In this document: piece after piece, positions 1 through 64,000 of the stretch
Position numbering within the stretch: the first letter of the stretch is position 1
How the letters are laid out: each line of letters begins with the position of its first letter
Origin: Candidatus Nomurabacteria bacterium
GTDB lineage: Bacteria > Patescibacteriota > Patescibacteriia > HK-STAS-PATE-3
Assembly: GCA_023898465.1 (NCBI GenBank)
Contig: CP060223.1
Span: 544,001 to 608,000, forward strand
Reading direction: 5' to 3'
Length of the DNA: 64,000 bases
Notes under the pieces: model-generated
The model's input: the letters and a program-made list of their open reading frames with translations, nothing else
What the model was told of the DNA's origin: nothing
The model's database searches: none
Position numbers and translations under genes: made by a program

Positions 1-111
1 TCGATAGCGCTTCTTGCCCCAATGAAAAGCAATCGGCGTAACCTGACGGTCGCGAAAGGCTACTAAGACGCCGATGGGATCAGCTTCCTGGGTATATGCT
101 TCGGATTGCAT
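1..111 (-). CDS. Possible 5' fragment of a minus-strand gene that continues off the left edge (starts MQSEAYTQEADPIGVLVAFRDRQVTPIAFHWGKK). Function unknown.
   Basis: ATG at 111..109 with an open frame to the window edge. No SD. No recognisable motif. Confidence 0.2.
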   Translation of the reverse strand, partial: MQSEAYTQEADPIGVLVAFRDRQVTPIAFHWGKKRYR

Positions 112-281
112 GGCTTTTTCGCTTTTACTTACCTTTCTAGTATAACCGAAGAAAAACCGAAAGTCAACCCCGAGTGCAAACGAGGAGGGTGACTTTCGTC
201 TCGCCCTTGCCTATCCCCCGCCTTTGCTCTAGGCTACACTGCAGACCTTTGCTCTTTACCGTCCTGACCAAAGGAGGCACT

Positions 282-680
282 ATGGTCATCGGAAACGTCG
301 GAGCAGCGCTACTGCACCAACGTCATGGTGTCCGAGTCTTTCTCTATGTTTTGCATGCAACGCGAAAGTGCGTGATCGTGCCACTGCAAACCGAGTCAGC
401 CATCCTCACCACGGCCGAAGTTCCAACGGTCATTAGGAGAGTCCTGGAAGTCGAAACCAGCCTCACGAAGGGTGCGGCTAGCTTCAGTCTACTTCTCCGC
501 TCTCGCCGAAACCCTGATCGTCTGGAAACCTGGGATATCGAAAATCCTGAAGGAGATATCACCTTCAAGCCCGGAGCTACAGCAACGGAAGTCACCAACC
601 GTGTGAGAACAGCGATCATGGCACACCAAGATCGGGAACGCGTGTTTCCCGAGCTCGAACAATCTACCACCGCGGCCTAG
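282..680 (+). CDS. Hypothetical 132-aa protein encoded in a GC-rich patch.
   Basis: AAGGAGG sits 6 nt upstream of ATG 282, inside the longer ORF 174..680. Local GC is clearly above the flanks. No family recognised. The opposite-strand ORF 344..670 is also open, a GC effect. Confidence 0.35.
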   Translation: MVIGNVGAALLHQRHGVRVFLYVLHATRKCVIVPLQTESAILTTAEVPTVIRRVLEVETSLTKGAASFSLLLRSRRNPDRLETWDIENPEGDITFKPGATATEVTNRVRTAIMAHQDRERVFPELEQSTTAA

Positions 681-695
681 TGCTGCGGTGGCTTC

Positions 696-2465
696 TTATG
701 TAAATTTGATAACCTGCCCAGGTTGAAGAGACTTACCTGATTGCGTCTGTGGCTGACTATGTTTCTCTTGTGCCTGAACAGACTTTGACTGCTCAGCTTG
801 CTTCGGAGTATTTTTGGCTGGCTGACTCTTTTCCTGAGGTTGCTTCTTCTTAGGCTTCGCTGTGAATTGCACAGGACCTTTACTCAGCGCCTCGTGTAAG
901 CTAATTTCTTTTGGTGGCTCAGGAGCTACTTCACGCAACTGCTCAGGCTCAGGTGCCGTTTGTGTAAAATTCGGTCGATCGTTTCTTCCCTGCTCTCGCT
1001 CATTGCGTGGACGGGAGCTGTTTTGATTACCTTGAGGATTTGGTTGACGATTTCGGTCATTCCCGCCTGATCGTTGTCGAGATCCGCCGCCTTGATTTTG
1101 ACGCGGTCCACTTCCCCCTCGACGATCATTTCCACCCCTATTACCGCCGCTACGATTTCCGCCACCCTGGGAACCCTGTCCGAGGAAGATTTCATCAACT
1201 CCAGTCCATCGGCGGATTTTATCTTCTACAATCTCTCGCTTCTTAGCATAGCGCTCACGTGACACCTCAATCACTTTTTGCCCATTACCGGTTGGACCGC
1301 TCACTGGCTCCAGAGTTGTAGCGGAAAAAGGCTCAGAAGCTACTCCATCAATCATTAAGCGGAGATAAATATCGTACTTGGTCAGGTTTACTAAATCAGT
1401 CTCAGTGAAGGTGGGATCAAACTCTTTAGCCAAAAACTCTGCATCAGCGGCACCAACACGGAAACACACGATCGATCCGACGTTGCCAAAAACAGCCGCG
1501 CGAACTTGCTCATCTAACTGCTCAATATACTGGTGAGCCATGATAAGATTTAAGCGATACTTACGCGCCTCTGACAAAATGTTGGCAAAGCTCTCAGTGG
1601 CAAAGTTTTGAAATTCGTCAACATAGAGGAAAAAATCTTTACGATCTTTTTCCGCAATGTCTACGCGACTCATGGCCGCCAACTGAATCTTGGTAATCAT
1701 CATACCACCCAGCAAAGCTGCATTATCTTCACCAATACGGCCTTTGGAAAGGTTCAGTAAGACAATCTTTTGCTCGTCCATCAATTGCCGCAAATCAAAA
1801 GTACTCTTCGGCTGGCCAATGATATTACGAATCATTGATGAGGAAAGAAATTGACCAATCTTGTTTTGGATAGGTGAAACAGCTTCGGTACGGAATTGGT
1901 TAGCGTATTGGCCGAATTCCTCATGCCAGAAAGCCTTCACAATAGGATCAGTTAGCTTCTCCACCACTTTTGATCGATAGTCGTTGTCGACGAGAATACG
2001 AGGAATACCCAAAAGTGTTGACCCAGGATACTCAATCAAGGAGAGAATACTATTGCGCAAAATGTATTCCAATCGAGGTCCCCATGAGTCGCTCCACATT
2101 TTTTTAAACACCGAAACAAGACCCGAGGCTACTAAGTGGCGGTGGGCAGGGTTTACACTTTCTAAGACGTTGAAGGCTACCGGATAATCTACATCAGCCG
2201 GATTAATATACACCACATCATTAATTCGATGTGAAGGAATGTAATCTAAAATCTTTTCCACAAAGTCACCGTGCGGATCAATCACAGCTAAGCCATGACC
2301 AGCTCGCACATCCTGGATCATCATATTTTCAAGCACCGTCGTCTTACCCATACCGGTCTTACCGATAAAGTACATGTGACGGCGTCGATCATCTATTCTA
2401 ATACCAAAGCGCCGCTGCTGATTGCGGAAATTCGTTTTAGCAAAAAAATTAATATCTTCACTCAT
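696..2465 (-). CDS. VirD4/TraG/TraD-like type IV coupling-protein ATPase (FtsK/HerA superfamily). It has no N-terminal TM segment and carries a long disordered RGG/KQ-rich C-terminal tail.
   Basis: Walker A is YFIGKTGMGKTT and Walker B/DEFQ is LYVDEFQNF. The block ...RKYRLNLIMAHQYIEQLDE...GNVGSIVCFRVG matches the T4CP C-terminal (TraM-recognition) region. The tail (about 190 aa) is GGNRGG/RQ-rich then KQ-rich. Confidence 0.7.
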   Translation of the reverse strand: MSEDINFFAKTNFRNQQRRFGIRIDDRRRHMYFIGKTGMGKTTVLENMMIQDVRAGHGLAVIDPHGDFVEKILDYIPSHRINDVVYINPADVDYPVAFNVLESVNPAHRHLVASGLVSVFKKMWSDSWGPRLEYILRNSILSLIEYPGSTLLGIPRILVDNDYRSKVVEKLTDPIVKAFWHEEFGQYANQFRTEAVSPIQNKIGQFLSSSMIRNIIGQPKSTFDLRQLMDEQKIVLLNLSKGRIGEDNAALLGGMMITKIQLAAMSRVDIAEKDRKDFFLYVDEFQNFATESFANILSEARKYRLNLIMAHQYIEQLDEQVRAAVFGNVGSIVCFRVGAADAEFLAKEFDPTFTETDLVNLTKYDIYLRLMIDGVASEPFSATTLEPVSGPTGNGQKVIEVSRERYAKKREIVEDKIRRWTGVDEIFLGQGSQGGGNRSGGNRGGNDRRGGSGPRQNQGGGSRQRSGGNDRNRQPNPQGNQNSSRPRNEREQGRNDRPNFTQTAPEPEQLREVAPEPPKEISLHEALSKGPVQFTAKPKKKQPQEKSQPAKNTPKQAEQSKSVQAQEKHSQPQTQSGKSLQPGQVIKFT

Positions 2466-2468
2466 GGA

Positions 2469-3887
2469 TTATATTGGGAGATTACTGGGCGGTTGATCCT
2501 TTTCCTCGGCGTCCGAACTGAGCACCTCTTGATCAGGGTCCACCGGCACGGACTGAACTTGCTTTGCTCGACGAATTGGCACCACTTCAACTGGTAAACT
2601 GCTTGGAGGTTCAGCGCGGCGAGCTTCTGTCTTCTGCACTAATGGAGCTTTCACGTTCACTACTGGGAAGTGATAAATGGTGGCAAGCTCTTCAATGTTC
2701 AGCACATAGGGATCAGCACCGGTCGACATGTCACGATTTTGGAAGGCTCGTAAAATTCGCTTCTTCTTAGTGGCAATCCGTTTTTCTTTACCCAAGTATT
2801 TTGCTTTTGGCTTTGTCTTCTTATCGACTTTGAAGCCATTCATGTCCAGGGTATTAAATTGCTTTAAGGCTCCGGTAATACCTGGCACGCGATCCTTGGA
2901 AAAAGAATCGCCTTCGCCTAAGTATACAATACGCATTTTACAATCGAAATAGAGCTTGGCGGTCTTGTACGAAATCGCTTCAATAACTGCTTTATCGTTT
3001 GGCGTTAAGTGACTCATGATAGAAGCCTCTTTTGAATCCGAGGATTCCTCTTTACCAAAAGGACTGACAAGGTCAGCGGTAAAGGTTTCAGTCAAGCCAC
3101 TGGCAACCTGTTTTGGTAGCCAAAGCACATTATCAAGCAAGCCTCCACCACCTCCACTTGATCCATAGGTTGCCTTAGCGAGCTTCTTAATAATTCCCCG
3201 AGCTCCATCCAGCCACGAATCATCATCTGGTGGCACAATCATTGTCTGAATCCAAAGCTGCTCACCTGGTCGTAAGCGGCTCATATATTCAAGCAGTGAT
3301 GCCATCGGATCAAGCAGCTGCTGCGTCATCGTATGCTCAAAAGCCGGATAGGTGCGGATCGGGTAATAATCCTTTTGACGCAACACAATATCCGCTCCCC
3401 AGAGATCGTACTCTTCGTTTGGAAACTGGGCGACAAACTGCTGGGTGTAGTCCTCTACTTCGCTAATTTCCGCGTCTGGATACTGTGCGTAAAAAGCCGA
3501 CTCAACTAAATCACGATATTGAATAGGAATCCGCACGAGATATTGGATAAAGCCGCCGATGCTGATAATTTCAAAGCTGAGCGGTGGCTGAAACTCTCCC
3601 TTAATATTTTTTTCGTACCAGGAGGGTGCTGACTCAACACCATGGATGTGCGCAAAAGCTGACTCGAGCGCCTTCGGTGTCTGCTCAGTTTCACGTGGTA
3701 CATCAATCGCTAAAATGACGTACTCAATAGTAGACGCAAAACGCTCCTGGGCGTAACCAGTCCATAGCTTGAAGCCTCCCCAAAACAACGCAACGATAAT
3801 AATAAGCCAGCCGCCATGTGTAAAGAGAAACCAGGTGATGGCGAAAGGGTTAGAAAATTCGCTGAGGAAGGAAAAATCAATTGTCAT
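2469..3887 (-). CDS. Hypothetical membrane protein with N-terminal TM helices and a soluble domain of about 430 aa. Probable partner of the downstream ATPase.
   Basis: Hydrophobic FAITWFLFTHGGWLIIIVALFWGGF near the N-terminus. There is a 3-nt gap to the ATPase gene, on the same strand. No family recognised. Confidence 0.6.
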   Translation of the reverse strand: MTIDFSFLSEFSNPFAITWFLFTHGGWLIIIVALFWGGFKLWTGYAQERFASTIEYVILAIDVPRETEQTPKALESAFAHIHGVESAPSWYEKNIKGEFQPPLSFEIISIGGFIQYLVRIPIQYRDLVESAFYAQYPDAEISEVEDYTQQFVAQFPNEEYDLWGADIVLRQKDYYPIRTYPAFEHTMTQQLLDPMASLLEYMSRLRPGEQLWIQTMIVPPDDDSWLDGARGIIKKLAKATYGSSGGGGGLLDNVLWLPKQVASGLTETFTADLVSPFGKEESSDSKEASIMSHLTPNDKAVIEAISYKTAKLYFDCKMRIVYLGEGDSFSKDRVPGITGALKQFNTLDMNGFKVDKKTKPKAKYLGKEKRIATKKKRILRAFQNRDMSTGADPYVLNIEELATIYHFPVVNVKAPLVQKTEARRAEPPSSLPVEVVPIRRAKQVQSVPVDPDQEVLSSDAEEKDQPPSNLPI

Positions 3888-3920
3888 TTGCGTGTTTGTT
3901 TGAGCACGGACGGAAAAGGG

Positions 3921-5087
3921 CTAGGCTGTGGGTATTTCGGGTGGTGTTTGCGTTAAGGTATAGTCCCCGTTATCTAATCGAGTAAACATTTGTCGATTGG
4001 TCAGCGCCAAATGAATGGTGTTCTTTTTCACGACACGCTGAGAAAGCACCTCAGCAACCAGTGCTTCTCGGCTCATCGGCTCACCTTTTTTGCGAAGAAT
4101 GTCAGCTAACACTTCAGCTACCACACCTTCTTTGTAGCCCCACTCGCGCAAGGCATAAATTCCACGGCCAACTAACACATATTCCTTATTGAGAATCAGC
4201 TCATTATGCACGGTCGGCGGATATGCTTTACGAGGATCAAAGCCGGCGGTATTAATCCGCTTTGCAATTTCAGTGAAGTGAAGAGGTTGGCCCTCTTTCT
4301 TTAGGATAAGGTAAATCTTATCATTCATACGACGAGGAGAAATGCTTCCCCAGCTCGTCAAACCATATTCGTCAAAAGGATTGCGTCCTAAATCCTTACC
4401 CAGCTGCAAGGCTGAATGCAACATATCATCTGACAACGCATGCTCATGAATTTTTGCAAACTCTGTCTGGCGAAACTCTTGGAGTAAGTCTGGCAACTCA
4501 ACCGGGTGTCCGATCTTGGTAACCACGCTGACTAACTCACGAACAGTCTGTCGCAAGAGATCGAGTCCGGCACCCTTTAGTTTCCAGGCCCGGCGCATTG
4601 TTTCGCTCTCAGGCATCAATTCAACAGTATCTTTTAGTAATTCACTCAAGACAAAAATAACCGCTCGGCGATTCATGTCGCTTGGACCAGAAAAGCTGAG
4701 TAAGTGTTCGAGGAGCGCTTCCTCTTCCATAATGCCGCCCCGAGCAGTCAGCGTGGTAGTCAAAAGCTGCTGCACCTGGTGCATTACCTGATCAAAGACC
4801 TTGGCTCGGCGGATTTTCTTTACCGCAGTTCCCTCAATCTGGCGAATACGCTCACGAGTAACCTGATAAAGCGCACCAATCTCTTCTAGGGTCTGCGTTT
4901 CTTTGCCGCTTAAACCGTGTCGGCGACGTAAAATATCCTCTTCCTTTCCTGTTAGCTCTTTGAGTAACAAAGAAATGGTTTCAGAGGGGTTAAATTGCTC
5001 CATATCAGTTTGCTGCTTGGAGCTGAGGATTTTGTCCAAAATTGAGTTGGACTCGTTTGTATCCATTGACGTATTGCTTACAATCAA
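3921..5087 (-). CDS. DNA-binding protein with a sigma-70 region-4 HTH followed by two HARE-HTH-like winged helices. The start may be the second Met, at 5066.
   Basis: LTGKEEDILRRRHGL..TLEEIGALYQVTRERIRQIEGTAVKKIR is sigma-70 region 4. KIYLILKKEGQPLHFTEIAKRIN..HNELILNKEYVLVGRGIYALREWGY is a HARE-HTH, with a second copy earlier in the protein. A strong sigma-70 promoter lies immediately upstream. Confidence 0.7.
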   Translation of the reverse strand: MIVSNTSMDTNESNSILDKILSSKQQTDMEQFNPSETISLLLKELTGKEEDILRRRHGLSGKETQTLEEIGALYQVTRERIRQIEGTAVKKIRRAKVFDQVMHQVQQLLTTTLTARGGIMEEEALLEHLLSFSGPSDMNRRAVIFVLSELLKDTVELMPESETMRRAWKLKGAGLDLLRQTVRELVSVVTKIGHPVELPDLLQEFRQTEFAKIHEHALSDDMLHSALQLGKDLGRNPFDEYGLTSWGSISPRRMNDKIYLILKKEGQPLHFTEIAKRINTAGFDPRKAYPPTVHNELILNKEYVLVGRGIYALREWGYKEGVVAEVLADILRKKGEPMSREALVAEVLSQRVVKKNTIHLALTNRQMFTRLDNGDYTLTQTPPEIPTA

Positions 5088-5100
5088 GCGTACTAACGAT

Positions 5101-5129
5101 AATATAGCACATTAGCAAAAATATGTCAA
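5101..5129 (-). promoter_or_regulatory. Sigma-70-type promoter for the sigma-r4/HARE-HTH operon: TTGACA-N17-TATATT on the minus strand.
   Basis: Revcomp of 5124-5129 is TTGACA. Revcomp of 5101-5106 is TATATT. Spacer 17 nt. Confidence 0.6.
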
Positions 5130-5177
5130 GCTATTTGACCAAAACAAAAAACCTTTCAATCCGTCCCCTATCTTAGC

Positions 5178-6089
5178 TTAACGAAAGCGTCGCGCTCGCC
5201 AATTATGCCACTCAACCAATAACGTGCTGGCAATGAAAATTGAGGAGTAAGTTCCCACGATAATACCCGCAATCAGCGCTATCACAAACATACGAATTGA
5301 CTCTCCTCCCAGTACCGCCAGAGCAACTAATACAAACAATGTCGTCATCGAGGTATTAATAGAGCGCGACATGGTCTCATTAATACTCCGGTTAGCGATT
5401 TCTTCAAAAGGCTCATTATGATAACGCTGGATACCCTCACGAATACGATCAAAAACAACAATGGTATCGTGCACTGAGAATCCTAGCACCGTAAGTAAAG
5501 CTGTTACAAAAAGTGAATCAACCTCTGTGCCAAATATCTGACCAAAGAGCACAAAGAGACCTACGATAATAGAAATATCATGAATCAATGCAACAATCGC
5601 GCCAACGCCAAATACCCAACTGGGCACCGGTCCGCCACGAGAAATCTTACGGAAGGCCCAAGTGATATACGCGATGATACCTATGAGAACTAAAGCAATG
5701 GCTGAATACGCTTTCTTGCGCAACTCTTGACCAATACTCGGTCCAATCGCAGTAAATGAATCTTCACTCACCTGCTCTTCTTGTAAAGCGCTTAAGGCAT
5801 CTAGGACTGATTGGCGCTCGTCATTGCTTAAGGCGCGTGTTTTTAGGATGAGGCTTTTTTCGTTAGAAGGAACTGCTTGATAAGAACCCAGGTCTAGAGG
5901 ATTCAATGCGTCTTGTATCGTCGAAAGTTCTGGACGAAGTTCTGGGAAGCTTATCTCCAATCGAGAACCGCCAGTGAAATCAATACCAGGCTTCAAGCCC
6001 CAAATCAAAGCACCGACAATAGAGGCCACAACAAGTATCGCGGAAATGATAGTAAAATATTTTCGCTTTTGGATAATCTTTAGCGTCAT
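5178..6089 (-). CDS. secF: Protein translocase subunit SecF.
   Basis: GIDFTGG motif and SecD/F TM architecture. The start ATG at 6089 overlaps the secD stop (ATGA). Upstream Met in the ORF is an extension artefact. Confidence 0.9.
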   Translation of the reverse strand: MTLKIIQKRKYFTIISAILVVASIVGALIWGLKPGIDFTGGSRLEISFPELRPELSTIQDALNPLDLGSYQAVPSNEKSLILKTRALSNDERQSVLDALSALQEEQVSEDSFTAIGPSIGQELRKKAYSAIALVLIGIIAYITWAFRKISRGGPVPSWVFGVGAIVALIHDISIIVGLFVLFGQIFGTEVDSLFVTALLTVLGFSVHDTIVVFDRIREGIQRYHNEPFEEIANRSINETMSRSINTSMTTLFVLVALAVLGGESIRMFVIALIAGIIVGTYSSIFIASTLLVEWHNWRARRFR

Positions 6090-7750
6090 ACTTGTTCCTT
6101 CTTCCGTACTCCATACAGCCAGGCCACACTCACCCATCGTTGAGTGAGACGTAAGAATGTGCGCGTAACTACAATGGCTGAAAACATACTTACTAAAATA
6201 CCAATCGCTAAGGTAATCGCGAATCCTTTAATGATACTTGTACCAAACCAGGCCAAGATAAAAGTGGTAATTAAACTTGAAATGTTTGAATCGCGAATAG
6301 ACAACCAAGCGCGTCGGAAACCCTCTTCAATCGCTTGATTAAGTGGTCGACCTTCACGCAACTCTTCTTTCATGCGTTCAAAAATAAGCACGTTTGCGTC
6401 TACTGCCATTCCGATGGAAAGAATAAATCCAGCAATTCCAGCTAGAGTCAAAGTCACTGGCCAGAGAATAAAGATGGCAAAAACTACGGCGGAGTATACC
6501 CCTAAAGCCAAAACTGAGATAAGGCCAGGCAAGCGATAATAGAGAATCATAAAGAGCGCAACTAAGCCGAGCCCAATTATGCCAGCAACAAAACTAGACT
6601 GCACTGAACGCTCACCAAGGGTTGGTCCTACATTCTGTTGAGAAACAAGCGTAATTGGTACTGGCAGTGCACCAGCATTTAAATTACGAGCTAAGTCTCG
6701 CGCTTCTTGCAAGGTAAAATCACCTGAGATAACCGCTTCTCCACTCGTGATAGCCTGCTGAACTGTTGGTAAGCTTAATGGGAAGCCATCTAAATAAATA
6801 GCCACCACCTTGCCAACATTGCGCTCAGTAATTTCTTTAAAAAGCTGTGTACCCTCGCTATTGAAATTCAAACTAATCTCTGGAGTATTGGTAGTTTGAT
6901 CAAACACGACTGAAGCTCGTTCCAAATCCTTACCCGATAGCCCAGTTGCCACAAAATCGGTTGAGGGTTCAGTTGACTGCAGTATAAAAAGAATATGACT
7001 ACCTTGAACTTCTCGCACATCTTGCCCATCTTGATTCGCTGTACGCTCGTCGGTCTTCTTAATAATATGCAGACCGAATTGCGATTCAACCAGCTCCGGA
7101 TACACCTGCCCGACCGCTAAATCACCGAAGAGAACGTCATCGAATTCTTGCACGAAAGTGCCTTGTTGCGCAAAACCGAGATCGCCCCCATTATCTTTAC
7201 TACCCGGATCTTCGGAATAGAGTTGGGCCAATTGAGCAAAATCAGCGTCAGGTTGAAGCGCTTGTGCTAATACGTCTTGTGCTTTTTTTCGCACTTCTTC
7301 GTTTTGCGCCTCTATGGCTGCTGGATCCTCTGGTGTGGTCTCAATCTGTTCACGAAATTCTAAGGTTGGAGTTTGACCAATCTGCGCGATTGCCTGGTTC
7401 ACGTCAGTGACACCTGGTAATTCAATCGAGACTCGCCATTGATCGCCAGCCTTTTGCGTTTGGACAACTGGCTCGGATACACCAAAGGCATTCACTCGAC
7501 GCTCAATAACATCGCGAACACCTTCTACAGCGTCTTGCGCCTCAGCTGGAGCTACTTGCGATAGATCAGCGTCATAGAGCAATGACACGCCGCCTTGCAA
7601 ATCCAAACCCAGCTGAACAGGTAAATCAATAGTCCAGTCTACTGGCCCTACGTGAATCCGGATTGGTTTTTGATAGTCAATGGTACCAGCTAGCAGGGTG
7701 AGCAATAGAATCCCGGCAAAACTGAGCCAAACTTTCTTCCGTACGGTCAT
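6086..7750 (-). CDS. secD: Protein translocase subunit SecD.
   Basis: LGLDLQGGVSLLY motif, large periplasmic domain, C-terminal RND-like 6-TM bundle. 4-bp overlap with secF. Confidence 0.9.
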   Translation of the reverse strand: MTVRKKVWLSFAGILLLTLLAGTIDYQKPIRIHVGPVDWTIDLPVQLGLDLQGGVSLLYDADLSQVAPAEAQDAVEGVRDVIERRVNAFGVSEPVVQTQKAGDQWRVSIELPGVTDVNQAIAQIGQTPTLEFREQIETTPEDPAAIEAQNEEVRKKAQDVLAQALQPDADFAQLAQLYSEDPGSKDNGGDLGFAQQGTFVQEFDDVLFGDLAVGQVYPELVESQFGLHIIKKTDERTANQDGQDVREVQGSHILFILQSTEPSTDFVATGLSGKDLERASVVFDQTTNTPEISLNFNSEGTQLFKEITERNVGKVVAIYLDGFPLSLPTVQQAITSGEAVISGDFTLQEARDLARNLNAGALPVPITLVSQQNVGPTLGERSVQSSFVAGIIGLGLVALFMILYYRLPGLISVLALGVYSAVVFAIFILWPVTLTLAGIAGFILSIGMAVDANVLIFERMKEELREGRPLNQAIEEGFRRAWLSIRDSNISSLITTFILAWFGTSIIKGFAITLAIGILVSMFSAIVVTRTFLRLTQRWVSVAWLYGVRKKEQV

Positions 7751-7870
7751 ACGGGAAGATTGTAGGACAAAAAGAGTAAGTAATCAAGTGGCGAAAAACA
7801 AAACTCGGCATGACCATTAGGCATCACGCACCTGTTACTATTTGGCTTTTACCGCCTGCTCGTCCCCAGC

Positions 7871-9292
7871 TTAATCCTGCACTACCACTTTGGTTCCTAT
7901 TGGCGCCCACTCATACACCCACTTTGCATTCGATTCTGAGATATTAATGCAGCCATGGCTCATAGGATGACCAAAGTTATTATGCCAATACGCGGTGTGC
8001 AGATAGTAATGTGGAGTGAAATTAAGATTCCACTTCACGTCCTTAATATCGTAGTTGTCCGGATGCTGCGGGCCGTAGGTCCACTCATAGTCCATGACCG
8101 GCACTTTGCGATAAATCGCGAACTCACCTTTTGGTGAAGGATAGCGCGCTACTCCGCTGGAGATGAGGAAGCTATTTTGGAGGACTCCATCGTCATAGGC
8201 ATATAAGCGCTGCTCAGAAAGATCCACCACAATGCGTTTCCCTACCTGATCCACACTTGCAACGACCAAGCGATTTGGCCCAGTCACAATTTCGTCTTCA
8301 CCATCTGCATCAATATCGCCAGCGGCAATGAAGAGGCCGCCACGGAAATCTCCACTATAGGCAAAGAAGTCGCGCAGGTATTCGCCCTGCGCAGTGAAGG
8401 CACGTACGTGTGGTCCACCGTTTCCATTGGCTGCTACGAGTAATTCATCGCGACCATCAAAATCTAAATCCGCTCCAGCAATATTTACCCCACCACGGAA
8501 CGCTAGCGGAAAGGCGATGAACTCACTAATGATAGGGCGATCTGGTGCTACGTCATATACCTTCACCCAAGCATGGCCAAAGCGATGCAGCGCGAAAAGA
8601 ATTTCGTCATCACCATCACCATTCACATCCGCAGTAGCCACACTTAACCCGCCGCGTTCGTATTTTGCAAATGGCCAAAAGTCCAGACCTTGATATTCAC
8701 CATCAAGTGAAAAAAGTCTAGCTTGGTTTCCGCTATCAAAACCCGAAGCAGTAATAATCATACCAGTGCCGCTACCATTGAGATCGCCACAAGCAACAGT
8801 AACTCCGCCACGAAAAGCGCTGTCGTAGGCCATGAAGCTAGAAAGCTCCTCGCCTTCCATGGTGTAGACCTTCACATTTGGTCCGCCGCCGCGACGTGGA
8901 CCGGTCACGATTTCTGCAATACCGTCATTATTCAAATCACAACTCGCCACGTAAATACCTTTTCGGAACGCATCCATATACGCATAGAAGCTGCTGAGCT
9001 TTACTCCCTCGCTCGTGAAGACTTGCACGTTTGGTCCGCCGCCTGGACCCGCTCCCACAATTATTTCATCTTTACCATCTCCGTTTACATCTCCAGTCGC
9101 TACGCTTGCTCCACCTTGAAAGGCTTCAGTGAAACCGTAAAACTGATTTACCTGACTAAAGTGCGTATCAAAAATTCTTATCTCAGGTGAAAGAGAGAGC
9201 TGCACTGCCTGAGCGCCTGAAACAAAAAACACCCCGAAGAGGAGCGTCGTTATGAGTAAGGTATACTTCTGAGCTAGAAAATACTTTTGCAT
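7871..9292 (-). CDS. Secreted FG-GAP repeat protein fused to a C-terminal L,D-transpeptidase (YkuD) domain.
   Basis: Signal peptide from MQKYFLAQKYTLLITTLLFGVFFVSGAQA. Repeated GDVNGDGKDEIIVGAGPGGGPNVQVF-type FG-GAP units. C-terminal HxxxxxxxSHGCINI catalytic motif of L,D-transpeptidases. Confidence 0.8.
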   Translation of the reverse strand: MQKYFLAQKYTLLITTLLFGVFFVSGAQAVQLSLSPEIRIFDTHFSQVNQFYGFTEAFQGGASVATGDVNGDGKDEIIVGAGPGGGPNVQVFTSEGVKLSSFYAYMDAFRKGIYVASCDLNNDGIAEIVTGPRRGGGPNVKVYTMEGEELSSFMAYDSAFRGGVTVACGDLNGSGTGMIITASGFDSGNQARLFSLDGEYQGLDFWPFAKYERGGLSVATADVNGDGDDEILFALHRFGHAWVKVYDVAPDRPIISEFIAFPLAFRGGVNIAGADLDFDGRDELLVAANGNGGPHVRAFTAQGEYLRDFFAYSGDFRGGLFIAAGDIDADGEDEIVTGPNRLVVASVDQVGKRIVVDLSEQRLYAYDDGVLQNSFLISSGVARYPSPKGEFAIYRKVPVMDYEWTYGPQHPDNYDIKDVKWNLNFTPHYYLHTAYWHNNFGHPMSHGCINISESNAKWVYEWAPIGTKVVVQD

Positions 9293-9300
9293 TTGTTTGT

Positions 9301-9422
9301 CTTTCCAAAAGAAAAGGGAGAACGGGTGAGGAATCAATTTGGACTCGCTAGAAAGCTAGTAAACCCGAAGTGATTCCTCACCCGATAAGACTCTTTTTGT
9401 GTCTCTTTTTGTTTTTGGAAAG
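9301..9422. repeat. Nested imperfect inverted repeat (13-bp perfect core GGGTGAGGAATCA/TGATTCCTCACCC plus outer CTTTCCAAAA/TTTTGGAAAG arms) in the divergent intergenic region.
   Basis: Read directly. Core arms at 9324-9336 and 9371-9383. The outer arm at 9301-9310 is mirrored at 9413-9422. Confidence 0.6.
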
Positions 9423-9473
9423 AGCCGACTGCATACATCATAGCACACTTTTCGCTTCTCGTCAACATATATC

Positions 9474-9501
9474 TTGAGTTCGCTGCTCCTTTTGCTACAA
9501 T
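9474..9501 (+). promoter_or_regulatory. Sigma-70-type promoter TTGAGT-N16-TACAAT upstream of sodN.
   Basis: TTGAGT at 9474-9479 and TACAAT at 9496-9501. ATG at 9534. Confidence 0.5.
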
Positions 9502-9533
9502 AGCAGCACTCAGCATTTACTCTCGACACTTCT

Positions 9534-9986
9534 ATGAAGAAAAAAATTAAGAGCATTTTCTCTAAAGTACTATTTGGCGAGGAGGCTTCGGCCCACTGTG
9601 ATGGACCTTGTGGAGTATACGATGGTGCCTCCGCGGAAATTGCCGCGCGAGCAGCAGTGAGCATGACTAAGAAGCTCCTTGAGCTCACAACGCCCACTCC
9701 GCAATCAAGTCCAGAAGATAAACTCAACTACCACCACACCGTTGCCCGCTATACACTGATCAAAGAGGAGCAAAGTGAAATTGCCAAGCGCGAACTTCTC
9801 ATACTCTGGACTGATTTTTTCAAACCAGAGCATCTCGATGCTTTTCCTGATTTGCATGAGTTCATTTGGAAGCTTGCCAAACAGTGTTCATATGTGAAGC
9901 AGCACGTTGATCTCGAAGCAGCTGAAAAAATGCACGCTGATATCATGAAGCTGGCTGAGATGCATCATCAGGCCTCTCACCACTAA
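9534..9986 (+). CDS. sodN: Nickel superoxide dismutase precursor (NiSOD).
   Basis: Ni-hook motif HCDGPCGVYDGA follows a 20-aa propeptide. The four-helix-bundle length is right. The SodX-like peptidase is immediately downstream. Confidence 0.85.
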   Translation: MKKKIKSIFSKVLFGEEASAHCDGPCGVYDGASAEIAARAAVSMTKKLLELTTPTPQSSPEDKLNYHHTVARYTLIKEEQSEIAKRELLILWTDFFKPEHLDAFPDLHEFIWKLAKQCSYVKQHVDLEAAEKMHADIMKLAEMHHQASHH

Positions 9987-9987
9987 A

Positions 9988-10287
9988 ATGCATTTTAATC
10001 TACCTCGACATATTGTTGTGCGAGGTGAAAGTATGCTGCCTGCGCTAAAGCCCGGGCAGCATTGCTTTGTGCTCCCCTACTACTTTAGCTCTCCAAAAAT
10101 AAATGATGTGGTGCTGGCTCGCGATCCACGAAATAATGCCTTGATCATAAAACGCATCGCTGAAGTACAAAAAATGGGTGAACACAATTTGTATACACTG
10201 CATGGTGACAACGCTGCGAAAAGTACTGACAGTCGCCAGCTTGGTCAATGGGATAGGAAGAATATCCTAGGTAGAATTTTTGTCTAA
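9988..10287 (+). CDS. sodX: S26-family signal-peptidase-like NiSOD maturation protease (SodX-like).
   Basis: GESMLP..L serine box (compare SGSMEPTL) and an S26 lysine region. There is a 1-nt gap after sodN. Confidence 0.7.
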   Translation: MHFNLPRHIVVRGESMLPALKPGQHCFVLPYYFSSPKINDVVLARDPRNNALIIKRIAEVQKMGEHNLYTLHGDNAAKSTDSRQLGQWDRKNILGRIFV

Positions 10288-10821
10288 GCGCTGCTTCTTA
10301 TGTCTACCTTGCAGCACGATAACAAAGCCTATAGTGAAAGCTAACAAGACTCCTCCAGCAATACTGAGAATAAGCACTCCCCGGGCAATTTCTTCCGGGT
10401 CAGAAGCTTTTGCCGCAACACGAAATGAAAAAGTTTTTTCTACCAACTCGCCATCAGCGGCAATTACTTTTACATTCAGGTCATAGGTCCCGGGCAAGCT
10501 AAAGCGATAAAGGAAATCAGGACTATTCGCACTCATATTAACAGCTGCTAAAACGATGTCATCTTGAGAAAGACTAACCTGTACGTTCTGGGCTAACTGA
10601 TCACGAATTTCTTCACCGTCCAAGACAAAAACAAACTTGGTGCTTTGCAGTATCATCACATCTTCTGCATCAGAACGTAGATCAAGCGTATGTGTCTGAG
10701 CAAAGACCAATTGTCCCCACAACAATCCGAGCATTAAACTGATAAGCAACAGTAGTCCCGGATATACACGGGTAAGAAAAAAAATATCTTGTCGACCTAA
10801 TCTCATAATAATCTCTTTCAC
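10267..10821 (-). CDS. Hypothetical secreted, membrane-anchored protein (signal/TM, beta-rich domain, C-terminal TM).
   Basis: Hydrophobic N- and C-terminal segments. No motif recognised. Confidence 0.5.
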   Translation of the reverse strand: MKEIIMRLGRQDIFFLTRVYPGLLLLISLMLGLLWGQLVFAQTHTLDLRSDAEDVMILQSTKFVFVLDGEEIRDQLAQNVQVSLSQDDIVLAAVNMSANSPDFLYRFSLPGTYDLNVKVIAADGELVEKTFSFRVAAKASDPEEIARGVLILSIAGGVLLAFTIGFVIVLQGRHKKQRLDKNST

Positions 10822-10822
10822 G

Positions 10823-11290
10823 CTAACGCTTTAACCAATCGTATGGGTGATCGATGTATTGCGATGCGGTAAAACCAAGCTTGCGACAAATACCCTCTAC
10901 TCCAGCCTGATCTTTGCCTTGAATCTCTAAAAAGGTTCCCAGGTCATGTACGTGATCAATCGCCACCTCGACACCATCTTGTTTAAATAACTCGCGATGC
11001 TTTTCAATCTTTACCAAGTTTTCATCCTGCTTCACTTTGCCATCGCGATCTGCGGCACTAAGGTGCTCCTGCGTAAGCTTGAAAAGTGCACCTTCCTTTT
11101 CAATAAATTCATGAAGAGTGGTACGACCTGAGACGGTAATTTTCTCAGTTTTACCACTATCTCCACCAGACCCCAAATAGTAGTCGACTTCATCAACTTC
11201 AGTCCCATCTCCTAAGTCAAGCTTCTCCTTGATCATTGGAATAAAGGAGTCCTTGATGCGGATCATGATTTGGAAATAGGTCTCTGTCAT
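10823..11290 (-). CDS. CYTH-like domain protein (CyaB/thiamine-triphosphatase fold), tentative.
   Basis: C-terminal LGTFLEIQGKD...ICRKLGF...QYIDHPYDWL resembles the CYTH G-F-[LV]-E-I-E block. The N-terminal ExExK motif is not canonical. Confidence 0.4.
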   Translation of the reverse strand: MTETYFQIMIRIKDSFIPMIKEKLDLGDGTEVDEVDYYLGSGGDSGKTEKITVSGRTTLHEFIEKEGALFKLTQEHLSAADRDGKVKQDENLVKIEKHRELFKQDGVEVAIDHVHDLGTFLEIQGKDQAGVEGICRKLGFTASQYIDHPYDWLKR

Positions 11291-11355
11291 AACATCCCTA
11301 GTATAGCATAAAACCGATAGCACTTGAACCCCGACTCAGTGCTACAGGTATATTC

Positions 11356-12054
11356 CTAACTTTGTGGAATACGCGCTTTTATTTTAGGACTTTGGAGCTC
11401 GCGCAACGCATCTAAGGCTATCCAGCGACCACTCTTACTTGGTGAATCTTTGAGGATTTTAGCAGTCTCAATAGCTAAGCTATGCAAAGTACGATTTCGT
11501 TTACCAATCTGACGCAGGGCCCAATTCACTGCTTTTTTCACAAAGTTACGCTCATCGCCTGATTGCGCAATGCAGGCCCGTAGGAAAGGCACGAATTGCC
11601 TGTCTTCTGCTGTTTTATGATGCCAAGCCAAAGCAGCCATGAGCGCAAACCCGGCTCGACGGACAAATTCTTCTTTACGCTTAGCCCATTGCAGAGCAAT
11701 CGCAAATGCATATGGGGTCTTATCAAATAAACTCGCGCAGACCTGATCACACACGTCCCATGAATCAAAATCTTTTACCCAAGCATTCATCTGAGCTTTA
11801 CTTACCCTACTCGGTTCATCGATGAAAGCAGCCAGAATACGTGCTTCATGTTTAGCGCTTTTCCAGAGAGCCAGCGCCAGGGCATGATCTTTGCCGTACT
11901 GCTTAGCGTATTTGCGTAACCAAACTACCGACACACCAAAAGCGCTTTGCGTTTTAATACCAAAGCGACTCATGCCGGCTCGATTCTTCGCGCTCCCCTG
12001 CTTCTTTAGATCTGATAATATTTTTTGTACTTGCGCTTGAGTAGACATATTCAT
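11356..12054 (-). CDS. DNA alkylation repair enzyme (AlkD-like HEAT-repeat glycosylase family).
   Basis: Typical N-terminus (QKILSDLKKQGSAKNRAGMSRFGIKT...FGVSVVWLRKYAK) and a HEAT-like repeat pattern with conserved W/R positions. Confidence 0.8.
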   Translation of the reverse strand: MNMSTQAQVQKILSDLKKQGSAKNRAGMSRFGIKTQSAFGVSVVWLRKYAKQYGKDHALALALWKSAKHEARILAAFIDEPSRVSKAQMNAWVKDFDSWDVCDQVCASLFDKTPYAFAIALQWAKRKEEFVRRAGFALMAALAWHHKTAEDRQFVPFLRACIAQSGDERNFVKKAVNWALRQIGKRNRTLHSLAIETAKILKDSPSKSGRWIALDALRELQSPKIKARIPQS

Positions 12055-12111
12055 ATTGCGCGGCCGAAGAATTCATTTTCGGCGAAGATACATTCTTCGC
12101 CTACGGGAAGT

Positions 12112-12891
12112 TTATAACAATTTTTGTTGGCCGGGTTTGCGCTCTACCTCTCTGGCTGCTGCACGATACGCACAGTAGTCACAATCCTCGGCAGAGTCAG
12201 GTATATGTGAGCTGGATAAACAATCTTTTGCTTCTACCAGCACTTCGTCTACCCATCCATCATTTCCTTTGTATGGAATCACCTTCACATCAAACTCAAG
12301 CTTGGCATCAAAGGCCTTTGCATCAGTTTTACCATTGCAATAGACAAAGTAAGCGGTCGGAGAAACTTTAAAACCATTTTGACGCAGAAGCCATTGATAC
12401 ACTTCAACCTGCCGCTTATACCCAATCTGCCAATCAGCGTCTAATGAAACCTCGCCGTCTTTTGCCGTCGCCTTGTAATCAACCACGTGCAACTCATCTT
12501 TATCATTCACCCAGATGTCATCTACACCACCGGTTACCAGGAAACCACTTGGCACGTGATGAAAAGCAACTCCGCCTCGCAGCGCATCACGCCATTCATC
12601 CATTTTTGCATGGGCAAAAGGAATCGCTTTGATGCCATAGGCCGCTAACATGGGATGAGCAGTTTTTTTCACCCGATGCAGGTCAAATTCCTTTTTTAAT
12701 AATGCATCAACTGCGGAGTTGAGATTAAAGGGAAATCCTGGTGGCTGTGCTACGCCTAATCGCCGATCAAGATAAAAACATCTTTGACAATTGAGAAAAA
12801 GGTCAATCTTTGATCGACTAAGTCGGAAAGGACGAGTACTTTTTGGATCGTAGAGATTAGATTTCCGACGCGGATTATAGTATTGACTCAT
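12112..12891 (-). CDS. PD-(D/E)XK nuclease with Fe-S-type cysteines (Cas4/RecB-like domain).
   Basis: hhhD...VVDYKAT (D-x-D/E-Y-K) core. N-terminal CQRC and C-terminal C-x13-C-x2-C. No CRISPR context. Confidence 0.65.
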   Translation of the reverse strand: MSQYYNPRRKSNLYDPKSTRPFRLSRSKIDLFLNCQRCFYLDRRLGVAQPPGFPFNLNSAVDALLKKEFDLHRVKKTAHPMLAAYGIKAIPFAHAKMDEWRDALRGGVAFHHVPSGFLVTGGVDDIWVNDKDELHVVDYKATAKDGEVSLDADWQIGYKRQVEVYQWLLRQNGFKVSPTAYFVYCNGKTDAKAFDAKLEFDVKVIPYKGNDGWVDEVLVEAKDCLSSSHIPDSAEDCDYCAYRAAAREVERKPGQQKLL

Positions 12892-12986
12892 GTAGTAAAA
12901 GCATAGCGTGAAAAGGGCCTCAAGGCAACCAATTCAAGTGGTAAAAGTAAAACGCCTGGCAAATAAGTATTCACCAGGCGTCTCAT

Positions 12987-13670
12987 TCAGCTCAGCGGAT
13001 GAGCCTCCAGGTAGGCATTGAGCTCCTGGATACCGCTCGCAACACGTCTCCCTTCATCAGGGGTGATTTCTTCTTCCTCCTCCAGTAGCGAGAGGAGTCC
13101 GGAGAGTGTGAAGAGGGAGTGGAGTTGAATTCCGTTCTTGGCCAAATCCCGCATCCCTCCGCCTTCCCGATCCACCACCACGAGACAGTCGGTCACTACC
13201 AGACCCTTCTCTCGCAGAGCCTGTGCTGCCTCTAGCTTGGAGTCAGCCGCTGTGACGACATCATCAAGCATGAGGCAAGCAGCACCAGCTTGCATGCTCC
13301 CATGCACGATCGAAGCAATCTTCCGCTTCCCTCCCGCCTCACCCTTCTCCATCCGAAGGAGTCGGTCAGCTGGCAAATCAGCTGAGAAGACAAAACTCTC
13401 AGCAAGCGGTTCCGCCGCCGTTGGCAAACCCACGACATGAAAGAAAGCCAGCTCCCTCCGCTGTGCACAGAGACGAAACTCACGGGCAATCTCTGTGATC
13501 AGCAGGGCGGTAAGCTCGCCCCGAGGTGCTACACGCAGGTTGATGTAGATTGGAGAAAGCGGAGCTTCGGGCAAACGATCGTGCACCTTCAGTCTGAATT
13601 CACCCGTCTGCACAATCCCCTTACGGTAGAGCTGCACCCCCAAACGCCTGAGTCTCGATTCCGTAGTCAT
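12987..13670 (-). CDS. pyrE: Orotate phosphoribosyltransferase-like (PyrE), encoded in a GC-rich patch.
   Basis: LMLDDVVTAADSKLEAAQALREKG...LVVVDREGGG parallels E. coli PyrE MLVDDVITAGTAIRE...LISLDRQERG. N-terminal FRLKVHDRLPEAPLSPIYINLR. No other pyr genes nearby. Confidence 0.6.
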   Translation of the reverse strand: MTTESRLRRLGVQLYRKGIVQTGEFRLKVHDRLPEAPLSPIYINLRVAPRGELTALLITEIAREFRLCAQRRELAFFHVVGLPTAAEPLAESFVFSADLPADRLLRMEKGEAGGKRKIASIVHGSMQAGAACLMLDDVVTAADSKLEAAQALREKGLVVTDCLVVVDREGGGMRDLAKNGIQLHSLFTLSGLLSLLEEEEEITPDEGRRVASGIQELNAYLEAHPLS

Positions 13671-13759
13671 CGCGCCTCCCCTCTTCTTGCCTGTAGAAAA
13701 AAGTGCAATAAATCGGCCTCACGCTAACATGAAGTTAATCCTTGGTCAACTAAAAACTA

Positions 13760-14296
13760 CTATGGCCTTTGGTAATACCCTAGCAGCTGAGCCTGCGCCA
13801 ATATATGTCCTTGCATTACCTGCTCTAAATCATCCTTGGTAGCACCCTCCTCCAAATCTAAAAAGGTATCTAGAGCATATAAGGTAAAAATATACCGATG
13901 TGTTCCATTTGGTGGACAGGGGCCGCCCCATTGCAAACGCTGAAAATCATTCGTGCCTTGTCGGGCATTAGGCGGAACACTATTTTCTACTATCTCATTG
14001 GTATCTGGTGAAATATCCCAAACTATCCAATGATCCCAAGTGCTTCCCGGCGCATCAGGGTCATCCATCACTAGCGCAAAACTGACCGTGCCGTCCGGAG
14101 TTTCACTAATATGCAAAGGTGGATTCACATCATCTCCATCGCATGTATACTGTGAAGGAATTTTTTCACCTTCTTGAAAGGCTGTACTCGTAAGTCGCAT
14201 ATCTCCCTCCTTGCTAGCATCTTTCTTGCTAGCTATGAAATAAAGAAGTACTGCGCCGCAAAAAAGAGCAATAACTATTATGAGACGAATACGCAT
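13760..14296 (-). CDS. YbhB/YbcL-type PEBP (Raf-kinase-inhibitor-like) family protein, membrane anchored.
   Basis: CDGDDVNPPL...DPDAP...WDHW...GPCPPNGTHRYIFTLYALD signature. Confidence 0.8.
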   Translation of the reverse strand: MRIRLIIVIALFCGAVLLYFIASKKDASKEGDMRLTSTAFQEGEKIPSQYTCDGDDVNPPLHISETPDGTVSFALVMDDPDAPGSTWDHWIVWDISPDTNEIVENSVPPNARQGTNDFQRLQWGGPCPPNGTHRYIFTLYALDTFLDLEEGATKDDLEQVMQGHILAQAQLLGYYQRP

Positions 14297-14358
14297 GCAT
14301 CCTCACTATACACCTGATGAGCGAACAAGCAAGCTATACATAGAGAAGATAAAGGGCG

Positions 14359-14399
14359 TGTAAAGTCAACTTGACGTGCTAAAAAGAAAGCAGTAGGCT
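14359..14399 (+). promoter_or_regulatory. Promoter TTGACG-N17-TAGGCT, overlapped by an 18-bp near-palindrome TGTAAAGTCAACTTGACG (candidate XRE operator). The mRNA is predicted leaderless.
   Basis: Read directly. The same palindrome recurs at 15051-15068. Confidence 0.5.
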
Positions 14400-14405
14400 A
14401 GCGCT

Positions 14406-14609
14406 ATGGAAAAGGTATTGAATAAAGTGGCTGAGTACCGGCAGAAAAATGAAGAGACCCAAGAGGAACTTGCGGCAGCTGTTGGCGTCACCCGCCAAAC
14501 GGTTATTGCTATTGAGCGAGGTAACTACACCCCTTCGGTTCGGCTTGCGTTAAAAATCGCCCAGCATTACAGTAAAAAGACTGATGATATTTTTTCACTC
14601 GACGAATAA
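14406..14609 (+). CDS. XRE-family (Cro/CI-type) HTH transcriptional regulator.
   Basis: QEELAAAVGVTRQTVIAIERGNYTPSVRLALKIAQ is a canonical XRE HTH. Confidence 0.8.
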   Translation: MEKVLNKVAEYRQKNEETQEELAAAVGVTRQTVIAIERGNYTPSVRLALKIAQHYSKKTDDIFSLDE

Positions 14610-14612
14610 CGT

Positions 14613-14966
14613 ATGAATACGCGCGCCACGCTTATCCTCGCCATAATCATTATTTTACTGAGTCTAGGCCTGCTTAATCCTTTTGATTGGTGGATGCCGA
14701 GTACCCTAGAAATGTCTTTCATCGTTATTTTAGCGCTGATCGGTTTTGCTTATGCTGCTTTTTTCTGGAAAGAGCGTCCGCGAGATGAGCGAGAAGAACA
14801 TGTACAACGAAAAGCCGGACGCAGCGCCTTCTTAGCTGGCATCCTCATCGGTATTACAGGCATCATTGTACAAGGCCTGCAACATGCCTTAGATGCTTGG
14901 CTCATTGCCACCGTAGCCGTTATGTTGCTAGCAAAGATTATTGCAACACTCCAGCAGGAAAAATAA
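14613..14966 (+). CDS. Small membrane protein partner of the XRE regulator (DUF2178-like arrangement).
   Basis: 3-4 predicted TM helices. 3-nt gap after the HTH gene. Confidence 0.5.
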   Translation: MNTRATLILAIIIILLSLGLLNPFDWWMPSTLEMSFIVILALIGFAYAAFFWKERPRDEREEHVQRKAGRSAFLAGILIGITGIIVQGLQHALDAWLIATVAVMLLAKIIATLQQEK

Positions 14967-15050
14967 TCAGCTTATAGCATAATTCGTCCAATAGCACCCA
15001 ACATGCTTGCGTGCCGAACCCCCGCACCATGTTAGATGCGGGGAAAGGCA

Positions 15051-15091
15051 TGTAAAGTCGACTTGACATATAAAAACTTGCCGTTTACACT
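15051..15091 (+). promoter_or_regulatory. Promoter TTGACA-N17-TACACT, overlapped by the 18-bp palindrome TGTAAAGTCGACTTGACA (second copy of the XRE operator).
   Basis: Read directly. The block is 22/25 identical to 14351-14376. Confidence 0.5.
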
Positions 15092-15122
15092 AAGGGCAAT
15101 TACTTTTAAACCCGGAGATCCC

Positions 15123-15758
15123 ATGCTTAACATCAAAGATCAACGAGGCCTCAGCGGTCTAACCATTGCAGCGATAATCACCATTATTGCAGTTGCTTTG
15201 GGGTTAATTATTTATTTTACCAGCACAAATTCAAGCAACAGCAACGAAAACGAATCCATGATGCAAGATGAAAATACAAACGAAGCGATGATGGATGACC
15301 ACATGGATGACAATACAAATGAGGCCATGGTGGACGACGAAGAACACATGATGGAAGACGACACAAACACCAATAGCGACGCCATGATGGAGGATGACGA
15401 GCATGCAATGGAAAAAGATGGCAGCGCAAACACTAACTCGGTTAGCGCCGCTCCTGGTCAATACATTGATTACACGCCAGCTGCTTTTGCTAGCGCCAGC
15501 GATGAAAAGCGTGTGCTTTTTTTTCACGCCACCTGGTGTCCAACCTGCAAAGCTGCGAACGAAGCATTTACATCGCGGCTTGATGAGATCCCTTCAGGAG
15601 TTGTCATTTTAAAAACTGATTACGATTCCCAAACTGCCTTAAAAAATAAGTACGACATCACCTACCAGCACACTTTTGTACAGGTCGATGCCGATGGAAA
15701 TGAATTAGCAAAATGGAATGGTGGAGACGTTGACCTCTTAGCAAGGAAGCTGCAATAA
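15123..15758 (+). CDS. Membrane-anchored thioredoxin-family protein (WCPTC) with a Met/Asp/Glu/His-rich low-complexity linker.
   Basis: TM helix LTIAAIITIIAVALGLIIYF. Linker NEAMMDDHMDDNTNEAMVDDEEHMMEDD... C-terminal thioredoxin fold RVLFFHATWCPTCKAA. Confidence 0.7.
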   Translation: MLNIKDQRGLSGLTIAAIITIIAVALGLIIYFTSTNSSNSNENESMMQDENTNEAMMDDHMDDNTNEAMVDDEEHMMEDDTNTNSDAMMEDDEHAMEKDGSANTNSVSAAPGQYIDYTPAAFASASDEKRVLFFHATWCPTCKAANEAFTSRLDEIPSGVVILKTDYDSQTALKNKYDITYQHTFVQVDADGNELAKWNGGDVDLLARKLQ

Positions 15759-15762
15759 ATCC

Positions 15763-17496
15763 ATGCTATTACTTATTGGATTTGCCTTTCTCGCCGGTGT
15801 CGTCACCGTCCTCTCACCCTGTATTCTGCCAATACTACCGGTTATCCTGACTGGATCAGTGACTGGCAGTAAACGGAGGCCGCTCGGAATTGTTCTCGGC
15901 TTTATTTTAAGCTTCAGCTTTTTTACACTTTTCCTGGCCACCATTGTGCAGTCTACTGGAATCTCAGCCGGGGCTTTACGGACCTTCTCAATTGTCGTGC
16001 TCTTCGGCTTTGGGGTTAGCCTCCTCTTCCCTCGAGTCCAAGTCTGGCTAGAGCAACTTTTCTCGCGCCTTTCTAGCCGAGCACCCCGTCAAGCAAATCG
16101 AACTGGCTTTTGGGGCGGCATCCTCATCGGACTTAGTATTGGCTTGCTATGGACGCCTTGTGTCGGCCCAATCTTGGCATCGGTTATTTCACTCGCGCTC
16201 ACCGGCTCAGTAAGCAGCGGCGCCGCATTTATCACCCTAGCCTATGCTATCGGAACAGCTATTCCAATGCTGGCGATCATGTATGGCGGACGTCATCTCT
16301 TGCAGCGAGTGCCTTGGCTAATGCAAAACACCGGTCGCATCCAAAAGGCTTTTGGTGTGTTCATGATTATTACGGCAATTGGTATTTCAGCCAACCTTGA
16401 TAGGAAATTTCAAACCTTTATTCTCGATACCTTCCCAAACTATGGCATTGGCTTAACTAAGATTGAGGACAACGAGCAAGTCCAGCAAGAATTAGATAAG
16501 CTTAATGCTGAGCCAAATGAAGATATCCAAGGCAAGCCTATGAACGAAGCAACCCAGAGCAAAAAAGAAGACACGCCCGCGCCTGAGCTCATCCCAGGCG
16601 GTGAATGGTTTAATTCCGATCCACTAAGCTTAAAAGAGCTGCGTGGTAAAGTGGTACTGGTTGATTTTTGGACCTACAGTTGCATTAATTGCCAGCGCAC
16701 CCTCCCCTACCTCAGGGACTGGTGGGAGAAATACAAGGATGATGGACTGGTCATCATTGGCGTACACACACCTGAATTTGAATTTGAAAAAGATCCTGAT
16801 AACGTGGCAAAAGCATTGCGGGATTACGAGATTGATTATCCGGTCATGCAGGATAACAACTTCGCTACCTGGTCAGCATATAAAAATCGCTATTGGCCCA
16901 GGAAGTATTTAGTCGATCAAAATGGTAACATCATCTATGATCACATTGGCGAAGGTGGCTATGAAGAAACTGAACGACAAATCCAAGAGGCATTACAAAA
17001 CGCAGGCAAGTCAGTCAATGCAAGTATTAGCACCGAAACAACGGATACTGATTTCACCCAAATTGCTACACCGGAGCTTTATTTTGGCTCAGCTCGAAAT
17101 CAATACCTCGGCAACGGTACTCAATTTCAAACTGGATCCCAAGAGCTCACTCTGCCGGATGATATGAAAAAAAATATGCTCTACCTAAGCGGAACTTGGA
17201 ACTTCCAGGACGAGTACGCAACAAATTCAAATACGGCAAGTATTACACTTCCCTATCAAGCGAAGAATGTCTACATGGTGGCAGCAGCGGATAACGCTGT
17301 GCAGCTGCAACTCAAGTTGGATGGAGAAAACCTTAGCTCAACTCAAACAGGTGCAGATGTCGATAAAAACGGTCAGGTTACCATACAAGCCCACACCCTT
17401 TATCATCTCATTAGCACAGAAAACTACGGCAGCCATACACTGACGATTGAAATCCCAGCCGCTGGACTAGAGGCTTACACTTTTACCTTCGGGTAA
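15763..17496 (+). CDS. CcdA/DsbD-type transmembrane electron-transfer domain fused to a TlpA/ResA-like thioredoxin domain, plus an extra C-terminal domain of about 170 aa.
   Basis: N-terminal LSPCILPILPV (CcdA Cys motif) and 6 TM helices. VVLVDFWTYSCINCQRTLPYL is a TlpA-type CxxC. 4-nt gap from the upstream thioredoxin gene. Confidence 0.8.
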   Translation: MLLLIGFAFLAGVVTVLSPCILPILPVILTGSVTGSKRRPLGIVLGFILSFSFFTLFLATIVQSTGISAGALRTFSIVVLFGFGVSLLFPRVQVWLEQLFSRLSSRAPRQANRTGFWGGILIGLSIGLLWTPCVGPILASVISLALTGSVSSGAAFITLAYAIGTAIPMLAIMYGGRHLLQRVPWLMQNTGRIQKAFGVFMIITAIGISANLDRKFQTFILDTFPNYGIGLTKIEDNEQVQQELDKLNAEPNEDIQGKPMNEATQSKKEDTPAPELIPGGEWFNSDPLSLKELRGKVVLVDFWTYSCINCQRTLPYLRDWWEKYKDDGLVIIGVHTPEFEFEKDPDNVAKALRDYEIDYPVMQDNNFATWSAYKNRYWPRKYLVDQNGNIIYDHIGEGGYEETERQIQEALQNAGKSVNASISTETTDTDFTQIATPELYFGSARNQYLGNGTQFQTGSQELTLPDDMKKNMLYLSGTWNFQDEYATNSNTASITLPYQAKNVYMVAAADNAVQLQLKLDGENLSSTQTGADVDKNGQVTIQAHTLYHLISTENYGSHTLTIEIPAAGLEAYTFTFG

Positions 17497-17501
17497 AGTA
17501 G

Positions 17502-17948
17502 CTATACGGTTGTTTGCATTTTGCGCATTTCGTTACGGCGCAGAAGCAGGCTCACTACAAAAATTCCGAGGTAGAAAAAGAATCCATACACACAAGCTGG
17601 GAGGGATTCTGGCTTCTCCGCAGCCAACCACAATTCGTATACCGAGAGACTCAGTGCAAAAAGCGTGCCCACCAAACCTAACCAAACTAAAGCATTGGCG
17701 ATACCTTTTGAACTTCCCTTCACCCAATAGATTGCGGATAAAATTCCAATAGCCACATACATGGCAAATCCATATACGCAGTTTGGTAAGCCAACAATAT
17801 ATACAGGGTTCACTCCGCAGCTAATAATGGTTTGACCACATCCGTTCGCAAACAAATTTACATAGCTTAAATAGCCTGACAAGAGACCGCCCAACACCAC
17901 GAAAAGCAAAATCAAAGTTAAGGCCAACGAAGATTTCATATGTTTCAA
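17502..17948 (-). CDS. 4-TM membrane protein with four conserved Cys (C-x7-C loop pair and two LP[NA]CVYGF repeats). Possible thiol-disulfide oxidoreductase.
   Basis: NGCGQTIISCG. GLPNCVYGFAMY and SLPACVYGFFFY form an internal repeat. No CxxC, so not a canonical DsbB or VKOR. Confidence 0.5.
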   Translation of the reverse strand: MKHMKSSLALTLILLFVVLGGLLSGYLSYVNLFANGCGQTIISCGVNPVYIVGLPNCVYGFAMYVAIGILSAIYWVKGSSKGIANALVWLGLVGTLFALSLSVYELWLAAEKPESLPACVYGFFFYLGIFVVSLLLRRNEMRKMQTTV

Positions 17949-18035
17949 AGTTAAGGAATCTTTAACACCTCGGCTTGCAGCGCGCGACAGTTTTTTAGAC
18001 CGTGAGCCCGCTGCAAAACAAGTTTCAAAGAAATA

Positions 18036-18284
18036 CTATTGCTGAGGCATCGAAGGCATGCTCGATGAACCTGACTTGCCTTTTGCTGGCAAGGTAACAA
18101 GCACGTACAACGCTGAGAGACCAACGAGGACGTAGACGATCTTGGAAACCACTGAGAGATCGCCAAAAATAGTTGCTACCAAATCAAATTCAAAAGCACC
18201 GTATAGACCCCAGTTAAGGCCACCAATGACGAGAAGGATCATTGCGATCCAATCCATTACATTCATTTTCATAACGTTACTCAC
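18036..18284 (-). CDS. DUF378 family small membrane protein.
   Basis: WIAMILLVIGGLNWGLYGAFEFDLV...IVYVLVGLSALYVL matches the DUF378 pattern. Confidence 0.7.
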   Translation of the reverse strand: MSNVMKMNVMDWIAMILLVIGGLNWGLYGAFEFDLVATIFGDLSVVSKIVYVLVGLSALYVLVTLPAKGKSGSSSMPSMPQQ

Positions 18285-18363
18285 CCCCTTTCTTGTTATG
18301 CTGTGAATAAGTATAGCACTGAATGAAAAATAGTGCTATATATTGGGATTTATTACTAGAATA

Positions 18364-18394
18364 CAAAAACCCCGCTTTCACGGGGCTTTTGTTT
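18364..18394 (-). terminator. Rho-independent terminator (bidirectional type) after the DUF1761 gene.
   Basis: AAAAACCCCGCTTTCACGGGGCTTTTGTTT: 5-6 bp GC stem with A-run and T-run flanks. Confidence 0.6.
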
Positions 18395-18407
18395 AGTGCA
18401 ATACAAA

Positions 18408-18836
18408 TTACTGCCACACGGCTAAAATAGCCCCCATAACAAGGAGCTGAACCAGGTGATAGCCAGTGGTAATGGCAAAGTGGCCAAACTTCTTAAACTC
18501 AAATAAGTAGTTTGTACCAACAGTGGCAAAGACAAATCCTAGCCACATCCAAAAACCGGTAAGCAACCCATCTACCAATGTGGTAACTTTTACATACCCA
18601 ATGACATGCGCAAGTACATAAGCTACAACTAAAGAAAGAATAAAGGCAAAGAACATTGATCTTGCCGGATTCCCCTCTTTAATTTGCTCCTCGGTTTTTC
18701 CTACAAAGCCCATCCAGGCCTTACCAAAAACGCTTCGTGCGTACCAAATACTACCAACCAACATGGATGAGGCACCAGCAACTAAAACCGCCCAATAATT
18801 AATAGCTACATCGAACACATAATCACCCCCTTTCAA
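18408..18836 (-). CDS. DUF1761 family membrane protein.
   Basis: INYWAVLVAGASSMLVGSIWYARSVFGKAWMG... is the typical DUF1761 N-terminus. 4 TM helices. Confidence 0.65.
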   Translation of the reverse strand: MKGGDYVFDVAINYWAVLVAGASSMLVGSIWYARSVFGKAWMGFVGKTEEQIKEGNPARSMFFAFILSLVVAYVLAHVIGYVKVTTLVDGLLTGFWMWLGFVFATVGTNYLFEFKKFGHFAITTGYHLVQLLVMGAILAVWQ

Positions 18837-18865
18837 AACTTGTGCATAGTATATACGATTGGGGT

Positions 18866-19996
18866 TTAGGCGTCATCTGCCGTTTGGGTAGTGCAGGGAC
18901 AAGCAACCTTATCGAGTTGTAAGCGCTCGAGGATAGGCTCCGCTTCTTTATCTGTAGCCGGACGAGGCCTCGCATAGTCATCAATAATAACCGGTACGAA
19001 GTCTAAACCAGTGACACCCTCCTGGCTATCGATTTCGATATCAGCCAGCATCCCCTCCCTGGTTGGTTGTGACCACATTTGATCAAAAATAAAATTACCT
19101 AGACTGTAGAGAATATACTTCCCCTTATACGCTTCGATATTTTGCACCACATGAGGATGATGACCAATCACTAGCTCTGCTCCAGCGTCAATTGCTGCAT
19201 GAGCGAAATCAATCTGCTGCTGTGTTGGCGTGTAAGTATATTCAATACCAGAGTGCATCGAAACAAACACATAGTCAGCCATCTCTTGCGCTCGCTGCAC
19301 AGCGGACTGCATATTTGCTATGTCCATAAACGCAGTCCCAGGCTGCGTGTCGCTTGCGCCATAGCTGGCTGGAACTAAGGAGCTCCAGGTGTACGCAACG
19401 ATGGCGATGGTAATTCCATTACGCGTCAGCAAGGCCGGCTGCTCCGCCTGATCTAAATCTTCGCCTGCCCCGGTCGAGGCGATCCCGGCTGCGTCCAGAT
19501 AGCTTATCGTATCTAACAATCCATCATTTCCAAAGTTAGGACTGTGATTATTTGCCAAGGAAACTGCGGAAATATTTGCGTCAGCCATTAGCTCTTCAAC
19601 CCCAGGGTTAGCCCGGAAGCTTAACTCTTCTGCTTCAATATGCCGACCGGCTGTAATAGGACACTCCAGGTTTGCGAACACTGCATCGGCCTGCTGTAAA
19701 ATATCTTTCATGCCAGAGAAGGGATAGTCATTTCCCTTTTTCGCCATCTTATCTGCCACAGTACGAGAAAGCATAATATCCCCCACAGCATAGAGATGCA
19801 TGCTTTGTGACGATTCTTCAGGCACCTCACTCAAGTCTGTTGAGGGCTCATAGACAAGCTGATCTTGTAGTGAAGCGTATACCCTCGGTGCTCGCCCGGC
19901 AATCTTATTTGCCACCTGAGCAATACAAAACCAACCTGCGCCTAAGACCAGGATGATAACAACTACGGGATAAAAGTAACGGGCAGACATACCCAC
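18866..19996 (-). CDS. CapA/PgsA-family metallophosphoesterase (poly-gamma-glutamate synthesis-like).
   Basis: AVGDIMLSR...ADAVFANLECPIT...SLANNHSPNFGNDGLLDTISYLDAAGIASTGAG is the CapA signature. N-terminal TM helix. Confidence 0.8.
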   Translation of the reverse strand: MGMSARYFYPVVVIILVLGAGWFCIAQVANKIAGRAPRVYASLQDQLVYEPSTDLSEVPEESSQSMHLYAVGDIMLSRTVADKMAKKGNDYPFSGMKDILQQADAVFANLECPITAGRHIEAEELSFRANPGVEELMADANISAVSLANNHSPNFGNDGLLDTISYLDAAGIASTGAGEDLDQAEQPALLTRNGITIAIVAYTWSSLVPASYGASDTQPGTAFMDIANMQSAVQRAQEMADYVFVSMHSGIEYTYTPTQQQIDFAHAAIDAGAELVIGHHPHVVQNIEAYKGKYILYSLGNFIFDQMWSQPTREGMLADIEIDSQEGVTGLDFVPVIIDDYARPRPATDKEAEPILERLQLDKVACPCTTQTADDA

Positions 19997-20071
19997 ACGA
20001 TACCCTATTTTCCAAAAACGAGGAATAAGAAAGGCCTGCCGACACCGAAAGATGACGACAGGCCATAGTGG

Positions 20072-20494
20072 TCAACGAGGATTGACCGGCTGCTTGGGCG
20101 AAGACTTGGGCTTCGAAGAAGGCTTTTTGTCCACTCCATTGGACCGAGGCCTTCTCGACTTTCCGGTCCTTGTGGACGGCAGTCTGAAAGCTTCTTTCAC
20201 TCGCCCCGCCGCCAATTCCAGCTTGCTGGGCTTGGCAGACGAGCTATTCACCTCGGGTGCTTGCTTGGCGTCAGCGAAGTTCTGTGCGACCTCGCCATGA
20301 GCTTGAGCTGAAACACCGGATGCCCGACGATTCTCATCGCGCACCCGATCGTAGATCTCTTCCCGGTGGACAGCGACATTCTTCGGCGCATCAACGCCAA
20401 TCTTGACCTGTCCACCCTTCACATCCAGGATGATGATCTTGACCCGATCACCTACCCGGATATTCTCCCCCAACTTCCTTGTCAAAATGAGCAT
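20072..20494 (-). CDS. csrA: CsrA-like carbon storage regulator with a basic K/S/P-rich C-terminal extension of about 75 aa. GC-rich patch.
   Basis: [48 protein letters not shown] is near-canonical CsrA. The ORF's 25 upstream residues are an extension artefact. The tail is PKQPVNPR-rich. Confidence 0.7.
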
Positions 20495-20665
20495 GACTCT
20501 TGTACTCCATTGCTTGGCTGTGTGGCCATCCTTGGTTTCTCGGGCGCCAAAAACGCCCTCCTGTTGCAAACGGAGATACTACGCGAGTCTCTCTATTTTG
20601 TCAACCATGCACCGAACCTGGTACGGAGTGAGTCCCACACCAAACTTGGTGTGGGGTCAACCACT

Positions 20666-21010
20666 CTAGAGACGGTCTATCTTAACGGCCAGAATAAAAT
20701 CGTTTTCATGCAAACCGCGAATGGCATGAGTAAACAAGGTGAAATCGACTTTATTATAGTGAACGCAAAAGTCAGGGTGATGTCCTTCGGACTCGGCTAG
20801 CCCTTCAACCTTACGTAGGAATGCCATAGCAGCTCGGAAGTCGTCAAAAGTGAAACGCTTTTGCAGTGTCTTCATTTCCACACCATTCTTCTCTATTACT
20901 TTCACTTCCCAGTTAGAAAGCTGCGGGAGAAGCTGAGCTATCTCTTCATCAGTTGCCGGCGGTATACCGCCCTCGCATGGAACGCATTTCTTCGCTAGGA
21001 GCTCACTCAT
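20666..21010 (-). CDS. Pterin-4a-carbinolamine dehydratase (PCD/DCoH).
   Basis: E-x-E-GHHPD-x(5)-Y-x(9)-H-x(3)-GL signature: SEGHHPDFCVHYNKVDFTLFTHAIRGL. Confidence 0.85.
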   Translation of the reverse strand: MSELLAKKCVPCEGGIPPATDEEIAQLLPQLSNWEVKVIEKNGVEMKTLQKRFTFDDFRAAMAFLRKVEGLAESEGHHPDFCVHYNKVDFTLFTHAIRGLHENDFILAVKIDRL

Positions 21011-21251
21011 CTTTTTTCTCCACCACGATAGTGCATTCGGTCACCAATGCTGCTAAAGCACCAACTGCGGCAAAAACTGGCGCAATCACCGCGCCGACCG
21101 CTGCCCAGGTAACTGGAATTTCCAGCATGGTTTTATCATCTTGCCGTATGCTAATGCGACGAACATTGCCTTCGTGGATGAGTTCCTTGATCTTGCGAAC
21201 AAGGTCCTCACCATTGACTTTAAATTCTTCAGTCATTGCTTTGTTCTCCAA
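21003..21251 (-). CDS. DUF4342 domain protein.
   Basis: GEDLVRKIKELIHEGNVRRISIRQDDKTMLEIPVTWAAVGAVIAPVFAAVGALAALVTECTIVVEK matches the DUF4342 pattern. Confidence 0.65.
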   Translation of the reverse strand: MENKAMTEEFKVNGEDLVRKIKELIHEGNVRRISIRQDDKTMLEIPVTWAAVGAVIAPVFAAVGALAALVTECTIVVEKKDE

Positions 21252-22047
21252 ATTGTTGCTTAAGAGTCTTGGTAGCTTGCGCTAAAGTGGATGTATAGGC
21301 CTCACCGGCTGCCACAACTGCACTTCGCCGTGCTTCGCTTAGCTGTTGTAGGTCATCGCTACTTGCTCGTAAATCACTAAGTGCAATTTGTAAAGTTCGC
21401 TTCGCAGCGGCAAAAGCATCAAGAAGTGTGCTCTTCACCGCGCTCGCATTTACACCACTAACACAATCAATTTTCGCTGCATCTAGAGCAACTGCAATTT
21501 CGCTTTTATACTCATCAGTTGCTGCGGCAGTAATGCTTTTACGTTCAGCCAATAAATCCTCAAGCCCTTTACGATATGTCGCCAACGCTGCATCAACGGC
21601 TGCACGACGAATCTCTATCGCGTCTTCAACATTTTGGATAAATGCTTCCACCGCTTGCTTCTGAATTTCCGTATTTGCCCTTGCACGTAAGCGAGTAAAT
21701 TGTTGTAGACGATTTTTATCCCAGGTATCCCGATGCTCATCAAGCGATTGCTCGCGACTTTCCACCCGGGTATTCCAGCTTTGCTCACGACGATTTTGTA
21801 CGAGGCTTACCGCATCCTCCTTAGCAGAGAAACGCTGGCTTTGCTGTACAAGTAAAGTATCAAGCCGCGTACATAGCGCTGATTCCACTTGCTCTTGTAA
21901 TTCCGCGCTACGTGCGTTTGTAGCGTCAGCCACATTTCGCGCTTTATTTACCGCAGATCCGAAATTTACTTGAGCCAAAGCGAGTGTTGGCAAAACAGCT
22001 AACACGATTAGGGCAACTATTGAAATGCGATGCGTGGTGTAGCGCAT
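21229..22047 (-). CDS. Secreted A/Q/E-rich coiled-coil protein, hypothetical.
   Basis: Signal peptide IVALIVLAVLPTLALAQ. The rest is heptad-like and low complexity. Confidence 0.5.
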   Translation of the reverse strand: MRYTTHRISIVALIVLAVLPTLALAQVNFGSAVNKARNVADATNARSAELQEQVESALCTRLDTLLVQQSQRFSAKEDAVSLVQNRREQSWNTRVESREQSLDEHRDTWDKNRLQQFTRLRARANTEIQKQAVEAFIQNVEDAIEIRRAAVDAALATYRKGLEDLLAERKSITAAATDEYKSEIAVALDAAKIDCVSGVNASAVKSTLLDAFAAAKRTLQIALSDLRASSDDLQQLSEARRSAVVAAGEAYTSTLAQATKTLKQQFGEQSND

Positions 22048-22048
22048 A

Positions 22049-22396
22049 TTAAGGCAAGTCACTTTCAGTATAAGCCTGACCTAAATCAGTCAACGCTTGT
22101 TCGTCCTCGCTCAAAAGAGCTGCGTCGTCGGTTTTTAACGTAGTCGTTTCCTCAACCTGTGCATCTGAGGCTAATGCGTTAGCAATACTATCAATATCAT
22201 CGCTAGGCTCTGGTGGCACTGCTGAGAGCTCAGTGGTCTCAATATTTACATTTAATTGACCTGCAGTATTTGTACTATGTGGACTTGAGTTAGTATTATC
22301 CTCAGATACACTCTTTGACGAGCTAAAAAAATATACACCGCCAAAGGCAAGCGTTGCCAGAAAGAGTATGAGAATAATGAGGGTTGAAGCTCGCAT
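22049..22396 (-). CDS. Small membrane-anchored acidic protein, hypothetical.
   Basis: N-terminal TM then a D/E/S/T-rich region. Confidence 0.4.
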   Translation of the reverse strand: MRASTLIILILFLATLAFGGVYFFSSSKSVSEDNTNSSPHSTNTAGQLNVNIETTELSAVPPEPSDDIDSIANALASDAQVEETTTLKTDDAALLSEDEQALTDLGQAYTESDLP

Positions 22397-22451
22397 AGCA
22401 AAAAGTAGCTAGCTACAGCATAGCAAACCTCAAGGTGAATGGAAACCTGGC

Positions 22452-23801
22452 CTAATAGGGCTGCACGTCTAGAGGAAGATCTGTCGCAGTCGGGACTGCA
22501 TTACCTGCAACACTCTCATCATCATTCATCGGCACTACCAGGTAATAGGCAAATGAGGTAGCAGTATCAGCGTCGTCAATTGAACCAATAAAACGATAGG
22601 ATGGCTCGTAAAGGCGCTTACCGTCTGTGGTCGGCGTCCAAACCTGCACGTACGCTGGCTCAACTGATTGCACAGCTATATTCTGGGTATGTACTTGAGC
22701 GTTTTCGTTCGGTTGAGCAACTTGATCACGCCCTGGTCCCCATTTATTATCCTGCAGCTCATCCCAGGCCTGTGAAGCGCTCTTAGCAAAAATCTTCTGA
22801 TCTGATTCCTGTAAAAGCACTGGAATAACTGGGCCGGTAACATTTATCACTTTTGCCTCTGCGCCAAATTCAATTGTCACATAACGAATCAATTCACCAC
22901 TCTGATCGATGACTGGTACGCCATTTATTTCTTGGGTGTAATACACGGAGATAAAGGGCGTGTTCTCTGTCGCATTGGCAACATAAGGACCTACTGCGTC
23001 GGCTGGCAAAAGATTTCTCGACTTTAGGTAGTCTTCAGCTAGCTGCTTAGCCTCGTCTGCTGTTGGGACTGCGCTCTGATGCGTTGACAACCAATCTGCG
23101 CTTGAGAGTAAGGAATACCAATAGCGATTATCCTGAGCATAGGCATAAAGCTGATACGCATTTGGATCGCTCAATACAGTGGCGTCTGGCGGAGTTAAGG
23201 TATCTCCACTATTCTCTACGCTAGGAGTAACCACGCCGGCCTCAAAAGAAACGTTATCTTCATCAAAGACGGTAGAGCGAATAGTATCAGCTAAACCGAA
23301 TTGCTGCGCGATGGCAGTAAAATCTTCTTCTGTAACATTTCTAACGTTTTCAGAGTAAGTGCTTTGCTCTGATGTCTCCTGATCAAGAGTATTCCCATTC
23401 CAAGTATATGCATATTGCCAAACACTGAGCTGCGAAGTTTCTAAGCTAGGATTCACTGCATCAGATTCACCTAAAGTTATGCCCTGACTTGAATCGGTGT
23501 CTTGATATTTTGGTGCGCCAAAGAGCATCGCGCCAGTAACCGCTAAAGCGATTAACGCGAGTCCGCCAAAGTATGGCGCCCATCGAGGCCATTGACGAGC
23601 AACCGGCAAAGCAGCTTTGATTGGAGCCGATGGTAAACTAGGTGTTGTTTGTGCCTGTGGTAAAATTTTTGCAGCCGAAACTTGTCGAGATTTGGCTCGA
23701 GGCTTTTTCTGGCTAGGTTTTTTCACGCTGGTTGTTTTTCGAGCTGCTTTTGCTGTTGTCTTCTTCGTTCGTTTTTGTGTTACAGGCATGGAATACTGCA
23801 A
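22452..23801 (-). CDS. Membrane protein with a histone-H1-like basic N-terminal tail, one TM helix and a large extracytoplasmic domain.
   Basis: KRTKKTTAKAARKTTSVKKPSQKKPRAKSRQ tail. TM helix YFGGLALIALAVTGAMLFG. No family recognised. Confidence 0.55.
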   Translation of the reverse strand: MQYSMPVTQKRTKKTTAKAARKTTSVKKPSQKKPRAKSRQVSAAKILPQAQTTPSLPSAPIKAALPVARQWPRWAPYFGGLALIALAVTGAMLFGAPKYQDTDSSQGITLGESDAVNPSLETSQLSVWQYAYTWNGNTLDQETSEQSTYSENVRNVTEEDFTAIAQQFGLADTIRSTVFDEDNVSFEAGVVTPSVENSGDTLTPPDATVLSDPNAYQLYAYAQDNRYWYSLLSSADWLSTHQSAVPTADEAKQLAEDYLKSRNLLPADAVGPYVANATENTPFISVYYTQEINGVPVIDQSGELIRYVTIEFGAEAKVINVTGPVIPVLLQESDQKIFAKSASQAWDELQDNKWGPGRDQVAQPNENAQVHTQNIAVQSVEPAYVQVWTPTTDGKRLYEPSYRFIGSIDDADTATSFAYYLVVPMNDDESVAGNAVPTATDLPLDVQPY

Positions 23802-23808
23802 AAATTAA

Positions 23809-25050
23809 TTATTCGTAGCGAAGTGCGTCGATTGGATTTAGTCGGGCGGCTCGGATAGCCGGAGCAACTCCGAATATCACGCCAATAAGTACCGAGAAGG
23901 CTATTCCGATAAAGGCGATCCTGATGTCCAGGAATGTGCTCAAGCCCAGCTTGGCTTGAATAAATATCCCGGCAATGATCGACAAGCCTATACCTATCAA
24001 TGCACCAACAATGCTTAATATTACCGATTCTATGAGAAATTGTAAAAGGATGTTTGCTCCTGAAGCGCCAATCGCCTTTCGTAGGCCGATTTCCTTTGTT
24101 CGCTCAGTCACTGACACGAGCATAATATTCATAATGCCAATTCCTCCGACGATCAGTGAAATAGCAGCAATGCCCGCTACCGCGCCAGTGAGAATGCCGA
24201 AAAACTGATCAAACAAATCAAGAATATCGTCTGCGGTTAAGACTGAAAAATCTTTCACTCCTTTGTGATTGGCAAGTAGCTTTTCTTGAATAGCATCAAC
24301 ACCAGGTTGCACTTGCTCGGTTTTATCAAAGCGAGCAACAATTCGGAAAATGTTTAAGGTATCAAGCACGTCCTCAGCTGTAGAGACCGGAATGAGAATT
24401 GATTCATTGAAGTTAGGAACCTTGCCGAGTACGCCATTAGACTCACCGCTAAACAATTCTGAAGAGCTCGCGTAAGTACCAACAATCGTAAATTTCTCGT
24501 CGAGAAGCATAAAATCCTGACCTAGTGCGCCATCTGGGAAATACATATCCGCAAAATCACTTCCCACGATCGCCACCCTAGCGCTGTCAGTCATTTCACT
24601 ACTAGAAAAACCTCGACCATTCACGAAGTTAAACTCAAGCAAGGTATCAATGTCCGAAGTCGTTGCCATAATCAAGGGTTGGAATGGCGTATCCTCATTA
24701 ATACTTACCGCTCCAGGAACGATCATCATGGGTGCTACAACACTCGCCCCATCAATCGTACGTATGCTGGCAACATCCTCGAGACTAAGGGAAGAGAGAC
24801 TGGCAAAACTGGTAATCGCTCCCCCGCCTTCCTCTCCACCGAGGTCACCTGAAATGACTGCGGCAATATTTGCACCAAAATCAGAAATTGAGCTTTCAAA
24901 TTCCTTCTGCACACCGGTACCGATGCTTACCAGAGTTACCACCGAAAAAACACCGATGACTATGCCAAGCATGGTTAAGAAGCTACGTAAGCGACTGTTC
25001 CAGATAGCACTTAGGGCTAATCGTAAATTCTCCCAAATGAGATTAAGCAT
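23809..25050 (-). CDS. ABC transporter permease, FtsX/MacB type.
   Basis: N-terminal TM, large periplasmic domain, C-terminal 3-TM FtsX-like bundle with the ...GIGIMNIMLVSVTERTKEIGLRKAIGA motif. Confidence 0.8.
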   Translation of the reverse strand: MLNLIWENLRLALSAIWNSRLRSFLTMLGIVIGVFSVVTLVSIGTGVQKEFESSISDFGANIAAVISGDLGGEEGGGAITSFASLSSLSLEDVASIRTIDGASVVAPMMIVPGAVSINEDTPFQPLIMATTSDIDTLLEFNFVNGRGFSSSEMTDSARVAIVGSDFADMYFPDGALGQDFMLLDEKFTIVGTYASSSELFSGESNGVLGKVPNFNESILIPVSTAEDVLDTLNIFRIVARFDKTEQVQPGVDAIQEKLLANHKGVKDFSVLTADDILDLFDQFFGILTGAVAGIAAISLIVGGIGIMNIMLVSVTERTKEIGLRKAIGASGANILLQFLIESVILSIVGALIGIGLSIIAGIFIQAKLGLSTFLDIRIAFIGIAFSVLIGVIFGVAPAIRAARLNPIDALRYE

Positions 25051-25708
25051 CGCGCACCTCCCCATCACGGATAAGTATTCTACGCTGAGCGTAGGCCGCC
25101 ACTTCATCATCATGAGTAACCATTACAAGGGTTCGGCCCTGTGCATGCAGCTTGGCAAAGAGGTTCATAATATCTACACCGGTTTTAGAATCCAAATTAC
25201 CAGTTGGCTCATCGGCAAAAATAACTTTAGGGTCATTCACAAGCGCCCGCGCAATCGCAACGCGTTGCATCTCTCCGCCTGATAACTGACGCGGTGCATG
25301 ATGCGCCCGATCAACCAAGCCAACCTGCTCGAGGATCTCCATTACCTTTTCTTTGCGATTCTTTTTCCGACTATAGGTTAAAGGTAGCTCCACATTTTTC
25401 ATCGCACTATAGCGAGGTAAGAGATTAAAACTCTGGAATACGAAACCGATTTCCTCTAAGCGAATCTTGGCTAAGGCGTTTGAGCCTAAGCCCTGGATTA
25501 AACGTCCATCAAAATGGTATTCCCCACTGCTTGGTAAATCCAAACAACCTAGGATATTTAAAAGCGACGACTTACCTGACCCAGAGGGTCCCATAATGGC
25601 GACAAACTCCCCTTTGGCGACCGATAGATTTACACTGTGCAGAACCTCAAGTGAGTGATCACCTAACTGATACGCCTTAACTACATTTTTTAACTCAAGT
25701 AGTGCCAT
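25043..25708 (-). CDS. ABC transporter ATP-binding protein (MacB/LolD-like).
   Basis: Walker [10 protein letters not shown], signature [15 protein letters not shown], Walker [12 protein letters not shown]. Confidence 0.9.
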
Positions 25709-25711
25709 AAC

Positions 25712-26518
25712 TTATTCCAAAATTCGACTTAAGACTACACCAATAAGGTAAGCTGATCCAGAAGCAATTGCGCCGACCGCTAACATCTCTAAGCCACCCT
25801 TCCAAAACGTGATGGTGGAAATTTTTGATCGAAAGGCGCCAGTAAAAAACATGGTTAATCCGGTCAGCACCATAGAGGCAGTGAAGGCAAACATACCAGC
25901 ATAGCCAAAGAGGAAAGGAAGTAGAGGAACGAAACCAGCCAGCGCAAAAGCAATAAAAGTGGCTAGACCGTGTTTAGCTGGATGGTAATCATCGTCTTTA
26001 AAAATACCTAATTCCTCTTTCATCATTATTTCAATCCATATCTCACGATTGCTGCACACGGTAGCAACCGCGTTATCAAGTGCCTGACCCTGAAATCCCC
26101 AATGCGCAAAAATCTCCTTGATCTCGTGTTGCTCAATTTCAGGAAAGTTATCAATTTCCCAGTTCTCTTTTTCGTGCTGCTTTTTTTCGTATTCACCCTC
26201 TGAGCGTTTACCTAAGTAATTACCTAAGCCCATTGATAAGCCATCACCGAGAAGATTGGCCGCACCAATGATGATAATTACCGTAGCAGCTAAATCGGCG
26301 CCCGCGGCACCAGCCACTACTGCAAAAGTCGTGACGAGACCATCGCTGGCTCCAAATACAATATCAGCCAGGTAGCGCCCTGTAGCTCGCTGGTGAAAAA
26401 CATCCTCTACCTGATGGTGGGTATAATTTTCCGGTAAGTTTAGCACCTGCTTCTTACGCTGCAGCGCTTCTTCTAGCTCTTTAGGAAATGTGTTTGGGAT
26501 ATTTTTCATAGCAGGCAC
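25712..26518 (-). CDS. VIT1/CCC1-family iron/manganese transporter.
   Basis: IVFGASDGLVTTFAVVAGAAGA, a soluble metal-binding helical insert (EEYEKKQHEKE), C-terminal TM helices. Confidence 0.75.
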   Translation of the reverse strand: MPAMKNIPNTFPKELEEALQRKKQVLNLPENYTHHQVEDVFHQRATGRYLADIVFGASDGLVTTFAVVAGAAGADLAATVIIIIGAANLLGDGLSMGLGNYLGKRSEGEYEKKQHEKENWEIDNFPEIEQHEIKEIFAHWGFQGQALDNAVATVCSNREIWIEIMMKEELGIFKDDDYHPAKHGLATFIAFALAGFVPLLPFLFGYAGMFAFTASMVLTGLTMFFTGAFRSKISTITFWKGGLEMLAVGAIASGSAYLIGVVLSRILE

Positions 26519-26560
26519 GTAGCACTATAACGCGTACAGGCTAAGCTAGCAATATCTTGA

Positions 26561-27157
26561 TTATTGGCACAATACTGTCGGCACCCCGCCTTGCAGCTCA
26601 GTTAAACAACCAGCCACTCGGGCGCGGGTAGTGCAATGGGCAGTCACGTTTTGCAAATCATCATCAGTTCTATCCCCTTGCGGAATATCGCCTTCTTGCA
26701 CGATGCAACGACCGATGCAATCACCGCTGTCACTGCACTCATTACCGCCGTCCTCAGCCCAGAGAGAGCACCCATCAGGAATAGTGGTACCACTCGGTCC
26801 CCATAGCCCGTCAAAAGCCAAGCACGCGCTCTGCGTTGAGGGCAGACAAAATCCATCTTGCCAAATCCATTCGCCTTCGGCTACTTCACAGGCACTCTGA
26901 CTCTGCGGTGCGTCAGCGCTTGTCTTTGGTGCTGGTGGCGCTACCGTTTCAGGAATCTCTTGCTCTGGCTGTAAGGCGAAGTTGTTGTTTGAGGAGTTTA
27001 CCGCATTAGTATTTTGCAGAAGCGCTGGGGCATTTTCATTTACTACAGTCTCATTTGCATTATACAGCTTCCATAAAATCCCCAAACCAACCACTAAGAT
27101 AAAAATACTGACGATAAGTAGGGGGCCGCTTAGATTTTTATGGCGCGGACGAAACAT
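26561..27157 (-). CDS. Secreted Cys-rich protein (TM anchor plus 12 Cys in about 110 aa), hypothetical.
   Basis: Cysteine spacing read from the translation. No family recognised. Confidence 0.45.
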   Translation of the reverse strand: MFRPRHKNLSGPLLIVSIFILVVGLGILWKLYNANETVVNENAPALLQNTNAVNSSNNNFALQPEQEIPETVAPPAPKTSADAPQSQSACEVAEGEWIWQDGFCLPSTQSACLAFDGLWGPSGTTIPDGCSLWAEDGGNECSDSGDCIGRCIVQEGDIPQGDRTDDDLQNVTAHCTTRARVAGCLTELQGGVPTVLCQ

Positions 27158-27158
27158 A

Positions 27159-27374
27159 TTATTCTTGATCTACTTTCTTCTTCATTTGTTTCACCGTATT
27201 CTCCATTTCCCCTAAGCGTTTCTTCAACTCTTTAGCCAGGGTGAGGCCCCGCTCAAATAGCTGCATTGCTTCGTCTAAATCTAAATCGCTTGATTCGAAA
27301 CGGTCGGTAATTTTTTGTAGCTCCTGAAATGATGATTGGAAGCTTATTTTTTTCTGTGATCGTTTTGTAGTCAT
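27159..27374 (-). CDS. xseB: Exodeoxyribonuclease VII small subunit.
   Basis: SFQELQKITDRFESSDLDLDEAMQLFERGLTLAKELKKRL is the XseB pattern. 4-bp overlap with xseA. Confidence 0.8.
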   Translation of the reverse strand: MTTKRSQKKISFQSSFQELQKITDRFESSDLDLDEAMQLFERGLTLAKELKKRLGEMENTVKQMKKKVDQE

Positions 27375-28639
27375 GTGTGTGAAGTGTTAACCGTTGAGTC
27401 AATATTTCCTTGATGAACTTGGGTGCGAATGCGCTGTCCCTTTTGAATACCTTTTGCATTGCGGATGACTGCGCCTGTTTTAGCATCGCGAGTAATGCTA
27501 TATCCCCGATCCAAAGTCGACTGCGGGGATAAGGATATGAGTAGCTGCTCGCTATGCTCTACACGCTGCCGCCAAGAAGTAAGCATATTCATAAAGCCCT
27601 GTTCTTGTTGCGAGGCTAAATGACTTAACTCTTGATCAGCTTGTGAAAGTGCTAAAGAGAAGCGGCGAAAGCTTGAGGTAAAGACTTGCAAAAGATTGCG
27701 CAATTCCTCGGTCTGCACTTGGGAACGATCAAGTATGCTTTGGATTGCTTCTTGGATTCGCGCTTCTTGTGCACGCAAGAGTGCCGTATATCGCACATCT
27801 ATAGTATCAAGCATTGCATCAAGTGCAAAGTTGATTTCTCGTCGATCTGGCACAGCCAACTCCGCCGCGTTTGAAGGTGTAGCCGCTCTTTTATCAGCTA
27901 CTAAATCGGCGATAGTCCAATCGCGCTCATGACCTACTCCACAGATTACCGGCACCTCGCTGGCGAAAACAGCTCGAGCAACCTGTTCATCATTAAAGGC
28001 GTGGAGGTCCTCGATTGAGCCTCCTCCTCGAGTCAAAATAATCACATCGGGTTTGAGACTTTGCATACCTCGCAGAGCAGCCACGATGTGATTTGCTGAG
28101 CCCGTCCCCTGTACTGGCACTGGGGCGAAGTGAATATCTGCGCCACCCCAACGATTACCTAGCACACGCAGGACATCATTATAGGCTGCGGCATCAGGAG
28201 AGGTAATCAGCCCGATGCTCTCAGGGAAACGTGGCAGCGCCCGCTTCCGTGCCTCGCTAAAAAGTCCTTCACCTTCCAGCTTGGCTTTTAACTTTTCCAG
28301 GGCTTGTTGTATTGCCCCAGCGCCCACCGGCCGGATTTCCATAACCTTGAAATGAAAACTACCACGACGTTGAAAAAGGGAGGGATAGCCAACCACCTGC
28401 ACTTCCATGCCATTCTCAATCGGCACATTCATTTCCCAGGTCATCGCGAAACAGAGCACCGCGCTCTTGGCATCCTTAATTTCAAAGTAGACTAAATTAC
28501 CCTTTGGCTCACGATAGGCCGTCACCTCACCCTGGACAGTGACCACGCCGACTGCTTGTTTCAAAAGCTCGCGAACGCCCTGGACCAGCTCGTGGACTGA
28601 GTAGATTCGTTGAGCGTTTTTTATGCGCATCTCAGGCAT
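27371..28639 (-). CDS. xseA: Exodeoxyribonuclease VII large subunit.
   Basis: N-terminal OB fold (VTVQGEVTAYREPKGNLVYFEIKD), catalytic core, C-terminal coiled coil. The start is taken at the MPEM Met (28639); the Met at 28630 (MRIK) is equally plausible. Upstream residues are an extension artefact. Confidence 0.8.
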   Translation of the reverse strand: MPEMRIKNAQRIYSVHELVQGVRELLKQAVGVVTVQGEVTAYREPKGNLVYFEIKDAKSAVLCFAMTWEMNVPIENGMEVQVVGYPSLFQRRGSFHFKVMEIRPVGAGAIQQALEKLKAKLEGEGLFSEARKRALPRFPESIGLITSPDAAAYNDVLRVLGNRWGGADIHFAPVPVQGTGSANHIVAALRGMQSLKPDVIILTRGGGSIEDLHAFNDEQVARAVFASEVPVICGVGHERDWTIADLVADKRAATPSNAAELAVPDRREINFALDAMLDTIDVRYTALLRAQEARIQEAIQSILDRSQVQTEELRNLLQVFTSSFRRFSLALSQADQELSHLASQQEQGFMNMLTSWRQRVEHSEQLLISLSPQSTLDRGYSITRDAKTGAVIRNAKGIQKGQRIRTQVHQGNIDSTVNTSHT

Positions 28640-28735
28640 AGGGGTAGTATAGCATTTTGGATAAGAAAAACCGCGCCATCCTCCTTCGCATAAAGCGATG
28701 GTCGATAACGCGGTCTGCACGAGCTCAAAGGCGAG

Positions 28736-29452
28736 CTAGCCACATGGCGGACGCTCGACCAGTAGACTGGCCAAAGCGACCTGTTCGCCCCAACTCAACC
28801 AAGTCGGCATAATAACCGCTTGGCGTTCCCAATGGGTACCGGCGCAGTCTTCCTGAACAGGAAGAGACTGAAGATAGTTCAGGATAGCCCTAGCCTTGTC
28901 CTCAGCCGACTGTCTCGTGTTCAGAATCTCACCGATGCGATCCATCGAAAGACCAAGGAAGCCTGGCCCAGACAGATTGATGAAAAACACCGTGGGCCGA
29001 TTCTCAGGTTCCCGACCGAAGTAGACGTTGTCTTGCATCCCCGGATCTTGAATATCCAAGAGAGCGAAGTTGACATCGCCACGAACATCGAAGACGCCGT
29101 CTGTGATCACTTCGTCACCTTGACATCGACGACCTTGGTCAACGTAATCCACTCTACCCAGGTAGCCTACCACCCTCACGTTGATGAGGCTGGAGAACTG
29201 GATCTCGTCCGAAACCATGCCGATGAGGTGGTCCGGTTGGTTACGATACAGCGCCTGATCAGCCATGTCTTTGATCAAGGCCTGACGCTTATCGCGATTC
29301 CAGTCCGTATGTACGAACACGGGTCCGGTTGCATCGACGAGCGTCGGTCGTTCTTGCGAAGACTCGGGTGGCGTTGGCTCTTTCCCACCACAAGCAAAGT
29401 TGCTGAAGGACAGGGCCAACAGTGTAACCAAAGAAAAAATCCACGAACGCAT
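28736..29452 (-). CDS. Hypothetical lipoprotein (GC-rich patch).
   Basis: MRSWIFSLVTLLALSFSNFACGG is a signal plus lipobox-like Cys. No family recognised. Confidence 0.5.
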   Translation of the reverse strand: MRSWIFSLVTLLALSFSNFACGGKEPTPPESSQERPTLVDATGPVFVHTDWNRDKRQALIKDMADQALYRNQPDHLIGMVSDEIQFSSLINVRVVGYLGRVDYVDQGRRCQGDEVITDGVFDVRGDVNFALLDIQDPGMQDNVYFGREPENRPTVFFINLSGPGFLGLSMDRIGEILNTRQSAEDKARAILNYLQSLPVQEDCAGTHWERQAVIMPTWLSWGEQVALASLLVERPPCG

Positions 29453-29557
29453 CAGATACCCCCAGTTATTGGAACTCTTGTAAGTGATTCCACTCTCGCA
29501 GAATCGTGAAATGAGCCTGTTTCTGCCGCGAAAACATCCGGCATGAAACACCGTAAC

Positions 29558-29869
29558 CTAGCATCTGCAGGTGATTTTGTCAACCATTAGCCCCAGGCGA
29601 AAATGGTCATCTTCGCCTGGGGTATACATATTTTGCAAAAGTAAAGACGCGATGCCCTCTCCATCGCGTCTGTATAGCTCTTCATCCGGATCTTCCGGGA
29701 AATCACAGCTAGGATTAATATGCGTCTTCCAAACGATCAATCGATGCTCCTGATTCGGTAAGACCTGGACCACTCCCTCATACATCTCACCGGGATAAAT
29801 CGGTTGACAGCAACGATCGCACCAATGCGCAACTTGAGCAACGCTATGATAAGAGCGTAGGCAAATCAT
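29558..29869 (-). CDS. Hypothetical small Cys/His-containing protein.
   Basis: HWCDRCC...C...C..C. Possible Zn binding, speculative. Confidence 0.4.
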   Translation of the reverse strand: MICLRSYHSVAQVAHWCDRCCQPIYPGEMYEGVVQVLPNQEHRLIVWKTHINPSCDFPEDPDEELYRRDGEGIASLLLQNMYTPGEDDHFRLGLMVDKITCRC

Positions 29870-29908
29870 TACTCCCTCCTTCTTGCCTATCTCACTATAA
29901 TGCGAAAA

Positions 29909-30823
29909 CTAACTGTCTCGCAAGCGCAGTCTACCCTTTACCCTTTCCACAATCCTTTCTTTGCCCAAAGCATCCAGCGCGGTGGTGAAGCGCGTACGTT
30001 CAGCTTTTGGGTATGATTTTTGTATGTGTCGAAAAAGCTGCGCCGCACTCATCGCTTCAACAGTTAGTAGGGCGACGATACGACCGCGATAAAAACGACT
30101 TGAGTCGTGGAAGGGACTGGCCGGGCGCTTTGTGCGCGGTAAAGCTTTTCCCTGCTGACGTAACTTCTGAATCTGGGGAAAGGCCTGACAGGTATTGCGT
30201 AGCGGGCAGGTTTCGCATAAGGGATCACGCGCGATACAAACAGTAGCACCAAAATCCATCATAGCATGTCCCCATTTCCAAGCTTGGGTGGACGGGAGCA
30301 CCGAGGCAGCTAAGACTGCCATTTCCTTTGTGCTCAATTTTGGCTGCGTGTCTAAGCCGACAAAAAAACGAGTCAACACACGCTCAACATTCGTATCAAC
30401 CATTGCTACGGATATCTCAAAGGCAAAGGCAGCAACCGCTCGAGCAGTATAGGGCCCGATACCCGGTAGCGCTTCAAGCAACTCCACATCGGCCGGAAAC
30501 TTACCTTTGTATTCACGGACTAGCTCCTGCGCGCTTCGTTGTAAGTTTATAGCGCGACGATTATAACCCAAGCCTGACCATTGCCGTAGAACACTTGAAC
30601 GAGGAGCTGCAGCCAAGGCGCGTACCGTAGGAAATTCTTGTAAGAAAGCAAAGTAGCGCGGAATCACCCGACTGACCTGCGTTTGCTGCAACATAATTTC
30701 AGAGACGAGTATGCGATAAGGGTCACGAGTTTTCCGCCATGGTAAATCGCGCTGATGGGCCGCGAACCATGCTAAAATTCGTTGTTGAAATTTCTTTCGC
30801 CGGGTTGTGCTGGGTAGCTTCAT
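29909..30823 (-). CDS. mutY: A/G-specific adenine glycosylase (MutY-like HhH-GPD glycosylase with 4Fe-4S loop).
   Basis: EIMLQQTQVSRV, HhH-GPD region, C-x6-C-x2-C-x5-C (CIARDPLCETCPLRNTC). No obvious C-terminal NUDIX-like domain. Confidence 0.75.
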   Translation of the reverse strand: MKLPSTTRRKKFQQRILAWFAAHQRDLPWRKTRDPYRILVSEIMLQQTQVSRVIPRYFAFLQEFPTVRALAAAPRSSVLRQWSGLGYNRRAINLQRSAQELVREYKGKFPADVELLEALPGIGPYTARAVAAFAFEISVAMVDTNVERVLTRFFVGLDTQPKLSTKEMAVLAASVLPSTQAWKWGHAMMDFGATVCIARDPLCETCPLRNTCQAFPQIQKLRQQGKALPRTKRPASPFHDSSRFYRGRIVALLTVEAMSAAQLFRHIQKSYPKAERTRFTTALDALGKERIVERVKGRLRLRDS

Positions 30824-30951
30824 CGCGCCCAGTATAGCATGAATAAAGACCCAGAATTATACATCTATAGATCCTAAAAGTTGACAGAAAGCATAAAGTG
30901 TTTTTAGCTCTGCATACAGTTCTTTATCCAACCGTCCAGAAGGAGTTGCCT

Positions 30952-31320
30952 ATGTGTACGACTCTGGAACAGCCTTCCGCGATTTCAGTCACAGTCAATT
31001 GCACCTTCCAGCTTGAGCCGCCTGAGTCGCTTCCAAGGGAATGTGTGCAACAAGGCCTGGTACTCAGATACACCATCAGCATCGACTCGGCACCGGGAAA
31101 TCTCAAAGATGGATCTCAAGTTCATCTCAAAGACCTGCCGCCCGAGCATCGCCAGTTCTGGGATGAGGTCGAGCGCGAGATCGAGGCCTTCCTGGGGCGA
31201 ATCAAACCCGCTCTACCAGGCTGGATAGTGAACCACATCTCCTGCTTCGTGCACGACCAGGATGCGTCTCCTAGCGTGATCACCAATCGGAATCTTCCAG
31301 CGCGAATAATCCCTGGTTGA
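30952..31320 (+). CDS. Hypothetical protein (GC-rich patch, AGGAG RBS).
   Basis: AGGAG sits 7 nt before ATG 30952. No family recognised. Confidence 0.4.
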   Translation: MCTTLEQPSAISVTVNCTFQLEPPESLPRECVQQGLVLRYTISIDSAPGNLKDGSQVHLKDLPPEHRQFWDEVEREIEAFLGRIKPALPGWIVNHISCFVHDQDASPSVITNRNLPARIIPG

Positions 31321-31373
31321 TACTCAAAGACCCTCGACATGTTCGGGGGTCTTCCTTTTATGCTATGAAGTTT

Positions 31374-32357
31374 TTAGTCCCAATGAATATTGAGACTGGA
31401 AACGCCAAGGTCGAGAGTTAAGCTGAGATGTTTTTCTGCAGTGTCGTAATTGTCTGAGCGATAGGTTTTCTCACCTGTCTTACTGAAGCCATCCAGATTC
31501 TTCGAAGATAATCCAGCATCAACGTTTACATCTACTCCTAGGGTACTTGGCACGCTAATATCAACTGAGCTAGCTCCAGCATCAATAGCTACTTCACTCT
31601 CATCAAGTAAATCCCCTAGCGTGAGATTAAGACTTGAAGCTCCCGTAGCAATAGTCAACTTGCGCAGCATCACTTCAGTGAAATCTAAATCCATACTCAT
31701 GGCACCGCTCTTGATCAAAAGATCAATTGGCAACTCTCGCGTTAAGGAAAGATCAAGCTGATTAATGTGTGATCCAAGGCCGCTCCAATTTCCTTGAGTC
31801 TTCCATTCTACCGTCTGCACACTATCCGCATTCACATCGCTTACTTGTGACAGGCTCGTAAAGTCCGATTTAAAAGTTCCTTGGGCTAATTCAGCATCGC
31901 CAGCTTGCATATCTAATGAACCTGCTCCCATATCAATAGTCAGGTCTGCTGCAACCACGTCCGTTGCGCGCGCTAAGTCAATGTCTTTTAGTTCAACTTC
32001 TCGCTCATTAATCCAAAGCGAGGAAGTGCCGACTCCGGCTGCAACGAGAATTATCACAATCACCATAACCCAGGTCCCCCAGGATGACTTGGTGATGAGT
32101 GATATTCCTAAGAAGACGATAGCCAGAGGCCACAGCTCCCAGAGATTGAAATGCACATCAACCCAACCGGTCGTCTCTGCTAGATAGAGAAACCCAACAA
32201 TAACTAAGGTGATGCCAAAAAGTATGCGCCCAGGATTATGACGATGCAAACGCGACTCGCGCTGCTCCGGTTTTACCTCTGGCTTTGGCGGTGGAGGCGG
32301 TGGAGCCTCTTTTCCTAAGGTAGGTGTTTCGTGATTTTGAAGCGGTGTCTCTGTCAT
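31374..32357 (-). CDS. LiaF-like / DUF4097 (toastrack) membrane protein with a Pro-rich N-terminus.
   Basis: N-terminal double-TM domain (ILFGITLVIVGFLYL...) and a C-terminal repetitive beta-rich domain. Adjacent to pspC. Confidence 0.55.
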   Translation of the reverse strand: MTETPLQNHETPTLGKEAPPPPPPKPEVKPEQRESRLHRHNPGRILFGITLVIVGFLYLAETTGWVDVHFNLWELWPLAIVFLGISLITKSSWGTWVMVIVIILVAAGVGTSSLWINEREVELKDIDLARATDVVAADLTIDMGAGSLDMQAGDAELAQGTFKSDFTSLSQVSDVNADSVQTVEWKTQGNWSGLGSHINQLDLSLTRELPIDLLIKSGAMSMDLDFTEVMLRKLTIATGASSLNLTLGDLLDESEVAIDAGASSVDISVPSTLGVDVNVDAGLSSKNLDGFSKTGEKTYRSDNYDTAEKHLSLTLDLGVSSLNIHWD

Positions 32358-32360
32358 AGC

Positions 32361-32804
32361 TTAGCTCCGTTTCATAAGAATAAAAATGCCGAGAAAAATA
32401 AACGTCAAAGGCCAAATACTATGCCACTGCAACCAGGTAAAGGAAAAGAGTTGCCGACTCAACAATACTACACCAAACACCACTACAATGACCCCGAGAA
32501 AATTTTGCAACTGATTTGCCTGTCCAGCGTTTTGTACCGCATCAACCTTTTCTTGAATTTCGTTTCCCACCTGTTGCGCGCGCTCACTTAGTGTTGTAGC
32601 AGCGTGCGTTGCGCCTTCTAGTGGTATAAGCAGCCAAAGCACAACATAAATAAGCACGCCCGCCCCATCAAAGATGGTAAGCAAGAGAAAGACGATACGA
32701 AAAATAACTGGGTCAATGCCAAAGTAGTGTCCTAATCCACCGCAGACGCCTGCCAGCATCCGATGAGTCCGTGATCGTACTAATAGTCGCGTTGAATTAG
32801 ACAT
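32361..32804 (-). CDS. PspC-domain protein (phage-shock protein C family).
   Basis: LVRSRTHRMLAGVCGGLGHYFGIDPVIFRIVFLLLTIFDGAGVLIYVVLWLLIP is a canonical PspC domain. Confidence 0.75.
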   Translation of the reverse strand: MSNSTRLLVRSRTHRMLAGVCGGLGHYFGIDPVIFRIVFLLLTIFDGAGVLIYVVLWLLIPLEGATHAATTLSERAQQVGNEIQEKVDAVQNAGQANQLQNFLGVIVVVFGVVLLSRQLFSFTWLQWHSIWPLTFIFLGIFILMKRS

Positions 32805-32877
32805 GAATTTCCTTTGTCTTTATCCTAGCACAGCTCTATGGACTGGCAATAGGGCTAAAATTGGCGCAAAAAATGAC

Positions 32878-33071
32878 TTGACAAAGATTTTAGCAAGTCT
32901 TAATGTCTCTATGTTGTCACAAGTACAACAGGCTCCCTGCGGTGCTCCGCGGGTACAATACACAAGAGATCAATCAGATTTGCGAAGTCGCCCTGCGGGG
33001 TGAATTCACCTGCAAAAGCAGGCTCTCTCGTGTGTTGGCCCAACGTGTATTGCGTGGGGGCCTTTTTCTTT
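32878..33071 (+). ncRNA. Candidate small RNA: TTGACA-N17-TAATGT promoter, about 150-nt GC-rich body, intrinsic terminator GGCCCAACG...CGTGGGGGCC plus TTTTTCTTT.
   Basis: Promoter at 32878-32906 and terminator at 33037-33071, read directly. The only ORF here (32903..33247) is implausible. It lies between the pspC and mscL genes on the opposite strand. Confidence 0.3.
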
Positions 33072-33471
33072 ACTCAAGTTGTGAAGTACAACTTGGACAA
33101 CGAGTTGCCTGTAGAGGAATTTCTGAAATGCAAAAGCGGCAAGACTTCGTGCTTACTTCTACTTCTTTTGGCTTTTGTAATTTGCTTAACAAGCGAATCA
33201 TAAAGAAAATGACTGCCGCAATAATCAAGAAGTCAATAGCCGCTTGAATAAACATCCCGTAAGTCAAATATACTGGCTCAGCTTCTGTACCGCCAATTTT
33301 TACTTGTAGACCAGAAAAATCTATCCCTCCGCTAATCAAACCAATCACCGGCATAATAATATCAGCGACTAAAGAGCTGACAATCTTACCAAAAGCAGCA
33401 CCAATGATGACCGCAACTGCCAGGTCCATCACGTTGCCGCGCATAATGAAGGCCTTAAAATCCTTTAACAT
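33070..33471 (-). CDS. mscL: Large-conductance mechanosensitive channel MscL with a C-terminal CxxC...CxxC zinc-ribbon-like extension.
   Basis: MLKDFKAFIMRGNVMDLAVAVIIGAAFGKIVSSLVADIIMPVIG is canonical MscL. C-terminal CRFCISEIPLQATRCPSC. Confidence 0.85.
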   Translation of the reverse strand: MLKDFKAFIMRGNVMDLAVAVIIGAAFGKIVSSLVADIIMPVIGLISGGIDFSGLQVKIGGTEAEPVYLTYGMFIQAAIDFLIIAAVIFFMIRLLSKLQKPKEVEVSTKSCRFCISEIPLQATRCPSCTSQLE

Positions 33472-33492
33472 ACTTTTTCACGATTAATAACA

Positions 33493-35181
33493 CTAACCGG
33501 CACTCGACCCGCCACCGCCGCCTCCGCCACCTGCAAATCCCCCGCCGCCAAATCCTGAGCTCGAAGATGGCGAACTGGCAAGGCTAGTTGCGACGCTGCT
33601 GTTCATAACTGAGACAAGGTGGTCAGTAAAACTCACTGCATTAAATGCTGCGAGTGGGTGTGTTGAATGAAACCACTTCGGCGGCTCAGTATAAATATCA
33701 CGGAAGCGATTCGCCCATTGCTTCTCCACATTAAATACCATGGCATAGGGTAAGAAACGCTCAAAGGTTTGCGGAGTCATGGCAGCAACTCTGAATCGCT
33801 CAGCAGTATGTAAGTAAAGCTTAAATCCTTCAGACCATTCCAACGCATGAATACCCTTCTTGGTTTTTTTAGGCATGACTCGACCAAAAATTACCAGCAG
33901 CAGCGCATACACCCAAGGTACGAAAAGGGTGAAAAAACCGATAGGAATCAAGGCTATAGCTACATAATAATATCGACGACGTATACTGTCTGGACGCACC
34001 GGGAAATAACCATACTCATCTGTGGTAACGCTATAAATACTGCTGGTGATTTCCTTCATATCCTTATAAAAGGAATTCTTCAAATCAGAAAGTGCAACTC
34101 GCTCTCCTGTGCTAAAGAGCTTCTCCATTAATAAAAGCTCATAGGGTTTCAAACTCGTATCATGCGCTACACTCTTGAGGCGAACAAAAGTATACTCCTT
34201 TTTCTTAAACAGTCCCCCTTCTTCATCCTCTTCAATGCGTAAATAACCCCGCACTGCTAAATCAATAATTGTGGCAATAAAATCACGTCGATCCGCCTGC
34301 TCATCGATTAAAGTACCGACGACTGCCGGCGGCGCACCATCGGGTGCTTCATATTGCGGGATAATTGTTACCCTACCCTCGGGGTCACGTCCATGCGCTC
34401 GCCAGCGTGAAATAAGCCAAAGAAGTAATACAAGTGGTGAGGCAATATATATCCAACGGAACCAGTCCCAAAAACTTGACCAAAGGCTGGTTTCCTCCTT
34501 GATAGTTTCAAAAGTTACTTCTCCTTTTGGCCAGCCTGCTACAATCGTCATTTCATCTGATGGTCCAACATCAGAGGTAGTAAAGGTTAACGTATCGCCT
34601 TCTTGCGTATAGGTTGTCCGATCTGCCGTACTGCCTCTGGGTCCGACTAATAATCGCTGCTGCGTATCTTCACTGCCATAGGATTTCGGTAGCACGACTT
34701 TAGCGCTGGCATAATGAATGGGTACTCCACGTTGTGCAGAAACTACATTCCAGTAGAGCTCGTCATGGTCAGCAAAATCACCGATTGCATTATGGGCTCG
34801 GTAATGAAAAGTAATGGATTTTTGTGTAATACCGGCATCTGGTGTTTTAGAGAAATACGCTCGAATGCGTACTTCCTTCGAAGTATTTTGTATATCAACA
34901 TCTGAGGAGGCAAATGCTTTACCGTCCTGGTCGTAAACCTCAATCTCGTCATACCAAATGCCTTTTGTTTTTGGTAGCGTCCTGCCTACCCACGTAAAAG
35001 CACCATGAAAATCAATATCCTGCTGCTCATCTACAATAATACTGGAATCCGTTTCAATAGTAATAGTCGAATCCCATGAACGGAACTCCCAAGTCTTGAT
35101 TTGCGCCTGAACCTGTGAGGTCCATAATAGTCCAATAAGGAGAATAGGAATGAAGCGAAATCGATGGAAAATATTTTGCAT
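33493..35181 (-). CDS. DUF2207-family membrane protein with a Gly-rich C-terminus.
   Basis: Signal peptide, large N-terminal beta domain, TM helices, C-terminal SSGFGGGGFAGGGGGGGGSSAG typical of DUF2207. Confidence 0.65.
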   Translation of the reverse strand: MQNIFHRFRFIPILLIGLLWTSQVQAQIKTWEFRSWDSTITIETDSSIIVDEQQDIDFHGAFTWVGRTLPKTKGIWYDEIEVYDQDGKAFASSDVDIQNTSKEVRIRAYFSKTPDAGITQKSITFHYRAHNAIGDFADHDELYWNVVSAQRGVPIHYASAKVVLPKSYGSEDTQQRLLVGPRGSTADRTTYTQEGDTLTFTTSDVGPSDEMTIVAGWPKGEVTFETIKEETSLWSSFWDWFRWIYIASPLVLLLWLISRWRAHGRDPEGRVTIIPQYEAPDGAPPAVVGTLIDEQADRRDFIATIIDLAVRGYLRIEEDEEGGLFKKKEYTFVRLKSVAHDTSLKPYELLLMEKLFSTGERVALSDLKNSFYKDMKEITSSIYSVTTDEYGYFPVRPDSIRRRYYYVAIALIPIGFFTLFVPWVYALLLVIFGRVMPKKTKKGIHALEWSEGFKLYLHTAERFRVAAMTPQTFERFLPYAMVFNVEKQWANRFRDIYTEPPKWFHSTHPLAAFNAVSFTDHLVSVMNSSVATSLASSPSSSSGFGGGGFAGGGGGGGGSSAG

Positions 35182-35190
35182 GGATGGTCT

Positions 35191-35805
35191 TTATATTTCT
35201 TGTCTACGCTTGCGCTGGAGCCAGGATTGAAACTCTTTATCCTGTTTCATTATCTCTTCAATCTCTCCGCGTAAGTAGTCAGCTTTTTTAAGTTTCGTAT
35301 TTTGAGTTTTCCAATCAAGATAGTGATCAATGGTCGGAGTAATGCGCAAAGTAAATTTAATGCGCGGAATCTCTTTCACTTCCCGCTTCCCAACTGTTTT
35401 GAGGAAGTCACCCAATAACCATTGTAATGAGTCATCCGTATAATAACGTATCTGACAAGTTTTTGGAACCTGCTTTTGATTGAGATATTTCAAGATTTGC
35501 CGGCCAGGACTACCGCGCTCTGATAAAAAGATGGTTGGCTTCTTCTGGGCGACTGCATAGGCAAGTAAATATCCAACTTCCGAGTCAGGAGTTGAGCCCT
35601 CAATCACAATTGCATCCATTGCATCAAGCAAGGTGCCACCTTTTGCTTCTATTTCTTGGGCTGAGGCTGGATCTAGGCTTGTTTCTGGGTGAATAGTGTT
35701 TGAGGAAAGTGCAATATCTGCCTCACGCAAAATGCGTCGTATCATGGCGTAGGCCTGTCGCAATCGTTGAGTGGTCGTATCTGGTCCGTAAAAATACACG
35801 TGCAT
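35191..35805 (-). CDS. Nucleoside 2-deoxyribosyltransferase-like (NDT/Rossmann-like) protein.
   Basis: VYFYGP...LDAMDAIVIEGSTPDSEVGYLLAYAVAQKKPTIFL resembles the NDT family core (G/Y-rich loop, D..E, KP). Confidence 0.45.
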   Translation of the reverse strand: MHVYFYGPDTTTQRLRQAYAMIRRILREADIALSSNTIHPETSLDPASAQEIEAKGGTLLDAMDAIVIEGSTPDSEVGYLLAYAVAQKKPTIFLSERGSPGRQILKYLNQKQVPKTCQIRYYTDDSLQWLLGDFLKTVGKREVKEIPRIKFTLRITPTIDHYLDWKTQNTKLKKADYLRGEIEEIMKQDKEFQSWLQRKRRQEI

Positions 35806-35806
35806 A

Positions 35807-36805
35807 CTAGTGGTGCAGAATTTCCTTTATCTTTTCTTTAAGTAAGCGCTGCACTTGAGTGGTATTTTTTGCTTGAGCAAAAATCCATGAGCTCAACACA
35901 AAAGCACTGTGATATGGCAGGGTGTGGAGAAGTGGTAAAGAGCTCAATCGATCTTGTTGAGCTTCTTGCTGATAAACTATCACAGGAACTTTACTTTTTT
36001 GCAGTTTTTCTAACGCCGAAACATGAGCTGAACTAAGCTGACTAGCTGGATCAAGCTTCACGAGAACTCCCGGTGCTTTCATTACCTCGCCGCTCAATCG
36101 ATCGGTGATTTGCATACCTGGATGCACATCAATCACCACCATGTCTGAGGCAAAGTCAGTGGCAAATTTCACTGCCCGATTACTCTGTTTCCTGATCGGT
36201 GGGAATAGTTTCAAGCCGAAATCAACTTTACCGAGCAAAATTCCGGACAAGGAACGGAAATACTGTGCATCGGGCGGTGCCACTGTAGTCAATTCAATCG
36301 CGCGATGAATTTGATTACCAAAGACCGCACACACATCACCGAAGGAGTATTCAGCTACATGCAGGGCATTCAAGAGATTATCCTTTTGTCCTAAGCCTCG
36401 TGCATGGGCGAACAGCGCCCGTATGTTTGCCGGCACTTTTGGACGCAGCAAATCATGCGGTGAGGCAGTTAATACGACTGGCTTACCTGTGTTTCCCAGT
36501 GCTGCGCCCAGGGCGGGTGCGGTATAGTGCAGCGTTTCTACTTCATGGCTAATCACAAAGCCGTCGAACTTGGTATAGTTGTCGCTAATCACCCGACCGA
36601 TTGACTGCCACAAGGCTGGCGAAACCCCGGACCCTTCGGCGTTTGCCACGTAGGTTGCATCGATTTCTGCCATGATGCTCAACTCTTGCATTTCTCGCAT
36701 CCAAGCAGCCACCTCGCGCTCACTCTGCACCAGGCGCTTTTTGCCTGGACCATACGACAGCGCTGATCCGCTGACGAGAAGTATAAGAATGCGTGCACGT
36801 TGCAT
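35807..36805 (-). CDS. L-asparaginase-fold homolog with degenerate catalytic motifs (pseudo-asparaginase).
   Basis: Aligns to type I asparaginase (YTKFDGFVISHEVETLHYTAPALGAALGNTGKPVVLTASPHDLL...NLLNALHVAEY), but TGGTIAG is VSGSALS and HGTDTM is SHEVETL. Confidence 0.5.
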   Translation of the reverse strand: MQRARILILLVSGSALSYGPGKKRLVQSEREVAAWMREMQELSIMAEIDATYVANAEGSGVSPALWQSIGRVISDNYTKFDGFVISHEVETLHYTAPALGAALGNTGKPVVLTASPHDLLRPKVPANIRALFAHARGLGQKDNLLNALHVAEYSFGDVCAVFGNQIHRAIELTTVAPPDAQYFRSLSGILLGKVDFGLKLFPPIRKQSNRAVKFATDFASDMVVIDVHPGMQITDRLSGEVMKAPGVLVKLDPASQLSSAHVSALEKLQKSKVPVIVYQQEAQQDRLSSLPLLHTLPYHSAFVLSSWIFAQAKNTTQVQRLLKEKIKEILHH

Positions 36806-36897
36806 GAGGTGTGTATTTACGCCGTCGTAACTATTTTAGAGACGGCGCTTTATTATACCCAAAAACTCCCCCTTTGGTCAAAACACTATACTTTACG

Positions 36898-38268
36898 TTA
36901 TGACCTCAGCCACTCTCTCCCCTGTCGTACGAGCAGCTCTTCTGCTTCCTCGGGGTCCTGGAGAAGCTCACGTACCACGCGCTCAAGTCGCACTGATTGC
37001 GAACCCTTCACCAATACGATGTCATGCAGACCTACTACCGAGCGGAGAAAAACCACTGCAGCTTTTGCGTCGGGAAACTCGTGCACTTCCTCCTCAGGAA
37101 AACCTGCTTCACGTGCTGCAGCTGCGATCTTGGCACCCAGCTTGCCAACGGTCACGAGAATATCGGCATGTCCTTTTACCGTCTTTCCAATTTCAGCATG
37201 TGCGTCATCAGTGTATTCCCCCAGCTCAGCCATATCACCTAACACCACAATACGGCGGAAAAAAGTAGCGGATTCAATGGTCTCAGATTTTTTTAATGGT
37301 CCAGTTGTAAGGTGATGTCGCAAATCCTTGGACAAATCACTGATCAACTGAAGTGCCGCAGTCACTGCACGTGGCGAGGCATTATATGAATCATCAATCA
37401 GGAGAGAACGCTTCTGACCTTTGAGTAAACGAGTGCGGCCACGTGGCGGGACGAAATGACGAAAGGCCTCAGCGATGTCGCGCAGATCCATACCATAGGC
37501 AAGTGCCACGCATGTTGCAGCTAGGGCGCTGGAAATAATTGCCTGCCCTACACTTCCTCGCAGCTCCAATGTTGCACTCTTATCCTCAAAATGTACTACG
37601 CAGCGCATGCCCTCGATGCTGGGAAACGCTTCAAATGATTCCTGCTTCCCATACAAGAAACCTACCTCGGTTGCCTGAACGTCAGCTTCTGCGTGAATGC
37701 CATAGCTCAGCACCCGCGACTTGGTCAGTTTATGAAATTCTAAGACTCGCTCATCATCTGCATTGAGAATGGTGTAGCCATCATCTTCTGTGCTTTTTGC
37801 CAGGACCGACTTTTCCTCTGCTACCTTCTCAACTGATCCAAAAAATTCCGTGTGCACTGGAGCAACTGCGGTGACAACACTTACCCGTGGTCGCGCAATG
37901 CTACAGAGATAGCTAATATCGCCCGGATGATCAGCGCCCATTTCTAGTATCAAGACTTCAGGGAAAGGACGACGTTGCAAAAGTAGCTTTGTCGCTTTGA
38001 TAAAAATTCCTAGCCAGGCAAAAGGGTTCCGACCGCCGCTCTTCGCGTCAATAATCGCCAGAGGTAAGCCAAGCTCGTTATTCAAGTTACCCTGACTCCG
38101 TCGCACCGCAAAAGCCCCGCTCATGACAGTGAAAATTGCTTCTTTGGTACTGGTTTTTCCAACGCTGCCCGTAATCGCCACCACATCGGGTTGATACTTA
38201 GCTAGGATTTTCCGTGCATACCAGGCTAGGATGCGCTGCACATACTGCTGGAGCTTTGAGATAGACAT
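36898..38268 (-). CDS. murF: UDP-N-acetylmuramoyl-tripeptide--D-alanyl-D-alanine ligase MurF.
   Basis: Mur ligase P-loop ITGSVGKTSTKE, DDSYNASP motif, C-terminal domain. Confidence 0.85.
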   Translation of the reverse strand: MSISKLQQYVQRILAWYARKILAKYQPDVVAITGSVGKTSTKEAIFTVMSGAFAVRRSQGNLNNELGLPLAIIDAKSGGRNPFAWLGIFIKATKLLLQRRPFPEVLILEMGADHPGDISYLCSIARPRVSVVTAVAPVHTEFFGSVEKVAEEKSVLAKSTEDDGYTILNADDERVLEFHKLTKSRVLSYGIHAEADVQATEVGFLYGKQESFEAFPSIEGMRCVVHFEDKSATLELRGSVGQAIISSALAATCVALAYGMDLRDIAEAFRHFVPPRGRTRLLKGQKRSLLIDDSYNASPRAVTAALQLISDLSKDLRHHLTTGPLKKSETIESATFFRRIVVLGDMAELGEYTDDAHAEIGKTVKGHADILVTVGKLGAKIAAAAREAGFPEEEVHEFPDAKAAVVFLRSVVGLHDIVLVKGSQSVRLERVVRELLQDPEEAEELLVRQGREWLRS

Positions 38269-38388
38269 ATAGAGTAGTATAGCATTATCACCCTAGCGAT
38301 AAATGCACATCTTGACAATTCTCAGGAAAATATATAGTATACGGCCGAAAACCAAAAAAAGAATACGCTCTCTTCTACTCCCCCGGCG

Positions 38389-38430
38389 GGCCTCCAGACT
38401 ACTTCTCTGGAGGCCCCCTTTCTTTATTCT
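38389..38430 (+). terminator. Plus-oriented stem-loop GGCCTCCAGA-N7-TCTGGAGGCC followed by CCCTTTCTTTATTCTTT. Terminator-like, transcript unknown.
   Basis: 10-bp perfect stem at 38389-38415 and a T-rich tail, read directly. Confidence 0.35.
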
Positions 38431-38453
38431 TTACTAAAAAGACTTTGCATGGT

Positions 38454-38670
38454 TTGACAGTAAAAAAGTGAAAGGTATAAGCTGACAACGGAAACGGCCC
38501 GGACGTGTGGAGATGCTTCAAGATAGGGGTCGTAGTCCATGCCCAAAAATCGCACATTCGCATGGAGGAGGGGTAGAGGGTAATTCAGAAGCCGTCCGGG
38601 CACTTTGCCGGATCGTGAACCCTCCAGTCGGAGCCTCGGAATCGGTGTGCGTGATTGCCGGGGCTTTTTT
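38454..38670 (+). ncRNA. Candidate sRNA A: TTGACA-N16-TATAAG promoter, about 180-nt GC-rich structured body, GCCGGGGC plus TTTTTT terminator.
   Basis: Promoter at 38454-38481. Long-range pairing GCCCGGACG/CGTCCGGGC and CCATGC/GCATGG. T6 at 38665-38670. The overlapping ORFs 38424..38798 and 38507..38740 look non-protein-like. Confidence 0.3.
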
Positions 38671-38671
38671 A

Positions 38672-38878
38672 TTGACAAAAAATTTCCATTTGTTACTATG
38701 GCTGCATCGCACCTTCCCGCTCCTTTTTTCAACTTCCTAGCAGCTGATTCAGCTGCATTCGCGTTCGCTCTACGGACTTCCCCTTTCTCTGTTCTCACTG
38801 CTCCCTCCTGTCTTCCGTGTTCTGGCTTCGCGTCTCGTTCTCCCAGCCAGGTGCAACATTGTACCTGGCTTTCTTTTT
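38672..38878 (+). ncRNA. Candidate sRNA B: TTGACA-N16-TACTAT promoter, about 170-nt C/U-rich body, GCCAGGT-N10-ACCTGGC plus TTTCTTTTT terminator.
   Basis: Promoter at 38672-38699 and terminator at 38846-38878. Internal GCAGCTG-att-CAGCTGC hairpin. CU-rich tracts (CCTTCCCGCTCC, CTCCCTCCTGTCTTCC). Confidence 0.3.
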
Positions 38879-39410
38879 AAAAATCTACAGCAGCCAAATA
38901 TCTCGCTGTATTCACATTTCGTACAGTCATGTACTTATACAGCTTTGACCCAATCACTTTACTCAACTGACTTTTATTCAGGTTCTCTTTTTTTACGTGC
39001 CAGACAATCGCACCTTTTATATAACGCAAGTCCATATACTCTTTTTTCATTGGTAACTCATCAAGAGTTTTCTTATCATCAACTTCAGGGAAAAGGAAAG
39101 CTACATCGGTCTTTTGTGTCTGATGATCGTTCTGCCAAGTCTGAGGAATTGCTGCCACGATTTTCTTCACCTCAGCTTGTGTCTTGATTAACACGGGGAT
39201 AGGAAAGCCAAATTCATTTACTAGGGCTTTTGTCAGCGCTGACTGAATATCCTTACTCTTCCCTTTTGCATTAAAAAGAATGTTGCCAGAATTTATGTAA
39301 GTTGAAACATCCGTGTAACCCAAACTCCCACACAACTCCTTGAGTCGCTTCATTTCTACTTTGTTATTCCCGCCAACATTAATGCCGCGGAGGAGGGCTA
39401 TGTATCTCAT
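38877..39410 (-). CDS. DUF1697 family protein.
   Basis: MRYIALLRGINVGGNNKVEMKRLKELCGSLGYTDVSTYINSGNILF is a canonical DUF1697 N-terminus. AT-richer than the flanks. Confidence 0.8.
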   Translation of the reverse strand: MRYIALLRGINVGGNNKVEMKRLKELCGSLGYTDVSTYINSGNILFNAKGKSKDIQSALTKALVNEFGFPIPVLIKTQAEVKKIVAAIPQTWQNDHQTQKTDVAFLFPEVDDKKTLDELPMKKEYMDLRYIKGAIVWHVKKENLNKSQLSKVIGSKLYKYMTVRNVNTARYLAAVDF

Positions 39411-39973
39411 TGATTGATCACCAAAAACTTCTGCTCAGGAATTTTAAGAATTTCGCACGGCTCTCCAAAACTCTCAAGACCTTCAAGCTTATCTTGTTTG
39501 TCTTCCGACCAATGGACAAACACTTTCACATTTAAGATCCCCAAACCTTGGTGAAATTTCTGACTATCAACATGATAAAAATATCGCGATAACATTTGCG
39601 CCCCAGCGGATGATCCTGCTACTGTTTTTCCCTGCCACAACTCTACCAGCATAGGCACCTTCCGCATATGTTCCAAAAGTACTAATGTCTCACCGCCAAT
39701 AGTATAAATTGCATCAGCGTTCTTAATCTGCTCAATAAAAGTCTGTGTATTCTCGGACGCCATAACAAAGTGTATAGATTTCTCCAGAGCAACTACAGAA
39801 AATCGTTCTTTGGTTAAATCAAAAAATTCTTTCCAGAGGCTTTTATCACGTGCAAAGGGAATAAACAACACAGTAGGCTCGCTCGGTACATCCTTTAAAA
39901 TTTCCTGCACGTAAGCTCGATTATCTACAGTATCATATTTTAGCGCACCACCGTGCAGTATATATTTTGTCAT
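39407..39973 (-). CDS. Peptidase S51 (peptidase E / cyanophycinase-like, class-I glutamine-amidotransferase-like) family protein.
   Basis: GKTVAGSSAGAQML is a GxSAG nucleophile elbow in the expected position. 4-bp overlap with the DUF1697 gene. Confidence 0.6.
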   Translation of the reverse strand: MTKYILHGGALKYDTVDNRAYVQEILKDVPSEPTVLFIPFARDKSLWKEFFDLTKERFSVVALEKSIHFVMASENTQTFIEQIKNADAIYTIGGETLVLLEHMRKVPMLVELWQGKTVAGSSAGAQMLSRYFYHVDSQKFHQGLGILNVKVFVHWSEDKQDKLEGLESFGEPCEILKIPEQKFLVINQ

Positions 39974-39993
39974 ACGTTAAACCTTTTCGACAT

Positions 39994-40512
39994 TTATTTT
40001 CTCCCGACATTCTCATCCATGTCTTTGCCTCCAATAAAAGACAAAACATCAAAATCAGGATCAAGCAACTTTACTAAATCAAGGTCAGGACGATTCATTA
40101 TTTCCACGCCTGGCATTTTTTCACCTCTAGACAACGCCTTTTTTAGTTCTTCAAATTCCTCTTTATCCAAGACAAAATCAACATCGCCCACCTCGGTGTG
40201 CTGATCTGGTTTACGAATATAGAGATAGGTATAGGTGGTCTCCGGAATATCACCTTGGGCAGGAATAACAATGGGCTCATGGAGACGATAATATTTTTGA
40301 TTCCAATTATCAGATTCTTTTGTCAGCTCCTGGCGAACTTTTGTGAGATAGCTATACTCGTCATCGTCATGGCAAAATATTCCGAGATTACCTGCCACTG
40401 GTAAATATCTGCCAAAATTTTTTTTACATAACTCAAAACACTTAAGGTGAGTATATGTTATCGCTTGTATCAATTGCTCTTTGTCTTGGATTGGACTAAA
40501 TCGATACTGCAT
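39994..40512 (-). CDS. Hypothetical protein.
   Basis: Intact ORF, AT-richer composition. No motif recognised. Confidence 0.5.
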   Translation of the reverse strand: MQYRFSPIQDKEQLIQAITYTHLKCFELCKKNFGRYLPVAGNLGIFCHDDDEYSYLTKVRQELTKESDNWNQKYYRLHEPIVIPAQGDIPETTYTYLYIRKPDQHTEVGDVDFVLDKEEFEELKKALSRGEKMPGVEIMNRPDLDLVKLLDPDFDVLSFIGGKDMDENVGRK

Positions 40513-40578
40513 GATTTCTGCTATAGAACTTCCTTTACAATACGCAGCTGAAGATGGCCATCTTCAGCTGCGGTTGAG

Positions 40579-42336
40579 TTACTCCCCAACTACACTCGGC
40601 GGAACTTCGAAGTAATTCAAGAGGAACTTCGCAATATCGCCGAATAAAGGCGCAGCAGTGCTCTCGGCAAATTTCACGTCCTTAGGATCCACAATCTTGG
40701 TCACCATGACAAACTTCGGGTCCTCGACCGGACCGAAACCGGCGAAGGAGCCAATGGTGCGATTAGGATCATAGCCCGGACCGTCAGTGCGTGGAATCTG
40801 CGCCGTACCTGTTTTACCGGCAATGTAATATCCTGGCACAGCCGCTCTCGTACCGTGACCATTCTTCACTACATTTACGAGCATGGCTGATACTGTGGTT
40901 GAGGTTTTTGGATCCAACACTTGTCGTACAGCTGTGGGGTGAGTTTTCACATGGAAGTCATTTGGCTTCACAATTTCATCAACGATGTATGGTTTATACA
41001 AAGTTCCCCCATTTGCAATAGCTGCATAGGCCGCGGCCAGCTGCAAAGGCGTGGCGGTGATACCTTGACCAAAAGAAGCGGTGTCAACGTAAATGTCACG
41101 TCCGCTGGCCAGCTCTCCGAGATTACCAGCCGACTCATTACCAAGCTCAACACCAGTCTGCTCACCAAAACCAAAGCGCTTCACATAGTCATAAAAAACG
41201 TCGTTCCCGGCCTGTTGCGCAGCAAAAATTGCTCCGGTGTTTAGAGATTTTTCCAACACCTCGGTCATTGTTTGCGTACCGTATGTTTTATCGTCGGAAT
41301 TCCGAATCGTGAAGCCGCCAACCTCTACACTTCCTTCATCAACATAAGTGGTTTCCGGTGTAACCTTGCCAGTATCAACCGCGGTCGCCATGGTAATGGG
41401 CTTGAAAATCGATCCAGGCTCATAAGGACTAATGGCCGGATTAAGAAAAACATCCAAGTCAGTCACCTCGTTGTAATGATTCGGATCAAAGTCAGGATAA
41501 CCGCACATGGCCAATATGGCACCGCTATCTGGATCAAGTATAACCACCGCCCCACTCTCAGCCCCGTGCTTCAGTACGGCTTCTTGAAGCTTCGTGCACA
41601 CAGTGTATTCCAGGGTACGGTCAATGGTAAGGATGAGATCATCACCATCTTTAGCATCTTGGATAAATCGATCGCCGACGGTAATCCAACGACCGGCCGC
41701 GTCGCGCTCAGCTTGCAAATAACCCTGTTGACCAGCCAGCTCTTCATCAAAATAACCTTCCAGTCCATACTGTCCTTTTTTCACATCCTCTGACATGCCA
41801 AGGAAACCAAGGATTTGGCTGGCCAGACTTCCCTCTGGATAAAGGCGTCCCTTTTCACTAATGAAAGAGATGCCATCAATCTCTAATGCCTCAATTTTTT
41901 CTTTGGTAGCAACGCTTATATTATGCTCAATCGGTTCATAGACATCGTCGCTTTTTGATAATCGAGCAAGTAATGTTTCTTTATCAAGCGTGATGAAACT
42001 TTCAAGCTTTTCGGTCACATCCTCCGGATCTTCAATTCGCTTTGGCACAGCATATACTAGGAAGCGTTCCTCATTGGTAGCCAGTGGAAAAAGCTGCCCA
42101 TCTGAATAGCGATCGTGCGCGTAAATTTCTCCACGATCTGGTAAAAGCCGTTGCTCAATTTCGTGCTGACCAGAGGCCAGCGCTTCGTAGAACCCGTGCG
42201 CTAAAACCTGCAGCGTGAATAGACGAACTACTAAAATACTCGAAAAGCCAAATAACAAAATAAGCAGCACGGTGAGACGATCAAGTCGCCATCTTGGCTG
42301 CTGTTGTCGTGGTCGATTGCGTCCGTACCGCGTCAT
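40579..42336 (-). CDS. ftsI: Penicillin-binding protein 2/FtsI (class B PBP, septal transpeptidase).
   Basis: N-terminal TM, dimerisation domain, transpeptidase motifs SIFK (SxxK), SLN (SxN), KTGT (KTG). Confidence 0.85.
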   Translation of the reverse strand: MTRYGRNRPRQQQPRWRLDRLTVLLILLFGFSSILVVRLFTLQVLAHGFYEALASGQHEIEQRLLPDRGEIYAHDRYSDGQLFPLATNEERFLVYAVPKRIEDPEDVTEKLESFITLDKETLLARLSKSDDVYEPIEHNISVATKEKIEALEIDGISFISEKGRLYPEGSLASQILGFLGMSEDVKKGQYGLEGYFDEELAGQQGYLQAERDAAGRWITVGDRFIQDAKDGDDLILTIDRTLEYTVCTKLQEAVLKHGAESGAVVILDPDSGAILAMCGYPDFDPNHYNEVTDLDVFLNPAISPYEPGSIFKPITMATAVDTGKVTPETTYVDEGSVEVGGFTIRNSDDKTYGTQTMTEVLEKSLNTGAIFAAQQAGNDVFYDYVKRFGFGEQTGVELGNESAGNLGELASGRDIYVDTASFGQGITATPLQLAAAYAAIANGGTLYKPYIVDEIVKPNDFHVKTHPTAVRQVLDPKTSTTVSAMLVNVVKNGHGTRAAVPGYYIAGKTGTAQIPRTDGPGYDPNRTIGSFAGFGPVEDPKFVMVTKIVDPKDVKFAESTAAPLFGDIAKFLLNYFEVPPSVVGE

Positions 42337-42348
42337 AGCACCTAGGCT

Positions 42349-42708
42349 TTAACGACGGGCAAAGGCGGAATCGGTCGGACTAAGATATTCAATATGCGCC
42401 ACTTCGGTTAAGCCGAGCTGGCCACTTGCTTCCTGGACTGCACTCAGAGATTGCAGCTCAGTCGCCTCTACTTCCAGGCGACGATTTTCTTTACGCAACT
42501 CATCTACTCGATTTTCCAGCGTCTTGATTTCGAAACCAGTTGTCGCCACATTGTTAATCAACGCTAAATAGGCTCCCCCACCAATCACTGCGAGCGTCAC
42601 CGTTAACACGGTAATTGCAGTGAGGCGCAGCTTCAATGTACGAAGCAGCGTACCTGCTAAGCGTTGAGAAATGGTGCTTTGTTGAGTTGTGCGATCGTAA
42701 TAGGTCAT
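42349..42708 (-). CDS. ftsL: FtsL/DivIC-like cell-division protein (single TM plus coiled coil).
   Basis: TM helix LTAITVLTVTLAVIGGGAYLALI followed by a leucine-zipper-like ENRVDELRKENRRLEVEATELQ. Positioned between rsmH and ftsI. Confidence 0.6.
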   Translation of the reverse strand: MTYYDRTTQQSTISQRLAGTLLRTLKLRLTAITVLTVTLAVIGGGAYLALINNVATTGFEIKTLENRVDELRKENRRLEVEATELQSLSAVQEASGQLGLTEVAHIEYLSPTDSAFARR

Positions 42709-43658
42709 TGGATTTTTTCTGCTACTCGGAGTTTAGCGCTCCTGGAACGTGAATTGTGCGCAATCTCATCCTGACCCGGCACGACTGGTTTCTTGGTCAG
42801 CACCTGCAATGAAGCATGGTGATTGCACGTGCAGACCGGTTGTTGGGCAGGACAGATGCAGTCTGTTGATTCGCGCCGGAAGAAACGCTTCACGATCCTA
42901 TCCTCTAGCGAGTGATAACTGAGGACCGCGATGCGACCGCCGGGTTGAAGCAAGTGAACTACTTCTGGTAAAACGCGCGCGAGGACGTCGAGCTCGTCAT
43001 TGACTTTAATGCGAAGCGCTTGGAAGACTTGCGTCGCAGGGTGAATGCGCGATCGCCCTCGCTTGGGTTTTACCTTATCTATACAGGCGACAAGTTGTGG
43101 AATGTGCGTGAAGGGATTTTTTTGACGCTCGGTAACGATTGCTCGAGCAATGCGACCAGCTGCTGACTCTTCCCCGTACTCTTTGAATATTTTTTTTAGC
43201 TCTTGCTCAGATGCGGTATTGAGGATATCGGCAGCCGTTGCTTGTGCGCTGGTCGGATCAAAGCGGAAATCGAGAGGCGCGGAACTTAGAAAGGAAAATC
43301 TTGATGCGAGAGCTTCGATTGCCAGTGAAGAGAGACCAAGGTCCAATAGAACACCGCGTAGTTGAATATCTGGGAATTGTTCATGGATGCGCTGTGCTGC
43401 GTGAACAAAATTATCATGCAGGAGATGAGTGCGCTGGCTATACTTCTGTAAACGCGCCTTGGCTATATCCAGTGTGACTGGATCCGCCTCTACTCCAATG
43501 AGTATTCCCTTTGGAGCTGTGCGCTCAAGCATTGCTTCAGCGTGCCCTCCCCCACCTAGAGTCAGATCAAGCACCGTATCGCCTGAACCTAGGTTGAGGA
43601 GCGCTAATGTTTCGTTGAGAAGAACAGGAATGTGTCCGCGGCCGGATTGGGCAGGCAT
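42705..43658 (-). CDS. rsmH: 16S rRNA (cytosine1402-N4)-methyltransferase RsmH (MraW).
   Basis: HIPVLLNETLALL...DLTLGGGGHAEAM SAM-binding signature. Upstream ORF residues are an extension artefact. Confidence 0.85.
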   Translation of the reverse strand: MPAQSGRGHIPVLLNETLALLNLGSGDTVLDLTLGGGGHAEAMLERTAPKGILIGVEADPVTLDIAKARLQKYSQRTHLLHDNFVHAAQRIHEQFPDIQLRGVLLDLGLSSLAIEALASRFSFLSSAPLDFRFDPTSAQATAADILNTASEQELKKIFKEYGEESAAGRIARAIVTERQKNPFTHIPQLVACIDKVKPKRGRSRIHPATQVFQALRIKVNDELDVLARVLPEVVHLLQPGGRIAVLSYHSLEDRIVKRFFRRESTDCICPAQQPVCTCNHHASLQVLTKKPVVPGQDEIAHNSRSRSAKLRVAEKIQ

Positions 43659-43659
43659 C

Positions 43660-44103
43660 TTAGACACCGATTTCACCAAGCGCCTCGGCAATATCACCGC
43701 TGGACTTCTCGGTTTTGGTCTTATAAGCGGCCCAAGCAGTTTCATCCCAGAGTTCCAGGCGGTTGTACAAGCCAGCTACCACTACCTTCTTCTTCATAGT
43801 GGCGTACTTGCGCAAGTAATCAGGCAACATGATGCGCCCCTGCTTATCAATCTCCACATCCATGGCCCCAGCCAGCATTAAGCGTGAAAAAGCGCGGGTG
43901 TTTGCTTGAGCAATTGGCAAATTCGCTAACTTGTCAGCTAACTTCTCCCACTCTTGTTGTGGATACAAGAAAAGACAGTTGTCCAAGCCTCGGGTGACGA
44001 CTGCCCCTTTGCTGAGTGCTTCACGGAATTTTCGAGGTACTGCGAGGCGACCTTTTTCATCAATCGCGTGGTAGTACTCTCCGATAAACATGCTGGTGGT
44101 CAT
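43660..44103 (-). CDS. mraZ: Transcriptional regulator MraZ.
   Basis: MFIGEYYHAIDEKGRLAVPRKFRE... with duplicated SpoVT/AbrB-like halves. The start may be 44091. Confidence 0.85.
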   Translation of the reverse strand: MTTSMFIGEYYHAIDEKGRLAVPRKFREALSKGAVVTRGLDNCLFLYPQQEWEKLADKLANLPIAQANTRAFSRLMLAGAMDVEIDKQGRIMLPDYLRKYATMKKKVVVAGLYNRLELWDETAWAAYKTKTEKSSGDIAEALGEIGV

Positions 44104-44118
44104 TTCTGGCTTTTTTCG

Positions 44119-44159
44119 TTATCCACATTAGGGAAGGGTTATCCCCACATTTATCCACT
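44119..44159. promoter_or_regulatory. Three direct repeats TTATCCACA / TTATCCCCA / TTATCCACT (DnaA-box consensus; GTGG[AG] on the mraZ strand) immediately upstream of mraZ. Candidate MraZ operator and/or DnaA sites.
   Basis: Boxes at 44119-44127, 44139-44147 and 44151-44159, read directly. Period 10-11 bp with one skipped unit. Confidence 0.5.
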
Positions 44160-44421
44160 TCTCACCCTTCTTTAACCATTTTACCCCACTTCCTGGTTTT
44201 CGTCAACCACTTTAAAAACCACAAGAATTAGGCGTATTGGTCAAGAAAATGGTGAAATAGCACAATTTCAAGAAATAACGTTACACTTAGGCACTTCCCC
44301 ACTTCGACCTCAGGAAGATGTACGTCAAAAATGACAAACTTGACCTTTTGCTGAGCCTTTGTAAACTGCCGACACTAAGGAATTCTTTGCACTTTCACAA
44401 TCTACTAGGAGGAGAGCGACA

Positions 44422-53339: not shown

Positions 53340-54527
53340 ATGAAACCCTCCCCTCTTATCAAGCGTTATATCCACGTCCGTTTAAATAGTTTTCTCGCTA
53401 GTATTGTTGAGAGAGAAAACCCCAAACTACAGGGTCGGCCTATTGTAATAAGCGAAATGCATAATAATGAAGAACGCGTGCTGAGTTGTAATATCCCAGC
53501 AAAAAAGCTAGGCATCCAAAAGGGCGATACAATTTTACAGGCAAAGAAGCGCTGTACTTGGGTGGCGGTATTTCCTAGTGACATTGAATTAGCAAAAACC
53601 TATGCGAAAGAGTTTATTGCCCTACTCTGTCGATTTTCCACTAAGGTCTATCCGCATAATCGTTTAGACGAAGCCTACATTGAGCTAGACGTCAGTGGAA
53701 TTGCTGCAAGCTCTCCAGAGGAGTTTGCGGCAACTATCCAGCGAAGCATTAAGGTACAACTTGGTTTAAATGCTAGCATTGGAATTGCACGCACTCGTTC
53801 GGTTGCCTGGAGCGCTGCACTGCATAAGCAGCCCGAAGGGATTACCAGTGTGCCTATTGGTAGTGAGCGCGCTTTTCTTTACCCTCTTCCACTTACTCAG
53901 CTCTACTCGCTGGGACAGCGCTCACGCGAATACCTCCTCTCGCATGGTATTCGGACTATTGGCCAACTAGCTGCTTGCTCCAGTAATTGGTTAGTGGAAC
54001 AGTTTGGCAGTGCAGGATATGAGCTACTTCAGTTAGGTCATGGCCAGGATATAAAAGAAGTGAAAACGCCAACTTTACAGAAGTCTATTTCGCGCTCACT
54101 TCGCTTCGAGGCTCCAACAAGTAATCCTGCATTAATTGAAACTACAGTAGCTCACTTAAGTGAAAAGGCTCTTCGTACGCTCCAAAAGCAGGGTCGACGT
54201 GCTGAGACCGTGGTGCTGCAAGTGACCGACATTTACGGTCGCTCACACCAAAGTCATGCAAAACTTTCTAGCTCACGAAACTCATTCCAAAAAGGACTTT
54301 ACAGTGTTTTTCGTCATCTTACCGCTCAGGTGAGCGCTATTCGTTCTATTGCCGTGCAGCTGCACACGTTGCTAGAAACACCGCAGGAGCAACCAAATCG
54401 TGTATGGCAAAGTCAGCCGGTACAATCAGCTATTTTAGGTCTAGAGTGGAGATCGGGTCAGCGGGCCAGAAAAGCAGCAAGATCAGGCAGCTTGGTGCAG
54501 TTACCACTACTCGGTATGAGCGCTTAG
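53340..54527 (+). CDS. Y-family DNA polymerase homolog lacking the N-terminal catalytic aspartates (ImuB-like, predicted catalytically inactive).
   Basis: IHVRLNSFLASIVEREN aligns to DinB IHVDMDAFFASVE (D to R and D to N). RLDEAYIELDVSG retains DE. Fingers, palm, thumb and little-finger length are appropriate. Confidence 0.65.
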   Translation: MKPSPLIKRYIHVRLNSFLASIVERENPKLQGRPIVISEMHNNEERVLSCNIPAKKLGIQKGDTILQAKKRCTWVAVFPSDIELAKTYAKEFIALLCRFSTKVYPHNRLDEAYIELDVSGIAASSPEEFAATIQRSIKVQLGLNASIGIARTRSVAWSAALHKQPEGITSVPIGSERAFLYPLPLTQLYSLGQRSREYLLSHGIRTIGQLAACSSNWLVEQFGSAGYELLQLGHGQDIKEVKTPTLQKSISRSLRFEAPTSNPALIETTVAHLSEKALRTLQKQGRRAETVVLQVTDIYGRSHQSHAKLSSSRNSFQKGLYSVFRHLTAQVSAIRSIAVQLHTLLETPQEQPNRVWQSQPVQSAILGLEWRSGQRARKAARSGSLVQLPLLGMSA

Positions 54528-54925
54528 CGTTTTTTGGGAAGTATTATGTTTGGCTCCCCACTATAGCGTGGAGTGAGCGCTTGCTTCTTTGCTAAGCGAG
54601 CCAATCCGCTATGCAATGTTTCGGGATCTACACCATCTACGGTAGCGATCGGAATTTTATGCACATAACCTAAAGACAAGGCAACGCTCATACATGCGCG
54701 CATGAGCGAGAAGCGACCAACCCCTTCAGTAACAAAAATTCCTGAGAGTGTTTTTGGTTCTACTTTTGCTTTTTTTAAAAGCGCTTCAACTAACTTTAGT
54801 GCGCTGGCGCTTTTTTCGCGAGACAGCAAGAAAGAATCCTTATAGATAATCTTCTGACCATCGTAAAGACTAGCAATGATATATTCAGACTGACTGCTGT
54901 CGAGTACTAGATACTTTTTCTTCAT
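54524..54925 (-). CDS. TsaB/YeaZ-like (inactive Kae1 paralog) protein, short form, tentative.
   Basis: YLVLDSSQSEYIIASLYDGQKII...LSGIFVTEGVGRFSLMRACMSVALSLGYVHKIPIATVDG resembles TsaB LALDTS...GPGSFTGLRIG... Confidence 0.45.
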   Translation of the reverse strand: MKKKYLVLDSSQSEYIIASLYDGQKIIYKDSFLLSREKSASALKLVEALLKKAKVEPKTLSGIFVTEGVGRFSLMRACMSVALSLGYVHKIPIATVDGVDPETLHSGLARLAKKQALTPRYSGEPNIILPKKR

Positions 54926-55577
54926 GCGCTTTAACTGCATCATCTTTCTTTATCTCTGTCTTTTGTCGCATCGTTACACCTAAACGATCAATCATAACTA
55001 TGCGTTTATTTTCCAGAATATGGAAAATGAAGCGATCAGTTAAATCATTGCGATACTGAAACTCACGGGCCGAGAAAACAGTATAGCGTAATTGCGAGCT
55101 AACTTCCTTTTGCAATACCCCAAGCAACTTCTTTAACTTTGCTTTATTTATCTTACCTACAAGTAAAACATCTGTGAGCGTATTTGGAATTCCGGTAAAT
55201 ACTCCAGTAAGTACTAATAGTTTAACTGAACCTATCTTACTAATCGCATCCAGGAAGCTTTTTTGCAGAACTACCTGCGACTTAAGGAAGAGAGATTGCA
55301 GCTCACTGTAGAGAACAAAATCGGTGTTCACGCGGTAGTATTTTTTCCTATCTTCCACCTTTGACTCCAGTATATCTAATCGCTCCAAATGCTCTAGCTC
55401 CCGTCTGATTGAGTTCATGTGCTCATCTAAGGTGCGACAAATTTCCCGCACAAAGTACCATTCCTCTGGATGTAGGAAGAAAAGCCGTAGTAGCTTGGCT
55501 CGAGTTCTTGATCCAAATATGTGTTCAAGCATGGTTTTGACTGACTTGTCGGGAATAAGCGTTTTTAGTATAGTCAA
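54885..55577 (-). CDS. Winged-HTH transcriptional regulator (ArsR/MarR-like N-terminal wHTH) with a C-terminal domain of unknown function.
   Basis: FGSRTRAKLLRLFFLHPEEWYFVREICRTLDEHMNSIRRELEHLERLDILESKVEDRKKYYRVN. Confidence 0.5.
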   Translation of the reverse strand: MTILKTLIPDKSVKTMLEHIFGSRTRAKLLRLFFLHPEEWYFVREICRTLDEHMNSIRRELEHLERLDILESKVEDRKKYYRVNTDFVLYSELQSLFLKSQVVLQKSFLDAISKIGSVKLLVLTGVFTGIPNTLTDVLLVGKINKAKLKKLLGVLQKEVSSQLRYTVFSAREFQYRNDLTDRFIFHILENKRIVMIDRLGVTMRQKTEIKKDDAVKAHEEKVSSTRQQSV

Positions 55578-55641
55578 AAGCGGTTATAGCCGCAAGGAGG
55601 ACCTAGCTGTCGCTTCAGCGGAATACGCCTGAAATAGCCTT

Positions 55642-57879
55642 ATGGCGCAGCTATCACATACACTAGAAAAAGTACTACTTTGCGACCCGGAGCGAAATAC
55701 CTCTTTGGTCCATATTCATGTACCAGAAAGCACCCCTGTCGAATTCCGTACACTGGGGCAGCTTTTCTTTATTGTAGAAATCGATCGGCAGCTCCCAATT
55801 AACCAAGAGCTGGTAGGTGTTGTCGAGGAAGAAATGCAAAAAGCCTACTATCAGACTGCTCAGCTCAGAGTAGAGCCGGCCTTTGAACAAGCTCTACAGC
55901 ACGTGAACGAACAACTCTACCAACTTATTGAGGGTGGCGTTACTGAATGGCTAGAGCACTTCAATATTGTGGTCGGTATAGTGAAGGATGATCTCATCCT
56001 TTTTGCCCATCTCGGCAATATCAGCGCAGTGCTTATACATGGAGGTCGCGTAACTGACATCATTGCGAACGCGGGACGTGAGCGTGAAAAAGTGAATCCT
56101 TTAAAAATCTTTTCAACGGTAGTATCGGGCACAATTACCGATGGCGACCACATCCTCTTCTATACTCCTAGCGTCCTTGACTATCTCTCGCAGGAAAAAT
56201 TAAAGAGAATTGTGCTTGAACGAACACCGGACGAAGCCGTGCATCAGCTTGATGTGCTACTTGATGAGGCTTCACACCACGCCGCTTTTGGGCTCCTGTT
56301 ATTACACTCGACTCGAGAGCGAGAAACCGTACATCTGCAAACCACTCGGACCACTACCCCACGCGCTCCGATGCATACACAGTCCTCAATGGAGCACTTG
56401 ATCGCCCGAGAACGTTCGACTGATCGCTTGCTTGCACCGTCCTTCTGGTTAACGGCACGACAAATCACCAGCGCAATTACGCAAAATATTCGATCAACAT
56501 TTGGACGCATTCGATCAACGCAGAAAACAACTCGTCGACCCTACTTAGGCACGGAACATAGCTCCCCTGCTTCAGAGTATGCTATGCCGCAGCGTGAGAG
56601 CTCCGGCACAAAAGCTGGATTACAATCAATTGCTCGTATATCGACTCGTAGCGGTAAAGCAGTAGGTCGATCATTGCAAAGTACTTTTGCCAAGCGACAA
56701 CAATGGTTTGATTTCTTGAAGGCGGTACCGAGCGGGCTAGGTCGAGTAACGAACCGTTTTGTACGAAACTTTTTAGCATGGAGCTTTACTCGAAAAGCAA
56801 TTTTCTTTGCAATTATCATTGTGCTCTTCTTTTTTGCCCAGAGCATCGTGAGTATTGGTCGGCGCGGAGCAGTAGAAGAAGCTCAACGACAAGAAACTGA
56901 GGCGGTGGCAGCAATTGAAGAAAAGACTTTTCAAGCCGAGGCATCACTTAGCTACGAAGATGAGGCACGAGCCAATACCCTACTCGATGAAGCCGAGGCC
57001 CTGATTGCTGCGCTAGAAAATAAAGACACTGACGCGGTGCGTAGTGCACAGAATGAAATAAATACCTTACGCGAACAAGCGAACCGAGTAGTACGAATCA
57101 GCGAGCCAACAACGCTGGCCGATCTTAGTCAGCAAGACGGCTTTACCTCTACTCGCTTTATCAACGCGCTAGCAGATACCCTTTATCTGCCAGACCAGAA
57201 TGGTTCGAAGATGTGGGCCGTTGATGGTAATGGCAACGTTGTAGGGATTGATACAGGAATAGATGGTCTAGGGGCGCCAACAATGTCGGCCCTCCAGGGC
57301 GGTCAAAGCATTATTGTGTATCACGACAACGGTGCGGTCTATGCAATAAACGCTGCAAATACCATTCAACTTCTCAGCTTTACTCCCCCGTCGGAAAGTA
57401 AAGACTTTGTCGCGATGTCTACGTATCAATCGCGAGTATACATTCTCGACAAACTAAATAATCAAATTTATCGCTCACTCCAGGGTAGTGCTGCTATTGG
57501 GACTGCAAGTGAATGGCTCGATGCTAACTATGATCTTTCTCAAAGCGTCGATCTAGCAGTTGATGGCACAATCTATGTTGCTGATGAATCTGGTGCAGTG
57601 CGAGAATTCTCTCAAGGAACTCAAGACGACTTCACTCTGCAAGACATCACACCGGCCGTGAATCACATTGATCGAATTTGGACTGATGCTGAGGCAAACA
57701 ATCTGTACATCCTTGATCGTAATGAAAAGCGTTTACTAGTCTTCACGAAGAATGGTCGACTCCGACAGCAATACACCTCGGAGGCTTGGGATGATCTGAG
57801 GGCTATGAGTATAGATGAGGCGAATGATATCGCCTATCTCCTCAGCGGTACTAAAATATATACACTCGAACTACAGTAA
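55642..57879 (+). CDS. Large hypothetical membrane protein: N-terminal cytoplasmic domain, S/T/R-rich linker, one TM helix, coiled coil, C-terminal beta-propeller-like repeats.
   Basis: TM helix FFAIIIVLFFFAQSIVSI. Repeated ...YILD.../...YVAD.../...YLLS... blade-like units. No catalytic motif recognised. Confidence 0.55.
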   Translation: MAQLSHTLEKVLLCDPERNTSLVHIHVPESTPVEFRTLGQLFFIVEIDRQLPINQELVGVVEEEMQKAYYQTAQLRVEPAFEQALQHVNEQLYQLIEGGVTEWLEHFNIVVGIVKDDLILFAHLGNISAVLIHGGRVTDIIANAGREREKVNPLKIFSTVVSGTITDGDHILFYTPSVLDYLSQEKLKRIVLERTPDEAVHQLDVLLDEASHHAAFGLLLLHSTRERETVHLQTTRTTTPRAPMHTQSSMEHLIARERSTDRLLAPSFWLTARQITSAITQNIRSTFGRIRSTQKTTRRPYLGTEHSSPASEYAMPQRESSGTKAGLQSIARISTRSGKAVGRSLQSTFAKRQQWFDFLKAVPSGLGRVTNRFVRNFLAWSFTRKAIFFAIIIVLFFFAQSIVSIGRRGAVEEAQRQETEAVAAIEEKTFQAEASLSYEDEARANTLLDEAEALIAALENKDTDAVRSAQNEINTLREQANRVVRISEPTTLADLSQQDGFTSTRFINALADTLYLPDQNGSKMWAVDGNGNVVGIDTGIDGLGAPTMSALQGGQSIIVYHDNGAVYAINAANTIQLLSFTPPSESKDFVAMSTYQSRVYILDKLNNQIYRSLQGSAAIGTASEWLDANYDLSQSVDLAVDGTIYVADESGAVREFSQGTQDDFTLQDITPAVNHIDRIWTDAEANNLYILDRNEKRLLVFTKNGRLRQQYTSEAWDDLRAMSIDEANDIAYLLSGTKIYTLELQ

Positions 57880-57932
57880 AGCAAACGCCGGGCATCTTGC
57901 CCGGCGTTTTTTGATTCGAGATTGAAGTGGAA

Positions 57933-58376
57933 TTACTTCAGAGTTACCTTAGCTCCGGCTTCTTCCAATTTCTTCTTCAGATCGTCAGCCTCTTCTTTGG
58001 TAGCACCTTCTTTGATCATCTTTGGTGCACCGTCGACGAGATCCTTGGCTTCTTTCAAGCCCTTCTGGGTCACTTCACGGACGACCTTGATGACAGCAAT
58101 CTTGTTGCCACCGGCTTCGGTCAACTCGACATCAAAGGAGGACTTCTCCTCTGCAGCACCGGCGTCTCCACCGGCAGCTGGCATACCAGCCATCATGACT
58201 GGAGCAGCTTGAGCTGATACTCCGAATTTATCTTCCAGCACTTTGACGAGCTCAGAGAGTTCAACCACGTTGAGCTTCTCGATTTGCTCGACCAATGCCT
58301 TAAACTTTTCTGGTACTTCAACAGCCTTGTCTTCCTTTGATTCCTCGGCTGCTGGTGTTGCGTTTTCTTCTGACAT
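57933..58376 (-). CDS. rplL: 50S ribosomal protein L7/L12 with a 22-aa acidic N-terminal extension.
   Basis: [31 protein letters not shown] (dimerisation domain) and a C-terminal ...[23 protein letters not shown]...[10 protein letters not shown]. Confidence 0.9.
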
Positions 58377-58410
58377 AGTCGTAGTAAGAATAAATTAGCG
58401 AATAAAAATG

Positions 58411-58938
58411 TTAAGCTGATTTTTGATCTTTGATTGCACTGAGGACAGTGACCAAACCGCGGATATTGCCTTGGAGTACATTGACGAATCCAGACAATGG
58501 AGCTTGGATCGTGCGAACCAATTGGCCAAGGAGCTGCTGCCGTGATGGCAACTTAGACAAGGCTTCAATTGATGCGGCATTGATAAGATTTCCTTCGAGG
58601 TAGCCGCCCAAGAATTGGACGCTCTCGTGCTCTTTACGGAAATCAGCCAAGGCTTTTGCGGTTTCCACTTCATCACCGAATCCAAAAGTGATACTGATCG
58701 GCTGGTTAATTTCCTCGATACCCAGCGTCTCGTGTCCCTTTTCACCAAACACCTTTTTTAATAAGGTCTTTTTGGCTACGTGATACTCTCCACCAACATC
58801 GTAAACTGCTTGACGAAGTTTTTGCTCATCTCCAACTTGGAGTCCAGAGAATGAGGTGAAAACGGCCAAACTTGCTCGGTCGAGCTGCTCACGCAATTCG
58901 GCTAAATCCTGCTCTTTTTTGGCTTTTGATTTGCTCAT
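58411..58938 (-). CDS. rplJ: 50S ribosomal protein L10.
   Basis: MSKSKAKKEQDLAELREQLDRASLAVFTSFSGLQVGDEQKLR... canonical L10. Upstream ORF residues are an extension artefact. Confidence 0.85.
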   Translation of the reverse strand: MSKSKAKKEQDLAELREQLDRASLAVFTSFSGLQVGDEQKLRQAVYDVGGEYHVAKKTLLKKVFGEKGHETLGIEEINQPISITFGFGDEVETAKALADFRKEHESVQFLGGYLEGNLINAASIEALSKLPSRQQLLGQLVRTIQAPLSGFVNVLQGNIRGLVTVLSAIKDQKSA

Positions 58939-59112
58939 AGTGAGATAAGATGAATAAAGAAGCGGTCTTCCGAGACCGCCTGCACTTCCCCACATTTGGG
59001 GAGAAGATTGGCTACCTCGGTAAGGTGATGGTTGAATCCGCCCTAGAGCGGACCTTACGGTCTTTGGTAGATAAATTGTCAAAACCTAGACTAGCAATCT
59101 CTCCGTATACTG

Positions 59113-59811
59113 TCAAGTAAAAATGCGTGTACCATGAAATGCCTTACCCTGGAGGGCTAATTTTACCTGCTCTAAACGCTTCCCCTGCAAAATATCCACT
59201 TCTAAGCCGTGCTTTTGGGCCAAAGCACTTGCTCGAGGATCAAATGGCGAGCTTAAACGCGGTGTCCACTTCTTAGGGATTATTTTCCTATACTCTTTCC
59301 AGTTCACTTGCCCAAGCGCTTTTGCGTCCTTATACTTCTTGGGATCCTTGGTATACACATAGGGAATGTCGGACAAATTGAGAATACGAGTGGCCCCTAG
59401 AGCAATTGCCATCTGCACAGCATCCATATCTGTTGAATGCCCTGGGACATAGCCTCCCCCTAGGAGAATCGGCCGCAACATCTTTGGCGGCTTCTCAGGA
59501 TTATCAATGAGGGTGGTATTTGCGTATGCACCAAAAATGCTACGGAGAAGATGCGCATGTACCTTCGTCGTGGCAATACCTATCCAGTCCAGATCAACTG
59601 CTTTGACGGTGGCGAGCTTCCGAGCTGCTTCATTGTAACGTTTGTTTGTCTTCCCTCCCCCGGTAATAATAACAAAGCGCTGACCTTGCCGTACAAAGCT
59701 CAAAATCAATTGACGAAACTTTTTTAAAAACGTGACATCTATTTCATCAGGCACAATCAGTGACCCGCCTAGTGAAATAATGCTTACTGGTTGTGTGGGC
59801 TGTTTTTTCAT
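59113..59811 (-). CDS. Amino-acid-kinase-fold protein, most similar to archaeal-type UMP kinase (PyrH).
   Basis: VSIISLGGSLIV...FVIITGGGKTNKRYNEAARKLATVKAVDLDWIGIATTKVHAHLL. Confidence 0.55.
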   Translation of the reverse strand: MKKQPTQPVSIISLGGSLIVPDEIDVTFLKKFRQLILSFVRQGQRFVIITGGGKTNKRYNEAARKLATVKAVDLDWIGIATTKVHAHLLRSIFGAYANTTLIDNPEKPPKMLRPILLGGGYVPGHSTDMDAVQMAIALGATRILNLSDIPYVYTKDPKKYKDAKALGQVNWKEYRKIIPKKWTPRLSSPFDPRASALAQKHGLEVDILQGKRLEQVKLALQGKAFHGTRIFT

Positions 59812-60824
59812 TCTAGGTATTTCTGAACATTTACTGAATGCTCGGCAAATGTTTTTGCAAAATGCGCAACGTCATCTGCATCGGTTAAGAAATAGTAGTA
59901 CTCATTTGGAATGGGCTGAAGGGCTGAGGTGATTGCATCGAGACCGGGATTGGAAATAGGACCAGGCGGCAATCCTTGATATTTATAAGTGTTGTATGGA
60001 CTATCAACCGAGGTATCAAAACCATCATTGCCGGTAACATACTTCACCGTTACATCCGACTGAAGCGCTTGCCCAATCTCTAAACGACGGAGGAATAAAT
60101 CTGCCGCCAATCTCCTATCCTCGGTTTTTTGTAATTCTTTTTCAATAATTGAGGCAAGTGTCAGCATTTCGTAAAAACTATATCCGTATTGATCAGCTTC
60201 AGCACGTAATTCAACCGGGACTTTTTCCGCAAAAGTATCAAGTAATTTTACTGTCACATCCTCTGCTGTTGCATTCTTAAAGAAGCGATAAGTATCTGGA
60301 AAGAGAAAGCCTTCAAGCGTGCCATTCACTGGTACATCAGCCAAGAAATCGTATGGACGATTTGCATCATTAAAAGCAAGGAGAAAGGTCTTGCGTAACT
60401 CATCAGCTGACTTGTCCTGCACTTCGGCAAATGCATCGCCGAGCTGCTGAGCGATTTGTTCCTTTGTTAAGCCCTCTCGTAATCGCACAAGGATTTCATC
60501 AGCCAACACATCCCCGTCGCTTAACCTCTCCGTGATTTCAGCAACACTCAAATCAGTATTTAGGACATAGGTGCCTGCCTGCAAGTCACTTTGCACGCCT
60601 TGCAGCTTCACATAGAGACGAAAAACATTTGTGCTGCGAATAAGGCCAGCCCCTTTTAAGGTGTCAGCGATATTTTGCACACTATCCCCTTGCGCAATCA
60701 CAATAGTCTTATCCTCTGCTTCACTAGAAACTGCGCGTAAACCATTTTGATACCAAAACACACCGGTAAGTGTCAGTAGAATAACAGCGCTAAGAAAAAA
60801 AAGAAGCCTAAAACGTGTATGCAT
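59808..60824 (-). CDS. mltG: Endolytic murein transglycosylase MltG (YceG family).
   Basis: N-terminal TM, GTYVLNTDLSVAEI, SPYNTYKYQGLPPGPISNPG signature. Confidence 0.85.
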   Translation of the reverse strand: MHTRFRLLFFLSAVILLTLTGVFWYQNGLRAVSSEAEDKTIVIAQGDSVQNIADTLKGAGLIRSTNVFRLYVKLQGVQSDLQAGTYVLNTDLSVAEITERLSDGDVLADEILVRLREGLTKEQIAQQLGDAFAEVQDKSADELRKTFLLAFNDANRPYDFLADVPVNGTLEGFLFPDTYRFFKNATAEDVTVKLLDTFAEKVPVELRAEADQYGYSFYEMLTLASIIEKELQKTEDRRLAADLFLRRLEIGQALQSDVTVKYVTGNDGFDTSVDSPYNTYKYQGLPPGPISNPGLDAITSALQPIPNEYYYFLTDADDVAHFAKTFAEHSVNVQKYLE

Positions 60825-60835
60825 AGCGTGACAAC

Positions 60836-61921
60836 TTAAAGGTAACGTTCAAGCGAGCGATCTTTCAAAACCTCAACTAAGTTTTTTACCTCCGCGGAAA
60901 GCTGCTTCGGCACCACCAAAACCGCATCCTTCGTATCAACTACCACCATATCACGCAAGCCTACTCCGGCAACTAATCGTCCACTATCGGAAAAAAGAAG
61001 ACTGCGTTTCGTATCGTGAGTCACAACTTTACCGCGCGTAGCGTTTTGTTGTGCACCCTGCAGGAGTAAGTCGTGAATAAGATACCACTTACCGGTATCA
61101 CTCCAACCTAGATTGCCGGACACCACACCCATTTGTTCAACATATTGCGCAATCGCCTCCTCGATTGAAGCGGCGCGCATTGCCGTGTATTCCCTCTTCA
61201 GCACTGAAGCAAAACGACGAGTCCCCTGCGCTGCACTTATCCGACGCAAGCGCGAAGTCATTAAGGGTTGGTAAGTTTCAAAGTAAGAAAGTATGGTCGA
61301 GGACTTCCATATGTACTGACCAGTGTGCGCAAAAAACTTTGGATTGCGCATAATTCGATTCAACATGGTCGACTTTGGCTTTTCAACCCACCGTTTTGCA
61401 AGATGAAAGGATTGACCATATATTTTGCCAATACTTTTTCCTAGCTCGATATAACTTAAGCCTGAATCAGGTTTTTCAACTTGGGCCGCTACCGCTAAGG
61501 CGTAAAAAGGTTTTTCGTGTAAAAATTTCTCTGCAGCGCGCAAAAGATTGCGAAACTTTTCCACATTGGTAAACACATCGTCAACAGTTAAGCTGGCAAT
61601 GACTGGATCCTCTTCTTTTGACAGTTTTTGAATAAGGACCGATTCGAGCCCAATAGCCGGACCGGTATTACGACTTACCGGCTCGACAATAATATTATCT
61701 TTGGGTAAACGAGGAAGGATTTTGCGGACAGTCGACTCAAATCCTGGACCAATAGAGACAAAGAGATCACGGGATGAGCCCAATAATGGCTTAATTTCCT
61801 CGTATTTTTGCCGTAAAAGCGAATGTTGGCCTAATAATGGGAGAAACTGCTTAGGATGTTTTTTCCGGGATAATGGCCACAATCGAGTACCAGAACCGCC
61901 GGCGCGAATAACTATTTTCAT
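60836..61921 (-). CDS. Mannose-1-phosphate guanylyltransferase-like nucleotidyltransferase.
   Basis: MKIVIRAGGSGTRLWPLSRKKHPKQFLPL is an NTP-transferase G-loop. The length is consistent with ManC lacking the cupin domain. Confidence 0.7.
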   Translation of the reverse strand: MKIVIRAGGSGTRLWPLSRKKHPKQFLPLLGQHSLLRQKYEEIKPLLGSSRDLFVSIGPGFESTVRKILPRLPKDNIIVEPVSRNTGPAIGLESVLIQKLSKEEDPVIASLTVDDVFTNVEKFRNLLRAAEKFLHEKPFYALAVAAQVEKPDSGLSYIELGKSIGKIYGQSFHLAKRWVEKPKSTMLNRIMRNPKFFAHTGQYIWKSSTILSYFETYQPLMTSRLRRISAAQGTRRFASVLKREYTAMRAASIEEAIAQYVEQMGVVSGNLGWSDTGKWYLIHDLLLQGAQQNATRGKVVTHDTKRSLLFSDSGRLVAGVGLRDMVVVDTKDAVLVVPKQLSAEVKNLVEVLKDRSLERYL

Positions 61922-62463
61922 ATGAGTTTCCTTCGCATAATGATTTCATAGGCTCGGAGGATAGGAAGCGCCCAATCAGCGCTAGGGATCTCGCCGTCTA
62001 ATGCCAGACGGGCTGCTTTTCGCAATGGAATACAGCGCAAGACATTAGGTTCATCGTCTGGATTCTCTCGTTGTTTCAGAGTAATGTCCCTGGCTAAATA
62101 CAAAAAGCGATCCCATTTCCACGACCCTCCGCCGTGGTAATCATAAAGCAAACTAAGTTTTTTCGCCTTAATGCCCGTTTCCTCATAGAGTTCACGAAGT
62201 GCGGCATGGCGCGGTGTCTCCCCTTGTTCCACCTTCCCGCCCGGCAGACGTAGAGCCGTCTTCTGAATTCCTATTCGGTATTCCTCTATCAAATACACGT
62301 TTTTCTTCTTATCCACCGCTACAACATTCACTGACGATGGTCGCTCCATCACCTCACGTGTTACTCGACGACCATCTGGCAATGTGACAAAAGCAGTACG
62401 GAGTGTAAATAAGGAACCCCGGAAGACTACTTTTGACGAAAGTTCTTGTTCAATGTTTGGCAT
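61918..62463 (-). CDS. NUDIX hydrolase (ADP-ribose pyrophosphatase-like).
   Basis: Nudix box GGKVEQGETPRHAALRELYEETGI. 4-bp overlap with the upstream gene. Confidence 0.8.
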   Translation of the reverse strand: MPNIEQELSSKVVFRGSLFTLRTAFVTLPDGRRVTREVMERPSSVNVVAVDKKKNVYLIEEYRIGIQKTALRLPGGKVEQGETPRHAALRELYEETGIKAKKLSLLYDYHGGGSWKWDRFLYLARDITLKQRENPDDEPNVLRCIPLRKAARLALDGEIPSADWALPILRAYEIIMRRKLI

Positions 62464-62551
62464 AGGCGCTGAGTATCTTAGTATACCAGAATTTTATGCA
62501 CTCACCTATTTTACCTACTAGCGCTTCGCGATATTAAAGACGCTTAAGCTA

Positions 62552-62582
62552 GGGTTGACAAAAATAGTAATGTTGTGCTATA
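62552..62582 (+). promoter_or_regulatory. Promoter TTGACA-N18-TATAAA upstream of the surface-protein gene (5'UTR about 125 nt).
   Basis: Read directly from GGGTTGACAAAAATAGTAATGTTGTGCTATAAACC. Confidence 0.4.
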
Positions 62583-62708
62583 AACCTATGTCATGCTATG
62601 CTATTTACCAGCGTGAATTCCATGTTGTACGTGGTACTCAACATTCACTCTCAATTACACATTTCGGCATCATAGCCGCCTTTTTCAATACCATTAACTC
62701 TGTAAATT

Positions 62709-64000
62709 ATGCGAATCTTCGCACTAAAAACACTACGTCTCCTTAGTACTCCAGCCCGCAGCATTCTTGTGGGTGGACTTATTTTCGGTTTAATCGCCCA
62801 GCCACTGCTATCGGCTGCTGCGGTCCTGCCTCTTGATCAGGATGGTTCTGAGGGCGGTGGCGGTGGAATCGCCCCACAAACACAAGGCACTGACCAGCTT
62901 GTATTCGAAAAAACCTTTGATACAAACAGCCCTGCTGGAATGGCGAACTACATTCTTTCTTATGAGAATACAGGCGCTGTGCCGGTCTATAACGCTGTAG
63001 TCACTGACACCTTGCCTGATGAATTGCAATATCTCAGCTCAACTCCAAGCGGAAATGAAGCCGGTGGGGTTATTAAGTGGGATTTAGGCACTTTGGGCGC
63101 TGGTGTTTCGGGTGAAATTTATCTAAGCACAGTCATCGATAATGAAGCACTTGAGAACTGCGCTGACCTAACCAACACGGCCAATTTACAGGCAAAGCGA
63201 CCCGACACAACTCCGGTTGATCATCGTTTTGATATTACGGTCACTTCCACGGAAAATTTCTGCCCAATGGCGCCAGATCTCAGCATTACCAAGACCATTG
63301 TTGAGGAACAGCTTGGCTACATCGATTACACTCTCACCTATGAGAATAACGGTGACTGGCCAGCTTACAATGTGGAGATTCGGGATGTCCTGCCAAGCGG
63401 TTTAGCTGATATGGAAATCGATCCCCAACCAACTTTGGATGGAAATGACGCCGTATGGAACATTGATGCTATTCAGCCTGGTGATGGCGATACGATTTCA
63501 TTCCGCGTATGGTTTGACGCAAGTCAAGCTACTTGTGGTCCAATCGTAAATACCGCAACCATTACTCAACAAGACGGTCCTACACTGCAGGCCCAATATC
63601 GTGAGCGCAACCTCTCAAACAACGAGAGTCAAGTCAGCACTCAGCAGATCTATGGCATCTGTACTGGCACCATCCAGGGTCAGAAATGGAATGATGAAGA
63701 TGCAAATGGCATCTGGGACAATGCTGAAACAGGACTTGAGGGTTGGACTATCAACCTCCTGACTTCCTGCTCTCAGGATTTTGACGACTATAATTACGAC
63801 AGCACGAATGATGTTATTGATCTCGGTGACTTTGTTGGCTGGACCGATCACTACGTGCACAACATGGCTGATGCCGATCTTAACCAAGATGGCATCCTCA
63901 GTAAGCTTGACTTAAGCTGTCTCGGGATTTGGTTTAATAACGGACCAATCACTGATAGCATGTCTCTCGTCGCAAGTGACGTTACTGATGCTAATGGCAA
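62709..64000 (+). CDS. Large secreted surface protein (5' partial, runs off the window): signal peptide, Gly-rich linker, DUF11-type repeats, SdrD-B-like domain, dockerin/EF-hand-like Ca-binding motifs.
   Basis: Frame-3 ORF, absent from the track because it has no stop. MRIFALKTLRLL...LIAQPLLSAAAV. Repeats YILSYENTGAVPVYNAVVTDTLPDELQYLSSTPSG and YTLTYENNGDWPAYNVEIRDVLPSGL. GQKWNDEDANGIWDNAETGLEGWTINL (SdrD B-like). DLNQDGILSKLD. Confidence 0.6.
   Translation, partial: MRIFALKTLRLLSTPARSILVGGLIFGLIAQPLLSAAAVLPLDQDGSEGGGGGIAPQTQGTDQLVFEKTFDTNSPAGMANYILSYENTGAVPVYNAVVTDTLPDELQYLSSTPSGNEAGGVIKWDLGTLGAGVSGEIYLSTVIDNEALENCADLTNTANLQAKRPDTTPVDHRFDITVTSTENFCPMAPDLSITKTIVEEQLGYIDYTLTYENNGDWPAYNVEIRDVLPSGLADMEIDPQPTLDGNDAVWNIDAIQPGDGDTISFRVWFDASQATCGPIVNTATITQQDGPTLQAQYRERNLSNNESQVSTQQIYGICTGTIQGQKWNDEDANGIWDNAETGLEGWTINLLTSCSQDFDDYNYDSTNDVIDLGDFVGWTDHYVHNMADADLNQDGILSKLDLSCLGIWFNNGPITDSMSLVASDVTDANG

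What the first reader, a model, noticed from the sequence alone, without database searches (positions are those of the whole stretch)
15123..15758. Met/Asp/Glu/His-rich repeat linker in a membrane-anchored thioredoxin
Between the TM anchor and the WCPTC thioredoxin fold lies about 100 aa of degenerate repeats (NEAMMDDHMDDNTNEAMVDDEEHMMEDDTNTNSDAMMEDDEHAMEKD). Clustered Met with His/Asp resembles periplasmic Cu(I)/Cu(II)-binding Met-rich motifs (CopA/CusF/PcoC-like). This may be a thioredoxin coupled to metal capture, or a calcium-binding acidic spacer.
Basis: partly seen in the sequence, partly recalled or inferred. Interest (0 to 1): 0.5.

Follow-up and report, generated by a model that had tools for sequence, protein, structure and literature searches.

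The report
Methionine-rich tether on a surface thioredoxin
A membrane-anchored, outward-facing thioredoxin of an uncultured Patescibacteria-type bacterium carries a disordered, acidic tether packed with methionine pairs, which looks more like a built-in sacrificial antioxidant sink than the copper-binding motif first suggested.

Summary
Window 15123-15758 (+) encodes a 211-aa protein with an N-terminal membrane anchor, a 78-aa disordered linker and a WCPTC thioredoxin domain. The linker has 11 Met, 24 Asp/Glu and net charge -23. Met enrichment is significant (P=1e-7); His is neither enriched nor conserved.

The copper-motif reading fails its own test. The query has no MxM or MxxM. In 114 Met-rich linkers of the family these spacings are about 10-fold depleted, MM doublets recur about every 7 residues, and His is 0.5%. 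No copper gene recurs in 81 related loci.

The gene lies directly upstream of a CcdA/DipZ electron conduit in 73 of 81 loci. In five loci CcdA is fused to MsrA-MsrB, and other loci carry msrA or msrB beside the module. The linker's make-up (Met plus charged residues, unfolded, unconserved) matches MrpX, the proven periplasmic methionine sink.

About a third to a half of relatives have the Met-rich state. It is evolutionarily labile and specific to this thioredoxin family.

Best reading (about 0.4): a tethered sacrificial methionine sink on an acidic spacer. Metal capture is not excluded, because the domain has His in place of the thioredoxin cis-proline.

The parts
15063..15091 (+). Promoter-like site (TTGACA-17-TACACT), 32 nt before the start codon
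   Evidence: One search gives a 10/12 match, but the number of sites in the region is not above chance. The leader from about 15050 to the ATG is 100% identical in the 87%-identical orthologue locus L086, while the sequence upstream of that diverges.
15123..15758 (+). Gene for the 211-aa signal-anchored extracytoplasmic thioredoxin
15150..15218 (+). N-terminal transmembrane anchor (aa 10-32)
   Evidence: Hydropathy above 1.6 over aa 7-37. AlphaFold2 predicts a helix at aa 12-36.
15219..15452 (+). Disordered polyanionic linker (aa 33-110)
   Evidence: Composition is. pLDDT is 52-62 with no secondary structure.
15255..15413 (+). Met-rich core of the linker (aa 45-97): four MM doublets plus three single Met in a D/E/N/T matrix
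   Evidence: 11 Met in 53 aa, P=2e-9. Degenerate 30-nt units are reported.
15288..15326 (+). One 39-nt (13-codon) repeat unit, NTNEAMMDDHMDD, absent from the closest orthologue. Its placement within the repeat is ambiguous.
   Evidence: DNA alignment with L086. It lies within the direct repeats 15267-15299 and 15306-15338, which are spaced 39 nt apart.
15453..15755 (+). Thioredoxin-fold domain (aa 111-211), Met-free
   Evidence: Pfam PF00085 at 1e-8. pLDDT 97-98. Foldseek places it among classical thioredoxins with TM about 0.72.
15537..15548 (+). Active-site Cys139-Pro-Thr-Cys142
   Evidence: Read from the sequence. Invariant in 312 family domains.
15669..15671 (+). His183 at the position of the thioredoxin cis-proline (YQHTFVQVD)
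   Evidence: HMMER alignment to PDB thioredoxins pairs smPTFVfv with yqHTFVqv. In the family this position is H 83%, T 8%, S 7% and never P.
15525..15527 (+). His135 in FFHAxWC. By motif alignment it corresponds to Trp28 of E. coli Trx, and Phe133 corresponds to the buried Asp26.
   Evidence: His 81%, Phe 87%. The mapping onto E. coli numbering comes from my own knowledge of that sequence.
15763..17496 (+). DipZ-type partner: CcdA membrane domain + redoxin domain + Thioredoxin_10 C-terminal domain. It starts 4 nt after the Trx stop codon.
   Evidence: Pfam. PDB 2hyx and 5cyy (M. tuberculosis DipZ) at E=1e-64, and CcdA 5vkv at 5e-13.
14406..14609 (+). XRE-type HTH regulator that travels with the module
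   Evidence: Pfam HTH_3 at 1e-12. Adjacent to the module in 50 of 81 loci.
14613..14966 (+). Small 4-TM protein paired with the HTH. Its first outer loop carries a Met cluster in relatives.
   Evidence: invariant DERE..R; loop consensus NPFHxWMPDMMxM.
17502..17948 (-). Convergent small membrane protein with weak VKOR/DsbB similarity. Its membership of the module is uncertain.
   Evidence: Pfam VKOR at 1.7e-4 and DsbB at 6.5e-4, both below the curated cut-offs. A homologue lies near the module only in L002.

Best explanation
The gene encodes a signal-anchored thioredoxin that faces outward from the cell membrane. It belongs to a large, uncharacterised subfamily found in Patescibacteria and Deinococcus. 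Members of this subfamily are the dedicated partners of a CcdA/DipZ conduit, which carries reducing equivalents across the membrane.

The linker has two layers. The base layer is a natively unfolded, strongly acidic tether. It lets the catalytic domain reach through or sweep the cell envelope. On top of it, tandem duplication of 7-13-residue units has built a methionine module. The module consists of exposed MM doublets about seven residues apart in a matrix of charged residues.

I infer that this module works like the periplasmic peptide MrpX. Its thioethers are oxidised sacrificially to methionine sulfoxide by HOCl, H2O2 and similar oxidants. This shields the cell surface and the Trx/DipZ thiols. 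Where an exported MsrA/B exists, as in several relatives, the sulfoxides are reduced again with electrons passing from CcdA to this thioredoxin to Msr.

What is shown: the anatomy, the composition and its statistics, the family-wide spacing rule, the turnover of repeat units, and the gene linkage to CcdA/DipZ and, in some relatives, to Msr. What is inferred: the oxidation and recycling chemistry, and the direction of electron flow.
For: Composition and disorder: the linker has 14% Met (21% in the core), the core is 40% charged, and pLDDT is about 53 with no secondary structure. MrpX is described as 20% Met and 44% charged, exported, unconserved in sequence and probably natively unfolded. It is oxidised by hypochlorite and re-reduced by a methionine sulfoxide reductase (PMC4436054). 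The E. coli CFT073 MrpX homologue c3568 has 10 Met in 60 mature residues, spaced 5-10 apart, with no MxM or MxxM.

Family grammar: MM z=+17, MxM/MxxM/MxxxM z=-12/-11/-7, pair distance peaking at 7, His 0.5%.

Specificity: 43 of 75 Trx proteins have at least 10% Met next to the membrane, against 2 of 146 other single-anchor proteins in the same loci (P=7e-20). The catalytic domains are Met-poor, with a mean of 0.7%, and 56% have none.

Pathway: CcdA lies directly downstream in 73 of 81 loci. CcdA-MsrA-MsrB fusions occupy that position in 5 loci (Pfam PMSR 1e-56 to 1e-58, SelR about 1e-40). Separate msrA or msrB genes lie close to the module on the same strand in L025, L027, L038, L046, L056, L058 and L064. 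The MsrB of L064, L056 and L028 is TM-anchored. Surface CcdA-Etrx-MsrAB pathways are established in streptococci (PMC3914529, PMC7034828).

Repeat turnover: one 39-nt unit differs between the window and an 87%-identical orthologue.
Against: No msr gene lies in this 64-kb window, so recycling is unproven for this organism. Msr linkage is seen in only 11 of 81 loci and is not significantly tied to the Met-rich state (8 of 11 against 38 of 70). Half to two thirds of the family lack the Met-rich state, and it flips between proteins whose domains are 82-85% identical, so it is dispensable for the core function. The MM/heptad spacing could simply be a footprint of unit duplication rather than of selection. 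No oxidation or expression data exist. The atypical active site (His for cis-Pro) leaves a metal-related function open.
Confidence: 0.4

Rival explanations
1. Soft-metal capture. The Met thioethers, as MM pairs from neighbouring units, bind Cu(I) or Ag(I). They either buffer the metal away from the Trx/DipZ thiols or pass it to a Cys2His(His) site formed by Cys139, Cys142, His183 and possibly His135 in a thioredoxin fold that lacks the cis-proline.
For: Met-rich disordered segments bind Cu(I)/Ag(I) in known envelope proteins (reviews PMC3847284, PMC7558416, PMC12509749). The domain has His where all classical thioredoxins have the cis-Pro. That proline is reported to prevent metal binding by the CxxC thiolates, and P75S/T/A mutants of human Trx1 acquire a 2Fe-2S cluster (PMC2757866, PMC2665069, PMC6210436). 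The paired 4-TM protein has a Met cluster and a Q..H..D.W loop on the outside. One related locus carries a DUF305-like Met/His protein.
Against: The canonical Mets motifs are absent from the query and about 10-fold depleted in the family. His is 0.5% and Cys about 0 in the linkers. The query's His residues are not kept in the closest orthologue. No P1B-ATPase was found in the 82 fetched loci (81 distinct), and no copper gene recurs among them. The two conserved His of the domain do not co-vary (odds ratio 1.0). Asp/Glu/Lys neighbours are not typical Cu(I) ligand environments.
Confidence: 0.2
2. Passive acidic spacer. The linker is only an entropic, negatively charged tether, perhaps loosely binding Ca2+/Mg2+, that projects the Trx domain through the wall. 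Methionine is a tolerated, soluble hydrophobic residue that spread by slippage of ATG/GAT-rich repeat units, with no function of its own.
For: Met-poor relatives keep acidic or polar linkers of similar length, with I/V/A where the others have Met (P0241 against P0098). The Met-rich state is labile. The repeat units expand and contract. ATG and GAT are frames of the same trinucleotide repeat, which can be read directly from the sequence.
Against: Met enrichment is about 10-fold and recurs across very divergent lineages with different unit sequences. It is specific to this one protein family among 146 other anchored proteins of the same genomic neighbourhoods (P=7e-20). It also co-occurs with the HTH/4-TM pair (39 of 46 against 14 of 36, P=2e-5, not corrected for phylogeny).
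Confidence: 0.2
3. Methionine 'bristle' docking segment. The heptad-spaced MM pairs form amphipathic helices on contact. Their flexible Met face then binds unfolded exported substrates or a partner such as the DipZ C-terminal domain or Msr. Met oxidation might switch this binding off.
For: The pair distance peaks at 7 and again at 13-14, so in a helix the MM pairs would lie on one face. The flanking residues A, E and K favour helices. An MM pair often sits immediately before the first strand of the domain (positions 2-3).
Against: AlphaFold2 predicts no helix and gives low confidence across the whole linker. The sequence is not conserved. The NTN and G/S/P interruptions in this query break any long helix. 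No partner is identified.
Confidence: 0.1

Closest known systems
MrpX (methionine-rich peptide X) of Azospira suillum and its homologues such as E. coli CFT073 c3568, working with MsrP/YedY
   Same: Both are located outside the cytoplasm. Both have 15-20% Met embedded in about 40% charged residues. Both are unconserved in sequence, predicted unfolded, and have Met spaced at least 5 residues apart with no MxM or MxxM. Relatives of this gene are genetically linked to methionine sulfoxide reductases.
   Different: Here the Met module is not a free peptide. It is fused in cis, as the tether of a membrane-anchored thioredoxin. It is acidic rather than Lys-rich and uses MM doublets. The linked reductases are thiol-dependent MsrA/B fed by CcdA, not the molybdoenzyme MsrP. 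There is no detectable sequence homology, and no msr gene lies in this window.
CcdA-dependent surface thioredoxin pathways of Gram-positive bacteria (S. pneumoniae CcdA-Etrx1/2-MsrAB2, S. gordonii, B. subtilis CcdA-ResA/StoA)
   Same: An anchored extracytoplasmic CxxC protein is encoded next to ccdA. In relatives the pathway ends in an exported MsrAB.
   Different: The domain is a compact classical-type thioredoxin, not the ResA/TlpA/Etrx redoxin type. It lacks the cis-proline. The partner is usually a DipZ-type CcdA fusion that already carries its own redoxin domain. None of the known members is described with a Met-rich tether.
M. tuberculosis DipZ (Rv2874; PDB 2hyx, 5cyy)
   Same: The downstream gene has the same CcdA + redoxin + Thioredoxin_10 architecture, with E=1e-64 to the solved part.
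   Different: This comparison concerns the partner gene, not the linker. I found no described function for DipZ and no Met-rich thioredoxin partner in the literature searched.
Cu(I)/Ag(I)-binding Met-rich segments (CopA/PcoA/CueO Met loops, CusF, PcoC/CopC, Ctr1 Mets motifs, SilE/PcoE, PcoB N-terminal disordered region)
   Same: They also have clustered methionines in an extracytoplasmic, partly disordered segment.
   Different: Those use MxM, MxxM or MxxxM, usually together with His. Here these spacings are avoided, His is absent from most family members, the neighbours are Asp/Glu/Lys, and no copper genes are linked.

Membership tests
Thioredoxin (PF00085, classical Trx) | Thioredoxin fold (beta-alpha-beta-alpha-beta-alpha-beta-beta-alpha) | tested here: met
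   The AlphaFold2 domain has pLDDT 97-98. Foldseek top hits are thioredoxins with target TM of 0.70-0.75. The Pfam score of 35.5 bits exceeds the cut-off of 23.5.
Thioredoxin (PF00085, classical Trx) | W-C-x-x-C active site | tested here: met
   WCPTC at aa 138-142. The two Cys are invariant and Trp is present in 94% of 312 domains. The dipeptide is PT rather than GP.
Thioredoxin (PF00085, classical Trx) | Conserved cis-proline before strand beta-4 (Pro76 in E. coli, Pro75 in human) | tested here: not met
   His183 aligns with the Pro of PDB thioredoxins. In the family the position is H 83%, T 8%, S 7% and never P.
Thioredoxin (PF00085, classical Trx) | Buried Asp26 acid/base residue | tested here: not met
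   Phe133 occupies the position, and 87% of the family have Phe there. The position mapping relies on motif alignment from my own knowledge.
CcdA-dependent extracytoplasmic thiol reductases (ResA/CcmG/TlpA/Etrx type) | Anchored outside the membrane and encoded next to ccdA/dsbD | tested here: met
   A TM anchor with N-in topology. CcdA lies directly downstream in 73 of 81 loci and 4 nt downstream here.
CcdA-dependent extracytoplasmic thiol reductases (ResA/CcmG/TlpA/Etrx type) | Redoxin/AhpC-TSA-type domain with an N-terminal hairpin and central insert | tested here: not met
   AhpC-TSA scores 23.4 and Redoxin 17.1 bits, both below their cut-offs. The domain is about 100 aa, and its structural neighbours are classical Trx rather than ResA or TlpA.
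CcdA-dependent extracytoplasmic thiol reductases (ResA/CcmG/TlpA/Etrx type) | Accepts electrons from CcdA and reduces an exported target | not testable with these tools
   Needs redox biochemistry or genetics.
MrpX-type sacrificial methionine sinks | Exported, about 15-20% Met plus about 40% charged residues, unfolded, sequence not conserved | tested here: met
   compared with PMC4436054 and c3568.
MrpX-type sacrificial methionine sinks | Genetic linkage to a methionine sulfoxide reductase | tested here: inconclusive
   No msr gene in this window. Msr is fused to or adjacent to the module in 11 of 81 related loci.
MrpX-type sacrificial methionine sinks | Met residues oxidised in vivo by oxidants and re-reduced; oxidant-induced expression | not testable with these tools
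   Needs experiments.
Cu(I)-binding Mets-motif proteins (CopA/PcoA, CusF, PcoC, Ctr1, SilE) | MxM, MxxM or MxxxM motifs, usually with His | tested here: not met
   The query has 0 MxM and 0 MxxM. The family has 16, 12 and 39 observed against 152, 127 and 103 expected, and His is 0.5%.
Cu(I)-binding Mets-motif proteins (CopA/PcoA, CusF, PcoC, Ctr1, SilE) | Linkage to copper homeostasis genes | tested here: not met
   No P1B-ATPase motif in the 82 fetched loci (81 distinct) or in the window. No copper family appears among the recurrent neighbours. This was a motif-level screen only.
Cu(I)-binding Mets-motif proteins (CopA/PcoA, CusF, PcoC, Ctr1, SilE) | Measured Cu(I)/Ag(I) binding | not testable with these tools
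   Needs recombinant protein.
Sco/SenC copper chaperones (Trx fold, CxxxC + His) | CxxxC motif and Sco-family homology | tested here: not met
   The motif is CxxC. No Sco family appears in the Pfam or NCBIfam hits.

The most novel reading that the evidence does not exclude
The whole subfamily could be a natural cis-proline-less thioredoxin whose CxxC, together with the invariant His183 and perhaps His135, binds a metal or an Fe-S cluster. The subfamily has at least 2,454 clusters at 50% identity with E<=1e-10. On this reading the MM-doublet arms are a new non-canonical thioether capture device feeding that site. That would make it a previously unrecognised class of extracytoplasmic metal-handling thioredoxins, kept reduced by DipZ.
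Probability: 0.15. Interest if true: 0.8.

Novelty: new variant of a known kind. Interest (0 to 1): 0.5.

Why it matters
If the tether is a methionine sink, it would, as far as I could find, be the first case of an MrpX-like sacrificial antioxidant fused in cis to the electron-supply chain that can recycle it. It would also be a surface defence for Patescibacteria. Independently of that, the analysis defines a very large uncharacterised thioredoxin subfamily. Its members always partner with CcdA/DipZ and lack the cis-proline. Published work describes that proline as more conserved than the CxxC itself across the Trx-fold groups compared there (PMC2757866). This gives DipZ, whose function I could not find described, a candidate dedicated partner. 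It also offers a natural test of the idea that the cis-proline exists to keep metals off the active site. Finally, the MM/heptad spacing rule gives a simple sequence criterion for telling this kind of Met-rich segment apart from copper-binding Mets motifs.

Tried and rejected
- Tandem Repeats Finder found no array in 15100-15800. The repeats are too degenerate and appear only with seed-and-extend.
- A homologue search with the linker alone returned nothing, so I could not ask which other domains carry such linkers database-wide. I used the 81 loci instead.
- The exact window protein is not on record in the contig index. A 100%-identical fragment (P0002/L084) and orthologues gave context.
- A literature search for 'methionine-rich' plus 'Patescibacteria' gave 0 papers.
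- Su et al. 2007 could not be read directly. It is cited through three papers that summarise it.
- My first MsrB regex missed all MsrB domains. It was replaced by phmmer.
- I tested whether His135 and His183 co-vary, as a hint of a joint metal site. They do not (odds ratio 1.0).
- P0128, a 4054-aa protein with 37 matched stretches, is an SRCR-repeat protein and a spurious hit.
- The longer ORF starting at 15036 was rejected as the start. Orthologues begin at the 15123 Met, the SD sequence and a promoter-like site lie inside that extension, and the extension is not conserved as protein.
- The idea that Met-rich linkers are a general habit of exported proteins in these organisms was rejected (2 of 146).
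Full report
**1. What is in the sequence**

The ORF at 15123-15758 (+) encodes 211 aa. The longer reading frame from 15036 is not the gene, for three reasons. A GGAG lies 8 nt before the 15123 ATG. The 87%-identical orthologue P0001 starts at the same Met. A promoter-like TTGACA-17-TACACT sits at 15063-15091, inside the putative extension.

The protein has three parts.
- **Anchor.** There is one hydrophobic helix (aa 10-32 by hydropathy; aa 12-36 in AlphaFold2). K5 and R8 precede it and an acidic stretch follows it, so the rest of the protein faces outward.
- **Linker.** It spans 78 aa (aa 33-110, 15219-15452) with pLDDT 52-62 and no predicted secondary structure.
- **Thioredoxin domain.** It spans aa 111-211 with WCPTC. 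It matches Pfam Thioredoxin at 1e-8 and has pLDDT 97-98. Its nearest solved structures are classical thioredoxins.

The linker holds 11 Met, 24 Asp/Glu, 12 Asn, 3 His and 1 Lys, with net charge -23. Against the window's own proteome (1.8% Met), the Met excess has P=1.5e-7, or 2e-9 for the 53-aa core. The three His are not an excess (P=0.19). The catalytic domain contains no Met. No other ORF in the 64 kb has such a cluster.

The repeats are degenerate. There are five 30-nt units at 63-73% identity and two 33-nt units at 82%, which is below the threshold of Tandem Repeats Finder.

**2. The family**

A search with the whole protein found 781 relatives. Where a source names them, most are Patescibacteria. 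That query contained the linker, so I repeated the search with the Trx domain alone against 1.84 billion cluster representatives. It gave 3,653 hits at E<=1e-3 and 2,454 at E<=1e-10, including many forms with 2 or 3 tandem domains. One listed hit, P0128, is a spurious SRCR-repeat protein.

In that unbiased top 150, a segment with at least 5 Met in 30 aa occurs in 31 of 94 single-domain and 11 of 55 multi-domain proteins. In two-domain lipoproteins the Met-rich segment lies between the two domains. The Met-rich linker is therefore recurrent but not universal.

The trait is also labile. Nearest-neighbour concordance is 0.70 against 0.50 by chance, and pairs with 82-85% identical domains differ in state. 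Met-poor relatives keep an acidic or polar linker of similar length, with I/V/A where the others have Met.

Unit turnover is visible directly. The window and the 87%-identical orthologue locus L086 differ by a clean 39-nt in-frame indel, exactly one NTNEAMMDDHMDD unit. The two remaining His are R and D in the orthologue.

**3.

The query has 0 MxM, 0 MxxM, 1 MxxxM and 4 MM. I pooled 114 Met-rich linker segments of the family (6,976 aa) and compared them with composition-preserving shuffles.

| Met-Met spacing | Observed | Expected | z |
|---|---|---|---|
| MM | 379 | 184 | +17 |
| MxM | 16 | 152 | -12 |
| MxxM | 12 | 127 | -11 |
| MxxxM | 39 | 103 | -7 |

- Met-Met pair distances peak at 7 (z=12.5) and again at 13-14.
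- The consensus unit is [DE][DE][AS]-M-M-[EK][DK][DE].
- His is 0.5% of linker residues and Cys is essentially absent.

The spacings that define Cu(I) 'Mets motifs' are thus avoided rather than enriched.

**4. Specificity**

In 1,188 non-overlapping ORFs from 82 related loci, segments with at least 5 Met in 30 aa occur in three groups:
- 47 thioredoxins;
- 10 copies of the small membrane protein described in section 5;
- 20 others, mostly transmembrane stretches.

Among proteins with a single N-terminal anchor, 43 of 75 thioredoxins have at least 10% Met in the 60 aa after the anchor. Only 2 of 146 other proteins do (Mann-Whitney P=7e-20). Background Met in these loci is 1.8%. The Trx domains of the family average 0.7% Met, 56% have none, and 311 of 313 have exactly two Cys. 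The enrichment is a property of this protein family, not of the organisms.

**5. Genomic context**

The next gene (15763-17496) starts 4 nt downstream. It encodes a CcdA membrane domain, a redoxin domain and a Thioredoxin_10 domain. Its extracytoplasmic part matches M. tuberculosis DipZ at E=1e-64, and its membrane part matches CcdA.

In 81 distinct loci from GTDB genomes, a CcdA gene follows the Trx gene directly in 73. Of these, 45 are DipZ-type fusions, 13 have split CcdA and redoxin genes, 10 have CcdA alone (including Deinococcus), and 5 are CcdA-MsrA-MsrB fusions. Two further loci end at the contig edge.

Separate msrA or msrB genes lie beside or within about 0.6 kb of the module, on the same strand, in L025, L027, L038, L046, L056, L058 and L064. 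The MsrB of L064, L056 and L028 has its own membrane anchor. In all, 11 of 81 loci link the module to methionine sulfoxide reductases. No P1B-type copper ATPase was seen. The only other recurrent neighbours are HrcA-GrpE-DnaK-DnaJ, in 8-9 loci.

An XRE-type HTH gene and a 4-TM protein gene (14406-14609 and 14613-14966 here) accompany the module in 50 of 81 loci. They are more frequent with Met-rich linkers: 39 of 46 against 14 of 36 (Fisher P=2e-5, not corrected for phylogeny). The 4-TM protein has an invariant DERE..R in its inner loop. In many relatives it also has a Met cluster (WMPDMMxM) in its first outer loop.

The window itself contains no msr gene and no recognisable copper gene in the ORFs I examined.

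**6. Comparison with known systems**

[quoted passage not shown] It is unconserved in sequence and thought to be natively unfolded. Hypochlorite oxidises it sacrificially, and a periplasmic methionine sulfoxide reductase regenerates it. The authors note that many such peptides rich in Met and charged residues exist (PMC4436054).

I retrieved the E. coli CFT073 homologue c3568 named in PMC8550376. Its 60 mature residues carry 10 Met (17%) and 40% charged residues. Met-Met gaps are 5-10, with no MxM or MxxM. The linker core here has the same charged fraction (0.40) and the same rule of keeping Met apart with charged spacers. It differs in being acidic, in using MM doublets, and in being fused to a thioredoxin.

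Surface CcdA-thioredoxin-MsrAB pathways are established in streptococci (PMC3914529, PMC7034828). The CcdA-MsrAB fusions found here place this thioredoxin family in the same kind of pathway.

**7. Most likely mechanism**

I commit, at about 0.4, to a two-layer reading. The base layer is an acidic disordered tether. Fully extended, 78 residues span up to about 25 nm (0.34 nm/residue, my estimate), enough to project the domain through the envelope. On it sits a tandemly amplified methionine module that acts as a tethered sacrificial oxidant sink. It shields the surface and the Trx/DipZ thiols, and it can be recycled where an exported MsrA/B is present.

What is shown: the anatomy, the statistics, the spacing rule, the family specificity, the repeat turnover, and the linkage to CcdA/DipZ and partly to Msr. 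What is inferred: the oxidation and recycling chemistry, and the electron path.

The rivals are:
- soft-metal capture (0.2);
- a purely passive spacer, with Met as a by-product of ATG/GAT-type repeat slippage (0.2);
- Met-faced amphipathic docking segments (0.1).

**8. An unexpected feature that keeps the metal idea alive**

[quoted passage not shown] Across 312 family domains that position is H 83%, T 8%, S 7% and never P. FFHAxWC has His (81%) where E. coli Trx has Trp28, and Phe (87%) where it has the buried Asp26 (the numbering comes from my own knowledge).

The cis-proline is described as more conserved than the CxxC across Trx-fold groups, and it may prevent metal binding (PMC2757866). 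Human Trx1 P75S/T/A mutants bind a 2Fe-2S cluster (PMC6210436). DsbA cis-Pro mutants trap mixed disulfides (PMC2665069).

The two His do not co-vary, so a joint Cys2His2 site is not indicated. Still, a metal-binding or otherwise atypical active site cannot be excluded. No curated Pfam or NCBIfam model captures this subfamily above threshold apart from generic Thioredoxin.

**9. Verdict**

The copper-motif interpretation fails its own test, while the 'acidic spacer' alternative describes the baseline. The most economical explanation is an MrpX-like methionine module fused to a CcdA/DipZ-dependent surface thioredoxin. That makes it a new variant of known kinds, of moderate interest. The cis-proline-less subfamily and its constant pairing with DipZ are a separate lead worth experimental follow-up.

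Noticed in passing
window 15669-15671 (His183), 15525-15527 (His135), 15519-15521 (Phe133): The thioredoxin domain lacks the near-universal cis-proline. It has His there, in an invariant YQHTFVQVD. It also has His and Phe where E. coli Trx has Trp28 and the buried Asp26. Across 312 family domains the cis-Pro position is H 83%, T 8%, S 7% and never P.
   Followed up: partly
window 14406-14609 and 14613-14966: An XRE-type HTH gene and a small 4-TM protein gene travel with the Trx-DipZ pair in 50 of 81 loci, either upstream or downstream. They are more frequent when the linker is Met-rich. The 4-TM protein has an invariant DERE..R inner loop, a Q..H..D.W outer loop and, in many relatives, a WMPDMMxM Met cluster in its first outer loop. 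It may be a sensor.
   Followed up: partly
L027:8539-10344, L043:8504-10309, L058:8545-10356, L062:8536-10365, L063:905-2743: Single polypeptides fuse a CcdA membrane domain to MsrA and MsrB domains. They are encoded directly after the Trx gene, in the slot where DipZ normally sits.
   Followed up: partly
window 15288-15326 versus L086: There is a clean 39-nt in-frame indel of one repeat unit between two strains that are about 90% identical in DNA. The leader from about 15050 to the ATG is 100% identical, while the sequence further upstream is unrelated.
   Followed up: yes
window 17502-17948 (-): A small membrane protein converges on the DipZ gene. It has weak, sub-threshold VKOR and DsbB similarity. 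It may be an oxidising counterpart placed next to the reducing pathway. A similar gene lies 5 kb from the module in L002.
   Followed up: no
L035, L036, L042, L059, L065 (Deinococcus): The same thioredoxin subfamily, followed by a CcdA-only gene, occurs in cultured Deinococcus species. There it has a signal peptide and a short, Met-poor linker. This offers a tractable host for experiments.
   Followed up: no
P0121-P0153 and others; P0145, P0158, P0097, P0070, P0194; L066:7512-8306: Many relatives have 2 or 3 tandem copies of the domain. Others have extra modules in the linker: DUF6799, RskA_C anti-sigma, CHRD, SLH + fasciclin, or a sequence resembling a peptidoglycan-binding domain (by eye, not tested). 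These modules are often flanked by Met-rich stretches.
   Followed up: partly
L001:1543-7840 and 7-8 other loci: The heat-shock operon HrcA-GrpE-DnaK-DnaJ lies directly upstream, divergently oriented, of the Trx-DipZ module in 8-9 loci.
   Followed up: no
L048:6802-7377, L060:9733-10296, L039:14536-15237, L075:5196-5741: A few other anchored proteins of unknown function near the module also carry short Met- and acid-rich stretches just after their anchor. These are the only exceptions among 146 such proteins.
   Followed up: no
L078:3560-4123 (-): A DUF305-like protein with HH motifs and a GMGMGRGMMHGGMMGG stretch lies beside the module in one locus. This Met-rich segment is of the copper type and has a quite different grammar.
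   Followed up: no
window 696-2465 (-), 6086-7750 (-), 7871-9337 (-), 20072-20569 (-): Other window genes include a TrwB/T4SS coupling-protein-like ATPase, a SecDF protein with an inserted PPIase (rotamase) domain, an FG-GAP + YkuD L,D-transpeptidase, and a 165-aa ORF with a CsrA domain (stretch aa 26-77).
   Followed up: no

What the first reader, a model, noticed from the sequence alone, without database searches (positions are those of the whole stretch)
15763..17948. CcdA-TlpA fusion with extra C-terminal domain, facing an unusual 4-Cys membrane protein
The CcdA-type transmembrane reductant conduit is fused directly to its usual TlpA/ResA-type thioredoxin client. A further domain of about 170 aa of unknown function follows. 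A convergent 148-aa 4-TM protein carries a C-x7-C loop pair and a duplicated LP[NA]CVYGF motif but no CxxC. It resembles neither DsbB nor VKOR, but its position suggests it is the oxidant-side or a novel partner of this pathway.
Basis: partly seen in the sequence, partly recalled or inferred. Interest (0 to 1): 0.5.

Follow-up and report, generated by a model that had tools for sequence, protein, structure and literature searches.

The report
DipZ reductase beside CxxC-less VKOR variant
The large gene is an ordinary DipZ-type disulfide reductase, but the small gene facing it is an undescribed form of the disulfide-forming enzyme VKOR that lacks the usual CxxC active site, is an internal duplication of a two-helix unit, and is widespread in ultra-small bacteria and archaea.

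Summary
Both ORFs exist exactly as described. The window comes from a Candidatus Nomurabacteria MAG.

**The 577-aa protein is a DipZ homologue.** It has a CcdA membrane domain (C20, C133), a TlpA-like domain (C307-x-x-C310) and Pfam PF17991. It matches the solved M. tuberculosis DipZ C-terminal structure at E 1e-64. This architecture is already known.

- All 36 homologues hit Pfam VKOR.
- The AlphaFold model (pLDDT 88.5) has VKOR structures as its nine best Foldseek matches.
- One relative is fused to the same thioredoxin domain as Synechococcus VKOR.

It nevertheless lacks the defining CxxC, as do all 136 full-length relatives. Instead there are near-invariant Cys in a repeated P-x-C-x-x-G motif opening TM2 and TM4, plus loop cysteines.

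**Repeat structure.** The two halves are homologous (E 1e-23), and about 40 genomes encode stand-alone half-size proteins of about 80 aa. The family occurs in Patescibacteria and DPANN-type archaea.

**Neighbourhood.** Adjacency to DipZ itself is not conserved. DsbD-superfamily and copper-export genes recur nearby in about 10–20% of loci.

**Most likely function (inferred):** a VKOR-like thiol oxidase whose redox pair is split across two helices.

The parts
15036..15758 (+). Membrane-anchored thioredoxin, 240 aa. It has one TM segment (about residues 36-66), an acidic Met/His/Asp-rich linker, and a thioredoxin domain with W-C168-P-T-C171. It ends 4 bases before DipZ starts, so it is probably co-transcribed and is a likely client of DipZ.
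   Evidence: Pfam Thioredoxin E 1.4e-8. PDB thioredoxins match at E 1e-8.
15763..17496 (+). DipZ-type protein, 577 aa: a CcdA membrane conduit, a TlpA-like thioredoxin domain and the DipZ C-terminal domain.
   Evidence: Pfam DsbD_TM, AhpC-TSA/Redoxin and PF17991. PDB 5CYY/2HYX 'Protein DipZ' matches residues 272-577 at E 1.2e-64, and CcdA 5VKV matches residues 3-222 at E 5e-13.
15769..16386 (+). CcdA/DsbD transmembrane domain (residues 3-208), with the two membrane Cys: C20 in SPCILP and C133 in TPCVGP.
   Evidence: Pfam DsbD_TM E 3e-13. Cys positions.
16621..16980 (+). TlpA/ResA-like redoxin domain (residues 287-406), with active site C307-I-N-C310 encoded at 16681..16692.
   Evidence: Pfam AhpC-TSA, Redoxin and Thioredoxin_8. 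The active-site stretch aligns with SCINCQR of M. tuberculosis DipZ. Positions.
17068..17496 (+). The DipZ C-terminal domain (PF17991 'Thioredoxin_10', residues 436-577).
   Evidence: Pfam E 6.2e-35, covering the full profile length 1-142. It aligns with the C-terminal part of the 2HYX/5CYY chains.
17502..17948 (-). CxxC-less VKOR-family membrane protein, 148 aa (145 aa from the ATG at 17939). It has four TM helices and all four Cys on the outer face.
17715..17927 (-). First 2-TM repeat unit (about residues 8-78): TM1, the loop with C37-x6-C44 (codons 17838..17840 and 17817..17819), the motif LPNCVYGF (17766..17789, C57 at 17778..17780), and TM2.
   Evidence: Profile comparison of the N halves against the C halves of 113 relatives gives probability 99.6% and E 1.3e-23. 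Stand-alone half-size proteins match this unit at E 2e-31.
17526..17705 (-). Second 2-TM repeat unit (about residues 82-141): TM3 with a near-invariant acidic residue (E105), a short loop without Cys, the motif LPACVYGF (17580..17603, C119 at 17592..17594), and TM4.
   Evidence: C119 aligns with the first Cys of the VKOR CxxC, and G122 with the second. A 3-residue shift cannot be excluded.

Best explanation
Two separate envelope thiol-redox components happen to abut in this genome.

**(1) Thioredoxin-DipZ operon, 15036..17496.** This is a conventional reducing module. By analogy with CcdA/DsbD/DipZ, electrons from the cytoplasm cross the membrane through the C20/C133 pair of the CcdA domain. 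They reach the fused TlpA-like C307/C310 site, and probably also the co-transcribed anchored thioredoxin (WCPTC).

**(2) The 148-aa protein, 17502..17948.** This is a divergent VKOR-superfamily four-helix-bundle thiol oxidoreductase.
- Shown: its homology and fold, the outward position and conservation of its Cys, and the internal duplication.
- Inferred mechanism: the loop pair C37/C44 takes electrons from an exported thioredoxin-like protein, as the VKOR loop pair does. It passes them to a redox pair formed by C57 (first turn of TM2) and C119 (first turn of TM4).
- This pair would replace the CxxC of canonical VKOR: one CxxC cysteine is kept on TM4, and the other sits at the repeat-equivalent position on TM2.
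- The final acceptor (a quinone, possibly taken from a host, or something else) is unknown.
- In half-size relatives the same centre would form in a homodimer.
For: **DipZ**
- Pfam domains and solved M. tuberculosis DipZ at E 1e-64; Cys positions.
- The role of CcdA/DipZ as reductant conduit, opposed by VKOR as oxidant, is described in PMC3781833.

**VKOR relationship**
- 36 of 36 homologues hit Pfam VKOR.
- The family profile hits only Synechococcus VKOR chains in the PDB.
- Relative P0050 (286 aa) consists of the variant, a fifth TM helix and a thioredoxin domain with YWCPHC. It aligns end to end with Synechococcus VKOR-Trx 3KP9 at E 5.5e-19, and its 90%-identity cluster has four member sequences seen on several contigs.

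**Cysteines**
- All are extracytoplasmic.
- C57 is kept in 136 of 136 relatives and C119 in 135 of 136. None of the 136 has a CxxC within 8 residues of C119.
- Every sub-type keeps both PxC cysteines plus at least two loop Cys per four-helix unit. The (loop 1, loop 3) Cys counts are (2,0) in 108, (2,2) in 25 and (1,1) in 3. Four is the number of redox Cys in canonical VKOR.
- C119 aligns with C132 of human VKORC1 and C130 of Synechococcus VKOR. C57 aligns with the Ala/Ser of the VKOR motif P-x-A-x-x-G.

**Duplication:**
Against: - The defining CxxC of VKOR is absent, and no activity has been measured.
- I could not obtain model coordinates, so the C57-C119 distance is unknown. TM2 and TM4 should lie diagonally in a sequential four-helix bundle, which makes a direct disulfide geometrically demanding.
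- The pocket residues of animal VKOR are not conserved. The position matching N80 is A/T/N/S, and the position matching Y139 is Y or F.
- Canonical VKOR genes lie right next to the variant in L011/L088 and in L042. The variant is therefore probably not simply redundant with VKOR.
- Thioredoxin- or DsbA-like genes are rarely adjacent.
- Parcubacteria and other CPR bacteria are generally inferred to be non-respiring (PMC5220378). A quinone acceptor is therefore questionable.
- Copper-export neighbours in 8 of 76 loci allow a metal-related role.
Confidence: 0.55

Rival explanations
1. The variant works with DsbD-superfamily conduits (CcdA, DipZ, DsbD_2-cupredoxin proteins) in one envelope thiol and copper-stress system. 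This is. For example, it might hand electrons to or from such a conduit instead of to a quinone, or keep copper-handling Cys proteins in the right redox state.
For: - A DsbD-superfamily membrane protein lies within 6 kb in about 13-15 of 76 species-level loci, plus the window.
- In L034, L053 and L068 the variant, a DsbD_2-Cupredoxin protein and a copper ATPase lie in order on one strand.
- L088 holds the variant-Trx fusion, a canonical VKOR, a 732-aa DsbD_TM protein, HMA, a copper ATPase, a cupredoxin and MauE.
- L030 places the variant between ArsR-YHS and CopY/BlaI-type regulators, in a cluster with CcdA and a copper ATPase.
Against: - About 80% or more of loci have no such neighbour, and four of the positive loci are closely syntenic genomes.
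- No locus other than the window gave a hit to the TlpA or PF17991 part of DipZ (gene tables).
- None of 3 DipZ relatives has the variant nearby.
- In the window the two genes converge, so they are not co-transcribed.
- L007 suggests the Trx-DipZ block is inserted between the variant and PBP.
- The expected background rate is my estimate, not a measurement.
Confidence: 0.2
2. The protein is a thiolate-based metal-binding or metal-transfer membrane protein (copper or another soft metal), not a redox enzyme. Three Cys per 2-TM unit would sit at the outer membrane face.
For: - A copper-type P-type ATPase lies within 6 kb in 8 of 76 loci, spread over CPR bacteria and archaea. Cupredoxin and HMA proteins often accompany it.
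- The family includes small 2-TM Cys-bearing forms.
Against: - The only sequence and fold relationship found is to VKOR.
- The fusion to a VKOR-type thioredoxin domain with a CxxC points to thiol-disulfide exchange.
- No His or Met ligands are conserved in the family.
- Most loci have no metal genes.
Confidence: 0.1
3. The protein is a catalytically dead VKOR-derived scaffold whose Cys form only structural disulfides. Its position beside DipZ is coincidental.
For: - The defining CxxC is lost.
- A canonical VKOR is present next to it in some genomes and could carry the activity.
Against: - Both PxC cysteines and an acidic residue at the end of TM3 (E/D in 129 of 136) are near-invariant across deep bacterial and archaeal lineages.
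- The thioredoxin fusion is retained.
- Most genomes show the variant without an adjacent canonical VKOR.
Confidence: 0.1

Closest known systems
Bacterial VKOR, e.g. Synechococcus VKOR-Trx (PDB 3KP9, 4NV2) and M. tuberculosis VKOR Rv2968c
   Same: - Four-helix membrane bundle with N and C termini inside.
- A Cys pair in the first outer loop.
- The motif G-x-P-x-x-x-x-G opening TM2.
- One Cys at the start of TM4.
- Occasional fusion, through a fifth TM helix, to a thioredoxin domain with WCPHC.

   Different: - No CxxC. The position of the second CxxC cysteine is Gly (or, with a 3-residue shift, the first is Leu).
- A new invariant Cys replaces the Ala of P-x-A-x-x-G on TM2.
- The two halves are clearly homologous repeats.
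- Half-size 2-TM versions exist.
- The window protein scores below Pfam's cut-off (22.2 bits against 27.5).
E. coli DsbB (Pfam PF02600)
   Same: A small 4-TM membrane protein with four outward-facing redox Cys that reoxidises a thioredoxin-fold partner. There is a weak Pfam hit: 20.6 bits for the window protein, and hits in 5 of 36 homologues.
   Different: DsbB has its CxxC in the first outer loop and a second pair in the second loop. The hit here is below the cut-off of 22.1 bits and covers only TM2-TM4. No DsbB structure appears among the 50 Foldseek matches listed.
MauE as a DsbB-like oxidase (bioRxiv 10.64898/2026.03.05.709764)
   Same: A recent precedent for a small helical membrane protein that replaces DsbB without the canonical CxxC, using a CxC instead. 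A conserved Glu and Lys lie near the predicted quinone site. The family here keeps a near-invariant Glu at the end of TM3, and often has Lys or Arg at the repeat-equivalent end of TM1.
   Different: The window protein gave no hit to MauE or DoxX in Pfam, even at E up to 1. The Cys arrangement and fold family are different.
M. tuberculosis DipZ (Rv2874; C-terminal structure PDB 2HYX/5CYY)
   Same: The 577-aa ORF has the same three-part architecture, the same SCINCQR active-site stretch, and a full-length match to PF17991.
   Different: It comes from a Patescibacteria MAG rather than an actinobacterium. In two metagenomic relatives at 50% identity, the CcdA part and the TlpA-PF17991 part are separate adjacent genes.
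CcdA/DsbD membrane domain
   Same: Two homologous repeats, each with one Cys next to a Pro at a helix start. Both families are found in envelope thiol-redox and copper loci.
   Different: CcdA repeats are inverted, and their Cys meet in the middle of the membrane. Here the repeats are parallel, both Cys face outward, and there is no sequence similarity to DsbD families.

Membership tests
DipZ (CcdA-TlpA-PF17991 fusion) | DsbD/CcdA transmembrane domain with two membrane-embedded Cys | tested here: met
   Pfam DsbD_TM E 3e-13 over residues 3-208. C20 sits in SPCILP and C133 in TPCVGP. PDB CcdA 5VKV matches at E 5e-13.
DipZ (CcdA-TlpA-PF17991 fusion) | TlpA/ResA-like thioredoxin domain with CxxC | tested here: met
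   Pfam AhpC-TSA and Redoxin over residues 287-406. C307-I-N-C310 is identical to the M. tuberculosis DipZ motif in the alignment.
DipZ (CcdA-TlpA-PF17991 fusion) | C-terminal PF17991 domain as in the solved DipZ structure | tested here: met
   PF17991 E 6.2e-35, profile positions 1-142 of 142. 5CYY/2HYX match at E 1.2e-64 over residues 272-577.
DipZ (CcdA-TlpA-PF17991 fusion) | Transfers reducing equivalents across the membrane | not testable with these tools
   Inferred from homology only.
VKOR (Pfam PF07884) | Significant match to the family profile | tested here: inconclusive
   The window protein scores 22.2 bits against a cut-off of 27.5. All 36 homologues match at E<=1e-3, best 1.5e-11, and some relatives pass the cut-off (P0050 35.7 bits; P0084 28.2 bits). 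For the window protein the match stops at profile position 108 of 134, so the TM4 end of the profile is not covered.
VKOR (Pfam PF07884) | Four-helix transmembrane bundle of the VKOR type | tested here: met
VKOR (Pfam PF07884) | Conserved Cys pair in the first outer loop | tested here: met
   C37-x6-C44, kept in 131 and 123 of 136 relatives. It aligns with the loop region of Synechococcus VKOR.
VKOR (Pfam PF07884) | CxxC active site at the start of TM4 | tested here: not met
   None of 136 full-length relatives has a CxxC within 8 residues of C119. Only one Cys is present there.
VKOR (Pfam PF07884) | Thioredoxin-like redox partner, separate or fused | tested here: inconclusive
   A fusion to a VKOR-type thioredoxin domain exists in relative P0050/P0188. 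No dedicated partner was identified for the window protein. The nearby WCPTC thioredoxin is in the DipZ operon.
VKOR (Pfam PF07884) | Quinone binding and reduction | not testable with these tools
   The positions matching the animal pocket residues N80 and Y139 are variable in the family.
DsbB (Pfam PF02600) | Match above the family cut-off, and a CxxC in the first outer loop | tested here: not met
   20.6 bits against a cut-off of 22.1, partial coverage, and no CxxC. Only 5 of 36 homologues hit DsbB.
MauE / DoxX-type membrane oxidoreductases | Profile match | tested here: not met
   No hit to MauE or DoxX at E up to 1 in Pfam. No NCBIfam model matched the protein at all.

The most novel reading that the evidence does not exclude
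The family is a pseudo-symmetric, possibly ancestral-type form of the VKOR fold. A 2-TM hairpin carrying loop Cys and a P-x-C-x-x-G helix cap works as a homodimer in the half-size genes, or as a tandem fusion as in this window. Its redox-active pair is contributed by two different helices rather than by a CxxC. On this reading it would be an envelope disulfide catalyst of quinone-poor, host-dependent Patescibacteria and DPANN archaea. Its electron acceptor might be non-standard or host-derived, and it might be coupled to DsbD-family conduits and copper export. The half-protein profile also matches both halves of a canonical bacterial VKOR (TM3 at E 4e-7, TM1-TM2 at E 6e-5). That would mean VKOR itself arose by duplication of such a hairpin.
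Probability: 0.3. Interest if true: 0.75.

Novelty: new variant of a known kind. Interest (0 to 1): 0.55.

Why it matters
- VKOR and DsbB are defined by a CxxC next to a quinone. A large, deeply conserved branch that lacks it would show that the disulfide-generating centre can be built across helices, or across subunits in the half-size form. It would also give a concrete model for how the VKOR fold arose.
- The organisms concerned are Patescibacteria and DPANN-type archaea. Parcubacteria and other CPR bacteria are generally inferred to be non-respiring (PMC5220378), yet CPR bacteria are reported to encode pili and MdbA-like thiol-disulfide oxidoreductases that may fold the pilins (PMC6744442). 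What oxidises their exported proteins is an open question. This small gene makes it directly testable by complementation.
- The DipZ part changes nothing: it is a routine annotation.

Tried and rejected
- **NCBIfam:** no model matches the small protein.
- **Pfam DoxX, MauE or DUF families:** none matched at E up to 1.
- **DsbB:** only sub-threshold partial hits.
- **Conserved DipZ adjacency:** rejected. No locus other than the window gave a hit to the TlpA or PF17991 part of DipZ (gene tables). The 3 metagenomic DipZ relatives have no variant nearby.
- **Adjacent thioredoxin or DsbA-like partner:** I searched the loci with jackhmmer and with a CxxC motif scan. Apart from the fusion, almost nothing turned up. 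The method has low sensitivity: it missed a thioredoxin gene that is listed in L088.
- **Pocket residues N80 and Y139 of human VKOR:** the alignment looked appealing for the window protein. The positions are not conserved across the family, so I dropped this argument.
- **Which CxxC cysteine is retained:** unresolved. Alignments favour the first. The P-x-C motif of bacterial C-P-x-C VKORs favours the second.
- **The afdb50 fold library** was unavailable.
- **Model coordinates** are not exposed by the tools, so no Cys-Cys distances could be measured.
- **Tandem-repeat search** on the acidic linker of the upstream thioredoxin found nothing.
- **Literature:** searches for VKOR with Patescibacteria, CPR or DPANN, for CxxC-less VKOR, and for half or duplicated VKOR found no description of this variant. 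Bevans et al. 2015 explicitly removed sequences lacking the conserved residues. The held library is incomplete, so absence there is not proof.
Full report
**Observation.** They converge with 5 bases between their stop codons. An exact match in the public protein collection names the source as a Candidatus Nomurabacteria MAG with a 1.08-Mb contig, where the small protein is annotated 'hypothetical protein' (P0001, 145 aa from the next ATG). The small protein has four Cys (C37, C44, C57, C119), the motif pair LPNCVYGF / LPACVYGF and no CxxC. The loop pair is C-x6-C rather than C-x7-C.

**The large ORF is DipZ.** Pfam finds three domains:
- DsbD_TM at residues 3-208;
- AhpC-TSA/Redoxin at residues 287-406;
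- PF17991 'Thioredoxin like C-terminal domain' at residues 436-577, E 6e-35 over the full profile length.

The solved C-terminal part of M. tuberculosis DipZ (PDB 5CYY, 2HYX) matches residues 272-577 at E 1.2e-64, including the identical SCINCQR active-site stretch. A solved CcdA matches the N-terminal part. The redox Cys are C20 (SPCILP), C133 (TPCVGP) and C307/C310. The 'further domain of unknown function' is therefore the known third domain of DipZ, and the architecture is already known.

A 240-aa membrane-anchored thioredoxin (WCPTC) ends 4 bases upstream and is probably co-transcribed. In two metagenomic relatives at 50% identity, the CcdA part and the TlpA-PF17991 part are adjacent separate genes. 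CcdA/DipZ is described as the reductant conduit that opposes VKOR- or DsbA-driven oxidation in M. tuberculosis (PMC3781833).

**The small ORF is a VKOR relative.**
- Its own Pfam scores are sub-threshold: VKOR 22.2 bits against a cut-off of 27.5, and DsbB 20.6 against 22.1.
- A database search returned 36 homologues, almost all with precomputed VKOR hits and several named 'vitamin K epoxide reductase family protein'.
- Scanned one by one, 36 of 36 hit VKOR (best E 1.5e-11) and 5 hit DsbB.
- A profile built from the family hits only Synechococcus VKOR chains in the PDB. It aligns TM1, the loop Cys region and the motif G-x-P-x-A-x-x-G.
- An AlphaFold2 model built on this alignment is confident (pLDDT 88.5, pTM 0.81) and has four helices.
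- Its nine best Foldseek matches in the PDB are all VKOR structures, with TM-score 0.62-0.69.
- The positive-inside count is 8 against 1, which puts all four Cys outside.

**It is a VKOR without the CxxC.** An exhaustive profile search of 1.84 billion cluster representatives gave 601 hits at E<=1e-3 and 136 at E<=1e-10. I aligned the listed sequences to the family model and counted conservation among 136 full-length members:

| Position | Conserved in |
|---|---|
| C57 | 136 |
| C119 | 135 |
| C37 | 131 |
| C44 | 123 |
| P55 | 133 |
| G60 | 134 |
| G122 | 135 |
| Acidic residue at 105 | 129 |

None of the 136 has a CxxC within 8 residues of C119.

Two independent alignments place C119 on the first Cys of the canonical CxxC, G122 on the second, and C57 on the Ala/Ser of the TM2 motif. 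The first is an hhalign comparison with human VKORC1. The second is the alignment of relative P0050 with Synechococcus VKOR.

A 3-residue shift would put C119 on the second Cys. The C-P-x-C of bacterial VKORs suggests this (L011 WCPIC; Pro140 inside the CxxC of M. tuberculosis VKOR). It cannot be excluded.

**Internal duplication and half-size genes.** The halves of 113 full-size members align profile to profile with probability 99.6% and E 1.3e-23.

In a scan of one genome per species, 76 loci were found. About 40 of them carry only an ORF of 67-115 aa (mostly 74-100) that matches model positions of about 1-77. That span is TM1, the Cys loop, P-x-C-x-x-G and TM2. No second half lies nearby in any frame. 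These half-size proteins match the N half at E 2e-31 and the C half at E 2e-25. At E up to 0.001, Pfam VKOR (positions 2-80) is the only family hit for eight of the nine scanned.

Full-size members fall into three types by the number of Cys in loop 1 and loop 3:
- (2,0), as in this window: 108 members;
- (2,2): 25 members;
- (1,1): 3 members.

Every type therefore keeps the two PxC cysteines plus at least two loop Cys per four-helix unit. That is the same count as the loop pair plus CxxC of canonical VKOR.

The half-protein profile also matches both halves of a canonical VKOR found in L011: TM3 at E 4e-7 and TM1-TM2 at E 6e-5. This hints that VKOR itself derives from such a hairpin.

**Distribution.** By record title, the 76 loci divide as follows:
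- 45 are Patescibacteria/CPR lineages (Parcubacteria, Kerfeld-, Dojka-, Sacchari-, Roizman-, Davies-, Woese- and Collierbacteria, and Microgenomatus);
- 16 are archaea, mostly DPANN-type lineages (Micrarchaeota, Nanoarchaeota, Woesearchaeota, Iainarchaeum, Norongarragalinales) and otherwise unclassified;
- 3 are unclassified bacteria;
- 12 are third-party MAGs labelled Gammaproteobacteria. Several of these share neighbouring gene families with the Patescibacteria loci. I did not verify the labels.

The search patterns were family-specific, so this describes close relatives only.

**Is it DipZ's partner?** Seen from the variant's side, no locus other than the window gave a hit to the TlpA or PF17991 part of DipZ (gene tables for nine loci). 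In L007, the locus of a 51%-identical relative, the variant lies directly next to a PBP-family gene. In the window that gene sits at 13760..14296, on the far side of the HTH / membrane protein / Trx / DipZ block. This looks like an insertion of that block, or its loss in L007. Seen from the DipZ side, three metagenomic relatives have no variant nearby. The specific pairing is therefore local.

A looser association does exist:
- A DsbD-superfamily membrane protein lies within 6 kb in about 13-15 of 76 loci. These are stand-alone CcdA, DsbD_2-Cupredoxin fusions, an SfLAP-family protein, and Trx- or Grx-like proteins that jackhmmer links to CcdA.
- A copper-type P-type ATPase lies within 6 kb in 8 of 76 loci, in both CPR bacteria and archaea.
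- In L034, L053 and L068 the variant, a DsbD_2-Cupredoxin protein and the ATPase follow one another on one strand.
- The locus of the thioredoxin-fused variant (L088) contains, in order: the fusion, a canonical VKOR, a 732-aa DsbD_TM protein, HMA, a copper ATPase, a cupredoxin and MauE.

For genomes of about 1 Mb with a few such genes, I would expect one within 12 kb in only a few percent of cases. That expectation is my own estimate, and related genomes inflate the observed counts.

**Mechanism.**
- Shown: homology and fold; outward-facing, near-invariant Cys; the duplication; a fusion to a VKOR-type thioredoxin domain on the outer side of a fifth TM helix (P0050/P0188, E 5.5e-19 to 3KP9).
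- Inferred: the loop Cys shuttle electrons from a thioredoxin-fold client to a C57/C119 centre that stands in for the CxxC, with E105 nearby. The acceptor is unknown.
- Difficulties: TM2 and TM4 should be diagonal in the bundle. The animal VKOR pocket residues are not conserved. Canonical VKORs sit beside the variant in L011/L088 and L042, so the two are probably not redundant. Parcubacteria and other CPR bacteria are generally inferred to be non-respiring (PMC5220378).
- Rivals: coupling to DsbD-family conduits and copper handling; a metal-binding role; a non-catalytic scaffold.

**Comparison with what is known, and novelty.** DipZ is already known.

The small protein works most like VKOR or DsbB but fails the defining CxxC test. 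I therefore file it as a new variant within the VKOR superfamily, not as a VKOR proper.

Méheust et al. noted a VKOR family next to MdbA-like oxidoreductases in 88 of 750 CPR genomes, without discussing active-site differences (PMC6744442). Bevans et al. removed sequences lacking the conserved residues from their VKOR phylogeny (PMC4555120). A 2026 preprint shows that MauE, with a CxC, can replace DsbB, so non-CxxC catalysts have a precedent. I found no paper that describes this CxxC-less, duplicated or half-size family, within the limits of the held library.

**Verdict.** The finding is half routine (DipZ) and half of real interest: an uncharacterised, widespread VKOR variant with a split cysteine centre. 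The suggested DipZ partnership is not supported as a conserved feature. A broader link to envelope thiol and copper loci is suggestive only.

Noticed in passing
window 15036..15758 (+), about residues 64-135: The anchored thioredoxin upstream of DipZ has a long acidic linker rich in Met, His, Asp and Asn (EAMMDDHMDD, EEHMMEDD, DAMMEDDEHAME). It looks like Met/His-rich copper-binding stretches, which would fit the copper genes seen beside relatives of the small protein. There is no DNA tandem repeat, and metal binding was not tested.
   Followed up: partly
L011 1473..1898, L088 6842..7267, L042 4785..5312: Canonical VKOR genes (C-x7-C or C-x9-C loop, WCPIC or CLYC active site) lie immediately next to the CxxC-less variant in these genomes. 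In L011 and L088 the canonical gene overlaps the end of the variant-thioredoxin fusion gene.
   Followed up: partly
L034 3250..7204; L053 4272..8806; L068 5956..10927; L030 5474..12448: Recurrent clusters of the variant with a DsbD_2-Cupredoxin membrane protein (sometimes with an N-terminal HMA domain) and a copper-type P-type ATPase. In L030 there are also ArsR-YHS and CopY/BlaI-BlaR-type regulators and a CcdA.
   Followed up: partly
Family alignment, positions 31 and 105 of the window protein: Half-size proteins have Glu or Asp at the outer end of TM1 in 35 of 37 cases. In fused proteins the equivalent residue on TM3 stays acidic (129 of 136). The TM1 copy is most often Lys, Asn or Arg (96 of 136). 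One acid is thus kept per bundle, and the other copy often became basic.
   Followed up: no
window 13760..14296 (-) and L007 731..1183: A PBP/RKIP-family gene lies directly beside the variant in L007. In the window it is separated from the variant by the 3.1-kb HTH / membrane protein / Trx / DipZ block (14406..17496). This suggests an insertion or deletion of that block.
   Followed up: partly
window 18036..19996 (-): Upstream of the small gene on the same strand, with short gaps, lie a PGA_cap/CapA-like gene, a DUF1761 membrane protein and a DUF378 membrane protein. They may be co-transcribed with the variant. These did not appear among the recurrent neighbours in other loci.
   Followed up: no
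window 14406..14966 (+): An XRE-type HTH_3 regulator (67 aa) is followed 4 bases later by a 117-aa membrane protein. Both lie directly upstream of, and co-directional with, the Trx-DipZ pair, so this may be a local regulator.
   Followed up: no
L089 1645..3461 and L090 416..2232: In two metagenomic relatives at 50% identity, DipZ is split into a 235-aa CcdA and a 374-aa TlpA-PF17991 protein with its own membrane anchor. In L090 they lie next to tryptophan-biosynthesis-like ORFs, assigned from their sequences by eye. The donor organism is therefore probably not a Patescibacterium.
   Followed up: no
window 20072..20569 (-) and 20666..21010 (-): One ORF has a CsrA-like core and a long basic, Lys/Pro/Ser-rich tail. 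The other resembles pterin-4a-carbinolamine dehydratase. Both were seen only in the ORF translations and were not checked against any library.
   Followed up: no
L021, L023, L024, L026, L028, L029, L033, L042, L043, L063, L071, L074: Twelve third-party MAG records titled 'uncultured Gammaproteobacteria' carry the family. Several of them share neighbouring gene families with the Patescibacteria loci, so the taxonomic labels look unreliable.
   Followed up: no

What the first reader, a model, noticed from the sequence alone, without database searches (positions are those of the whole stretch)
20072..20665. CsrA homolog with long basic tail, perfect hairpin in its leader, and no FliW or flagellar context
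The N-terminal 50 aa are near-canonical CsrA. This is followed by about 75 aa of K/S/P-rich basic tail (typical CsrA is 60-75 aa in total). The 5' leader contains a perfect 10-bp hairpin CCCACACCAA-act-TTGGTGTGGG (20632-20654) and several GGA motifs. The gene is GC-rich relative to its neighbours. It may be a horizontally acquired RNA-binding regulator with an added domain.
Basis: partly seen in the sequence, partly recalled or inferred. Interest (0 to 1): 0.5.

Follow-up and report, generated by a model that had tools for sequence, protein, structure and literature searches.

The report
Captured CsrA with orphan basic tail
A tiny-genome (CPR/Patescibacteria) bacterium carries a genuine CsrA RNA-binding regulator, captured from flagellated bacteria and inserted as a self-contained gene without its usual partner FliW; its long basic tail is a one-off, apparently disordered extension, not a conserved added domain.

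Summary
The gene is real: window 20072-20494 (-) encodes a 140-aa CsrA. It passes the Pfam and NCBIfam CsrA cut-offs, and the RNA-binding residues are intact. GenBank already annotates it as CsrA of a Candidatus Nomurabacteria MAG.

Its relatives (72-84% identity over aa 1-~80) are 84-117-aa CsrAs, mostly from Ca. Eisenbacteria. In 25 of 26 genome loci these lie in fliW-csrA-fliC flagellar clusters. The window has no FliW or flagellar gene.

Related CPR contigs show an ancestral order of pterin dehydratase (PCD), cupredoxin, CapA. The slot after PCD is empty in some, holds an unrelated gene in one, a different csrA allele in two, and this csrA here. Horizontal acquisition is therefore well supported, and csrA was probably captured at least twice.

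The family-conserved part runs to about aa 78 (two helices). Residues 79-140 have no homolog in 5.8 billion or 1.84 billion protein sets, are predicted coil, and are absent from the syntenic orthologs.

The 10-nt inverted repeat is real (20634-20655). It lies upstream of the csrA promoter (TTGACA-17-TAGTAT), 10 nt after the PCD stop, so it is not in the leader. The three GGA motifs in the leader are not unusual.

The finding is ordinary in mechanism and modestly interesting in evolution.

The parts
20072..20494 (-). csrA coding sequence, 140 codons plus a TGA stop. Identical to GenBank USN53079.1, 'MAG: carbon storage regulator CsrA [Candidatus Nomurabacteria bacterium]'.
   Evidence: Translation. 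Pfam PF02599 at 80.2 bits. NCBIfam NF002469 and TIGR00202 above their cut-offs. Exact database match. Three other assemblies are 100% identical across both junctions.
20339..20494 (-). CsrA core, aa 1-52: beta strands and the start of helix 1. It holds the RNA-binding residues L2, L4, R6, K7, V40, V42, H43, R44, E45, E46 and I47.
   Evidence: Aligns to E. coli, Pseudomonas and Geobacillus CsrA structures at E 1e-15 to 1e-17. These positions are invariant or nearly so in 117 homologs and are kept here.
20261..20338 (-). C-terminal extension typical of FliW-type CsrA, aa 53-78: the end of helix 1 with N55, then a second helix at aa 63-77. It is partly degraded here (L66H, R/K67G, I72N; the basic patch at 77-81 is lost).
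   Evidence: Column statistics against 117 homologs. AF2 helices at 44-59 and 63-77. V/I51 and N55 are the FliW-contact residues according to PMC7829508.
20075..20260 (-). Lineage-specific tail, aa 79-140. It is rich in K, R, S and P (net charge about +12 over aa 81-140), predicted disordered, and has no homolog.
   Evidence: phmmer against 1.84 billion representatives gives only 2 weak chance hits to WD40 repeats. No hit covers more than 69% of the query in 5.8 billion clusters. None of the tail peptide patterns was found in 185,579 species genomes. AF2 gives coil with pLDDT 44-68. tblastx homology to the syntenic orthologs ends at about aa 86.
20576..20604 (-). Predicted sigma-70-type promoter of csrA: -35 TTGACA (20604-20599), 17-nt spacer, -10 TAGTAT (20581-20576).
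   Evidence: Promoter scan, 10 of 12 matches. The syntenic orthologs L045 and L115 also have TTGACA-16-TATACT between PCD and csrA.
20495..20569 (-). Inferred 5' leader of about 75 nt with three GGA motifs: CAGGAGG, CCAAGGAUGG and the Shine-Dalgarno AUGGAGU at 20505-20508.
   Evidence: Sequence. The fold is not significant. The GGA count is ordinary. The transcription start is inferred from the promoter, not measured.
20634..20655 (-). Perfect 10-nt inverted repeat (9-bp stem and 4-nt loop as RNA), without a U tract. It starts 10 nt after the stop of the upstream PCD gene and lies 5' of the csrA -35 box. It is most likely a 3'-end or terminator-like hairpin of the PCD transcript.
   Evidence: (dG -23.9 kcal/mol, z = -1.97). 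Absent from the corresponding intergenic regions of relatives.
20014..20064 (-). Intrinsic terminator of csrA: a GC-rich hairpin GGCCUGUCG..CGGCAGGCC (20033-20064) followed by a U-rich tract. It starts 7 nt after the stop codon.
   Evidence: Fold z-score -4.99, with 0 of 200 shuffles as stable. The orthologs L045 and L115 also have a terminator after csrA.
20666..21010 (-). Upstream flank: the pterin-4a-carbinolamine dehydratase (PCD) gene, host-like in GC. It marks the conserved left border of the variable slot.
   Evidence: Pfam PF01329 at 102.6 bits. Homologs at 63-80% identity are widespread, with Patescibacteria and Zixibacteria among those named. Synteny.
18866..19996 (-). Downstream flank: the CapA/PGA_cap family gene, the conserved right border. 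The cupredoxin gene that lies between the slot and CapA in all five related lineages is missing here.
   Evidence: Pfam PF09587 at 255 bits. Synteny and identities.

Best explanation
This is a functional-looking, monocistronic csrA gene, horizontally acquired by a flagellum-less CPR (Nomurabacteria-labelled) bacterium.

Origin:
- It comes from the CsrA clade that in Eisenbacteria-type bacteria sits between fliW and the flagellin gene.
- It was inserted with its own promoter and terminator into a variable slot just downstream of a pterin-4a-carbinolamine dehydratase gene.
- In this lineage it also displaced, or coincided with loss of, a neighbouring cupredoxin gene.

Inferred mechanism, from family knowledge:
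- The protein forms the usual CsrA homodimer.
- Through the conserved beta1/beta5 residues (L2, L4, R6, K7, V40, V42, R44, I47) it binds GGA motifs in mRNA leaders and blocks ribosome binding.
- Its own Shine-Dalgarno region (GGAG) and an upstream CCAAGGAUGG are candidate autoregulatory sites.

Relation to FliW:
- The gene is an 'orphan' FliW-type CsrA. It keeps the FliW-contact residues V51 and N55.
- No fliW or flagellin gene lies within 64 kb.
- The second C-terminal helix carries non-conservative changes, consistent with relaxed constraint.

The tail:
- Residues 79-140 are a lineage-specific, intrinsically disordered, basic extension of recent origin.
- It may add non-specific RNA affinity, but nothing shows it to be selected.

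Shown: family membership, gene anatomy, the donor-clade context, the variable slot, and the uniqueness of the tail. Inferred: RNA targets, autoregulation, absence of FliW from the rest of the genome, and any role of the tail.
For: Family membership:
- Pfam and NCBIfam scores are above their cut-offs.
- PDB CsrA matches reach E 1e-15 to 1e-17.
- The RNA-binding positions are invariant in 117 homologs and are kept here.

Purifying selection on the core:
- dN/dS is 0.06-0.16 against relatives over 75 codons. dS is near saturation.

Gene anatomy:
- Promoter, terminator at z = -5, and Shine-Dalgarno plus ATG.

Donor clade:
- 25 of 26 genome loci with close relatives have fliW adjacent to csrA, directly upstream in 24. 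Of these 25, 23 also have fliC downstream and 22 fliS.
- Full flagellar clusters are seen.
- Those loci have GC of 0.60-0.73, against 0.47 for the window genes.

Insertion:
- Empty slot in L122/L123 and L124.
- An unrelated 209-aa cargo gene in L119, whose PCD is the closest at 80%.
- A 104-aa csrA of a different sub-clade in L045 and L115.
- In 500 NJ bootstraps, window plus L045/L115 is monophyletic in only 1.8%, while L045/L115 join Eisenbacteria 'group 2' in 80%.
- csrA GC and GC3 lie 2.1 and 2.6 sd above the window genes.

No FliW or flagellar genes in the window.

FliW-contact residues V51 and N55: PMC7829508 compared.

Tail:
- No homolog and no family match.
- Predicted coil.
- 13% of composition-matched shuffles stay open for 54 codons.

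Not an assembly artefact: three other assemblies are identical across both junctions.
Against: - Only 64 kb of a roughly 1.08-Mb genome could be inspected, so a distant fliW or an RNA antagonist cannot be excluded.
- No expression, RNA-binding or dimerisation data exist for this protein.
- The AF2 monomer model is of low confidence (mean pLDDT 61).
- The window protein's exact sister group is unresolved: it joins 'group 1' in only 35% of bootstraps, and only about 80 alignable residues are available.
- The tail's GC3 (0.65) resembles that of the domain (0.61) rather than the host (0.45). This argues that the tail did not arise by read-through into host DNA, and leaves its origin unexplained.
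- Because only one sequence of the tail exists, selection on it cannot be tested in either direction.
Confidence: 0.72

Rival explanations
1. One reading: the basic tail is a functional added module. It could be a second, non-specific RNA-binding arm, a ribosome- or RNA-tethering disordered region, or a substitute for FliW control, giving this CsrA new properties.
For: - The tail is strongly basic: +12 net over 60 aa.
- It roughly doubles the protein, beyond the 61-100 aa stated for the family in PMC13443453.
- Another orphan 'group 1' CsrA in a non-flagellar context (P0015, on L118) has a short basic P/K-rich tail, EAPDVAPPKPKGRKKH, resembling the start of this one.
- Tail GC3 matches that of the domain.
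- By analogy from general knowledge, disordered C-terminal tails modulate RNA binding in Hfq.
Against: - No homolog of the tail exists in 5.8 billion clusters, 1.84 billion representatives or 185,579 species genomes.
- The syntenic orthologs end at 104 aa with neutral or acidic tails.
- Close relatives carry tails of every charge, several strongly acidic, so the region appears to drift freely.
- The tail is predicted coil.
- An open frame of this length arises in 13% of shuffles.
Confidence: 0.15
2. The long ORF is an artefact. It could be a sequencing or assembly frameshift, a chimeric contig, MAG contamination, or a decaying pseudogene whose stop codon was lost.
For: - The tail is unique and of low complexity.
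- The second helix carries non-conservative substitutions at otherwise conserved positions.
- A stop-free extension is not improbable by chance.
Against: - Three contigs from other assemblies are 100% identical and span both junctions with the host genes.
- The gene lies inside a long chromosomal stretch with ribosomal, cell-division and repair genes.
- The core is intact, with every RNA-binding residue kept and dN/dS of 0.06-0.16.
- The promoter, Shine-Dalgarno sequence and terminator are intact.
- No alternative frame of the tail matches the relatives' tails or downstream sequences.
Confidence: 0.05
3. The CsrA is not an orphan. A FliW homolog, another protein antagonist or a GGA-rich sponge RNA is encoded elsewhere in the genome, and the system works as a normal partner-switch module on a non-flagellar target such as pilin or a surface-protein mRNA.
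For: - The FliW-contact residues V51 and N55 are retained.
- The L115 ortholog keeps the whole extension, at 95-96% identity to FliW-linked Eisenbacteria CsrAs with dN 0.024-0.03. This suggests continuing constraint on that surface in at least that CPR lineage.
- Only 6% of the genome was visible.
Against: - No FliW or flagellar homolog lies in the 64 kb or on the contigs of the syntenic orthologs.
- No Rfam CsrB, RsmY or RsmZ-type RNA is found in the window.
- The densest non-coding GGA stretch is explained by a small ORF.
- CPR bacteria are generally described as lacking flagella (general knowledge, not tested here).
- In the window protein the second helix is degraded.
Confidence: 0.1
4. 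csrA is ancestral to this CPR lineage and vertically inherited. The resemblance to Eisenbacteria reflects slow evolution of CsrA, or transfer in the opposite direction.
For: - csrA occurs at the same locus in three CPR lineages.
- Another CPR genome (Kerfeldbacteria, L027) has a 65-aa CsrA next to uvrA.
- csrA transcripts are reported among highly expressed genes of ultra-small groundwater prokaryotes (PMC9938205).
Against: - The closest host relatives by PCD and CapA lack csrA at the site.
- The two CPR alleles fall in different sub-clades of the FliW-linked family. Monophyly is recovered in 1.8% of bootstraps, with five diagnostic positions.
- csrA has higher GC than its flanks both in the window and in L045.
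- The FliW-linked arrangement is regarded as ancestral (PMC13443453).
Confidence: 0.05

Closest known systems
FliW-antagonised CsrA of flagellated bacteria: B. subtilis, Campylobacter jejuni, Geobacillus thermodenitrificans (PDB 5DMB), and the fliW-csrA-fliC clusters of Ca. Eisenbacteria
   Same: - Same domain, at 72-84% identity to the Eisenbacteria proteins over aa 1-~80.
- Extended C-terminus with a second helix.
- FliW-contact residues V/I51 and N55 present.
- Aligns to 5DMB chain D over residues 2-65.
   Different: - No fliW, flagellin or any flagellar gene lies nearby.
- It is monocistronic, with its own promoter and terminator, in a CPR chromosome.
- The second helix has lost conserved hydrophobic and basic positions.
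- It carries an extra tail of 54-62 aa.
sRNA-antagonised CsrA/RsmA/RsmE of Gammaproteobacteria: E. coli 1Y00, P. fluorescens RsmE 2JPP
   Same: Same fold and RNA-binding residues. These are the best PDB sequence matches (E about 2e-17). The expected mode of action is binding GGA motifs at Shine-Dalgarno regions.
   Different: Those proteins are 61-65 aa without the C-terminal extension, and are titrated by CsrB, RsmY or RsmZ-type sRNAs. No such RNA was detected in the window.
Horizontally acquired, stand-alone CsrA/Rsm paralogs on mobile elements, such as Pseudomonas Rsm paralogs (PMC7366521) and Legionella ICE-borne CsrA paralogs (the latter from general knowledge)
   Same: A csrA-family gene moving as a small self-contained cassette into a new genome, outside any flagellar operon.
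   Different: No integrase, transposase, flanking repeats or other mobile-element genes surround it. It appears to be the only CsrA seen in the window, not a paralog added to a resident copy.
Syntenic CPR orthologs found here: L045 (JGI Ga0172379_10060652), L115 (Logan SRR22388171), and P0046
   Same: Same slot downstream of PCD. Each has its own TTGACA promoter and its own terminator, and no FliW.
   Different: - They are 104 aa, and the second helix is intact.
- They belong to a different sub-clade, 95-96% identical to Eisenbacteria 'group 2'.
- They are followed by a cupredoxin gene.
- Their tail is neutral or acidic, and alignable with the window tail only to about aa 86.
Hfq C-terminal disordered tails (an analogy only, from general knowledge)
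   Same: A small, conserved RNA-binding core carrying a highly variable, disordered C-terminal tail whose charge differs between lineages.
   Different: Hfq is an unrelated fold. For Hfq a regulatory role of the tail has been shown experimentally; here none has.

Membership tests
CsrA/RsmA family (Pfam PF02599; NCBIfam TIGR00202 and NF002469) | Profile match above the curated cut-off | tested here: met
   Pfam scores 80.2 bits against a cut-off of 27. NF002469 scores 93.9 against 73, and TIGR00202 scores 86.1 against 70.1.
CsrA/RsmA family (Pfam PF02599; NCBIfam TIGR00202 and NF002469) | RNA-binding residues of beta1 and beta5 (E. coli numbering L2, L4, R6, R7, V40, V42, R44, I47) | tested here: met
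   All are present, with R7 replaced by K as in 98% of the clade. Their functional role rests on published E. coli mutagenesis (general knowledge).
CsrA/RsmA family (Pfam PF02599; NCBIfam TIGR00202 and NF002469) | Interdigitated homodimer of five beta strands plus a C-terminal helix | tested here: inconclusive
   The AF2 monomer model shows strands at 12-14, 18-26 and 29-35 and a helix at 44-59, but with mean pLDDT 61 and pTM 0.33. No dimer was modelled.
CsrA/RsmA family (Pfam PF02599; NCBIfam TIGR00202 and NF002469) | Binds GGA-containing RNA and represses translation | not testable with these tools
   This requires EMSA or reporter assays.
FliW-CsrA partner-switch module | C-terminally extended CsrA with the FliW-contact residues V/I51 and N55 | tested here: met
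   V51, N55 and an extension to about aa 78 are present. The criteria come from PMC7829508.
FliW-CsrA partner-switch module | A fliW gene, usually adjacent to csrA | tested here: not met
   tblastn with two Eisenbacteria FliW proteins finds no hit in the 64 kb (best E 0.099). fliW is adjacent in 25 of 26 relatives' loci. The rest of the genome could not be searched.
FliW-CsrA partner-switch module | A flagellin gene or mRNA as target, and a flagellar gene context | tested here: not met
   No FliC, FliS, FliD, FlgK, FlgL, FlgH, FlgI or FlaG homolog is found in the window.
Csr/Rsm sRNA-sponge systems (CsrB/CsrC, RsmX/Y/Z) | An sRNA with many GGA motifs in hairpin loops | tested here: not met
   No Rfam family reaches its gathering score in the window. 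The GGA-density scan finds no convincing non-coding cluster. Only 64 kb was searched.

The most novel reading that the evidence does not exclude
A CPR lineage has repeatedly captured FliW-type csrA genes from Eisenbacteria-like bacteria at one genomic hot spot. It keeps them under selection as partner-less global translational regulators, possibly reflecting a physical or host association with the donors. In this genome the basic disordered tail would be a new functional appendage that replaces FliW-based control, for example by tethering the dimer to RNA or to ribosomes.
Probability: 0.1. Interest if true: 0.55.

Novelty: new member of a known kind. Interest (0 to 1): 0.3.

Why it matters
The mechanism is that of an ordinary CsrA, and the gene is already annotated as such. 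The interest is evolutionary.

- A regulator normally wired into flagellar assembly (fliW-csrA-flagellin) has been moved as a bare cassette into small-genome, presumably flagellum-less bacteria, and probably more than once at the same chromosomal slot.
- If these orphan copies are active, they offer a natural experiment on what a FliW-type CsrA does without FliW and flagellin, and on how reduced genomes recruit post-transcriptional regulators.
- The donor clade could also hint at which bacteria these CPR organisms live with.
- The tail illustrates how freely the C-termini of this clade drift: acidic, neutral or basic.

Tried and rejected
1. Tail homology. A phmmer search of aa 79-140 against 1.84 billion representatives gave two hits, both WD40-repeat proteins matching 'TRTGELK'-like repeats. 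These are chance matches.

2. Frameshift or fusion origin of the tail. None of the following gave a match:
- the other two frames of the tail;
- blastn and tblastx against the csrA-downstream regions and cupredoxin genes of L045 and L115;
- blastn and tblastx against the 35 related loci then held: 31 flagellar-context loci plus L045 and L115-L117;
- tblastn with five cupredoxins.

3. Apparent flagellin remnant. A tblastx hit (E 4e-4) of the + strand of the leader to flagellin 3' ends looked like a remnant. It aligns off-frame, stop-containing, R/S-rich translations. Direct alignment to real flagellin C-termini scores below the shuffle means. Rejected.

4. Autoregulatory structure. The leader fold is no better than shuffles and the GGA count is ordinary. 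Autoregulation stays an inference.

5. CsrB-like sponge. Rfam finds nothing at gathering score. Permissive searches of the csrA region (19900-20750) and of 51250-52700 give only chance-level matches. The GGA-dense spots are coding sequence or a small ORF.

6. Mobile-element signatures. No flanking direct or inverted repeats surround the cassette, and the hairpin sequence is unique in the window.

7. Retrieving the rest of the genome. The 1.08-Mb NCBI contig is not in the contig index, and the genome is not among the GTDB species representatives that were scanned. FliW absence could therefore be tested only in the window.

8. Selection on the tail. All four available copies are identical, so no test is possible.
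Full report
**What is in the sequence**

On the minus strand, 20494-20072 encodes a 140-aa protein. It begins [16 protein letters not shown]..., as all homologs do. A GGAG lies 10 nt upstream of the ATG.
- Pfam CsrA matches aa 1-52 at 80.2 bits, against a cut-off of 27.
- The two NCBIfam CsrA equivalogs score 93.9 and 86.1 bits, above their cut-offs.
- The best PDB sequence matches are E. coli, Yersinia and Pseudomonas CsrA/RsmA/RsmE, and the FliW-bound Geobacillus CsrA 5DMB (E 2e-17 to 4e-15).
- The exact sequence is GenBank USN53079.1, 'MAG: carbon storage regulator CsrA [Candidatus Nomurabacteria bacterium]', on a 1.08-Mb contig.
- Three short contigs from other assemblies are 100% identical and span both junctions with the neighbouring genes. 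The ORF is therefore not an assembly accident.

The window is ordinary CPR-type chromosome. It holds ribosomal protein L7/L12, LexA, a UvrD-type helicase, MacB-type ABC transporter components, VIT1, Ni-SOD, DUF4342, DUF1761, DUF378, CapA and others.

**Gene anatomy**

A near-consensus promoter, TTGACA-17-TAGTAT, lies at 20604-20576 on the minus strand. It would give a leader of about 75 nt. Seven nucleotides after the stop codon is a strong hairpin followed by a U-rich tract, 20064-20014 (z = -4.99). The gene is thus a self-contained transcription unit.

- Its arms are 20634-20643 and 20646-20655: 10 perfect nucleotides with 2 nt between them.
- As RNA this gives 9 bp and a 4-nt loop, at -23.9 kcal/mol with z = -1.97.
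- It is unique in the window.
- It starts 10 nt after the stop of the upstream pterin-4a-carbinolamine dehydratase (PCD) gene and lies upstream of the -35 box. It is therefore a 3'-end element of the PCD transcript (with no U tract), not part of the csrA leader.

The leader contains three GGA motifs, one of which is the Shine-Dalgarno sequence. Eleven of 67 genes in the window have at least three, and the leader does not fold better than shuffles. Autoregulation by CsrA on CCAAGGAUGG and the Shine-Dalgarno site is plausible from family knowledge but is not indicated by statistics.

**How much of the protein is 'CsrA'**

The closest relatives are 72-84% identical and 84-117 aa long. They share not only the 52-aa domain but also a conserved extension...[32 protein letters not shown], reaching to about aa 78. 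AF2 places helices at 44-59 and 63-77 and coil from 78 to 140.

Column statistics against 117 homologs show three things.
- Every RNA-binding position is kept: L2, L4, R6, K7, V40, V42, H43, R44, E45, E46 and I47.
- V51 and N55 are kept. These are the residues shown to contact FliW in C. jejuni, and in B. subtilis for N55 (PMC7829508).
- The second helix has non-conservative changes at positions that are hydrophobic or basic in 97-99% of relatives (L66H, R/K67G, I72N). The basic patch at 77-81 is also gone.

Over the first 75 codons, dN/dS against relatives is 0.06-0.16, with dS near saturation. The core is therefore under purifying selection, while the FliW-side helix looks relaxed.

**The tail**

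Residues 79-140 are rich in K, R, S and P, with 16 K/R against 4 D/E in aa 81-140.
- No protein in the 5.8-billion-cluster collection covers more than 69% of the query. The self-score is 289 bits and the next best is 129.
- phmmer with the tail alone against 1.84 billion representatives finds only two chance matches in WD40 repeats.
- None of the tail peptide patterns occurs in 185,579 species genomes.
- Pfam and NCBIfam find nothing.
- The syntenic orthologs described below end at 104 aa, and tblastx similarity stops at about aa 86.
- Tails in this clade are very variable: acidic D/E runs in several Eisenbacteria proteins, neutral in others, and short and basic in P0015.
- An open frame of 54 codons arises in 13% of composition-matched shuffles.

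No frameshift or fusion source for the tail was found. Its GC3 of 0.65 is like the domain's 0.61 rather than the host's 0.45, so its origin is unresolved. The supportable reading is a recent, lineage-specific, disordered extension with no demonstrated role.

**Where the gene came from**

A scan of one genome per species returned 26 loci with close relatives, mostly labelled Ca. Eisenbacteria, with GC of 0.60-0.73.
- In 25 of them fliW is adjacent to csrA, directly upstream in 24.
- 23 of those also have fliC downstream, and 22 have fliS.
- Two examples inspected in full show flgK-flgL-fliW-csrA-fliC-fliS-fliD.
- The single exception is another CPR genome (Kerfeldbacteria, L027), with a 65-aa CsrA beside uvrA.

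In the window, tblastn with these flagellar proteins finds only csrA. csrA GC and GC3 lie 2.1 and 2.6 sd above the window's genes.

**The insertion site**

Searching with the flanking genes recovered related CPR contigs.

| Contigs | Content of the slot after PCD |
|---|---|
| L122/L123, L124 | Empty: PCD, cupredoxin, CapA with only 40-66 nt after PCD |
| L119 (PCD 80% identical, the closest) | An unrelated 209-aa gene with no Pfam match, with its own promoter and terminator |
| L045, L115 | A 104-aa csrA with its own TTGACA-16-TATACT promoter and terminator, followed by cupredoxin and CapA |
| Window | The 140-aa csrA; the cupredoxin gene is absent |

The slot after PCD is therefore a variable insertion site, and csrA is acquired cargo.

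The two CPR csrA alleles are not each other's closest relatives.
- L045 and L115 carry the derived states of Eisenbacteria 'group 2' (F8, I40, T41, D68, H71). L115 is 95-96% identical to group 2 over 75 aa and L045 87-88%.
- The window protein lacks all five of those states and resembles 'group 1'.
- In 500 NJ bootstraps, window plus L045/L115 is monophyletic in 1.8%. L045/L115 plus group 2 is recovered in 80%, and window plus group 1 in 35%.

This points to at least two captures, or an in-situ allelic replacement, at the same slot. With only about 80 alignable residues this is a moderately supported inference. I have left it flagged as unexplained.

**Mechanism**

Shown:
- an intact CsrA family member in a monocistronic cassette;
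- origin in a FliW-linked clade;
- no FliW or flagellar genes within 64 kb;
- a unique tail predicted to be disordered.

Inferred from family knowledge:
- a homodimer that binds GGA motifs in 5' leaders and blocks translation initiation;
- possible autoregulation at its own Shine-Dalgarno region;
- no FliW in the rest of the genome (CPR bacteria are generally described as non-flagellated);
- relaxed constraint on the FliW-facing helix;
- a tail that at most adds non-specific electrostatic affinity for RNA.

csrA transcripts have been noted among highly expressed genes of ultra-small groundwater prokaryotes (PMC9938205). A recent survey finds CsrA in about 30% of bacterial genomes, describes monomers of 61-100 aa, and regards the FliW-CsrA system as ancestral with multiple independent losses (PMC13443453).

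**Verdict**

The CsrA domain, basic tail, GC excess and lack of flagellar context hold. The hairpin is real but misplaced, the GGA motifs are not significant, and the conserved part is longer than stated.
Horizontal acquisition holds; an added domain does not.
- It is a new member of a known family with an unusual, unconserved tail. Its interest lies mainly in the evolutionary story of orphaned FliW-type csrA cassettes in CPR genomes.

Noticed in passing
window 51810-52575 (-), with further elements down to about 51455: A GC-rich stretch of about 760 nt (roughly 0.6 by eye, against 0.47 for window genes) has no credible ORF. It lies between the divergent lexA (52639-53301, +) and a UvrD-type helicase gene (49187-51280, -). 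It starts after a promoter-like TTGACA-17-TAGTGT and ends at a strong terminator hairpin (GGCCCCGTCAC...GTGACGGGGCC followed by a T run). Downstream are a second short terminated unit and a 38-aa ORF with a strong Shine-Dalgarno sequence (MGNAAVQEDAGKPNFDEVKRGDQCPVKDCKGTMQLTGS). Rfam gives no hit at gathering score, and only chance-level matches at E <= 1. It could be an undescribed structured RNA or a decayed foreign gene.
   Followed up: partly
L119:5588-6217 (NCBI CAZWTD010000002.1); the same slot as window 20000-20665: In the closest relative by PCD identity (80%), the slot that holds csrA in the window holds an unrelated 209-aa protein. It has no Pfam match, contains an HECVH motif, and has its own promoter and terminator. 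This shows that the site downstream of PCD takes different cargo.
   Followed up: partly
L045:892-1206 and L115:508-822 compared with window 20072-20494: Related CPR lineages carry csrA at the same locus, but from a different sub-clade of the Eisenbacteria-type family. L115 is 95-96% identical to 'group 2' over 75 aa (L045 87-88%), and they are 67-73% identical to the window protein. This implies independent capture or in-situ replacement. It remains unexplained.
   Followed up: yes
Proteins P0003 (167 aa) and P0094 (140 aa): Two hits are tandem fusions of two complete CsrA domains in one polypeptide (MLILTRR...HREEIY twice, joined by a short linker). They would be single-chain versions of the normally homodimeric protein.
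   Followed up: no
Proteins P0030, P0031, P0034, P0047, P0053 and locus L023 (Eisenbacteria-type CsrAs): Several FliW-linked relatives end in long, strongly acidic D/E-rich tails (for example ...DDDDYADDDESDEDEQDDC), opposite in charge to the window's tail. The C-terminal tail of this clade appears to drift freely, or to be tuned by charge.
   Followed up: no
L027:210-404 (Ca. Kerfeldbacteria, CAIJZX010000014.1) and L118:97-393 (JGI Ga0131077_10500691): Two further orphan CsrAs lie outside any flagellar context. One is a 65-aa CsrA next to uvrA in a Kerfeldbacteria MAG. The other is a 98-aa 'group 1' CsrA with a short basic P/K tail, upstream of a gene that by eye resembles the DUF59 family, on a 52% GC contig.
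   Followed up: partly
window 9534-10287 (+): A nickel superoxide dismutase gene (Pfam Sod_Ni, 127 bits) is followed directly by a short S26-family peptidase. This is the usual SodN-SodX maturation pair, here in a CPR genome.
   Followed up: partly
window 696-2465 (-): A TrwB/TraD-type type IV secretion coupling-protein homolog has a long, low-complexity C-terminal tail rich in G, R, N and Q. It is another example in this window of a basic disordered tail on a conserved core.
   Followed up: no

What the first reader, a model, noticed from the sequence alone, without database searches (positions are those of the whole stretch)
32878..33071. Promoter-to-terminator sRNA candidate between pspC and mscL
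TTGACA-N17-TAATGT (32878-32906), about 150 nt of GC-rich sequence with paired segments (CCCTGCGG/CCGCGGG; GCCCTGCGGGG), and a strong intrinsic terminator overlapping the mscL stop. It is transcribed opposite to both neighbours and is non-coding in all frames. It sits within an envelope-stress locus (LiaF-like, PspC, MscL), so an envelope-stress sRNA is plausible.
Basis: seen in the sequence. Interest (0 to 1): 0.5.

Follow-up and report, generated by a model that had tools for sequence, protein, structure and literature searches.

The report
Divergent 6S RNA gene of Patescibacteria
The flagged stretch is a real small-RNA gene with its own promoter and terminator, and it is most likely this candidate-phylum bacterium's divergent version of 6S RNA, the well-known RNA that binds and regulates RNA polymerase, not an envelope-stress RNA.

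Summary
Window 32878-33071 (+) has TTGACA-N17-TAATGT, about 140 nt of non-coding sequence and a G+C-rich helix followed by TTTTTCTTT that ends at the mscL stop codon.

The RNA folds as a closed rod (z = -6.4), comparable to E. coli 6S RNA (z = -5.2). Its parts are a 35-bp closing arm, a 14-nt unpaired 5' bubble strand, a short apical hairpin, and a 16-nt 3' bubble strand that starts ACCUG and forms a 5-bp hairpin.

I found four homologues in other Patescibacteria contigs. Each lies 0-4 kb downstream of the same DUF2207 gene on the opposite strand, with one sigma-70-like promoter and a U tract. Across four of them 93% of cells pair and 33 pairs carry compensatory changes.

Rfam's 6S model matches one homologue end to end (30.2 bits, E = 7e-5, below the gathering score). 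Two others carry GGG...CCCACCUG, the most conserved stretch of that model's consensus. The window copy reads GAA...AUUCACCUG, as E. coli 6S does.

Rfam does not detect the window copy itself, and the apical arm is unusually short. Only three of the five copies sit beside pspC, so the envelope-stress reading is not supported.

Verdict: a new, divergent member of a known kind.

The parts
32878..32883 (+). -35 hexamer TTGACA of the RNA gene
   Evidence: Read directly. A TTGNNN-N16/17-TANNNT promoter-like site is the only one upstream of each of the five homologues.
32901..32906 (+). -10 hexamer TAATGT (17-nt spacer)
   Evidence: It matches TATAAT at 3 of 6 positions, so the scanner did not list it. 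The arrangement is conserved in position in the homologues.
32913..32929 (+). Predicted 5' leader. The transcription start is inferred about 7 nt after the -10 and has not been mapped. Leader length varies among homologues: the gap from the -10 hexamer to the closing helix is 11-67 nt.
   Evidence: Inference from the promoter position. It contains the small hairpin GUUGU...ACAAC.
32930..32969 (+). 5' strand of the closing arm (about 35 bp with small bulges). It corresponds to the closing stem, or 'downstream duplex', of 6S RNA.
   Evidence: MFE folds. Pairing is kept through compensatory changes in the homologues.
32970..32983 (+). 5' strand of the central bubble, UCAAUCAGAUUUGC (14 nt, essentially unpaired). 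UCAA is shared with homologues A, B and D. This is the expected site of product-RNA initiation if the RNA is 6S.
   Evidence: The 5' bubble strands are 14-17 nt in all homologues and 17 nt in E. coli 6S.
32984..33007 (+). Apical stem-loop GAAGUCGCCC-UGCG-GGGUGAAUUC (about 10 bp). It is the variable domain of the family and is much shorter than in canonical 6S RNA.
   Evidence: The closing pairs GAA:UUC align with GGG:CCC (A, B) and GAG:CUC (D). E. coli has GAAUGUG:CACAUUC.
33008..33023 (+). 3' strand of the central bubble, ACCUGCAAAAGCAGGC. It contains the hairpin CCUGC-AAAA-GCAGG at 33009-33022.
   Evidence: ACCU(U)G directly after the apical stem is shared with E. coli 6S nt 131-136 and with the Rfam 6S consensus CCCACCUgg. 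The hairpin covaries.
33024..33063 (+). 3' strand of the closing arm. The segment GGCCC (33039-33043) can alternatively pair with GGGCC (33058-33062) to form a local terminator hairpin.
   Evidence: All homologues have an internal segment that can also pair with the terminal G-rich strand (sequences).
33063..33071 (+). U tract TTTTTCTTT, the intrinsic termination site. It overlaps the mscL stop codon by 2 nt. The opposite strand has no U tract after the hairpin, so termination is one-directional.
   Evidence: A U tract directly follows the closing helix in all five homologues.

Best explanation
Window 32878-33071 (+) is the gene for a divergent 6S RNA (ssrS-type) of a Candidatus Nomurabacteria (Patescibacteria/CPR) bacterium.

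Shown here:
- It is a stand-alone, sigma-70-type transcription unit.
- Its roughly 140-nt product folds into a rod closed by pairing of its 5' and 3' ends.
- The rod has a large central bubble (14 nt on the 5' side, 16 nt on the 3' side), a short apical stem-loop, and a small hairpin in the 3' bubble strand.
- This fold is kept by compensatory mutations in related genomes.

Inferred from what is established for 6S RNA:
- The bubble mimics an open promoter, so the RNA occupies the active-site cleft of the housekeeping RNA polymerase holoenzyme and damps transcription when nutrients are scarce.
- On recovery, the polymerase uses the 5' bubble strand and the adjoining closing-arm strand as a template for a short product RNA. 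If synthesis starts opposite U32970, that product would read 5'-AUCUCUUGUGUAUUG.
- Product synthesis unzips the arm and releases the enzyme.

The closing helix sits directly before the U tract, so it also serves as the intrinsic terminator. The position next to pspC/mscL is a matter of gene order, not of function.
For: 1. Rod fold. z = -6.4 for the window copy, -6.6 for B, -4.3 for A and -9.2 for D, against -5.2 for E. coli 6S folded the same way.

2. Same layout as 6S RNA. The layout is closing arm, unpaired 5' bubble strand of 14-17 nt, apical stem, 3' bubble strand of 16-17 nt with a 5-6 bp hairpin, then closing arm. This is what is described for canonical 6S RNA and for B. subtilis 6S-1, where the 3' bubble hairpin pre-forms (PMC8414754, PMC8876501).

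3. Covariation.
- Hand alignment of three sequences: 92% of cells paired, 17 pairs changed on both sides, 0 of 500 shuffles as good, slid controls 27-52%.
- Model-fitted alignment of four sequences: 93% paired, 33 such pairs.
- RNAalifold's own consensus gives the same architecture, with 32 of 43 pairs compensated.

4. Direct family evidence. Rfam RF00013 (6S) matches homologue D (L048 5693-5552) over the full model 1-187 on the predicted strand, at 30.2 bits and E = 7e-5.

5. Signature motif.
- The Rfam 6S consensus reads GGG...gagggcaCCCACCUgg at the junction of apical stem and 3' bubble.
- A and B read GGG...AACCCACCUGA.
- The window copy reads GAA...GAAUUCACCUG, and E. coli 6S reads GAAUGUG...CACAUUCACCUUG, nt 124-136.
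- D shares the 11-mer AUACCACAAGA with the end of the E. coli 5' bubble strand, and both bubble strands are 17 nt.

6. Orthology of the five copies. All lie 0-4 kb downstream of the DUF2207 gene in the conserved Mur ligase / asparaginase / DUF2207 block, on the opposite strand. Each has one TTGNNN-N16/17-TANNNT site and a U tract.

7. Non-coding. No ORF is conserved among the loci.

8. Orientation. The G-U excess, the promoter and the U tract all indicate the + strand.
Against: - Rfam's 6S models do not report the window copy, A or B even at E <= 10. Even D is below the gathering score (30.2 against 46.4).
- The link from the window copy to D rests on synteny, architecture and motifs. The full-length model R1, built from W, A and B, scores D at 24-25 bits, but a plain terminator at window 51805-51856 scores 24.5 bits with the same model. 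Much of D's score may therefore come from the closing helix and U tail.
- The terminator-free core model scores D's core at only 12.6 bits, E = 0.38, and it does not recover its own member A either.
- Neither of my models matches E. coli ssrS.
- The apical arm is only about 10 bp, so there is no obvious counterpart of the -35-like contact of E. coli 6S RNA.
- When the putative product-RNA template is blocked in silico, a bubble-collapse helix forms in B and a new helix forms in A, but nothing new forms in the window copy.
- The putative product RNAs lack the conserved GG described for known pRNAs (PMC8414754).
- Only five distinct sequences were available, and the first alignment was fitted by hand.
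Confidence: 0.75

Rival explanations
1. It is an envelope-stress trans-acting sRNA, transcribed divergently from pspC-liaF and co-regulated with it, which base-pairs with envelope-related mRNAs.
For: - In three of five genomes the RNA is divergent from pspC-liaF (window; L043; L050).
- The two promoters are back to back. The pspC-side promoter-like site is at 32849-32822 and the RNA -35 is at 32878.
Against: - D and F lie next to an unrelated 356-357-aa gene with no similarity to PspC or LiaF.
- In L049, the contig with the LiaF-like protein closest to the window's, pspC has no such RNA upstream.
- Selection acts on long helices and on a 6S-type bubble, not on an accessible seed.
- mscL is a neighbour only in the window.
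Confidence: 0.06
2. It is a clade-specific rod-shaped RNA that only resembles 6S RNA, for example a scaffold or sponge for another protein. It would not bind the RNA polymerase holoenzyme or template product RNAs.
For: - There is no Rfam 6S hit for W, A or B.
- The apical arm in W and D is very short.
- No refolding helix is predicted in W.
- The putative product RNAs are pyrimidine-rich and lack the usual GG (for the norm).
Against: - The full-length RF00013 match to the syntenic homologue D, E = 7e-5.
- The exact CCCACCU motif at the correct structural junction in A and B, and AUUCACCU as in E. coli in W.
- Bubble sizes and the 3' bubble hairpin match 6S RNAs.
- B. subtilis 6S-1 truncated to the bubble plus two short arms still completes the 6S cycle in vitro (PMC8876501).
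Confidence: 0.15
3. It is not an RNA gene. The palindromic DNA is only a terminator or spacer between convergent and divergent genes, or a chance structure.
For: - The hairpin with a T tract abuts the end of mscL.
- Reverse complements of the five sequences also fold well, with z from -4.0 to -5.2.
Against: - A promoter is conserved at the right distance in five genomes.
- The T tract is present on one strand only.
- G-U pairs are enriched on the + strand, 8 against 2 in W.
- About 140-215 nt are conserved, with 33 compensated pairs and conserved unpaired motifs. This is far more than a terminator needs.
Confidence: 0.03

Closest known systems
6S RNA (SsrS), Rfam RF00013; reference E. coli ssrS (NC_000913.3 3055983-3056165)
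   Same: - It is a stand-alone abundant-type sRNA gene whose 5' and 3' ends pair into a long closing arm.
- It has a large central bubble. The 5' strand is 14-17 nt here and 17 nt in E. coli. The 3' strand is 16-17 nt here and about 14 nt in E. coli.
- It has an apical stem.
- ACCU(U)G lies immediately after the apical stem. The window's AUUCACCU is identical to E. coli nt 127-134.
- The fold z-score is of similar size.
- One homologue (D) is matched end to end by RF00013.
   Different: - W, A and B get no RF00013 match at E <= 10.
- The apical arm is about 24 nt in W and 36 nt in D, against about 72 nt in E. coli, so the -35-like contact region is missing.
- The strand flanking the bubble on the closing side is purine-rich (AGAGA, GGUAAGG) instead of the consensus CuGAgCC.
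- The closing helix is itself followed by the terminator U tract. E. coli 6S is instead cut out of a longer transcript (that last point is from my own knowledge).
- It is not linked to the 5-formyltetrahydrofolate cyclo-ligase gene.
[quoted passage not shown]
   Same: - A short hairpin that already forms in the 3' bubble strand of the free RNA. Here it is 5-6 bp in W, A, D and F.
- A possible 'central bubble collapse helix' in homologue B (AAGAGCA:UGCUCUU).
- Truncated 6S-1 with only the bubble and two short arms still binds, templates product RNA and is released in vitro. This makes the short apical arm of W and D compatible with function.
   Different: - There is no detectable sequence similarity beyond the family motif.
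- A collapse helix is not predicted for W.
- Nothing here has been tested experimentally.
Ms1 RNA of Actinobacteria (PMC9130861)
   Same: It is a 6S-like rod with a central bubble that escaped homology searches and was found through synteny, as here.
   Different: - Ms1 is about 300 nt.
- It has extra hairpins at both ends.
- It binds core polymerase, not the holoenzyme.
- It is restricted to Actinobacteria.
- The RNAs here are 140-215 nt and carry the 6S motif.
Bacterial SRP RNA (4.5S) and tmRNA
   Same: - They are rod-like or highly structured housekeeping RNAs of similar size.
- GAUUUGCGAA in the window is identical to a 10-mer in E. coli tmRNA. I recalled this from memory, and it was only a lead.
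   Different: - There is no GNAR tetraloop or helix-8 motif, and no SRP model hit at E <= 10.
- ARAGORN finds no tmRNA in the window or in the homologous loci.
- There is no tRNA-like end or tag reading frame.

Membership tests
6S RNA (SsrS, RF00013) | Stand-alone non-coding transcript of roughly 150-200 nt | tested here: met
   - Promoter and U tract delimit about 140-160 nt in the window.
- The homologues' rods measure 149-213 nt.
- No ORF is conserved.
- The transcript itself has not been observed.
6S RNA (SsrS, RF00013) | Extended hairpin made of a closing stem, a large central bubble and an apical stem, kept in evolution | tested here: met
   - Independent MFE folds of five sequences give this layout.
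- 93% of cells are paired and 33 pairs are compensated, against 36-53% paired in slid controls.
- RNAalifold gives the same layout.
- The apical stem is unusually short in W and D.
6S RNA (SsrS, RF00013) | Conserved pairs flanking the bubble and the consensus GGG...CCC|ACCU at the junction of apical stem and 3' bubble | tested here: met
   - A and B carry GGG...CCCACCUGA, an exact match to the consensus shown.
- W carries GAA...UUC|ACCUG, as E. coli carries GAA...UUC|ACCUUG.
- D carries GAG...CUC|ACCUCG.
6S RNA (SsrS, RF00013) | Score at or above the Rfam gathering threshold (46.4 bits) | tested here: not met
   - There is no RF00013 match for W, A or B at E <= 10.
- Homologue D scores 30.2 bits with E = 7e-5, which is significant but below the gathering score.
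6S RNA (SsrS, RF00013) | Hairpin or refolding potential in the bubble that drives release after product-RNA synthesis | tested here: inconclusive
   - A pre-formed 3' bubble hairpin is present in W, A, D and F.
- Blocking the putative template in silico reproduces the known 9-bp hairpin in E. coli.
- The same block gives a 7-bp collapse helix in B and a new helix in A, but nothing new in W.
6S RNA (SsrS, RF00013) | Binds the housekeeping sigma factor holoenzyme and templates short product RNAs | not testable with these tools
   This needs co-purification or gel-shift experiments and small-RNA sequencing.
   - Linkage to pspC is present in 3 of 5 homologues only.
- It is absent in L049, L046 and L048.
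- Co-regulation is not testable here.
SRP RNA (4.5S) | Helix 8 with a GNAR tetraloop and conserved symmetric and asymmetric loops | tested here: not met
   No SRP family hit at E <= 10 in four searches, and the motif is absent on inspection.
tmRNA | tRNA-like acceptor and T arm, and a tag reading frame | tested here: not met
   ARAGORN finds none in the window or the homologous loci.

The most novel reading that the evidence does not exclude
Patescibacteria carry a minimal 6S-type RNA that lacks the -35-mimicking apical arm and whose closing stem doubles as the transcription terminator. This would mean a mode of RNA polymerase recognition, or a partner protein, different from the one worked out for E. 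coli. Alternatively, the RNA has been recruited to control the divergent psp/lia envelope-stress operon in the lineages where the two are adjacent.
Probability: 0.15. Interest if true: 0.55.

Novelty: new member of a known kind. Interest (0 to 1): 0.35.

Why it matters
6S RNA is one of the few global RNA regulators shared across bacteria. I found no open paper linking it to the candidate phyla radiation, and the standard Rfam model misses the window copy.

A recognisable but strongly divergent 6S RNA in roughly 1-Mb, regulator-poor, probably symbiotic bacteria suggests two things. Control of RNA polymerase by an open-promoter mimic is kept even in very reduced genomes. And annotation pipelines are under-calling this gene in that large part of the bacterial tree.

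The naturally short apical arm offers a natural test of how much of 6S RNA is needed for function. So far that question has been addressed only with engineered truncations.

For the scan itself, the practical result is that this candidate is explained by a known class and is not a new envelope-stress regulator.

Tried and rejected
1. Genome-collection scan with the DUF2207 alignment. The single scan was wasted.

2. Metagenome scan with the RNA pattern TCAA..GGGATTTG..AACCCACCTG.
- It gave 20 stretches, all chance matches or two unrelated repeated elements.
- None had the closing arm plus terminator.
- None had an Rfam or tmRNA call at the matched elements; the gathering scan returned only three tRNA genes elsewhere in L052 and L059.

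3. The tmRNA lead, from the GAUUUGCGAA similarity. Rejected.

4. The SRP RNA idea. Rejected: no motif and no model hit.

5. MAFFT alignments of the RNAs were not consistent with the structure. I used hand alignments with N in place of gaps. This lowers model quality.

6. The core covariance model without the terminator (R2) was too weak. It does not recover its own member A, gives D only 12.6 bits, and does not match E. coli 6S.

8. No further homologue was found in L040, L045, L049, L051 or L072.

9. The local-hairpin reading of CCCTGCGG/CCGCGGG was rejected in favour of the long-range arm, because homologue B has no such hairpin while the arm pairing covaries.

F, for example, could not be tested against Rfam on its own; the one Rfam search that included L046 whole, at E <= 1, gave no 6S hit.

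Full report
**What is there**

The window comes from a Candidatus Nomurabacteria (Patescibacteria/CPR) metagenome-assembled genome with a 1.08-Mb contig. The finding sits in the 265-nt spacer between two minus-strand genes. These are pspC (32361-32804; Pfam PspC) and mscL (33070-33471; Pfam MscL).

- TTGACA at 32878-32883, a 17-nt spacer, and TAATGT at 32901-32906.
- The G+C-rich paired segments.
- GGGGGCC followed by TTTTTCTTT at 33063-33071, overlapping the mscL stop codon by 2 nt.

The simple scanners reported neither the promoter nor the terminator. The -10 hexamer matches the consensus at only 3 of 6 positions. The helix before the U tract is either a long-range helix or a local hairpin with a 16-nt loop.

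**Fold**

The + strand from 32930 to 33068 folds into a single closed rod with an MFE of -68.4 kcal/mol. Dinucleotide shuffles give -44.7 +/- 3.7, so z = -6.4. The reverse complement reaches only z = -4.0 and has 2 G-U pairs instead of 8.

The layout is as follows:

| Element | Coordinates | Sequence or size |
|---|---|---|
| Closing arm | 32930-32969 with 33024-33063 | about 35 bp with small bulges |
| 5' bubble strand | 32970-32983 | UCAAUCAGAUUUGC, unpaired |
| Apical hairpin | 32984-33007 | about 10 bp |
| 3' bubble strand | 33008-33023 | ACCUGCAAAAGCAGGC, with the hairpin CCUGC-AAAA-GCAGG |

E. coli 6S RNA, fetched as a control and folded the same way, gives z = -5.2 and the same kind of layout.

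**Known families**

- Rfam finds nothing in the whole window at gathering thresholds.
- Around the locus it finds only chance terminator-like matches at E <= 10.
- ARAGORN finds no tRNA or tmRNA.

**Homologues**

Near-identical contigs (L001, L002) carry the spacer without a single change. I therefore followed the neighbouring proteins to more distant relatives.

Two homologous RNAs turned up by synteny, divergent from pspC-liaF:
- A = L043 5892-5680 (-), 213 nt.
- B = L050 2431-2240 (-), 192 nt.

Both fold independently into the same closed rod, with z = -4.3 and -6.6. They share with the window copy UCAA in the 5' bubble strand, GAUUUG, and AA(CC/UU)CACCUG.

A covariance model built from the three (R1) then matched two further places:
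- A plain terminator at window 51805-51856, with 24.5 bits.
- A 149-nt stretch in a 285-nt spacer of L048. This is D = L048 5693-5545 (-), with 23.8-25.4 bits.

The syntenic spacer of L046/L047 holds a fifth copy, F = L046 5489-5335 (-). My models do not score F significantly.

All five copies lie 0-4 kb downstream of the same DUF2207 gene, in the conserved Mur ligase / asparaginase / DUF2207 block, on the opposite strand. Each has exactly one TTGNNN-N16/17-TANNNT site upstream and a U tract directly after the closing helix.

No ORF is conserved across the loci.

**Covariation**

| Alignment | Cells paired | Pairs changed on both sides | Controls |
|---|---|---|---|
| Hand-made structural alignment of W, A, B | 92% | 17 | 0 of 500 column shuffles as good; slid controls 27-52% paired |
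| Model-fitted alignment of W, A, B, D | 93% | 33 | slid controls 36-53% paired |

In the four-sequence alignment, the base of the apical stem (GGG:CCC, GAA:UUC, GAG:CUC) and the 3' bubble hairpin also covary. RNAalifold's own prediction on that alignment gives the same architecture, with 32 of 43 pairs compensated.

Two caveats apply. There are only four or five sequences, and the alignments were fitted to the structure. However, each sequence predicts the rod on its own.

**Identity**

D is a textbook 6S RNA shape:
- dG = -75.1 kcal/mol and z = -9.2, with the MFE structure taking 19% of the ensemble.
- A 35-bp closing arm.
- A 17-nt unpaired 5' bubble strand, UUCUAUCAAUACCACAA.
- An apical stem of 8 + 4 bp.
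- A 3' bubble strand, ACCUCGAAUUCGAGGU, folded as a hairpin.

Rfam's 6S model RF00013 matches D over the whole model (1-187) on the predicted strand, with 30.2 bits and E = 7e-5. This is below the curated gathering score of 46.4 but statistically significant.

The consensus printed with that match shows that the most conserved stretch of 6S RNA is GGG...gagggcaCCC|ACCUgg, at the junction of the apical stem and the 3' bubble strand. The copies compare as follows:
- A and B carry exactly GGG...AACCC|ACCUGA.
- The window copy has GAA...GAAUUC|ACCUGC.
- E. coli 6S has GAAUGUG...CACAUUC|A131CCUUG136. The 8-mer AUUCACCU is identical and lies at the same structural place.
- D shares the 11-mer AUACCACAAGA with the end of the E. 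coli 5' bubble strand.

Published descriptions of canonical 6S RNA fit the RNAs here (PMC4064990, PMC8414754, PMC8876501). They describe:
- A closing stem with small bulges.
- A large 5' central bulge.
- An apical stem.
- A hairpin opposite the bulge that pre-forms in B. subtilis 6S-1.
- G-C pairs flanking the bubble.

**What speaks against it**

- RF00013 does not report W, A or B even at E <= 10.
- The statistical bridge from W/A/B to D is weak once the terminator-like closing helix is discounted. The core model R2 gives D's core 12.6 bits (E = 0.38), in register but not significant. It fails on its own member A and on E. coli ssrS.
- The apical arm of W (24 nt) and D (36 nt) is much shorter than in E. 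coli (about 72 nt). A counterpart of the -35-like contact is therefore missing. Truncated B. subtilis 6S-1 that retains only the bubble and two short arms still completes the 6S cycle in vitro, with roughly ten-fold lower affinity (PMC8876501).
- Blocking the putative product-RNA template in silico reproduces the known 9-bp release hairpin of E. coli. It yields a 7-bp bubble-collapse helix in B and a new helix in A, but nothing new in the window copy.

**The envelope-stress idea**

- Three of the five copies are divergent from pspC-liaF.
- D and F lie beside an unrelated 356-357-aa gene.
- In L049, the contig with the LiaF-like protein closest to the window's, pspC has an 87-nt upstream spacer followed by a transporter-like gene, with no RNA.
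- mscL is the convergent neighbour only in the window.

The conserved feature of the neighbourhood is the DUF2207 block. The link to the psp/lia genes is therefore best read as inherited gene order.

**Mechanism**

Shown here: a conserved, independently transcribed, non-coding rod with a 6S-type central bubble.

Inferred from the established behaviour of 6S RNA:
1. The RNA mimics an open promoter.
2. It sequesters the RpoD holoenzyme.
3. It is released when the enzyme transcribes a short product RNA from the 5' bubble strand into the closing arm.

One family-specific feature is consistent across all five copies. The 3' strand of the closing helix is followed at once by the U tract. An internal segment (GGCCC at 33039-33043 in the window) can also pair with that strand. 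A local terminator hairpin can therefore form during transcription, and the RNA can then settle into the long-range closing helix. This last step is inference.

**Verdict**

I put about 0.75 on a divergent 6S RNA. This is a new, poorly detectable member of a known family in a phylum for which I found no open literature on 6S RNA.

Interest is moderate to low. The candidate is explained by a known class. The naturally minimal apical arm and the blind spot of the Rfam model are of some specialist value.

Noticed in passing
window 33070-33471 (-): The MscL protein ends in a CxxC...CxxC tail (CRFCISEIPLQATRCPSCTSQLE). This looks like a small zinc ribbon fused to the channel, which is unusual for MscL.
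   Followed up: no
L054 3885-4150 (+); also L055, L057, L062, L065, L067: A nearly identical element of about 250 nt in six marine/TARA contigs matched my RNA pattern (GGGAUUUGGGAAAGCCC...AAACCCACCUGG). It looks structured, but it has no Rfam or tmRNA call and lacks the 6S-like layout. It is probably unrelated to the finding.
   Followed up: partly
L060 2180-2296 (-); also L069, L071: A second repeated element hit by the same pattern occurs in three contigs. It has a hairpin CACCUGUGUUUUUGGG...CCAGGUG and U-rich flanks. Its nature is unknown.
   Followed up: no
L046 2184-3000 (also L047; L048 2225-3000): About 800 nt without a called gene lie just upstream of the DUF2207 gene in three related contigs. 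The stretch ends in a strong hairpin, GCGCAAACCCGCCCC..GGGGCGGGUUUGCGC. There is only a weak Rfam match (rnk leader, E = 0.35).
   Followed up: no
window 51805-51856 (-): A strong intrinsic terminator (GGCCCCGUCAC...GUGACGGGGCCUUUUUCUUU) scored 24.5 bits with my full-length RNA model. This shows how much of that model's score comes from the closing helix plus U tail.
   Followed up: yes
L049 1-340: In L049, the contig with the LiaF-like protein closest to the window's (57% identity), a divergent transporter-like gene replaces the RNA upstream of pspC. The 6S-like gene must lie elsewhere in that genome or be absent. The contig is only 3 kb.
   Followed up: partly
L045 3918-4361: A 444-nt spacer in another DUF2207-linked contig contains several G+C-rich hairpins but no match to the RNA models.
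   Followed up: partly
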